Positions 1-64,000 of a DNA stretch of 64,000 bases are shown here, piece after piece. Made by a program: the position numbers and the translations under genes. Position 1 is the stretch's first letter. Each line of letters begins with the position of its first letter. Origin of the DNA: Macrostomum lignano (Eukaryota); NCBI GenBank assembly GCA_002269645.1, contig NIVC01003431.1, positions 34,012 to 98,011 of the forward strand, read 5' to 3'. The notes under the pieces are model-generated. The model saw only the letters and a program-made list of their open reading frames with translations, ran no database searches and had not been told where the DNA came from.

Positions 1-851
1 CACAAAAGAATCTCTATTCTCATCTATTTACAGCTGTGAGAGTCCACAAAAGAATCTCTATTCTCATCTAGTTACAGCTGTGAGAGTCCATGACAGAATC
101 TCTATTCTCATCTAGTTACAGCTGTGAGAGTCCATGACAGAATCTCTATTCTCATCTAGTTACAGCTGTGAGAGTCCATGACAGAATCTCTATTCTCATC
201 TATTTACAGCTGTGAGAGTCCACGACAGAATCTCTATTCTCATCTAGTTACCGCTGTGAGAGTCCACAATAGAATCTCTATTCTCATCTAGTTAAAGCTG
301 TGAGAGTCCATGACAGAATCTCTATTCTCATCTAGTTACCGCTGTGAGAGTCCACAACAGAATCTCTATTCTCATCTAGTTACAGCTGTGAGAGTCCATG
401 ACAGAATCTCTATTCTCATCTAGTTACAGCTGTGAGAGTCCACAACAGAATCTCTATTCTCATCTAGTTAAAGCTGTGAGAGTCCATGACAGAATCTCTA
501 TTCTCATCTAGTTACAGCTGTGAGAGTCCATGACAGAATCTCTATTCTCATCTAGTTACAGCTGTGAGAGTCCATGACAGAATCTCTATTCTCATCTAGT
601 TACAGCTGTGAGAGTCCACGACAGAATCTCTATTCTCATCTAGTTACCGCTGTGAGAGTCCACAATAGAATCTCTATTCTCATCTAGTTAAAGCTGTGAG
701 AGTCCATGACAGAATCTCTATTCTCATCTAGTTACCGCTGTGAGAGTCCACAATAGAATCTCTATTCTCATCTAGTTAAAGCTGTGAGAGTCCATGACAG
801 AATCTCTATTCTCATCTAGTTACAGCTGTGAGAGTCCATGACAGAATCTCT
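1..851. repeat. 44-bp minisatellite (~19 copies), presumably in Frizzled intron 1
   Basis: Unit CATGACAGAATCTCTATTCTCATCTAGTTACAGCTGTGAGAGTC repeated head-to-tail from the window start to ~851. Confidence 0.95.
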
Positions 852-1252
852 AGTCAATCTATCCATACATGGAAGCAAAATTCCGACAACCCTCGACAAA
901 AAAGCAGTCAGTCCGAGGCCTCTAATTCGCAGAATTTCTGCCAATTTCTGCAACTCAGCACAGTCGCACGCCTAACTCATTTTGGCTACCAACACAAATA
1001 CAGAGTTTTGGAACCAAGCCAAGTGTGTTGGAGCCTCGACTCTACTAATGATGCTGTTGCCACGAAGTTGGCTAGAGCAAAAGTGGTCCAGGATATTCCC
1101 AAGAGCGTTTATTCGAGCACCGAGTTCGGAGTGAGGATAGAAAAACAGACTCAGAGGCATTCGCGCCCCTTATTTAGCCGCACTGTAGCCGGCATTGCAT
1201 TGGTTTGCACTTTTAATTTCCATGCTCGCCTCAAACCCGACATGCCATGCAG

Positions 1253-7922
<6,670 letters not shown>

Positions 7923-9761
7923 AATTGTGCCCTGTAAAACAACACTCGCACTGTGTACTCTACGAATCCTCCAACGAAGCAATTAAGTTTGATAGGTAGA
8001 TGTAGAGTGTTGTACATTGTGTACGAATTATTTGTGAGCTTATATTTTTCTACCGAATGAGCTAAACCCAGTCAGTTTTATAGACGGCAAAATAAGGTGA
8101 TATTTTTGTTAGTTAAGCCTGTTAATCCTTAATTATTACCAGGATTTGAATTGTGCAACAGTCTTCTATAATGAGACGGACTCTTGCACCCCCAACTTTA
8201 ATGGTTCAGCCTTTAAATGACAAAAGTTCAGTTTGCTGACAATCGAATATTATAATTATTTTAGCTCATTTTTCAATTTCGAATTTTAAAATCACGTTTT
8301 TTAATACTATTCTGTGTTAAACTGTTGTTTAATATGTGCCTACCATGCAGTAGCATGTACCTGTGTAATGAGCTTTGAAAATGTAAATTATTCGTCAAAC
8401 GAACAAAGAACATGACTGCTACTCAATCGCCGCATTGATTGAATTTGTTTGAATCGAACAAACTGTCAAATTTGTTTCCATTTTTGCGCAGCAACTTTTG
8501 CACGTCCTTCTTGCCGCACACATATTGCTGTAAGTTTAAACAAAATGCGCACAATATGCTACTGCACACAGCAGCTGATAAGGAATGCATATATAGAAAA
8601 GCAAATGTTCTCTTTGCTTTGTCAATTTTAATTTTGTTTTTTTTGCAAATTGTGTTCCTTTTCATCTTTCGCACTCTGCTTTCACTCGCGGGTTCAGTTG
8701 AGCTGCAAATGCTATGCTTATAGCTATTTTAATTATCAATGTGCACCCCCGCAACCCTAATTGCAATTTTTGTTTGTTTAAACGCACTGCTTGATGCGAG
8801 CTTTAAAATTCAAAATGACATGTTCAGGTTCAGGTTATGTTAATTTTAAGTTCCTATTTTGAGGGACATACTTGATGTTCATATGTGTTTATATTTATAT
8901 CTTTTCTCTTTATTGTCCTTGCCAACAAAACGCAAATGCAATTCAAAATGCAATGCAATCAAAATTGCTAAAATGTACTGCTTTGATCCGTACCTGCTGC
9001 ATAGGGTGTACGCACTGCACCACATGCAGTATAAAGGATCTCTGCTAGCACATTATGCAGCGTGTAAATATACTGAATTATATAATTATATATACAGTTT
9101 GTCCTAATAATTATTAATTCTACATGTTCAATTATCACGGCCTAACTACTAGTTCAATATTGACAATCATTTTAATTTTAGATTAGATTAAATTACAATA
9201 CATACCTATATTAATTGCCTAATAACATTAATCGAATTTTAATATCAAGAATTAATGTTAGAATACTAGAAACGCTTGATGATATTGTTTAATTAATAAT
9301 TAACATTCCACGATCCGTAACGAGTAGACTGGTTTCCATGGCAATTATGTAGATACAACTTGCTGGCCATGTATGAAAATTGTTGACTCCGAATTGGAGA
9401 TTGTAATAAATGCTGTACACTCCTGTGTGAGTGCGTGCCTGTGCGATGACTGCATGCGTACGTATCCGCGCGCTTGTGTGCCTGTTCAGGGGGTTCGGCG
9501 GATTGGGGGGCAGTATAATGCCCCTCGCCGGTTGTGTAACAATGTCGCTTAAAGTGCGCCAGGTGCACACAGCCCCTGTCTCTAGCTAAAAAGAAAAGCA
9601 TACGTTTATATGTACTGCATTACTAAAAGTACAAATTACGGCACCCGTTGTATGTCAGCATAAACCTGTACATGCATGTACGTGAACCGTTTTAGAGCTG
9701 CGCTACAATTTATGCTCACTCGTGTACGTACATGTACATATGTAGATTTACATATACTGCC

Positions 9762-10015
9762 ATAATGGGCAGATGTGCAACCGACAGCTCAGCCGCAGCT
9801 ATTGCGCGGCGCATCTGAAGGCTGCGTACGGCTGTTCAGTCCAAGGACTGGGGGGGTCGCTACACACCCTCAATTACCCCAGCTAATGCTGGCACCCATT
9901 TTACAGCTGGGTGAACTGAAGCAATGCAGAGTTGAGTGTCTCTTGCTCAAGGACAGAAATTGTTCCGAGTGGGTCGAGAATCGAACCCCCGACTTTTCAA
10001 GTCGAGCGCTGTGGT
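9762..10015 (-). mobile_element. tRNA-derived SINE with CORE-like domain, copy 1
   Basis: Minus strand reads a B-box-like GGGTTCGATTC, then TGTCCTTGAGCAAGAGACACTCAACTCTGCATTGC...CAGCTGTAAAATGGG (CORE/MIR-like), ending CCCATTAT. Nearly identical to 13405-13640 and 52548-52770. Confidence 0.8.
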
Positions 10016-10595
10016 TGTCAAGAAGTAATAAAACAAAATTTTCCCTTGTGAATGTTTACAGTTTTGAGCCTATGGAGTGTAAATAAAAATAAGAACATGA
10101 AACTTTCACTACACAATAGAGTAACATCATGTTGCGCATGCTAAATTACTCGTTTTTTAGGAAATCGGCCTACATAAAATACATGATCTTTCAGCTTCTG
10201 ATCGCCCTGTTAATACTACAGTGGTCCTGCCCGCGACTGCAGCCAAATGGAATCAGTACACGTGTTCAGTGCGTATCCGGGAACTCCCCGAATTAAGTGC
10301 ACCTCATCTGGAATTTGGAATTCCACAATTAGATGAGATACTGGAAATTTATAGCACTAAAAAGCTGCAGAAGACTTCCTATCCCACTAGTCCGACTGAT
10401 TTTATGGCTGTCCATGCAATTGAAAGACAGAGACCTGTTGTACCTGAAGTTTGGATACATTATAAATATTGCAATTATTGTCAGACATCCAATATGGACA
10501 ACTACAGGAGTAGCAAACAAAACATTTTTGATACGTCTTTTTTCGGTGTGCCACAGAATCTGGAATCATTTTATAAATTTAAAGTTTACAGTTTG

Positions 10596-11065
10596 TTTTA
10601 GATTCTAAACACTCGATGCCACAGTTTAGTGTCGAGTTTATTTTAGATTCTAAACACTCGATGCTAGAGTTTAGTGTTGAGTTGATTTTAGATTCTAAAC
10701 ACTCGATGCTAGAGTTTAGTTTAGAGTTTATTTTAGATTCTAAACACTCGATGCTAGAGTTTAGTTTAGAGTTTGTTTTAGATTCTAAACACTCGATGCT
10801 AGAGTTTAGTTTAGAGTTTGTTTTAGATTCTAAACACTCGATGCTAGAGTTTAGTTTAGAGTTTGTTTTAGATTCTAAACACTCGATGCTAGAGTTTAGT
10901 TTAGAGTTTGTTTTAGATTCTAAACACTCGATGCTAGAGTTTAGTTTAGAGTTTGTTTTAGATTCTAAACACTCGATGCTAGAGTTTAGTTTAGAGTTTG
11001 TTTTAGATTCTAAACACTCGATGCTAGAGTTTAGTTTTGAGTTCAGTTTAGATTCTAAACACTCA
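10596..11065. repeat. 45-bp minisatellite (~10 copies)
   Basis: Unit GATTCTAAACACTCGATGCTAGAGTTTAGTTTAGAGTTTGTTTTA; it produces the repetitive ORF 10616-11080. Confidence 0.95.
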
Positions 11066-11814
11066 AAATTTATATTCTAGATACATCAAACGACTGAGCT
11101 TAGTTCTGAATTTCTTATATCCACAGAATGAGCACTACGAGCTCCTACACTCAAAGCAACCAATCGCAGAAGGCCAATTTTTTAAAACAAAGAGTAAGTT
11201 GAATTGCTTTTCGTTTAGTAAATATTTAATAATAATAATAAAATTTGCGTACCAAGCAAGCGGGCATTTTATTAAAAGGTAAAAGTTGAAGCACACCAAA
11301 AGCAATATCTCATCTCTATATTGTTGTTTTCTCAATAGCAAACATAATGAATAGGCGATCTCTACTTTGTAAATATAGGAGAATTACTTGTACAGTATAT
11401 TAGTAGTATTTATGCAGCAGATGTAAAACAGAAGCCTCAGACAGAGATGACAAACTGACAAACAGAGCTGATACTGTATAGATTAATGTAGGATTAGAAA
11501 ATGATTACATTGGCAACTGAGAGTGAACCATAGTACAGGTAGAAAAAATACAAATAATTAAGTAAGCATTAAATGGTAATTATAACAGTACTGGCGGTCT
11601 TGTGTTTTTAAAACGAGGAAGAGGCAAAGAGACAAAAAGTAAACAAAAAGAGAAACTTGACACTGATCAAGGCTAGATAAATAATGATTAATTGATACTG
11701 TAGTTCGACATGTATTTTATTTGACAATCATGATATTGTACACTTGAGATAAACACAAAACTTTATTTATCAGGTCGAGTGCGCCTGTAAACTTGAGACT
11801 GAGACACTATATCG

Positions 11815-12600
11815 TTCATCTCACACCTGAGTCAGCAGCTCATCAATCTCACACCTGAGCAGCTCATCAATCTCACACCTGACTGAGTCAGCATTTCATC
11901 ATTCTCATCAATCCAATCATACCTGAGCAGCTCATCAATCTCACACCTGACTGAGTCAGCATTTCATCATTCTCATCAATCCAATCATACCTGATCAGCT
12001 CATGAATCTCACACCTGACTGAGTCAGCAGCTCATCAATCTCACACCTGACTGAGTCAGCAGCTCATCAATCTCACACCTGAGCAGCTCATCAATCTCAC
12101 ACCTGACTGAGTCAGCATTTCATCATTCTCATCAATCCAATCATACCTGATCAGCTCATGAATCTCACACCTGACTGAGTCAGCAGCTCATCAATCTCAC
12201 ACCTGAGCAGCTCATCAATCTCACACCTGACTGAGTCAGCAGCTCATCAATCTCACACCTGACTGAGCCAGCAGCTCATCAATCTCACACCTGAGCAGCT
12301 CATCAATCTCACACCTGAGCAGCTCATCAATCTCACACCTGAGCAGCTCATCAATCTCACACCTGACTGAGTCAGCAGCTCATCAATCTCACACCTGAGC
12401 AGCTCATCAATCTCACACCTGAGCAGCTCATCAATCTCACACCTGAGCAGCTCATCAATCTCACACCTGAGCAGCTCATCAATCTCACACCTGAGCAGCT
12501 CATCAATCTCACACCTGACTGAGTCAGCAGCTCATCAATCTCACACCTGAGCAGCTCATCAATCTCACACCTGACTGAGTCAGCAGCTCATCAATCTGAC
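11815..12600. repeat. 24/32-bp compound minisatellite
   Basis: Units AGCAGCTCATCAATCTCACACCTG with or without ACTGAGTC, plus occasional longer variant blocks. Confidence 0.93.
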
Positions 12601-13404
12601 ACTGACTCAACACAACCTTACAATCATTATTTACGATGCAGCTTAAAATATGTACAGTATCGCAATATGCAAAAATACTATTTAAACGCACATAAAAATT
12701 ATTATTAAAAAAATTACAAGCTTTGGCCAAATCACGATTATAGGACAGGAGGTTCACCTTTTTCATCTAAGAATATGCTTAAGTGAAAAAATGAGCTAGT
12801 TAAGATGATATTTACCGCGAGAGAAGAGAAGACTTCTACTAAGAATTTCACGCTGACCAATAACCATTGTCACAATGAAAACCCAGATAACTTTCATTGA
12901 GCAGTTTAACCATAACTAACTTATAATAGGTTAATATGCAGTATAAAGCATAATACTAAATAGTTGATAAAGAACTAATATTGTTTTGATCGCATATAAA
13001 GGAACCAAAGAAAAAAAGCACGACAAAAGTACAGATTAAACCAGTAAATATTTTGATCATAGGGTGGTTGGCAAAGAAAGATTATAAACGACTTTAACCA
13101 CAACCAAAGCATGCATTGAGTCAATTTTACAACTATAATTATAACGCAGAGTAAGCGTACCAAACGAAAAAAAACTGACAGCAAGAAATTATGATAACAT
13201 ATTATTGTGTACGCACAGTAAAGCAAATATGCTTACTTCTGCGCTTTGTTAAAAGTACAACTGCAGCTGCAAGTTAGACAGACGGGGCTTGGCTTGCAAA
13301 TTTGAGTTTTAAAGAACACGATTGTTGATGGCAACTCTTGGCAATTCGGCCCATTCCACTGGCTCCTGAGCACATAATAATAGAGTAATTGATTACACCT
13401 ACCC

Positions 13405-13640
13405 TAATGAGCAGATGTGCAACCGACAGCTCAGCCGCAGCTATTGCGCGGCGCATCTGAAGGCTGCGTACGGCTGTTCAGTCCAAGGACTGGGGGTCGC
13501 CACACACACCCTCAATTACCCCAGCTAATGCTGGCACCCATTTTACAGCTGGGTGAATTGAAGCAATGCAGAGTTAAGTGTCTCTTGCTCAAATTGTTCT
13601 GAGTAGGTCAAGAATCGAACCCCCGACCTTTCAGTCGCAC
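13405..13640 (-). mobile_element. tRNA-derived SINE with CORE-like domain, copy 2
   Basis: Same body as 9762-10015 (GCAGATGTGCAACCGACAGCTCAGCCGCAGC... on the plus strand); B-box GGGTTCGATTC on the minus strand near 13615. Confidence 0.8.
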
Positions 13641-13990
13641 ATACAGGCGCGTCAATACCGTACGCAGGCACTCAGACATATACTGGCAAATAAACAGTTT
13701 AAATAAAGCACAGAAACATGGCAGCAGTGAGATGAAAATAGCCACTTATATTTGCTACTTATGCACAGTTAAAACAATCATTTATATGATTATTAATTAA
13801 CAGACAAAACCCTTGGAACAGCAAACAGATTCAAACAGTTCAAACAGAATTCCAGCATATAGTTTTAAAACCATGAAACAACACTCCAGAGAATGCTCAA
13901 AATTTCGAATTTATTTACAAAATCTTTGTTGTTGCCTTAAAATACAATGTTTAAATACCTGTTCTTCATCTCGATATTCAGCACGCAGAC

Positions 13991-16900
13991 TTAGAAAGTG
14001 AATCCGCCACCTTGATCGCCGTTCATTTTGGAATCCAAACCGGCTGGGGGCGCCGCAGTCGCTAAGCTGGCCAGCACCTCAGTTGCCATGGTGTACGAGT
14101 CTCGACGGACTGCGAGTGTTTAAGTGCACTTTAAAGTCAGTTAGATTGGCTTCAGGGTCTGATTGATTGGCTTCAGGGCTGATTGATTGGCTTCAGGGTC
14201 TGATTGATTGGCTTCAGGGCTGATTGATTGGCTTCAGGGTCTGATTGATTGGCTTCAGGGTCTGATTGATTGGCTTCAGGGTCTGATTGATTGGCTTCAG
14301 GGTCTGATTGATTGGCTTCAGGGCTGATTGATTGGCTTCAGGGTCTGATTGATTGGCTTCAGGGCTGATTGATTGGCTTCAGGGTCTGATTGATTGGCTT
14401 CGGGGTCTGATTGATTGGCTTCAGGGTCTGATTGATTGGCTTCAGGGTCTGATTGATTGGCTTCAGGGTCTGATTGATTGGCTTCGGGGTCTGATTGATT
14501 GGCTTCAGGGTCTGATTGATTGGCTTCAGGGTCTGATTGATTGGCTTCAGGGTCTGATTGATTGGCTTCAGGGCTGATTGATTGGCTTCAGGGTCTGATT
14601 GATTGGCTTCAGGGTCTGATTGATTGGCTTCAGGGTCTGATTGATTGGCTTCGGGTCTGATTGATTGGCTTCAGGGCTGATTGATTGGCTTCAGGGTCTG
14701 ATTGATTGGCTTCAGGGCTGATTGATTGGCTTCAGGGTCTGATTGATTGGCTTCAGGGCTGATTGATTGGCTTCAGGGTCTGATTGATTGGCTTCAGGGT
14801 CTGATTGATTGGCTTCGGGGTCTGATTGATTGGCTTCAGGGCTGATTGATTGGCTTCAGGGTCTGATTGATTGGCTTCAGGGCTGATTGATTGGCTTCAG
14901 GGTCTGATTGATTGGCTTCAGGGTCTGATTGATTGGCTTCAGGGTCTGATTGATTGGCTTCAGGGTCTGATTGATTGGCTTCGGGGTCTGATTGATTGGC
15001 TTCAGAGCTGATTGATTGGGTTCAGGGTCTGATTGATTGGCTTCAGAGCTGATTGATTGGCTTCAGGCCTGATCTATTGGATGAAGATGAAGATCAAGAT
15101 TCTGCCAGCAGCATCACTCACCACCGCAGCTATTATCCAGGTGCTGCTGAGTCAAGTCAGGATTCGCATAGGCGGTCATCGAGACGGTGGTCAGAGGCGG
15201 CGGCTGCTGCATCGGGGGCGGCGGAGGCGGCATGGCGGCGGCCTGGCTGATGGGAGTGACCCGGATATCCGGTATTGGGCCAGTGGGCGATTGCGGCAGC
15301 ACTAGCTGGCCTGGCGCCACCTGTTGAGGAGGCTGGGCCGACGGAGATGAAGCAGCTAAGCCGGATAGATCTTCATCCGATTGAGTCATCTGATAGTGAT
15401 GCCAGCTGGATCGATAATTTTGGCCGGAATTATTGCTGTTGCTGTGACAGTTGCTGCTTCCAGGAGCAGTTAACAGTGCGGCTACCAGAGATGGCTGCTG
15501 ATTGACAGATTGCACAGGCTGATTAGCCAAGCTTAGTTTGGTCATGTCACTCTGAAGCATCACCGGTTGCTGCTGCTGCTGTTGTTGTTGTTGTTGTTGC
15601 AAAAGAAGAAGCTGCTGCTGCAGCAACGGAGAAGTCATTGACACGGCTATGGGCTGCGGTGGCAGCTGCTGTTGAACCTGGAACTGCTGGCCATCGCTGC
15701 CAACTGCTCCGTAATAGAAATCTGCAAAGCCGGGCTGCTGCAGCTTCTCAGCAATATTTGTGTCTGATGAAGCCCGGCGAGGGCCCAGCGGGGGGCCCAG
15801 GCCGCCGCCACCGACCCCGCCGCCGCCAAAGTGCTGTTCATCGTACTCGTCTCTGGACCGATGGGTTGGCGAATAAGGATGCGGTCGATGATCGCGGCTT
15901 TTAGAGATGATGTATTCGCGAACTCGATGCTTAGCACTGCTGCTGTGCTGTTGCTGATGAAGGGCGGAGGCTGGGCTCAGAGCATAGCCAGTTGGGGAGG
16001 CTGCATAGGCGCTGGCAGCGTGTGTTGGAGAGCTCACGGGAGAGTTGCTGTAGTTGGGCTGGTGCTGAGGAGACAGGGTCAGGGGGTTGGGCTGCTGTTG
16101 CAATCCCACGGCTAGGCTGGATGAAGAGTCGCTCAAACCGCATTGACCGATTGGGGTTGATGGAGCTGCCGCGGAGTCTGGCGCCGCTGCCGCTGGGTAG
16201 ACACCGCTTGGCGCGGGACTGGCGCCGCCAGACCTGGCGCCACCGGAAACATTTGGCGTGGATACGGTGCGTCTGGCCGGGTCTCCGGTGGACAACTGAG
16301 CAACATTGTGGAGCAGTGGGGGGTAGGGAGTGATCAGAATCCGATTGTCAATCATTTGTCATAGGATCATGACAATCTTCACAAGCTTGAAATTCGTCAA
16401 GTTTTATAAAGCATTATGAAATTTTGACAATAAAAATGTATATTATATAGAAGTGTAGCAGAAATTGCAATTTTATTCAGTAAAAAATTTGAGACACCTA
16501 CTTTAGAAAAGGTAAAATCATTTAGACAATAAACAAAAAACTGCTCTAAACACTTCTATTATAAGGATCATTGAAATAAAATTGACAAACTCAAAGATCT
16601 TAAAGAATTAGCTATAATTGTTTTGGTAACAAGATGTTTTGGTGAAAAAAACAGACCCTTTGATGGCAGCTGTTTTAATTAGGGGTTTTCTAAAATGTTT
16701 AGGTAATGTTTCATTTTTTACTGGAATAAACATGCTGCAATCTTTATTATATTATAAATTTGCTATCTTCTATGAGTATTGATTGTAGTTTTTTGATGAC
16801 CATTTTTGATGACCAAATCTGGTTACCCTATTGCCCATATTGCAGATTGTGATATATATTTACCAGAAAGTATTCAGCTATCTAGTAAAGCATATGATGT

Positions 16901-19900
16901 GACATGACAGTCACATTTCCAATTTTTGGCATGCTTCGTATAAATGTAAAGTTTTGTCCAAAAAACTCTGGCATACATTGGACCCCTTTCTGACAATGCT
17001 TAGGCCTAATATACTGTGTTGCAAGCTTGAAGAAATATAGTTAAGAACTATAAGCCAATAATTGTGCCAGAAATTAAATTGTATTTTTCCTGTATGCCAG
17101 ATGTATACCAGCCAATACCAAAGCATTTATATACTAGATATACACTAGCTAAAGCATTTGTATGCCACAAGTTTTTGGTATATCCTATACTTTCCATAAT
17201 ATAGATTAAAGCCAATAAGGTTTAAATTGTGCCATATGCCCTCCTTTCCTAGGCCAGACTATTCTAGCATACTAGACCATGCCCACATTGCTAGGAGCCA
17301 ATATGCACCAGACCATGATAATGGCTATTGGCTGCAAGATGGTCTAATTACATTTTAACAATGTTGGAGGTTAAGTAACTTCCAGTTTGAAGGAGAGTAA
17401 CTTCAGGCACTTTGGTTACTGGTCCTTTCTAATTTTAAAGAACCACCAATTAAAAGTGCTCAAGCATGTCTTTGTAAAAAAAAAACGTGTTGGTCTAGAG
17501 TTAAACATTCAGTTATTTTTCAAATAAAGATGCTATTTAATATTTATTATTATTGTATCTAAAATCTGACTAAATAAACAAAACCATTATAAAACAAGGA
17601 TTAATAGTATCTGATATATTATGACACTATACTTGCAATTCATAGAAAAGATTTTGGAGGCCAATTTTCAAATGTTGATTCCAACTCTTCAGAAATATGA
17701 GATAATTTTTATGCAAAAGGTGTGTCTTAATGAGTAGGATATTTTAGACAATTTTTAGTTATCTGGGTCATTCTTGTCACCCTACTAGTATTGTGTTATA
17801 GTTTTATAGCAGCCAAACTTTCATGCTTGGGCATAACCTAAGGATTCACCTGGCTATTTCTATTGGCAACATGCGCATGTAAGTCACTATTGGACGGAAT
17901 AGTAGTCCCATGACTGCTCTTAGCCAATAGCAACTTACATGTGTGTGTTATCAATAGAAACAGCTGAGTGATTCCCAAGGTTGTGCATGTGCATTTGCTA
18001 TGTTATATATGCTAGTCAAATGCCATAGTTAGGAAGATGGCCTTTTTCATGGAAAATTCTGGCACAAAAGAGGGTTGGACATGTGCCACGCTGGTGCATT
18101 CTGGTGCAACTATAGGCAAGGGATAAAAATATGGCACAGTATAGCATAAGATAAAAAATTGGCACAATTTGGTGCAAGACAAAAACTTTTAAGAAGACAA
18201 TATTTTCTCTGACAGAAAATTAGCATGTAATTTCTTTTTATTAGCACTTCTTTTTGCTGGTATATTGACAGCTTTTTAATTAATTTACGTTAACATTGCA
18301 TTTTCTATGAAACAGATTAAAAAACAAGTTCTACTAGTGTTTTTCAAATGGAAAATTATTGATTTCTGCATTTTTTTCAAAAAGCTATGGTACACAAAGT
18401 GAGCAAAATTTTTTTGATAAAAATAGTTCTAGCACAGCACAAGCAAGTTTTTTTATAGGATTTGTTCTGGCACATGGTACAATCAAACTTTTTTTGATAG
18501 GATTCATTCTGGCCCAGGTGTACTATGATCCTGAGTATCCTGAGGTCATATACTCTGATGTATGCTGAAAAACTGTTAGACTTTTACTATATGCCAGGAT
18601 TTCCCTTCCCATGTAGCCTTCCAAAATATAAGCCACACTCCAGATTATATAGTAAATGCCTAAAAATTTGGGTGTCCATTAGCCTTGCATGCCAAAAGTA
18701 GGCATGCAAATTTGGTGCGCACTGTGTATCACTCCTAAGAAAATAGTGTGCATATATACCTAGCATCCAGGATGGAATTCTTGTTCAGGGGAAGTAGGAG
18801 TAGGAGAGCTTGAGCATGCATATACTACATGGCACATAACCATGTTGAATGCATATAAAAGTCAAATCCTATTTATGATTCTGCAGCAAACAGCTTCTTC
18901 ACAAGCGCATCAATGGAGTGCACACAGACTTTCTTTAAGAGCGCGCAAGTAGGCTCTTTTTTAGCGGGCATGAATTGAACAATCGCGCACAAATGTGTAA
19001 CAACTTTTGTGCAAGAATTCCATCCTGGCCTAGCATGCATTGCATAGAATCATGCGGAAGAATTAATATGAAAAAAAATTTAAAATAGGTTCATTTAAAG
19101 CATAAATTTTAAGCCTTCTAGGTTTTTAAGCTCATAATAAAGCATTCAAACAAATCTGAATATATTAATTTTCTATTGTAAATAGTATCATCAAAAAAGC
19201 AGAGAAATGAACCAAATTATTAGCCAAAAAATGTTCATTATGCAATTCAAAAAAGGTCATTTATTGTCCATGTTTGGGTGCAACCTTTGTTTCACTTGGC
19301 CATTTCTTTTGGAAACACACACATGTAAGTTACTATTGGACAAATAAAGTAGTCATATGACTGTTCTCAGCCAATAGCAACTTATATATGTGTGTTGCCA
19401 ATAGAAACAGCTAGGTGATTCCAAAGTTGCGCATATATCCTATTATCACAATACTGGCATAGTTTTGAGAATGGGTATGCACTTATTTTTTTGGTATGCA
19501 CATATATGCGCAACCTCCAAAATTCGGTCAGCCATGCGACTTAGTTTTAACAAAAATGCAACATAGTTTTTGGCCAAAAATGCGACTTACATGTAATAAA
19601 AACCCTAAAGCAAAATTAACGCAACTTTGGGTAAATAGCAGAAGTAACTATGACTCTCTTATTAGGTCAAAATGTCTCGTCAGCTACTTAGTAATACTAC
19701 TTTGGTATTTTTTCGGGTGGGCATTTTTGCAACTTCCTTGATTGGCTGCCAAATCGGTCGGCTTGGCCGACTGTTGCGCATATGTGGGTATGCATTTTTT
19801 TTAATTATTTAATTTCTGTTTGGGCATGCTGCATGCACCCCACCTAGCATAATCTGGACTATAGACTATAGAATGCATCTAAAAATGTGAATAGCAAAAG

Positions 19901-20462
19901 TTAACCATTGGCATCACAACACTTTTTCTGACACTTTTTGCAATATTTTAATTTATCAAACTGTGTTTGAAAATGCATTGGTGAAAGTTGTACAGGTAAA
20001 AAAAGTAACTTCCAGTACTAAAAGTGGGAGCTTTGCCAAACCAAACACTGCACTTTAAGATATTAGGCCCTATATATAAATAACAATATTTAACCAAGTT
20101 ATATATTGTGTTTAGTGTTGAAATATTTTTTTGAAAATTAACTTTAAAAAGTAGAGATCAAAAGCCACAATTTAGTCAAAAAATGGATAGGCCCTTAGGC
20201 CTACTCAAAATTACCCATAGGCATAGCTATAAATTTTAGAATAGCATATACACCTCAACTACAAATAGAACAAACAATAAGCTTATATTTAACATGAAAT
20301 TTATGTTAAAAAAACACTTACTCTGTTTTTTAAAACGCTTAATTCGTTTAGCAAACGATTAAATTTTTCATTGGATTCATCTTCACCTGCTTGAAGCAAT
20401 GCAATTTTTTCGTCGAACTTTCGAGGATTCAGAGAACCGTGGTTTGACTTAGAAGACTGCAT
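13991..20462 (-). CDS. CRTC: CREB-regulated transcription coactivator (CRTC/TORC)-like, 477 aa (exons 20462-20322, 16295-15122, 14109-13991)
   Basis: Exon 20462-20322 translates MQSSKSNHGSLNPRKFDEKIALLQAGEDESNEKFNRLLNELSVLKNR, matching the TORC N-terminal CREB-binding signature NPRKFSEKIAL, and ends at a GTAAGT donor. Exon 2 has RRTVSTPNV and RRASSDTN (kinase/14-3-3-type sites) and PIPDIRVTP (PxIxIT-like calcineurin dock). It ends G|GTGAGT at 15122 and joins in frame to CAG|TCCGTCGA at 14109, with TAA at 13993-13991. Total 1434 nt. The last exon is the least certain. Confidence 0.82.
14139..15070. repeat. 21-bp minisatellite (~44 copies) filling the last CRTC intron
   Basis: Unit GATTGATTGGCTTCAGGGTCT. 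Confidence 0.96.
17830..17990. mobile_element. Palindromic MITE-like repeat, copy 1 (copy 2 at ~19270-19440)
   Basis: 41-bp arms 17853-17893 and 17924-17964 are reverse complements with 8 mismatches, all transitions; a homologous copy lies ~1.45 kb away. Confidence 0.6.
19270..19440. mobile_element. Palindromic MITE-like repeat, copy 2
   Basis: CATGTAAGTTACTATTGG...CCAATAGCAACTTATATATGTGTGTTGCCAATAGAAACAGCT, homologous to 17830-17990. Confidence 0.55.
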
Positions 20463-20472
20463 TATGTTTAAC

Positions 20473-21242
20473 CTTAAAAAATTAATCCATTGAAAACCCT
20501 TGAAATTGCAATCATAAAGACCATAAAATAACTGCAGTTTTGTTGAATTTCCACTTGACTGCGAAGAGCAAGTATACTACAGGTATTCTAAGAAAAATTA
20601 TAAGAAGTTCTGCGATCAAAACAAAACAATAAAAATTATACCTTTTTCGTGTTTAAGCTTTTATGTTTAGTTATTTCGTTTATAAAATTATCATTCTTAT
20701 ATGGTAGCTTATAAATTAGTTAAAATATGGCAAGTGCAATTTTTAAAAACGGACTGTACAACAATATACAAGTTTTACCTTGTCAGTTGGCGTTTTGAAT
20801 GGTCGTTGTAGATAAACATAGTTGGTAACAACTAGGTCTGATCGATTTAATCAGATTTTATTCCAACAATTGAACTCACTAAAGCTAGTAAAGGGTTTTA
20901 CGATTGCATTATAGCCCTAGGCCTACTACTCTACTTGTCATCTTGGCCTGCGCCTGCATTTATTTAAGAGCATTTAGCTATTGATATTCAATTATTAGTA
21001 CTAGCGTACCCTACTCAAATTAGTACAATTCTACGTTTCCTAAATAGTATAAAGGCTTACTAATCATATACTACATTAAGAGTGTAAAATTTTATATAGC
21101 TAGGGCCTAGCTAAAGCCTAAATCTTGATAGACAAGACAACATTGTTATTGCTATTGTGTCCTAAACTCATCGCTCTTTCATTAAATTTGTAATAGTAAT
21201 AGTAATTACCAATAAACATCACTGAAGTCAGGGAGCTCTATT
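20473..21242. promoter_or_regulatory. Putative bidirectional promoter/5'UTR region between CRTC (-) and ERGIC1 (+)
   Basis: Start codons at 20462 (-) and 21243 (+) diverge 780 bp apart. CpGs are retained locally within an otherwise CpG-poor domain. Function is inferred. Confidence 0.55.
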
Positions 21243-24200
21243 ATGGTTTTTCAATTTGATATTCGAAGGTAAGTTGATTATATTAATTTTAAATAGTGAA
21301 TAAATGACTAGAGCCTCAGTATAGATAGGCTAGGCCTCAATACATAATTATTAATATCATTAGGCCCTGTCTTTGAATAGGCCATAGGCCTAAATAGATA
21401 TGTTACAATTTTATTGCTATTATTGCCATATATAGGCCTAACCAATGCTTTTAATTCTTTTTCTTCTTTTATAGGCTTTTCACAAAGATTAATTCTAGAA
21501 CTAGAATAATTCTGATTCCAAAACTAGAATCAATAGGAAAATAAAAAGCTTCAAACCCATTTCATGTTTGCCAGTCTTTACAATTTGATTTTGTCTTTCT
21601 TTGATTTTGTTTCTTCTTGGATATGACAAAAAATAAAATAATCCATCTATATACTAAAAATGGTTTCTTGGTAGGTATCTATCTATCTATATGATCAATT
21701 AAAGCAAAAACAGCTAAACCAATTTTTTTCAAACTTGAATTGTTCAATCAGAAATTTCTCTATGTTTATGGCAAAATCCAAAAACGTGGGATAAAATGAT
21801 AAAACAAATCTGCGGACATTCGATGGAAAGTAATGTATCTAAAAAAGGTTTTTGAAAGATAGATAGGTCTTTAGAAAATAGTTCTGGATAAAAACTATTG
21901 TTCTCATGCTTTATATTGTTGAATAAATAAGAAAAAACCACAAAAAAGCATTTTGAAAGTCCAAGTTGACCGATTCGCAATTTTTTGTTTCACTTTTTTT
22001 CATTATTAAACAATTAATTTTAAGACTTGTAGGCCTTAGAGAAGGCTAATTTTTTTACTACTTACAAAACAGAAAGTAATCTGTGTTTTACTTTTTATTC
22101 AATTCAAAAAGATGAAGTATTTCTAAGGATTTCAAAGTTTTTCTAAAACCATATAAACTCGCAAAAATTCATCTCTAACTATAAAAATCAAAACTCTGTG
22201 TGTCTGTGTGTGGACAATTTTGATCGCTATGGACTCCCAAACTGCTCAACCAAATGACACCAAACTTTACACCCACCCTAAACTTACTACGGAGAATGTT
22301 TTAGGCTACCTTAAAATTTCCTAAATTTGAGTCTTCCCACCTGAAAGTGCAAAAAACTGCTCAAAATGCGCGATTTTTTCACTAAATCCTCCATAGCGCC
22401 GCTCCACTTCTACCGATTCTCTTCAAATTTGACACAGGCAATTTTCAACTATTTTGACACAATCGTGTAAAATTTCAAACCTCAAAGTTAATCCTGAAAG
22501 CCACTGTGCACTTTTAAAGTTTGGCTGTTTTTTTCAGCGAGGCAGCCACCCCAACCTCCGCCCGCCTGCCTCTCTTTCCCGATCTGGGCAAAGGGTGTGA
22601 ATCAGGTTTTAAAATGCCTAACTTTCGGTTGCCATAAGTTTGCTCCACGTGAAGCGATTGACTTCTAACTTAACACAATTCTTCTTTGATTCATTCTCTG
22701 TCTAAATGTAAAGTTTCAACTCTCTAACTCAATCAGAACAGAAACTGTAAGCATGTGAAGTTTGTCTGCTTTTTCTGTTGTTTGTGCCACTCACTCACTC
22801 ATTCCCCCAGAGCCAGACGAAGGGTCAGGCGATAGGGCTCAATGTACATAGCGAATGTACAGTGTTTTGGAATAACTTTTTAATAGCCTTCTCTGTACCC
22901 CCGCGCGAGTGGAGAGGCGTGGAGAGGAGAGACAGTTTCAGTGAGAGATTCAAACCACTGTCCTCTGTATAGACACAAGTCTGCAGCAGTTTAACAGTAG
23001 ATGGCAAACAGGCAAATCAAGGCGATGCGGGATGGTTTGTAAAAATAGCGAAAAATTAATGAATAACTTATTACAATGCAATACTACTCAATTAGTTACA
23101 CCATGAAGCTTTTAACATTAAGTTTTGCATAGGGTAACTTTAAAATTTAAATGACTCCTAAGAAATGCGTATTTCCTTGGTTGTTAGACTGCTGCAGAGT
23201 GCAGACTGGGTGGTGGAGCTGGAGATACACAAATTCCTCTCAGGGCTGCTAATTGGCCAGAAAGGTGACGTGATTAAAGCATGAGAAATGATAACCATGG
23301 TAGTAACGTCCCACAAACTGGCTTTCGAAGCAGGGATCGGTAGATTTTTAACTCAAAGGCCAGATAAAGAATCCAACTCATGGCTGCGGGCCAGATGAGA
23401 GTGAAAAAGAAAAGGAATAGACTATTAGAAAGAGAGGAAGGGCGAGAGGGGGGTAAGAGAAAATATATAAGATAACAGGGGAGACGAGTGGGGTGAGGAC
23501 GAGGAGAGAGCAGAGAATATGGGAGGAGGAAGCGAGAGGAGGGGAGGCAGGAGGGAGAGGAAAGAGTAGAGGAGAGAAGAGGAAGAGAGAAGAGGGGAGA
23601 GATGAGACAGAGGATCGATGAGAGAGGAGAGTAGAGAAGAGTGAGAAGAGAATAGAGAACAGAGAGTAGATAGGAGGGGAGAGAGGTAGAGAGGAGTGAG
23701 AAGAGAGGAGATAAGAGATGAGAGAGAGAGAGAGAGAGAGAGAGAGTTGAGAAAGAAGAGAGAAGAAAGGAGAGATGATAGAGTAAAGGGAGGAAGAGGA
23801 GAGAGGAAATAGATGAGATTGTGGAGATGAGAGAGATGAAAGGAAAGATGAGAAAGTAGAGATGAGAGATAAAGGAAGAGAGAGCAGAGTGCAGAGACAA
23901 GAGAAGAGAATAGAGGGGAAAGAGTATAGAAGAGGGAAGAGAAGAGGAGTAAGAAGAGAGGATTCAGTAGAGGGGAAAGAGAAGAGTACACAGGAGAGTG
24001 GAGAGTAAAGATGACAGAAGAGAGAGGGGGTAGAGAGCAAAGATGAGAGTGAACGCGATATATGAGAGGAGAGAGGAGAGTGAAGAGAGAAGAGAGAAGA
24101 CAAGAGAGGGAGAGAATAGAAGAGGGAAGAGAAGAGAAGGGAAAAAGGAGAAAGGAAAGAGGAGTCAAAAGAGGGGAAAGAGAAGAGTACAGATGAGAGA

Positions 24201-27200
24201 GGTGAGAAAACATACGAGTATAAGAGAGTAAAGATGGCAGATGAGAGAGGGGAGATGAGAGACCAGAGACGAGAGTGAACAGACGAGAGATGGGAGAGTG
24301 GAGAGAAAAAAGGATAGAAATAAGAGATGAGAGGGGAGACAAGGGAGAGAGAAGTGAGTGAGGAAAGAGGAGGGGAGGGGAGGGGAGAGAACCGAGAGGA
24401 CAGGGGAAAGAGGAGAAAGGACGAGAGAGGAGAGGAAACAGGGGAGAGATTAGAGGAGAAAGAGAGATGGGACAGGAAAGAGCAGAGAGATGAGAGGAGA
24501 GAGAGGGAGAGAGAGAGGAGAGAGAGAGGGAAAGAGAGAGGAGAGAACATGCAGAAAGAATGAGAAGAGAGAAGAGAGAAAAGATAAAAGAAGAGAAAGA
24601 AGAGATAGATAAGAGAGCAAAGACAAGAGAGAAGAGAGGTGAGGGAAGAGACGATAGAAGAGAGGAGAGAGGAGAGAGGAAAGAAGAGAAGAGAGGAGAG
24701 GAGAAGGAGAGAGAGGAGAGAGTACAGAGTAGAGAGGAGGAGAGGAGGGATAAAAGAATAGAGGGGAGAGGGAATAGATGAGAGAATAGGGGATAGAGGA
24801 GAGAGATAGAAGAGATAGAGACGAGAGAGAGGAGAGGAAACAGAAGAGAAGATCGAAGTTTCTAAGGATCCAAGGGACATAAGGAGAGGCAGAGGCCAGA
24901 GTTTGCCTGTTCGCAGCACCCCAGCCAACAATATAAATGTTTGCCTCAAATCCTAATTTTTCACGAATGTACTCTATTTTATGTTTAATTCTAACCTAAC
25001 TATTAACAAGTTTTTGTTTGAGTTTGACCTCAGATTTTAGAATACGACATACGAGTACATGCAAAAATAGTTCCAGGGATTGAAATTCCCCGGGTTCAAA
25101 ATCCGGGGGTTTCAACAGCTTGTACTAATATAAAGTGCAAAGTTTGCCAGCAAACATCTTTCTCTAAAAGTAAATATATCGCTAATTCCTTGTTGCAAAA
25201 TAATCTTTAAGTTGTTTTCTTTCATTTAAATATCAACTTGCATAGTATTAGTATTTGTAATATGCCTATATTTAGACCTAAAAATTTTGGGTAAAAAATG
25301 GTACCACAAAATGTGAACCCAGCATCCAAATCAGATGCTTACTGTATGCTTATTAAGCGACGAAGAACAATGAAATTACACTAAAACATGTATCATCGCG
25401 GCGTGTATGCAGGAAAAAAGAATTTTCCAAATTGATTCAGTAGAAGCTGAGTAAAATGCAATTTTCCAATCCTTTTGGGAATTCCAATGTGTTACCCGGC
25501 TTCCAAATCAGATGCTTACTGTATGCTTATTAAGCGACGAAGAACAATGAAATTACACTAAAACATATATCATTGCGGCGTGTATGCAGGAAAAAAAGAA
25601 TTTTCCAAATCGCTTCAATAGAAGCTGAGTAAAATGCAATTTTCCAATCCTTATGGGAATTCCAATGTGTTACCCGGCTTCCAAATCAGATGCTTACTGT
25701 ATGCTTATTAAGCGACGAAGAACAATGAAATTACACTAAAACATGTATCATCGCGGCATATATGCAAGAAAAAAAGAATTTTCCAAATCGCTTCAGTAGA
25801 AGCTGAGTAAAATGCAATTTTCTGATCCTTACGGGAATTTGTATGTTTAAATAATAAACTTACGTTGAATACAATTTATTGCAAACGAACTCTACAAAAT
25901 ACACATTGTCAAGAGTAACAAAAGTGATAAACAAATAAACCCTTGAAAATAATGTAAAATATGTTGTAGAATTATAGAGTGTAATATTATAAGATAGTTA
26001 AAATTAATAAAATACATTATTATAGCTTTTCTATCATTTTCATTAGACTCATTTTAGGTCTTAATTAAACTTACCGTTTTAACAAATCATTTTATTAAAA
26101 ATAAAGCTATACGATAATAATTTGTGCTTTAATAGACTTTTTTACTTTTTAAAAACTTGAATAAATTTATTTTATAGCTTTATTGCTTTCAAATTGCCAA
26201 AAAACGAATTTTCATAAAACTTGCCCCTGATTTTTGGATTTCCCCTTATACATGCATTGTGGCTAAAAATTGCTTGATGTTAAAGGAATTATATATTCAA
26301 AAAACATGCTTTTTTGCAAAGGTCAAGCAGCTCTTTTGACTTGAAATGCATTGTAAGAATGCTAGAAAAAAAACTGACTGGTTGAATTCTGATTCTGAAA
26401 TAGATTGTATCACAATAGGCTTTTTATTTATCATGTATGTACTACTTGAATTTTGACACTGAATTGAATCATATCACAGTATTGAAAATGCAATGTGGAA
26501 GCATAGCACAATAACTTGATTTATAATGCGTAACCACATTGCTAACTTTAATAGAAACTGGTACTGACTTGCCTAAGAAATTGATTATCTCATAACTGCT
26601 TTGTGTAATTTTTACTCAATTGACTTGGTATGAGTGTTGAATTATAAGTGCTATAATTTAATTTATAAATTCAATGAGAGCTAAACTAGAGTTGAACAGA
26701 TTGGACTGCTAATGTAGCAACCTGGGTTTGAATCAGTTATATAAGTAGTGTATATATATAAAGAGTATAAAAGTAGTGAAATTTTCTTTTCATGTGCTTG
26801 ATAAACCAAGGATTTCTGCACTTGATAAGCCAAGGATTATTGCACTTGATAAACCAAAGATTACTGTACTTGATAGACCAAAAATTATTGCACTTGGCAA
26901 ACAAAGGATTATTGTGCTTGATAAGCTTGGCTACATGTATGGGATTCTTTCTATGCAGGGATGTTTGCTATTTAGGGATTCTCGCTATTTGCAGGATGCT
27001 ATCTGGGTAGATACTTCTATAATATCTGGGAGATGCTTGCTATCTGCAGATGCTTGCTATGTAGGTGGATGCTTCAATAATATCTGGGAGATGCTTTCTA
27101 TCTATAGATGCTTGTTATATAGGCGGATGCTTGCTACAAGTATTAGGGGATGCTTGCTATCTGTGGTTGCTTACTTTTGGAGGGGGTGCTTACTATCTAA

Positions 27201-30200
27201 AGGGATGCTTGCTGTCTTGGTAATATTTTCTGTTTAGAGGGAATGTCTATTATCTTTGTGAAAGCTATATTTTGTTGTCGATTTATTAATTTTAGAAAAA
27301 AAAAATTTATAGCAAATATAATTGTCCGTGACAATTCCACATGAATAAGATGCTTTTTTAAAAGTGAAAAAGGAATCAGTATTTAAGAAAAGTGCTTTTT
27401 TAATTGTTTTCCATGAAGTATTTTTGCTCTTTGCTTATTGGGTGCCCCAAAGGGGAGCTGCACTAGATTGCTATCTATATACTAAAAATTATATACTAAT
27501 AATAAAAAATTTACAATTCCAAATATGTCAATTTTTACTATTAAAATATAAACATGACAATGGATCAATAAAATTTATTGCTCCCAATTCCAGAACTAGA
27601 ACACAGTTCTGGAACCAATTCTGAAAGCAGAATAAACAATATGAAAATCTTATTATGAAAAGCCTAATAGGCCCTAGTTGTAATCAAATCAAGTCAATAT
27701 ACAATTTTGCATTTTTAATTTTTTTCTTACTTTGAGGCAACAAAGCTAAACTATTATTGTTAAACAAATAAAAACAATGCAAATTTTCTCAATTTTTAAT
27801 TATATTTAATTATAGGCCTAATCTTTAATAAGCCCTAATTAGTCTTGAATTTAAGTTTTTAGCTATTTATAGTAGATACATTTCAAACTTGCCTAGCCAA
27901 TAAAGCAAGTTTGGTCAAATAGGATCCCTAAGATTCTCAATCCTAATCTTGAAATCTTAGGATTCCAAAGAAAAATAGACTCCTATTAAACTGGGATCTA
28001 GACCCTAAGATTTGAAAGTAGGTCTTTTGATTAAAGCTTTGTAGCATTAGTAATTATTTAAATATATTTTAATTTAAATAGTATTTATTGTTGTTTTTTA
28101 ACTAGTTACAAAATATTGAAGCTATTTTATAATGTTTCACCTTTTGATCTTAACATTGTTTAACTTTGTTCAACTTTATATAAACCAACAAAGTATAATA
28201 AATGGAAAGAATTGATCCCAATTCTTAAATCCTAATCCTGATCCCAATTCTTAAATCCTAATCCTGATCCCAATTCTTAAATCCTAATCCTGATCCTAAA
28301 TTTGAAATTTTTCTATTTCCAACCTTAATCTTGCCTAATGATGTCAATCCTATCTAACTTCTACTTGGCACTCTGCTTAGCTTTTGATATAAGATATTTC
28401 AAATATAATATAAAATAAGATATTAAATTCTCTAGTCAATTTTGTTAAGAACTTTTTAAACAATGACTACTTTTAAATTTGTTATTTATATATTAAAGCA
28501 AAGGCAGAGGTTGTGTGGAAAGGTGTGGTTGGAGGAGGTTTAAGCTAGGGGAGGTAAGAGCCATAAATAAGCCCTGGTTTTAAAATACATTAAAAGGCTT
28601 CTATTTAACTTACTACTACACTAAGAGTAGCTGGCAGACAAATTTTCTAAGTGGCCCATCTATTTATTCTTTTAGCATGTATGTTTTAGCCTAAGTTTTT
28701 TATTTTAATTTTTTAGACACTATTTTAATATTAATTAAACTAAGTGATATAACTGCCCTTGTTGCCTGTCTGTTTTGCTGGGAGACAAATGCATGACCAG
28801 AGGGGGCAATGACCGTAGGCTGCCTATGACTGGGTAATGACCTGACAGACCTCTAGCACCAGACTGTCCTGCCCACATGATTGATAGCTTTGGTAGCGCT
28901 TTCGAGACTAAAGGGCCAAGGACCCACATGGACCCCACCTGTAGACAAGGTGCAATAGTTGGTCACTTGGTTATAACATGACTGAGTGGCTGCCATCACT
29001 CTATGTGACCTGGTACACCTAGATCTTATTACTAGACCTCTTGAGGCTAGAGCCCTGCCTGGATTGGTTACCAGGGAATTTAGGCTAACAGGGGAAACAC
29101 ATGCAGCCAAGTACAGGGACTCTGTTTGGGGCATGATCGAGAAGTCTGGGCTCAATCTGGAGGATTTCTCAGCAGGGGATCCTTTGTGGCTGTGAGCAAG
29201 GCTGACTTGTGGCCTTAATTACTAAGAGTAGTGTGAGGCAAACATGTACTGACTCTAGTTTAAATTACTCAGGGCAAAGGGACACATCAGCATGGGGTTG
29301 CAATCTTTCTACTACCATTCTGTGCCAAGACTTGCTAATTCTCTCTACTGTCTGCATATGTGGACCCACAGCACGCACACACAGGCGGGCTTTTCATGGG
29401 GAGAGGCCATTATCTTACCCAAACTTCCTTATGTTTTGCAACCCCAGGAGAAAGGCCTAGCAAGCCATAAGTGAAATGATAGTGAAAGAGTGAATAATTA
29501 TAAGTTTAGTAATAGTTAATAATTAGGCCCTTAGGGGGAATAATCGGGCAATAAAGCAGCTTCACTATTGAGTTAAATATAGCAATAGATACTATATATA
29601 TCACAATTGGCTCAGCTTTCAAATTAAGCAATGGAAAATAGGCAAACCCTGGATAAGCAAGGCAATCAGAGCACAATTAGTAACAGGAAGTTACTGGTGG
29701 CTGCACAGAGAGAGAAAGTGATAGAGGGACCGTGGGCAACTATTGGCTGCAGTTAAGCAGGCAGTGAAAAGGCGATGCACTGAAGCAACAAGGCACTGAT
29801 GTAGTTCAGGCGATGCTGAAGATGATTGGCAGTGATAGACTATAGACCCGCAGATGAGCTCACTTGGGGAGCTAAAGATAACTTGGTGGTAATAGATTGC
29901 GGACCGGCAGAGGTTCGTCCTATAGACGCATAGGTCAGATTGAGGTCTGACAGCAAGTCCACAATAGGGACAAGACAAAAGCCTTCTAAGGATTCTCAGG
30001 CCAAAAACTGCTTCCTTATATAGCCTTCCCAGCTGCCACTCCAAGGTTGTTTCCATGACTCCCTCTCTCTGATTGGCTGCCGGCAGAATGACATCAGAAT
30101 GAGTCATGATGAAAAGCATGAGAACGGCATAGCAACATGAGAAATGGGAAAATTTTGCAAACCAAAAGAGGGGTAGGGGGATAATTGGTGCAGCGGGAGG

Positions 30201-33200
30201 TCACAAAAGTGTTGCACAAGCAAACATTGAGAACAATGGGGCTAAGGTTGAGAACAAAAGAAATGGAAATTGGGGATAATTGTGAGAATTGAGAACAATA
30301 GAAAAGTAAACATTGTAGAAAAGGTGCTAATTGGGTGCAAAAATGAGAACAAAAGAAAGAGAAAATCTTTGAAAATGTGATAATTGGGTGCAAAGAGAAG
30401 AACAAAAGAATCAAAAACAAAAACAATAGAAGCGGAGGTGGGGTGAGTGTTGCATGAGAAATTTGGAAAGGAGAACAATGGCATGAGAAAAGGTTGCGCA
30501 AGAAGGGGTGGTTAGTCATCAATGAGTCATCAAGGGGAAAGAGGGGTCACAAGACTTGCGTCACCATTTGGGAGTTTTAGTAGGGATAAGGGTGACAGTG
30601 AGTGCACAAGTACTATCAGTAGATGCCAAAAAAGGGAGGGACAGTGCAGAAAAACAGTTCAAAAAGAGACAAAAAGATGGGAAGCAGAAAAAGTACATGA
30701 TAGATAGGGTAAAGTGCATAGAAAATAGAGTAGCAGGTAAGGTACAGAGAGAGTTAGGGGCTCCGGAAAGGCATGTGTAGCGACGTGGGAGACAGCTGAG
30801 GCAGCAAGGGAGGTGCAGCAGAGCGGGAGTCAGCAAGCCTGGTCAAAGACCTGGCCTAGTCTTGATGACTCTGCTCAAGAGGTGCACGGGAGATTGGAGG
30901 TATAACTATGACTGTCTTATTAAGGCTAAGTGCCTCATCATCTAATTAGTACTACATTATTCTTTGGGGTAGGCACTTTTGCAACTTACCCCTAGTCTAC
31001 AACAATTTACAGTGGATTGGCCAGCAATTGTGCATGTATGCTGACTGCCAATTCAAGCTGCCAAATATAAAGTTGATTTGTCATGCATTTGAAGTAGAAC
31101 GCTATCTGCTTCCTGGTTTAGGCACTTAGTTTATCTTATTAAGTCTCGAGCCTCTTCTGTGGGAAGTCTCTTTAGCTCTTAGTAGCATAGGTATTGCTGC
31201 CACCAGTTCCTTTAGGTCTCAGCCTTTGTGAGGTAAGCTTCCCCTTGGAACAAAATAAACTCAGCACAATGTGCAGATTTGCAACTCAACATATAGGGCA
31301 TCTTGTCAATAGATCCTGCTAGGCTTGGTGGGTTGATGGGAGGGCTGTGTTAGCCTCTCGTTGGCTTGAGGTTTTGCTTTAGATGGGTCTCGGTCAGACC
31401 AAAAGCAGAGAACTCAATGTACATAGATAGAGAACAGGCATTCAATCTTAGACTCATAGAAGACTAAGTCTTGGAAAACTTGGAACTCAGAAACTCCTTG
31501 ACGGAAACAAGGGGGAGAGGGTTCCTATTTATAAGAGAGAATCTGGTGCACAAGACTTTGTGACTTGTTCTATTTTTAGAACTGATATCACCCTCCACCT
31601 TAGAAAAGGCAGGGTCCACAGGCAAAGTGCACAGGGCCTCATAACTCAGTATCTATTTTTAGAAACATGAGTCACCCTTTACCTTAGAGAAGGCAAGGGC
31701 CCCAAAGCACATGATTCTCCTGTAAATAGGACCAGCAAGTTCAGTAAACATGTTTAAATAGTAAACAAGCACTTTAGGAGTCTAAGAAAACAAGGCCTAT
31801 CATGTGACTTGCTCACATGACGGGAAATAGGACTGGAACGAAGCAAGGACAACCCACAGCAGAGAAGCTAGAGGCTGAGAATAGGAGCATAGGAAACAAA
31901 TGGCAAAAGGAAAAGAGAGCAGCAAGCAGACAGACAAAAGGGAGACGGGAAGCTAACCAGCAGCAGACAGCAACCCAGGGCAAAGGTGCAGACAAGGGAA
32001 ACTGCTGACTAACATTAAACTAACATTAAACTAGCAGCTCATTACACATGATACGCACTGGTAAATAGTACCCAAAAATGAATAAGTAAAAAAATGTTCA
32101 AATTCAGTTTTAAATAGTGTTCTGTTGCTGCCAGTTTCGACTGTCATAACCATAACAGTAGCCGTAAGAAATAAGCCATAGCCAAATTTTCCTGTCTATA
32201 ACTTGCTGTAACCATAGCTATAATATAACAAAAATGGCTTTTTTGTATAGAAAGTTGTAATACATGTAAAAAAACAAGACAGAACAAATTAGATTAGCAT
32301 AGTAATTAAAGCATAAGTGTAGCAATAACAAGCAAGACAACTAGACAAGCAAATAAAACATTTTTGAATTTTCATAGAAAGTGTTAGTTGTATTTAACAA
32401 ATATTTATTTAAAAGATTAGTAAAGACAAAATTCAGTTTATTTTGTGTACTGGTCAACAGCTTATTTAATATTTAACATTTAATTCTAATTTTTTATTTT
32501 ATACTCAATGACAACAATTTTCATTATGGATAACCAATATGGCAAAGCCTGGAAATTTGGTGTAATCCCTAACCATAGCCATAAGCTAAAAATTGCCATA
32601 GCAGTACTCCATAATGAAAATATGGCTGGAAAAGTGCTGCTCCTGTAATTTACTGTAACCGTAACTGTAATGATGGCAAAACACCAGTTTAAAAAAAATC
32701 AACTAACTTAATGATTTACACTATGTCACTACTATTTAATTTTGTAGGTTCGACATCTATCGGAAAATACCTAAAGATCTGACTCAACCAACTCGAACTG
32801 GTGCTATAATCTCCATAGCAACTATTACATTTTGTCTTTACCTGCTGTTGTCAGAGTTTAGCTCCTATTTGGATACTGAGATGTAAGTTTGTAATTATTG
32901 ACACTTTCATTTCAATGGCAATTGTTCAAAAATTATGATTTTCCTTTGCAGCAAAAGTGAAGTCTACATCGATGATCCAGTAAAATCGTACGAATTTATT
33001 CCCGTGTACATCAACATATCGGTGCTGCACATACCTTGCAACCGTTTGGCATTGGTTATTCAAGACGATCTCGGCCGGCAAGATGTGGGTTTTCAGCTGA
33101 GCAACATCAAAGAGAAGTTGCCCAGCGGCGTTGGCTGCCTATTGCGCAGTTCATTTCGCGTTGCTAAAATCTCTGGAAATTTTCATATTACTACTGTTCC

Positions 33201-36200
33201 GGACGAGGATAGTAGTAGTAGTAGTAGCGAAGATTTAGCCGCTTCTGTGCCCAGTCTGGATCACGTGATTCACACTCTGTCCTTCGGTAGTACGGCTAAC
33301 AGTCAGCTGCGTCACGCTTTCAAAGAGGTTTCCTCGTTCACGCCGCTTGATAATCGGTCCGTGACGGATAAGCCTGAAGGCATTTCGCACGATTATTTTC
33401 TCAAAATTGTGCCCTCGATATTTGACGCACCATCCTTCAGGCTGTTTCCGTATCAGTTCACGTCTGTGTACAGGGTGAGGCTGAATGCTCCGGGGTGACT
33501 TTAGGTACCTCTGTGAGGGCAGCTGAGCTCTCACTGTAGGTTATTGGATGGCAGCTGAGCTCCCACTGTAGGATATTGGATGGCAGCTGAGCTCCCACTG
33601 TAGGATATTGGATGGCAGCTGAGCTCCCACTGTAGGATATTGGATGGCAGCTGAGCTCCCACTGTAGGATATTGGATGGCAGCTGAGCTCCCACTGTAGG
33701 ATATTGGATGGCAGCTGAGCTCCCACTGTAGGATATTGGATGGCAGCTGAGCTCCCACTGTAGGATATTGGATGGCAGCTGAGCTCCCACTGTAGGATAT
33801 TGGATGGCAGCTGAGCTCCCACAGCAAAATGGCGTGAAGTCTAACCAGAACCAAACGATAAACTGCAGCTCCTGCCATCGGGCCATGACCACGCTTTTTC
33901 CTACGGCAAGCCGGCCATTTGGTTTCGCTACGAGACAGCGCCTGTTGTAGTGAAATATAAGGAACACGAGAAGCCGTTCTATCACTTCCTGACTCAGGTG
34001 AGTCGACTCCACTTTTTGTTTTAACTGACTAACTAATAAGCTACTTATATTCCCTCTGGTAAATAAACCAGATAACATAACATCACAAGATAAACAAGAT
34101 AACATGCCCTATTCCGGTTATGCAAAATGTTATCTTGTATGAATCCTGTTTGCGTGACGAAATCTTAAGTTTCCTTGTTTCAAACAAGATTCAAATAGGA
34201 TTCATTGACCAGGTAACAATCGGGTAATTCATGCGAATCCTCGTGTTATCCTGTTTGTTATCTTGTTTGTTATCCTGTCTGGCAAACAGGATTCGCTGAC
34301 CAGGTAACAGTCGGGTAATTCATGCGAATCTTGCAGGGAAACATCGTGTTATCCTGTTTGTTATCTTGTTTGTTATCCTGTCTGGCAAACAGGATTCGCT
34401 GACCAGGTAACAGTCGGGTAATCCATGCAAAAGAAAGCCGGAAGGCATTGACATCAAATTTCGCAGGAAAGAAGCGTATAAAAAGTTGGTGCTTCAAGAT
34501 TTTGAGTAGCATCTCTATATTTAACAGCGGGATGTCATTTGTAAGCGCCTTATACAAACTAAACGGTAGCTCAACATGAACGGAAACTTCTGGAGAAACT
34601 TCTGGCATGCGTCTGAGTTTCGAGAGTCCAGTTACAAGTAGACCTACTTATACTGTGGTTACCAATTGCTACTTCTGAATTGGTGATCTACTGCGACCTG
34701 TTGTACTCGCTGGCGAGGTCGGACCTGCTGTACTCGGATGCGACTCTGACGGCGGTCGACGCATGAGCCAGACGTTTGAAAGATCGGGTTGCGCGCGCGG
34801 ACGGCGATTAATGAGACCACCGACGGGGGCTTGCATTATATGCCGGCACAATGGAACGACTTTGCATTATTAAAGTTAAATTAAATGGCGATGGAAGGCA
34901 GTTTCTCCGAAATATACACAGCTATAAAGAAACAGTAATGTACATACACACTCGATTGTCTAGCTCTAACAGACAGTGACGGTTCGCCGACAGGCATTGC
35001 CATATTATACGACCGTTCACTAGTATGTAACGTCAGCTGTGTCGATAGAATTGTCATTCGTAGCATAGTTGTCATCCGGAAACAACTGGCTTTCGTTAAT
35101 CGGCTGCTCGTAGACCGGAGACGAAGTGAATGGCGTGTCATATAAAGTATCCGTTTGGGCTGGGATGGAGTCGTCGTGCAGTTGCGTCCACGAAATGCCG
35201 ACTGCGCGAGGGGAAGATGTTACTTGATTGCCGCCGATCGGCGGTGTATTAAAGCCAGCCCACCAGACAGACATCAGCGAGCCGTAGGGAGCAGCAATAT
35301 AGGATGGAACTACGCCAGCAGCTCCGCTAGTACGACCTACTGGTTCCACTGGCAAATCAGCCAGAAATAGTTCGTCGTACTACCTCTTGACGCAAGTAGC
35401 TGCCCGTGCTGCAGCCGCCGCATGCTTGTCTACGGACAGCGAGGTGTCGTGCAGTCGACAATCTACAGAATTAGTTGTACATAGCGGCTGGTTTCGCTAA
35501 GATCAGTTTGATAGAAGTGAAACAGGTTGTACCTACGTATGTGCATCCCTTATATACGTGTAGGATGTTACTAGGTACAATATTGACAGAGCGTTTGTCT
35601 GGACGACCGGGCGGTGCAAAAATTGTCGGTCGGCGCAACAGAATAACATCGCCACGACGCAACGGCCCAATCTGCGAGCGTACGCTGCCTTGGACACTGC
35701 AACCAATCATCCCGGTTGGGTCGCATGCATCAATTGTAAAAGCCGACGAGGTTGACGCTGAGCAGATCTGCTGGTCAGTAACTCGTTAAATAAGTAGCAA
35801 CAATATCGGAGACCTGTTCGTTGACGAATGGCTTCCGTTCGCTGCTCAATTTCGCGCTTGTCTTTCGGCTCTATTAGTATTTGCCTAAAGCCGTCGTCGT
35901 TTGACAGGCGAACCAATGCGTTGGGGTTGACTTCACGTGGCAGCATTGTAACAATAGCGTCGGCAGCCTCCACAGCACCCATAGTCTGCTTCATTTGCGC
36001 CAACTGGTCAGTGGACCAATTACTGTGGGCATATATACCAACTTCTCGAGATTCGTCATCGATTAAAATCTGACCAGATTCGTCTTGCCGATCGGCAGAC
36101 TCTGCATTGACACTATCAGAGCCTCCGATTTTGCGTCTTGCAACATGTACTGCACTGAGTAGTCGTTCACACCAGTGCTCAACCACGCTCATAACCTGCT

Positions 36201-39200
36201 GCATTTTGGCGTCCCGACTGAAGTCACCTGTGATAGAGTGCGTGCAGATAAATATCGAGAGTTGCTGTTATTGAATAATTTAATCACTAGTTATTCAATA
36301 CAAAGATATTGAAATTACGCAGTAAAACAATAGTTTCTTTACGGTGACGCACGTTGCTCGTCCACAATGGAAACTTGCGAGCGCAATTGGTTGGTTAGTG
36401 TACAACACGAACCACAAGGATTCGGCGCACTATTAGTTTGCAACGGGCCCGACGCGGATGCGACGCGTTGCGCAGCAGCTATGCTAGTGTATGGTCCACT
36501 CCATATAGTGGCGCCATATCTTGCGACCGAAGCAGTCTTTGTTTTGGCTGTCACGACGACAATACGACAACCAACAGTGGGTTGCTCATAACGATCGTCA
36601 AGTGCAACAATATCGGTGCTAAGTATCGCACCTCTGTCGTTGTTGATGTCGTAAATGACAGCCCACGCGGACGAATCTGCAGATTTATAACCGCGCATTC
36701 CATCAGAGGCACTTGCTGCGCTTGCACTGGTACGAAGGTCACTCAGAAAGTTCTTAGCCTGAACAAGAAAACAGCAACAAATGAACTAAAAAAGCGACTA
36801 CAAGTGCTCAAAATACTCTCCACCGGCATTGATACAGGCTTGCATCCTGTGAAACCAGCTGTCGAAGCAATGCCGCCAATCCTCATCGCGGAGCTCCTCG
36901 ATGATGTTTTTAAACTCATTTACAGCTTCTTCCGGTGAAGAAAAGACTTGGCCCTTCAGAATCTCCTTGCACTTCGGAAACAAAAAAGTCGCACGGTGCC
37001 AGGTCTGGACTGTACGCAGGGTGAGTCATCAGCTGGACCCCACAGTCAGCCAGAAACTCGAGAGTTTGAGCCGCCGTGTGCGCACTGGCGTTTTCGTGGT
37101 GCAGAAGCTGCCCGCGCATTCCGCACCTTGGGCGCCTCTGGCTCACAGCAGAAAAGACTTTGGGTAGGCAAACCGTTGTGTACCAGTCAGCGGTGACTGT
37201 CTGGCGATCTTTAAGTGAAACGGAAGCCACATGCCCAGTGCGCATGAAGAAACAGGCCACCATCTGCTTGCCGACACTTCGGCTGCGTCGAAACTTGGTG
37301 GGGCTGTCCTCGTCTCCAAAGGTCCACATGGCTGACTGGCGCTTGCTTTCGGGGTCGTATTGATAAATCCAGGTCTCATCGCCCGTGAGGATGTCCCAGA
37401 TACGCCGGCTGGTCCCAGATTCGAATTTCTGCAGCATGAATCGGCACCAAGCCACCCTGGTGTCCTTCTGCACGTCAGACAGCTGATGGGGGATCCACCG
37501 GGAAGCCAGCTTCCGCACTCCAAGGTTTTCATGCAGAATGGCGTGCACACTCCCCGATCCAATACTGATCTCCTGCTGGATCTGCTGGTAGGTCACTCGC
37601 CGGTCAGCGGCAATCATGCTGGACACAGCGCAGATATTTTCTGGAGTCACTGCGTCACAGGGTCTCCCGGATCGATGTTCATCTTCGAGGCTTTCTCGAC
37701 CTCGGCGAAACTCAGCAAACCAGTTTTTGACGGTTGCGTATGAAGGACATAGATGGGTGAAAACGTTCTGTAAATTTTGATACTAATCGGCCGGCGACTT
37801 GCCTTGCTTGAAGTGCAAGTACATCATTGCTCTGAAGTCGCGATTTTCCAGCTTCATTGTTGAATTGAAGAACTCAGGGGGTGAACTAACTTTAACTCGC
37901 TGCAGTGGACTCAAAAGTGGCTGCTTCTGTTTGCAAATTTTGCTGCAATACTTTTAAAAGTTAGTCTTTACCATAGACAAATTTCATGCTTCTACGTCTC
38001 GTGGATCCTTTTTCTTTTCTTTTTTTGCAAGTTTTTCTTTGTTGACCTCGCGCTGGCGGTCCCATCGAAGATTTCCGACTGTGGCGATGCTTTCGAGACT
38101 GTCGATTGGTCGTACACTTTTTCGCGGTCGTTTTTCCGCTTGTTCCGCGTCTATATCAACGGGAGGTTCGTCCTCTTTTAAGTGATTAACGCAGCTCTTC
38201 TTGCCCATTACTTTCCAAGTCAAGCAGACGACTGAAAAGAGATGTTCAAAAGCATATAACTTTAAATAACACATTATGAAATTTTTAAGAATATGAAAGG
38301 ACGCTCTCAAGATACGATCATAATTTCCACAAGATCTTGCGTACACGCTAAAGTTAGTTCTAAGGAATTTCCTTATGGGATAGTGGACGGCCAACCAGTC
38401 GCTGTGGTGAAATACATTCTTGGTTCAATGCAACTACATAATGAAGTACTTAATGACGAAACACGAGATATAATGTAATAATGGACGCAAAATGCGTGAA
38501 GCACTTATTTACTGATACGTGTTTGATACACTGACGCAGTTACACAGTAATTGAAAAATTTAAATTGGCAGATTTCATACATAAAGTGATACCGTATAAA
38601 TGTAGAGTCCCCATGGGTGGATCGTGATGCCGCTCTTATGATTCAGTCACACTGTCATCATAGTGGTTGTGGAATTACGCATCTGGTGTACAAAGGAATG
38701 GCCATTGATGAAAAGATCGTGTGAACGTATTTTGCCTTATTTGATGCCTGTGTGAATGAGTGTTATAACGTTCATAGATAAAGTTGAAGAAGTTTTTTTA
38801 AACAGGGTGGCAACATACAGTGGAACAGATTTTATCTCAGCAATGAGCGGTACAGTACTTGACGGTACGAAGACTGCTTAATAAGTTCGTAGAAATTGTA
38901 TATTTCTATTATGCAAATAAAATGAGATTTCAAGTCTTCCGTTCAATAGCTGAGAGCTGTCATGTGAAATTTTAGTCTCCTCAACTAAAGGCTAAGACGC
39001 AGTGGTCGAAAAAGTGATACGACCCCAGATTCCTGAGCGCTTTCAGCTGCTTCCAAAAGTGTTATGTGATGAAGTCTCATCCCAGATGCATGCCTGGATC
39101 TTGACGATGAACGAACGATGAGCAAAGGCTATTACAAGCTGGAAACTGTCACCCATTTGGAATTGAGTGACTGCTTTGCAGCATGGTTTCATAGGACATA

Positions 39201-42200
39201 AAAAGCAACAATCTGTCTGAAAACTACGTTGAAAAGTCTCATTATGTGGGGTATATGCAAGCAAACGTTTGAGGTGACAGCTTACTCAGAATTGTCTTTT
39301 CCGCGAACTTATTAAGCAACGGCAATACAATACAATGGGCTTGGGCAGTACAACGAACACACAAGCGCATAGGAGAGCAAATTCACGAAAAAGATAGTTG
39401 CGCATGCGGCAGCGTGACTACATGCGTGTCGCTGACAGCACAGGATCCCACAATCAATTTGATAGGAACACGAATATCATTTCCGCCAATGTCACCGAAC
39501 GGATCGCAAGCCAGCTTGCGGACGTGGATGAGTCGGCAATCTCGATTTGGCGCATCGACCGGAATGGCCACGAGCACTAATAGAGGATCCTCCATCGGTG
39601 CGGTCAGACGGAGCGGTTCCATCAGTAGATGTAGATCGCCTCCATCCTCATCCGCTTCCAATTTGTAGACGCGACCAAAGTCTATCGCTGACCAACCAGC
39701 GTCAGTCCATACGGCAACAAAGCTGGAGACAACTCTTTTCTGTGACATAGACTGTCTAAAAACGTCGATCATTGTGCCGTCATGCAATGTAACTCGCTCC
39801 CATTTAATCGGATTGCCAGCATATCTTCTAGGTCGAGACACAGTCCACACCTGATGTTCTTCATTGTCATGCGTCTGGCGACTGGCGTGTTAGGCAACTG
39901 AAGATCTTCAGTTGTCTTGTCAGCCAATTGTGCAACTAATAGCTCAGTTTGAATGACATTCGCTCTATATCTACGTCGGTCGCTCGCGAGCCGCGTATGC
40001 GTTTACGAATACTACAATGAAATGACTCGAAAAGTGATGCCGATAACTGGTGTATTGGCCCTGCCAACTCTGCGTGCATCAGGGTATGCACGCATACCTG
40101 ATGAGCGTTTTAAGTCAAGGCCCGATTGGAGAACATTATCTGGAGTAGGCGATGAAAGTACGACAATGTCGTTCGCACATGTCAGCTCATCGATCGACGA
40201 AACAACACACGACGATGCGAACATGGCGGACGATACAGCCAGCAGTAGCTGATAGTACCTGCCGTGGTCATAGCATACCAGGAAATCTTCCAGTACCATC
40301 GGACCGTAAGCTAACATCCACATTTCAAACTCATGGCCCCGATATCTCTTCTGAACACTATGTGGCACTCGAATTCTTGCAAGTCGTTCATCAATCTGGC
40401 TAATCCATCGGTGCAAATCGGGGTTTCTCGCCGTCTGGTCTGGCTTTTGATGTCGTATTAGGAACAACTGGTACATCGGATAACCGGTCAGACCAGCACA
40501 GTTTTGGTGCAAATAGCACGGCGGACAACCCCTAATGTAGTCGAACCCGACCAGTTCACTCAGTGGAGATCTGGCTCGCACTCCAAGCGTGTCTGTCTTG
40601 TCGTCAATACGAGCCACGCGCATTCTGTCTCTTTCGGATTCGTGCCGATCGGCAAGCATGTTAGTGTCGGTGACGCACCGGAACTCTGCCTGTGTACACC
40701 CACGTCTGACAGCAAGTTCAGCATAGCGTTGGTGATTTCAAGTGGAAACATACGTCCGGATCCAAACGTCTGTTTCTTCGTCCGAATGTAACATTTTTCG
40801 CATCCGTATATCGCGTTAAATCGCTTCATACCTAGTGCATCCGCTCTAGCAGGGGCATCGAAGATGGCCTGGAAAGAGTGCAGTCTAAGGATCTGCTTAT
40901 TGCCGTGTCTGTCTACATACTCGACGCCTTGGAACCTTAACCTTTCCCACGTAATCGGCGTTGCCACTATGCTTGCATTCTCTGCTTGCCAGTCAATGCG
41001 GGTGCGGCCCTTTTACGTATGCCAAGCCGCCAATTTCTCATATAGTGCGTTGCATTGTGCGTTTCGTCCGTCGGATCTGGCCCTGCAGACTGTGCTGAAG
41101 TGCCGACGTCGTCCATGCTGGAGAAGTCAGAGTAGGGCTGTTTTGTAACAAAACGGTATTATACTAATCCGATCAGCTATATGACATTCATATATGCAAT
41201 AGGTTTGATGAAACGGGGTCAAATCTATATAGGCGTGTGTAGCTATTCCAGATCACTACGGTATCCTACTAAAAATGAGAGGATCCAGGATTTCCTTGAC
41301 TACTGTGAGTGTTGACCATAGTATACAATTGCACTAACATATGGCCGGATGAACGGTAACAGTTGAAATTCTGTAATAGAAATCATGGTTAGATAGTTCG
41401 ATGAAATGAGTGTAAGGCAATGCAACCATGATCTGTAATGATCAAACAGAACGTTCGTAAACAGCAACAGCGAAGCAAGAACAGATGGTAAGTTTTTTTT
41501 ACTTCCAACGGTACAAATGCAATAATGAAACATGGTGGACACGAATAGTGCATGATAAAAATTATTAAAATGCAAGCATCAAATGCCGAACTGGCAAGAT
41601 TTAATTGTAAAATTGTAAACAGCACAATGGCAATGGGACAAGGGAATTTGCATGTTTTAAAGAGTAGGTGGCATCTGCAAGATCGGACAAGGACAAGGTC
41701 GCGTGACCAACATTAAGGGCGATGGAAAAAATTAATGAACTGACGAATCAACGGACGACGGACAGAGAAGCAGAATAGTACGTGTATAAATGAAAAAAAA
41801 CTACTCTACTTGCTACTTGGGTACGCGGCTTTTGCATCGGAAATTCGTGCACGGCCGAAACTCTGTACTTTGGCTGGCAAATTTGCCAGCCTCCGCACAG
41901 ACACCAGACTGGCCACATTTTCCCTACTATACTGTTCACTCGCTGTGATACCGTTTTTCTGCATTTATCGTTTCACCGATGCTAATCAGGATCGGCTAAT
42001 TCTAATTACTTATAACTGCGAATGGAACACGCATTAGAGTGAACGGGCTAGTAGAACAGACAAAATCAAATCAGGGACGGGTGTCGGTGAAAAGCAGTGC
42101 TAATATCAAAAGCCTAACTGGCGGATACAAGTCCGTTCTGACAGTTCCTGTGCACGCGTATTCTATTGCAACCGATCACTATTCGCAGCTCAATTTACGA

Positions 42201-45200
42201 TTTTCGTTCGCAGCGCGCCTGCCTGAGTGATGAAGGTCGCATCGGTCTCACACCCACCCTACTCGCATGACTTGGCCCCCTGCGACTTTTTCCTTTTACC
42301 GACAGTCAAACAGCAGATTCGGGGCCAGCGATTTGTGACCCCAGATGCAGCCCTGCAAACTTACATGCATGCAATGGACACCCTGTCAAGTTCGTCCACC
42401 CTGTTTCGCCTAATGGAGAAGTGCATTGCTGTTGGAGAGAGTTACTTTAAAAAAGTTTAGAGTTTTGTTTGGTTATTAGCATTATAACCGTTCCATTCTA
42501 AAAACTTTCGGAGTAAACCCTCGTATACAGGGCAGCAACATGCACAGAAACTGTCTGACTGAACTAGACAAAAATATACACACTGCGGCACTGCTTCACA
42601 GATCACAAATTAGTTCATGAACGGGGCAGTCGCCGTCCCTGTGCGTACACTCAGGAACAAACAAAGTCCTTCGGTATGGAGCACAGCAACTCGTCGATCG
42701 ACGGGTTGTCTGTGCTGCACGCGGCATCGGCATGTCGAGTGGCAAGCACGCGCGGGACGCCGACCCGGTCAGGCAGTAGCCCCATGCTGTCGAAAGCGTC
42801 TCTGCGACGCGTCGCCTCGCCACCGGCGCACTTGAACAGTTCGACGCTGGGCTCGCCGGCATCAAAATTTAAATAGTGGCCTTCGACGACGACAATCATA
42901 ATGCTGTAGCATAATACAATATGCGGCAGACACTTGCACTCGTTTGGCCCAGTTTTCACCAGTCTGGCGCAGGCGTCGCCAGGCAGTGCGTCAGTTATTC
43001 GGCGACGACCGCCGCCGCTGTTTTCTTGACGACCGCCAAGCTTCTCATTATACCAAAAGTCCATGAACAGCGCCTGCGATGCCATGCACAGCGGTGCATC
43101 GCAATCAGCACTATCCTGCATACTGTGGTACGCAGGCTTCGACTTTGCAGGCAGTTTAAACGCTTTCAGCGTATGCCGCAGCATATATTGGCCCGCGTCA
43201 AAGCTTGAATGGTTTAAGAGTCTGATGCAGACCCAATATAAGCACGGCCAGACGCTGGGCTAGTAGTGCGTTGAATGCGTTCTCTATGCGCAGCACCATT
43301 GTCGACTTGGCCAAGCAGATTTGCTGGCCCTCGTTGAAAAAATGATTAGTCAACGGCTGCACCAAACGCACCACCTCGGTCGGCCAGGCGAAAATTAACA
43401 CTGCAGTTAGTGCATCGCACCCGCAATGTACGGCGCGGATGCGCGCCTCTTCTCTGCCTGCGGAGATGGCATTCGCATGGCGCTCTGCGAGTGTCAGGCG
43501 GCGATTTGACCGGTGTACTGGCTGAAACACTAACTGCTGATTTTGTTTAGAAAGAAGAAAAACTTCCGCACAGTGCGGGCCGACGAAGCCGCTAATGTCA
43601 CGGTCGGCCATCGATGAACTGACCCCGCGAATAGCATCTGCTGATGGCAGGCTATTCAGCATCGAGAAGCGCCGTTAACTGTGTCGAATGGCGTGCCATC
43701 TTCATCGCCCGCGTCCACTATTGTGCACAGTACCCGGACGATGGACTCTACACGCATCATCTGCAAAGGTATTATTGGATGCGCGTTTATAGTAGCATTT
43801 AAATCATACTGATTTAAATCGGTAGCATTGTAATGGCATTACAAGCAGTATATTAATAGTCGAATTCTACTTACGCGTACGTCGTCCATAATTTCTCCGA
43901 ATCGACGGCGATTTTCGGAGCGATTCGACGGCGGCAGCGTCTGCAGGGTCGACGGATGCAGCTGCTACAGAAGCGCAAGACTGGCCGCGACGCTGGGCGT
44001 TGGCTGGCAGATCTGCCGGCCGCCGCCCATGTGTCGGCTTGGCCACCTGGCCAGAAGTCATGGTTTGCGCCGCTGCTGCAGTTGTCGGCGTCACTTCGTC
44101 GACGACGATGTCGTTGCCGTCGACGTGCAGCAGCCCTGTGCAGTGCACGTCCACGAATTCGCGCACACTATCGCAGCCAACGCTCTGGACCGCTTCAACA
44201 AGCGTCTGGCGCCGGACAGCTAGGCAGGTTTTGTTGACGTCCTTCAAACTCTTTCGCGTATTTCTTTGGTCAAATGATTGGTGTGGCCGAGGTACGCGAA
44301 TCATCATTAGTAGCTGCTCGCGCAACTGCGTGACCGAGTAGTCGAAAGAGGTCGCATATATAGTGGTTTGCATTTTGCAGTATGATGCAAGCTCTGAAAT
44401 TGCATGATACATTTTTAACTCGTATAGTCGAATTGAACGCACGGTATTGAAGTAAATGTTCTATCTCAGTGAATACTTCTGCCAACTGCAATTAATGCTA
44501 AACATTTGATCCGAACTACTTTGGTATGATTCCTGACCTGCTATAAGAATATATACGAGCTATCCATATAGCATATATACATCTACGCGTGTATCGATTT
44601 GGATCTCGGCGATTTTACGGACGAAATGAAAGACTACGTCCAACTGTATGATAAACACATAAATAACTAGTTGCATACAAATATATACTAGTTTCTTTCC
44701 CTACTTCTATATAGTAAATCCTGTATACTAAAATTGAGTTGTCTGTAACTCAGTTATCCGTACGATATGCGCTCCGTTACCCTTTGATATACGCGCTAGT
44801 GTAATGAAACTACTAATATTAAAATGATAGGAAAGAAATGAATGCAGAACTTGTAAACAGAAACTTATTTTCGTAGATTTATTTGCGTCAGCTGTACAGG
44901 ATCTGTACGAAAATATCAAGACAAGATTACCGACACTCCTATAAACACCGGTTTAAATAGCCGCCAACTGGACCGCAATTTGTTATAATGGCCGAGTCTC
45001 TAAAGACTACTCGCTTGACTTGTTCGAGGTTTTATTAGCCCTCGACAAGATTACCGACACTCGTAGTCTGTAACGACTACTCTCTTGACTTGTTCGAGGA
45101 TTTATTAACCCTCGACAAGATTACCGACACTCGTAGTTCGTATAGACGACTCTCTCGACTTGATCTGCTCACGGCTGGTGCAACTGCAAACGCCTTAGAC

Positions 45201-59444: not shown

Positions 59445-62400
59445 ATGTCGCGACGCATGACTGTGTACGACATCACTAGGGGCATAGATGAGTACAGGCA
59501 TGGACTGTCGGATGAGCGGTACGAGGTAAGTGCCTGCTGTGCGCTGCATAGGAACTTGGGTAGCGCTTGTGCTGCACTTGTGCCTTTTTAATTGTTTGAT
59601 TAGTCCTTGACAGATGTGACACAGATAGTTGCACTCCTAATACTGACGTCCTGAAAGTGGCACTGCTGACGCTATAATGGCACTCCCTGATGCTAAAATG
59701 GCACTAAAGACACTAAAAGTGGCCCTATTGACACTAAAATGGCATTCCTGACACAAGTATGGCACTCCTTACACAGAAATAAAAATGGCACTCCTGACGC
59801 TTAAATGGCACTCCTGACGCTAAAATGGCACTCCTGACGCTAAAATGGCACTCCTGACGCTAAAATGGCACTCCTGACACTAAAAGTGGCACTCCTGGCG
59901 CTAAAGTGGCACTCCTGACACTAGAAATGGCACCTTTGACACCAAATTGACACGCCTGACAACAGAAATTACCTCTGACAACAAACGCGACACCGCTGAC
60001 AGCTAACAAGCAGGCATTATAACAAGCGCAACCTTAATTGTCCTCCACACCAGAGCTCGCTGACATTCGCCGATCTGCCAGCCAAGCTCATGATCAAGGT
60101 GTTCAGCTACCTGTCCCACTCCGAGCTCTGCCGGATCTGCCTGGTCAGCAAGCGCTGGCGCGAACTCGCCTACGACAGCCGACTGTGGACGAATCTCCGA
60201 CTGAGGCCGGAGTTTGGCGGCCTCTCCGTGTCGAATGTCAGCCAGTTTGTCGATCTGATCGGGTCGAGATTCTCCACAGCGTTGCGTAGCATCGACCTGC
60301 CATGCGAGTTGATCACGGTGCCTGTGCTGGAAGAGATCGCCAGGCAGTGCGTCAACCTGCGCTACATGACGCTGGACTTCAGCAAGGCGATGCAACTGCA
60401 CGACTATAACGATTTGGTAGATTTTCCAGCTAATCTTTATTACCTGTGCGTCTGCCTGAGCGACGTTATCTTTATGGAGGGCCTCATGCGGAAGATTTAC
60501 CACTGCCTGTCTACAGTGCAGGTGCTGCACCTGATTGGTGAGTTTCACCTGAGTGAAGATGCCTGAGTGAGGATACCTGAGTGAGGATACCTGAGTGAAG
60601 ATACCTGAGTGAGGATTACCTGAGTGAGGATACCTGAGTGAAGATACCCGAGTGAAGATACCTGAGTGAGGATTACCTGAGTGAGGATACCTGAGTGAGG
60701 ATACCTGAGTGAGGATACCTGAGTGAAGATACCTGAGTGAGGATTACCTGAGTGAGGATACCTGAGTGAAGATACCCGAGTGAAGATACCTGAGTGAGGA
60801 TTACCTGAGTGAGGATACCTGAGTGAAGATACCCGAGTCAAGATACCTGAGTGAGGATACCTGAGTGAAGATACCTGAGTGAGGATTACCTGAGTGAAGA
60901 TATACCTGAGTGAGTATACCTGAGTTAAGATATACCTGAGTGAAGATACCTGAATTTAAGATACCTGAGTTAAGATATACCTGAGTGAGTATACCTGAGT
61001 TAAGATACCTGAGTGAAGATACCTGAATTTAAGATACCTGAGTTAAGATATACCTGAGTGAGTATACCTGAGTTAAGATACCTGAGTGAAGATACCTGAA
61101 TTTAAGATACCTGAGTTAAGATATACCTGAGTGAGTATACCTGAGTTAAGATACCTGAGTGAAGATACCTGAATTTAAGATACCTGAGTTAAGATATACC
61201 TGAGTGAAGATACCTGAGTGAAGTGCGGCTCGGCTGTTGCCTTATGAGCAGGACAGATCAATTCCCGCACTGCATCACTGCTCAGGCACTTTCGAGCAGA
61301 GCTCAGAAGAGGAGGAGGAGATCTACGAGGTGATCAACATCAGCAAGATCAAAGCGCACACGCCGAACCTGCGCGTGGTGAATCTCTACGGAGTGATGTT
61401 CGTTGACGACTCTCACGTGGAACTGCTGTCCTTCAACTGTGTGCATCTGGAGTGCGTGGCGCTGAATTTCTGCATCAAGGTCACGGGTTCGTCGTTGAAA
61501 AACCTGCTAGAAAAGTGCAAGAAGATCAAGACGCTGCTGCTGCATCACTGCGGTAAGAAGGAGTTTGATCATCGTCATCACCACCGTCCCCATCACCACC
61601 ATCATCACCACAATCATCATCATCATCACCATCATCATCATCATCGTCAGCATCATCATCTTCTTATTAGCATCAGCATCTTCATCATTCAAGCTAGATT
61701 TATTCAATGTTATATTCGTTCAACTTTAACTTCATATTCAAGAGCTGGTCGATGCCCACATGATGGCGGTGGACTGGGAACACAGTCACGTGAAAGAGCT
61801 GGACATCACCTCCACTGAACTGTCCGCTAATTGCCTGGAGAATGTGCTGACTAGAATTCGATCGCTGGAATATTTAGCCGTTGGCTATTGCGATTTCTTC
61901 ACCGATGCGGTGAGTAAAAATCACATTATTGCTACTTAAAGTAGCAAAAAATATTTTTTCGTAGACTACCCAATACTTTTTACAGGTGATGGAAAAGCTG
62001 ATGGAAACTGGAAACCTCCGTGAACTTCGGGCCATAGACATCAGCTACACGTGCAACCTGTCCGAGCCAGTCATTGGAAAGTTTATCAAGCGCTACGGGC
62101 CACAGCTGCTCGGGCTCATGCTGCACGGCAAACCTCTGCTGAATGAGTTCTTTTGGACCGCTAACATACCACTCTTAAAGAACATCAAGTATGATCAGCA
62201 AAATTTTCTCACACTTAAAAACCCTATAACTTCAGCCTCAACCCCCCACCTCACTCCCAGCCCCGATTCCACCGCTATAACTTCTGCCCCAACTTCCACC
62301 TCACTCCCAGCCCCGATTCCACCGCTATAACTTCTGCCCCAACACCCACCTCACTCCCAGCCCCGATTCTACCGCTATAACTTCTGCCCCAACACCCACC

Positions 62401-63290
62401 TCACTCCCAGCCCCGACTCCACCGCTATAACTTCTGCCCCAACACCCACCTAACTCCCAGCCCCGATTCCACCGCTATAACTTCTGCCCCAACACCCACC
62501 TCACTCCCTGCCCCGATTCCACCGCTAAAACTTCTGCCCCAACCCCCAACTCACTCCCTGCCCCGATTCCACCGCTATAACTTTTGCCCCAACACCCACC
62601 TCACTCCCAGCCCCGACTCCACCGCTATAACTTCTGCCCCAACACCCACCTAACTCCCAGCCCCGATTCCACCGCTATAACTTCTGCCCCAACCCCACCT
62701 CACTCCCTGTCCTCTCCACTTCACTCCACAGAATCTGCACCCTCGGTCAAAGGGACGGCTGGTACTTTGAATTAAACACAAAAGTACACATCGATCAGGT
62801 GATCAACGCTTTTGCCAGCCACTGTCCGAAAATGGAACGACTAGAAATTCAGTGGGACGTCGCCACGATTAGGTTCAGCCATAAGAGCGGCAAGTTCATT
62901 GACGATATTAGGTAAGCTAGGTTTTGTTCTGTTGAGGGGTTCTGAGGCCGAGGGGTAACGCGTCAGACTCTCACGCCGAAGGTCCTGAGTTCGATTCCAT
63001 CTGGCGGGAAAATTAATTTAACTTTGTCGCGAAATACTATAAGGCTATGAAGGCCTGTGGTTGGTTAGTAAGGCCTATATATATAGTACTATACAGATTC
63101 GAACTCCGGATCCCGCAGAACCCGATGCCCGTTCTTGCAATCGTTGACCCTGGCCGACGGTGGCTACTACGAAATGGCGAATTCGAATTTTGAGCGAGCC
63201 CAACGCAGTCGAGTTGTTCGCACTTTTAACCGCTACGCAACCAGCATTGTGCAGCTGCTTAGTTGCTATGGTGACTTGCTGTTTAACTGA
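59445..63290 (+). CDS. F-box/leucine-rich repeat protein, 517 aa (exons 59445-59525, 60054-60537, 61286-61552, 61743-61909, 61986-62188, 62732-62911, 63119-63290)
   Basis: F-box FADLPAKLMIKVFSYLSHSELCRICLVSKRWRELAYDSRLW, followed by LRRs (PNLRVVNLYG, LECVALNFC, LRAIDISYT). Six GT-AG introns with matching phases; 1554 nt = 518 codons; ends ...GDLLFN*. Confidence 0.88.
59680..59950. repeat. 20-bp minisatellite, inverted relative to 57775-58110, in F-box intron 1
   Basis: Unit ATGGCACTCCTGACGCTAAA; its reverse complement contains GTCAGGAGTGCC. Confidence 0.9.
60548..61222. repeat. 14-bp minisatellite filling F-box intron 2
   Basis: GATACCTGAGTGAG/GATACCTGAGTGAA units with later AGTTAAGATATACC variants. 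Confidence 0.95.
61565..61690. repeat. (CAT/CAC)n tract in F-box intron 3
   Basis: Trinucleotide tract between the donor at 61553 and the acceptor at 61742. Confidence 0.85.
62225..62710. repeat. 50-bp minisatellite (~9.5 copies) in F-box intron 5
   Basis: Unit CTTCTGCCCCAACACCCACCTCACTCCCAGCCCCGATTCCACCGCTATAA. Confidence 0.94.
62945..63010 (+). mobile_element. Isolated tRNA-like (SINE head) fragment in F-box intron 6
   Basis: GGCCGAGGGGTAACGCGTCAGACTCTCACGCCGAAGGTCCTGAGTTCGATTCC has A/B-box-like motifs but no pairing acceptor or T stems. Confidence 0.45.
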
Positions 63291-64000
63291 ACAACCATTT
63301 TGCTAACAAATTGCAATCTGAATTTTTATAGTCAGTATTAAAATGAACTGATTGAGGGGATGCACATCACTCGGCTCTGTTTTTGTTCCAGTTAGAATTG
63401 GGGTTGAGTGTGAGATGAACTAACACTGAGTATGTCTTTTCTGTAGTATGATATAGTTTCACATAGGCCTCTTCTCTCCTCTCTCTCTCCTCTCTCAACT
63501 GCCCCTTCTCTCTCTCCTCTCCGCTCTCCCCTCCCCCTCTTCGCCATTCTACTTTCCTCTTTCCGATCGCCCTTCTCTGTCTCCCTACGCCAGGAAATGT
63601 CCAGACGAATTATTGTAGTTTAGCATGCAAGCAAATATTATAAATTAATCTATGTATCATTTTCACCCTGCCACATAAAATCATCATAAACTAAGTCGAC
63701 AGACCCGCATGCCACACGCTTGACTGCAGTGATTTTTTTGTACTTTTTTTTAATCACTATTTTAAACTATTTTAAACTATTTAAAATAATTTATAAACCT
63801 GCCTATAGCCGTAGATATAAATGAAATACAGTTTTTTAGTCTTCTACCAATTTTTCGAGTGCAATCGACTCACACAATGTGATGAATATGCCAATGTATT
63901 TCAAGATGGCAAGCTGTCATTGAATTTGTGTAAATTTAGTTTTGGTTGCAGAAAAAATGAGTTCAATTGAAACATTTTGCTCTGGCTCCTAGATAGGTTT

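What the first reader, a model, noticed from the sequence alone, without database searches (positions are those of the whole stretch)
35020..36204. Transposon-borne HROB/MCM8IP-like OB-fold: a captured homologous-recombination factor?
The frame 35787-35471 aligns by eye with the DUF4539 OB-fold of HROB: DPTG, LxxGxVxLL, I/VFxP and NV/IxPxNxxHxY are all present with similar spacing. HROB is the ssDNA-binding activator of the MCM8-MCM9 helicase in HR and crosslink repair. It sits between an upstream frame (36204-35707) and a downstream Ser/Thr/acidic frame (35355-35020), with a plausible splice joint G|GTACAA (~35531) to CTGTAG|AT (~35462), suggesting one spliced, now decaying accessory gene. 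I know of no description of DUF4539 as cut-and-paste transposon cargo. Such a protein could bind ssDNA or steer repair of the excision break toward gap repair that restores the donor copy (inference).
Basis: partly seen in the sequence, partly recalled or inferred. Interest (0 to 1): 0.8.

Follow-up and report, generated by a model that had tools for sequence, protein, structure and literature searches.

The report
HROB-like gene inside flatworm transposon
A small, still-open gene carrying the OB-fold domain of the DNA-repair factor HROB lies inside an old 12-kb cut-and-paste transposon inserted in an intron of a Macrostomum flatworm gene; it is most likely captured cargo of untested function, seen so far in one copy only.

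Summary
The minus-strand peptide encoded at about 35832-35549 matches Pfam PF15072 (HROB OB-fold) at E=3e-9, 37 bits, above the curated cut-off of 30.8. With canonical GT-AG introns it joins the upstream frame into an uninterrupted 232-aa or 310-aa product, so the gene is not visibly decaying. It lies inside inserted DNA: block 34050-46095 has 23-nt perfect terminal inverted repeats, inverted subterminal repeats and a perfect 8-bp target-site duplication, and it splits a short intron of a host ERGIC/ERV-like gene. The EnSpm label is not supported. The duplication is 8 bp rather than 3, the ends are not CACTA, and no internal ORF matches any transposase model except nested mariner remnants. The host is a Macrostomum flatworm, not an insect. 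The 3' end of the gene region (35204-34671) recurs in three M. lignano proteins. Nothing in 1.8 billion proteins resembles the N-terminus or the OB-fold, so whether the OB-fold is family cargo or a one-off capture stays open. Published work shows the HROB OB-fold docks MCM9 rather than binding DNA, which changes the mechanistic guess. Most likely this is passenger or captured cargo. A repair-steering accessory role is possible but untested.

The parts
34042..34049 (.). Left copy of the 8-bp target-site duplication TACTTATA
   Evidence: Exact direct repeat with 46096-46103, immediately outside the TIRs. Monte Carlo on shuffled flanks gives p about 0.006 for an 8-mer within 12 nt of both TIR cores.
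34050..34115 (.). Left terminal inverted repeat of the 12,046-bp element; the core is TCTGGTAAATAAACCAGATAACA
   Evidence: Inverted repeat I1, 34055-34115 against 46031-46091. The 23-nt core is identical in both arms.
34130..34431 (.). Left subterminal repeats (103-bp units holding TGTTATCYTGTTTG motifs)
   Evidence: TRF arrays at 34192-34428. GTTATC is enriched at this end and its complement GATAAC at the other end.
34671..35204 (-). Segment that recurs at other Macrostomum lignano loci; it covers the last ~60 codons of the downstream frame plus the 3' flank
   Evidence: phmmer hits P0001-P0003 are all M. lignano. tblastn maps them to 35204-34671 at 72-93% amino-acid identity.
35020..36204 (-). 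HROB-like gene, full span of the longest model
   Evidence: Gene models built and translated. Pfam HROB hit.
35814..36204 (-). Exon 1 (ATG at 36204; 130 codons plus 1 nt). It has no detectable homologue.
   Evidence: ORF; donor AACAG|GTCTCC. No relatives found.
35758..35813 (-). Intron 1 (56 nt, GT..AG, TACTGAC branch-like motif 17 nt before the acceptor)
   Evidence: If this intron is retained, the frame stops at 35707.
35533..35757 (-). Exon 2, encoding the body of the OB-fold
   Evidence: The single-sequence AlphaFold model is all-beta with 6 strands, at low confidence.
35549..35832 (-). Pfam PF15072 HROB match (protein residues 125-200; spans intron 1)
   Evidence: E=3.3e-9, 37 bits against a cut-off of 30.8, profile 9-83 of 85.
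35380..35462 (-). It ends at TAG 35382-35380 and gives a 232-aa product.
35020..35336 (-). Alternative exon 3c (intron 35532-35337, 196 nt, acceptor CCAGTAG|GT). It joins exon 2 in frame to the Ser/Thr/acidic frame and gives a 310-aa product.
   Evidence: This exon has the clearest frame-specific codon signal of the gene's exons.
36798..37857 (-). Nested mariner-like transposase remnant (1 internal stop, 1 frameshift)
   Evidence: Pfam HTH_48, HTH_32 and Transposase_1. Sequence shown.
39386..44460 (-). String of broken ORFs (150-240 aa pieces, all on the minus strand), putatively the element's decayed transposase gene
   Evidence: ORFs. There is no Pfam hit and no homologue. The identification rests only on strand asymmetry and a remembered D-x-P-A...C-x-x-C motif at about 40860-40770.
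42227..42457 (+). Second mariner C-terminal fragment, nested in the broken ORF string
   Evidence: Inverted match to mariner 36978-37023 (I2). The translation reads HPPYSHDLAPCDFFLLP....
44995..46002 (.). Right subterminal repeats (70-bp units at 44995-45165; 45-bp repeats at 45845-46002)
46031..46095 (.). Right terminal inverted repeat
46096..46103 (.). Right copy of the 8-bp target-site duplication TACTTATA
33896..33997 (+). Host ERGIC/ERV41-46-like gene, penultimate exon (..KEHEKPFYHFLTQ|gtgagt)
   Evidence: Translation. Pfam COPIIcoated_ERV.
46166..46273 (+). Host ERGIC/ERV-like gene, last exon (ttttag|ACAIIGGSFTVSGILDSLIF..KLP*)
   Evidence: The Pfam COPIIcoated_ERV profile, positions 181-227 of 227, aligns without a gap across the 33997/46166 junction.

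Best explanation
A 12,046-bp TIR DNA transposon of unresolved superfamily (34050-46095) inserted into a roughly 114-nt intron of a Macrostomum ERGIC/ERV-like gene and has since decayed. Its long minus-strand reading frame is broken and carries mariner insertions. Near its left end, in the same orientation as that frame, it holds a three-exon gene whose middle exon encodes an HROB-family OB-fold. The most likely account is that this is a host-derived HROB-family gene, or a large part of one, picked up at the DNA level (its introns are retained) and moved as passenger cargo, as Pack-type MULE, CACTA and Helitron elements do with host genes. If translated, it would display the module that in human HROB docks onto MCM9, but without a recognisable MCM8-binding region, so it would be inert or at most a modulator. 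Shown: the domain homology, the open spliced ORF, and the position inside a TIR/TSD-bounded insertion. Inferred: the host origin, the passenger status, and the lack of a role in transposition.
For: The Pfam HROB hit lies above the curated cut-off. GT-AG introns give 232-aa and 310-aa open products. The 23-nt perfect TIR core, inverted subterminal repeats and perfect 8-bp TSD (p about 0.006) bound the block. The host ERV-family Pfam profile runs contiguously across the two exons that flank the block, so all 12 kb is inserted DNA. The left-end region recurs in three other M. lignano gene models, so it belongs to a repeat family. No paralogue of the OB-fold or N-terminus exists among 1.84e9 representative proteins or in the word-indexed search, although three proteins hit the neighbouring 3' segment. 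That fits the OB-fold part being rare or unique rather than a standard family gene. The codon usage of exons 1-2 is weak and not host-like.
Against: Only one copy could be examined, and no Macrostomum genome was reachable. Absence of the OB-fold from other copies is therefore not shown, because repeat masking or missing annotation would give the same silence. No parent host HROB gene was identified. The ORF and all splice sites are intact while the neighbouring frames are broken, which could hint at constraint; however, P(no disruption by chance) is about 0.2-0.4 by my rough estimate from the disruption density in the mariner and the long ORF string. The element's own transposase is unidentified, so nested delivery by another element cannot be excluded.
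Confidence: 0.5

Rival explanations
1. The HROB-like gene is a genuine accessory gene of the transposon family. Its protein docks onto host MCM9 (and perhaps MCM8) and recruits or stimulates MCM8-9 at the double-strand gap left by excision. That would favour long-tract homologous-recombination synthesis, which copies the 12-kb element back into the donor site and makes cut-and-paste effectively replicative.
For: The gene lies in the same orientation as the long broken ORF string and inside the TIRs. The ORF and splice sites are intact while the rest is decayed. The C-terminal peptide DTPFT.SPVYEQPINESQL.PDD.YATNDNSID is kept in frame at 85-93% identity in other copies. Loss of HROB/MCM8IP specifically impairs long-tract gene conversion (PMC7290032), and its OB-fold is the MCM9-docking, helicase-activating module (PMC11055865). 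Helitrons provide a precedent for a transposon carrying a host-type OB-fold repair or replication gene (PMC4683698).
Against: No second copy carrying the OB-fold was found anywhere. No MCM8-binding motif or any similarity outside the OB-fold could be shown. Between the window and P0001/P0002, the stretch upstream of the conserved C-terminal peptide reads in different frames, which argues against coding constraint there. Codon signal is weak. Expression is unknown.
Confidence: 0.15
2. It is a working host gene, either the flatworm's HROB orthologue or a domesticated copy, that merely resides in transposon-derived intronic DNA as a nested gene on the opposite strand of the ERGIC-like gene.
For: The open ORF has canonical introns. 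The whole OB-fold domain is present rather than a fragment (profile 9-83 of 85). HROB co-occurs with MCM8-9 across multicellular eukaryotes (PMC7290032), so a flatworm with MCM8-9 would need one. Nested genes in introns are common in animals (general knowledge).
Against: The gene lies inside a TIR/TSD-bounded insertion, so it is not at an ancestral locus. Codon usage is unlike the host exons of the window. No matching protein exists in the M. lignano entries of the searched collections, although neighbouring repeat-derived peptides are there. Its product is 232-310 aa against 647 aa for human HROB, with nothing recognisable outside the OB-fold.
Confidence: 0.2
3. There is no gene: the OB-fold match and the open frames are chance features of decayed repeat DNA.
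For: Single-sequence AlphaFold models are low confidence (pLDDT 47 and 56) and Foldseek finds nothing significant. There are no pairwise homologues. Codon signal is weak for exons 1-2.
Against: The Pfam score is above the gathering threshold with near full-length profile coverage at E about 3e-9. The match sits exactly within an exon bounded by in-frame GT-AG sites that link it to a 130-codon upstream ORF.
Confidence: 0.07

Closest known systems
HROB / MCM8IP / C17orf53 (Pfam PF15072, formerly DUF4539)
   Same: It has the same OB-fold domain family, matched above Pfam's curated threshold over profile positions 9-83 of 85. The domain is preceded by a region predicted with low confidence, as in HROB, where everything except the OB-fold is largely disordered (PMC11055865).
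   Different: The product is 232-310 aa, against 647 aa for human HROB. No similarity could be detected to the proline-rich region, the RPA1-binding motifs or the MCM8-binding stretch. It sits inside a transposon insertion rather than at a host locus. No pairwise-detectable relative exists in 1.84e9 proteins.
RPA-like OB-fold genes carried by Helitrons (e.g. plant Helitron families, PMC4683698)
   Same: Both are DNA transposons carrying a host-type OB-fold gene from the replication and recombination toolkit alongside their own enzyme.
   Different: Helitrons are rolling-circle elements without TIRs or TSDs. Their cargo is RPA70-like and binds ssDNA, and it is documented in many copies. Here the element is a TIR/TSD cut-and-paste type, the domain is HROB-type (an MCM9-docking module in humans), and only one copy is known.
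Host-gene capture (transduplication) by cut-and-paste elements: Pack-MULEs and gene-carrying CACTA elements
   Same: Host-like coding sequence with retained introns lies between the TIRs of a DNA transposon.
   Different: Typical captures are fragments with broken frames. Here the whole domain and an open spliced ORF are present. The parent gene has not been identified, and the element is animal and unclassified.
EnSpm/CACTA (CMC superfamily) elements with TnpD transposase plus TnpA accessory protein
   Same: Both are large elements with long subterminal repeat arrays at both ends and, possibly, two genes in the same orientation. A D-x-P-A...C-x-x-C stretch at about 40860-40770 resembles the second catalytic region of CMC transposases; this rests on my memory only.
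   Different: The TSD is 8 bp rather than 3 bp. The termini are TTCCCTCTGG/ACTATCTGG rather than CACTA. There is no Pfam Transposase_21 or related hit, and no homologue was found.

Membership tests
HROB/MCM8IP family (PF15072) | OB-fold domain matching the family profile above the curated threshold | tested here: met
   37.0 bits and E=3.3e-9 against a cut-off of 30.8, profile 9-83 of 85; 35.6 bits on the 310-aa model.
HROB/MCM8IP family (PF15072) | OB-barrel three-dimensional fold | tested here: inconclusive
   Single-sequence AlphaFold2 gave pLDDT 47 for the whole protein and 56 for the domain, which was all-beta with 6 strands. The best Foldseek E-value against PDB was 0.4-1.2, so the matches are not meaningful. 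No MSA could be built because no homologues were retrievable.
HROB/MCM8IP family (PF15072) | MCM8-binding motif upstream of the OB-fold (human residues 396-413 / 362-440) | not testable with these tools
   The motif is described in PMC7290032 and PMC11055865, but neither its sequence nor a profile was available. phmmer found no similarity to any protein outside the C-terminal repeat-derived stretch.
HROB/MCM8IP family (PF15072) | Conserved apolar residue of the MCM9 interface (human F553) | not testable with these tools
   A Phe is present in the IFAP motif, but the residue-to-residue alignment to human HROB could not be printed or checked.
HROB/MCM8IP family (PF15072) | Orthologous single-copy host locus | tested here: not met
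   The gene lies inside a TIR/TSD-bounded 12-kb insertion in an intron of another gene.
EnSpm/CACTA (CMC) transposons | 3-bp target-site duplication | tested here: not met
   The only significant flanking direct repeat is the 8-bp TACTTATA; no 3-bp TSD pairs with CACTA-like ends.
EnSpm/CACTA (CMC) transposons | CACTA(C/G) termini | tested here: not met
   The TSD-defined termini are TTCCCTCTGG... and ...CCAGATAGT. A CACTAC (reverse complement, 46117-46122) lies outside the right TSD and has only a GACTAAC counterpart on the left.
EnSpm/CACTA (CMC) transposons | DDE transposase of the Transposase_21 / CMC type | tested here: not met
   There were no Pfam hits at E<=10 for any minus-strand ORF in 39386-44460 and no homologues. 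The only support is a motif I remember.
EnSpm/CACTA (CMC) transposons | Arrays of subterminal repeats at both ends | tested here: met
   Arrays at 34192-34428, 44995-45165 and 45845-46002, with GTTATC/GATAAC motifs in inverted orientation. This feature is shared with other superfamilies.
TIR (class II, cut-and-paste) DNA transposon, superfamily open | Terminal inverted repeats flanked by a target-site duplication, interrupting otherwise contiguous host sequence | tested here: met
TIR (class II, cut-and-paste) DNA transposon, superfamily open | Multiple copies in the genome | tested here: inconclusive
   Only the 35204-34671 segment is seen elsewhere, in three M. lignano proteins. No genome was available, there is no other copy in the window, and the metagenome scans were empty.
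TIR (class II, cut-and-paste) DNA transposon, superfamily open | Recognisable transposase | tested here: not met
   Only nested mariner remnants are recognisable. The element's own enzyme is unidentified.

The most novel reading that the evidence does not exclude
A family of large cut-and-paste transposons in flatworms encodes its own HROB-type activator of the host MCM8-9 helicase. The activator would bias repair of the excision gap toward long-tract homologous recombination, so that the donor copy is restored. This would be a transposon-encoded repair-pathway steering factor not described for any TIR element.
Probability: 0.1. Interest if true: 0.8.

Novelty: new member of a known kind. Interest (0 to 1): 0.4.

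Why it matters
Cut-and-paste transposons gain copies only if the excision gap is repaired from a template that still carries the element, and for a 12-kb element that needs long-tract recombination synthesis. HROB with MCM8-9 is the pathway implicated in exactly that step in vertebrates. A transposon that carries an HROB-type module would therefore be a natural experiment on whether mobile elements manipulate repair-pathway choice. It would also extend the Helitron RPA precedent to TIR elements. If the gene is only a captured passenger, it is still a clean animal example of DNA-level capture of a whole repair-protein domain, and a pointer to a very divergent HROB family member in Platyhelminthes. 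HROB has been reported as undetectable in some invertebrate models (C. elegans and Drosophila, PMC6771392).

Tried and rejected
- Homologue searches found nothing. Word-indexed searches with exon 1+2, the transposase-like core and a concatenate of all other internal ORFs returned no hits. Full phmmer against 1.84e9 representatives hit only the C-terminal repeat-derived stretch. PDB sequence search returned nothing at E<=10.
- Structure was uninformative. Two single-sequence AlphaFold2 runs gave pLDDT 47 and 56, and two Foldseek-PDB searches had no match below E=0.3.
- Searches for other copies failed. Self-BLAST of the element against the window found none. The metagenome scans with the protein and with the TIR core were empty. 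An exact-protein look-up of the 165-aa ORF found nothing on record.
- I rejected the insect-host assumption I started with. The repeat-derived peptides match Macrostomum lignano proteins at 72-93% identity.
- I rejected CACTA ends. I first took the CACTAC at 46117-46122 as the terminus, but it lies outside the 8-bp TSD and no 3-bp TSD fits it.
- I rejected my by-eye idea that the M. lignano gene models P0001/P0002 use the same splice acceptor as exon 3c. tblastn supports homology only from 35204 downstream.
- I rejected a suspected ~49-bp duplication joining two transposase-like ORFs near 43200, because no direct repeat was found.
- No clean mariner TIRs could be found, so that copy is truncated or degenerate.
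- The bacterial promoter/terminator scan is not applicable to this eukaryotic sequence and showed nothing above shuffles.

Full report
**Observation.** The middle one reads ...SAFTIDACDPTGMIGCSVQGSVRSQIGPLRRGDVILLRRPTIFAPPGRPDKRSVNIVPSNILHVYKGCTYV. Pfam hmmscan assigns this peptide to PF15072 (HROB, the former DUF4539) at E=3.3e-9 and 37.0 bits. That is above the curated cut-off of 30.8 and covers profile positions 9-83 of 85. The hit is reproduced on the OB frame alone and on a longer gene model. The next best family, tRNA_anti-codon OB-fold, scores 12.5 bits and is not significant. The homology claim therefore stands.

**Gene model.**
- Exon 1 (36204-35814) ends at AACAG|GTCTCC.
- Intron 1 is 56 nt (35813-35758), with a TACTGAC branch-like motif, and ends at TCTGCTCAG|CG. 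It joins exon 1 in frame to exon 2 (35757-35533), which encodes the OB-fold.
- From the donor G|GTACAA at 35533/35532, two acceptors keep the frame open.
- The acceptor CCAGTAG|GT at 35336 gives a 310-aa product that runs through the Ser/Thr/acidic frame to the stop at 35022-35020.
- A third model with an extra 57-nt intron gives 333 aa.

The locus is therefore not visibly decaying, since no stop or frameshift needs explaining away. Which 3' exon is used cannot be decided without transcripts.

**Host and context.** Full phmmer of the 333-aa model against 1.84e9 representative proteins returned three hits, all to residues 287-332. All three are Macrostomum lignano entries. tblastn maps them to window 35204-34671 at 72-93% identity. 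The window is therefore from a Macrostomum flatworm or a close relative, not an insect. The 3' end of the gene region belongs to a repeat that is exonised in other gene models, one of which UniRef labels LAMTOR5. The window also carries a Frizzled gene, an SDR gene and an F-box gene.

**The gene lies in transposon-delivered DNA.**
- A 61-nt inverted repeat pairs 34055-34115 with 46031-46091 and has a 23-nt perfect core, TCTGGTAAATAAACCAGATAACA.
- Both ends carry arrays of subterminal repeats with GTTATC/GATAAC motifs in inverted orientation.
- Immediately outside the repeats lies a perfect 8-bp direct repeat, TACTTATA (34042-34049 and 46096-46103). Shuffling the flanks gives such a match in 0.6% of trials.
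- The block splits a host gene. A plus-strand exon ends at 33997 (...KEHEKPFYHFLTQ|gtgagt) and the next begins at 46166 (ttttag|ACAIIGGSFTVSGILDSLIF...).
- The Pfam COPIIcoated_ERV profile aligns across that junction without a gap, positions 181-227 of 227.
- Without the block the intron would be about 114 nt.

Everything between 34050 and 46095, the HROB-like gene included, arrived by insertion.

**What kind of transposon.** The TSD is 8 bp rather than 3. The TSD-defined termini are TTCCCTCTGG and ACTATCTGG. A CACTAC at 46117-46122 lies outside the TSD. None of the broken minus-strand ORFs between 39386 and 44460 hits any Pfam model, even at E<=10, or any protein in the searched collections. 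One stretch, AIFDAPARADALGMKRFNAIYGCEKC, reminds me of the second catalytic region of CMC-type transposases. That is a recollection, not a test. The only recognisable transposase sequences are a mariner-like remnant at 37857-36798, with one stop and one frameshift, and a second mariner fragment at 42227-42457 on the plus strand. Both are nested. The element is old, degraded and of unresolved superfamily. An 8-bp TSD would fit hAT, P or Zisupton-like elements (general knowledge).

**Family cargo or one-off.**
- Nothing similar to exon 1 or the OB-fold exists in the word-indexed collection, in 1.84e9 representatives, in the PDB or in JGI metagenomes.
- The adjacent 3' segment has three M. lignano hits.
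- That asymmetry mildly favours the OB-fold part being rare or unique. It is equally what one expects if deletion derivatives outnumber full-length copies, or if repeats were masked before annotation.
- A crude codon-usage score trained on host exons of the window gives 0.07 and -0.11 bits per codon for exons 1 and 2, and 0.16 for exon 3c. Host exons give 0.2-0.6 and the neighbouring transposon frames 0.03-0.21. The gene therefore does not look like a well-adapted host gene.
- The intactness of the ORF is not significant. From the disruption density in the mariner and in the long ORF string, I estimate a 20-40% chance of no disruption.

**Mechanism.** Acharya et al. 2024 (PMC11055865) report that human HROB lacking the OB-fold still binds ssDNA but cannot stimulate MCM8-9. 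They also report that the OB-fold contacts MCM9 (F553 against MCM9 M45), while an unstructured region upstream binds MCM8. Huang et al. 2020 (PMC7290032) show that loss of MCM8IP impairs long-tract gene conversion in particular. A transposon-borne HROB-type module would therefore be expected to act, if at all, by docking MCM9. With an MCM8-binding region it would activate MCM8-9. As a lone OB-fold it would titrate it. The idea that it promotes long-tract gap repair at the excised donor site is coherent and attractive for a 12-kb element, but nothing here tests it.

My best-supported reading (0.5) is a captured host-type gene riding as a passenger. A genuine accessory gene (0.15), a resident or domesticated host gene (0.2) and chance (0.07) remain as rivals.

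**Comparison and novelty.** The closest known cases are HROB itself, the RPA-like OB-fold genes of Helitrons (PMC4683698) and gene capture by Pack-type cut-and-paste elements. For HROB, the domain test is met, the orthologous-locus test is not met, and the partner motifs are untestable. My literature searches for HROB or DUF4539 together with transposons found no description of such cargo. HROB is reported as not detected in C. elegans and Drosophila (PMC6771392). I rate this as a new member of a known kind, host-type repair gene inside a DNA transposon, with moderate interest. It would rise sharply if other copies carry the gene under purifying selection.

Noticed in passing
window 33998-46165 (host exons ~33896-33997 and 46166-46273, + strand): A host ERGIC/ERV41-46-like gene (Pfam COPIIcoated_ERV) has its last intron inflated from about 114 nt to 12.2 kb by the element. 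The HROB-like gene lies antisense to it.
   Followed up: yes
window 36798-37857 (-) and 42227-42457 (+): Two mariner-like transposase remnants are nested in the big element. The first is nearly full length with one stop and one frameshift; the second is a C-terminal fragment on the other strand. No clean mariner TIRs were found.
   Followed up: partly
window 34671-35204; proteins P0001, P0002, P0003: Pieces of this repeat are built into predicted Macrostomum lignano proteins, including one that UniRef labels LAMTOR5. This looks like exonisation or mis-annotation of transposon copies in introns. The peptide DTPFT.SPVYEQPINESQL.PDD.YATNDNSID stays in frame at 85-93% identity, while the stretch upstream of it reads in different frames in different copies.
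   Followed up: partly
window 40770-40860 (-): The peptide AIFDAPARADALGMKRFNAIYGCEKC, in a broken ORF, resembles from memory the D-x-P-A...C-x-x-C region of CMC/KDZ-type transposases. It has no Pfam or homologue support.
   Followed up: partly
window 1247-7922 (+): This is a Frizzled receptor gene: an Fz cysteine-rich domain at 1247-1460 and the 7TM region in 6077-7922 (Pfam Fz, Frizzled). A long intron between them is full of CTGT-type microsatellite (1467-2109, 2663-3274).
   Followed up: partly
window 53449-57102: About 3.6 kb of tetranucleotide-type microsatellite gives spurious ORFs of more than 1000 aa of SIYL repeats on the minus strand, with extreme GC skew (0.81 in 54-56 kb).
   Followed up: no
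window 33518-33822; 46956-47731; 49480-50000: Three minisatellites lie in or near host introns: 32 bp x 9.5 (99% identical), 20 bp x 38.5, and 34 bp x 15.
   Followed up: no
window 50125-52441 (+) and 60090-61818 (+): These are a short-chain dehydrogenase gene (adh_short) and an F-box protein gene whose downstream ORF (61237-61818) carries a His-rich tract. They were used only as host coding references.
   Followed up: partly
window 36339-36698 (-): A 119-aa ORF lies between the mariner remnant and the HROB-like gene, in the same orientation. It has no Pfam hit or homologue and a weak codon signal. I could not tell whether it is an upstream exon, a separate relic or chance.
   Followed up: partly
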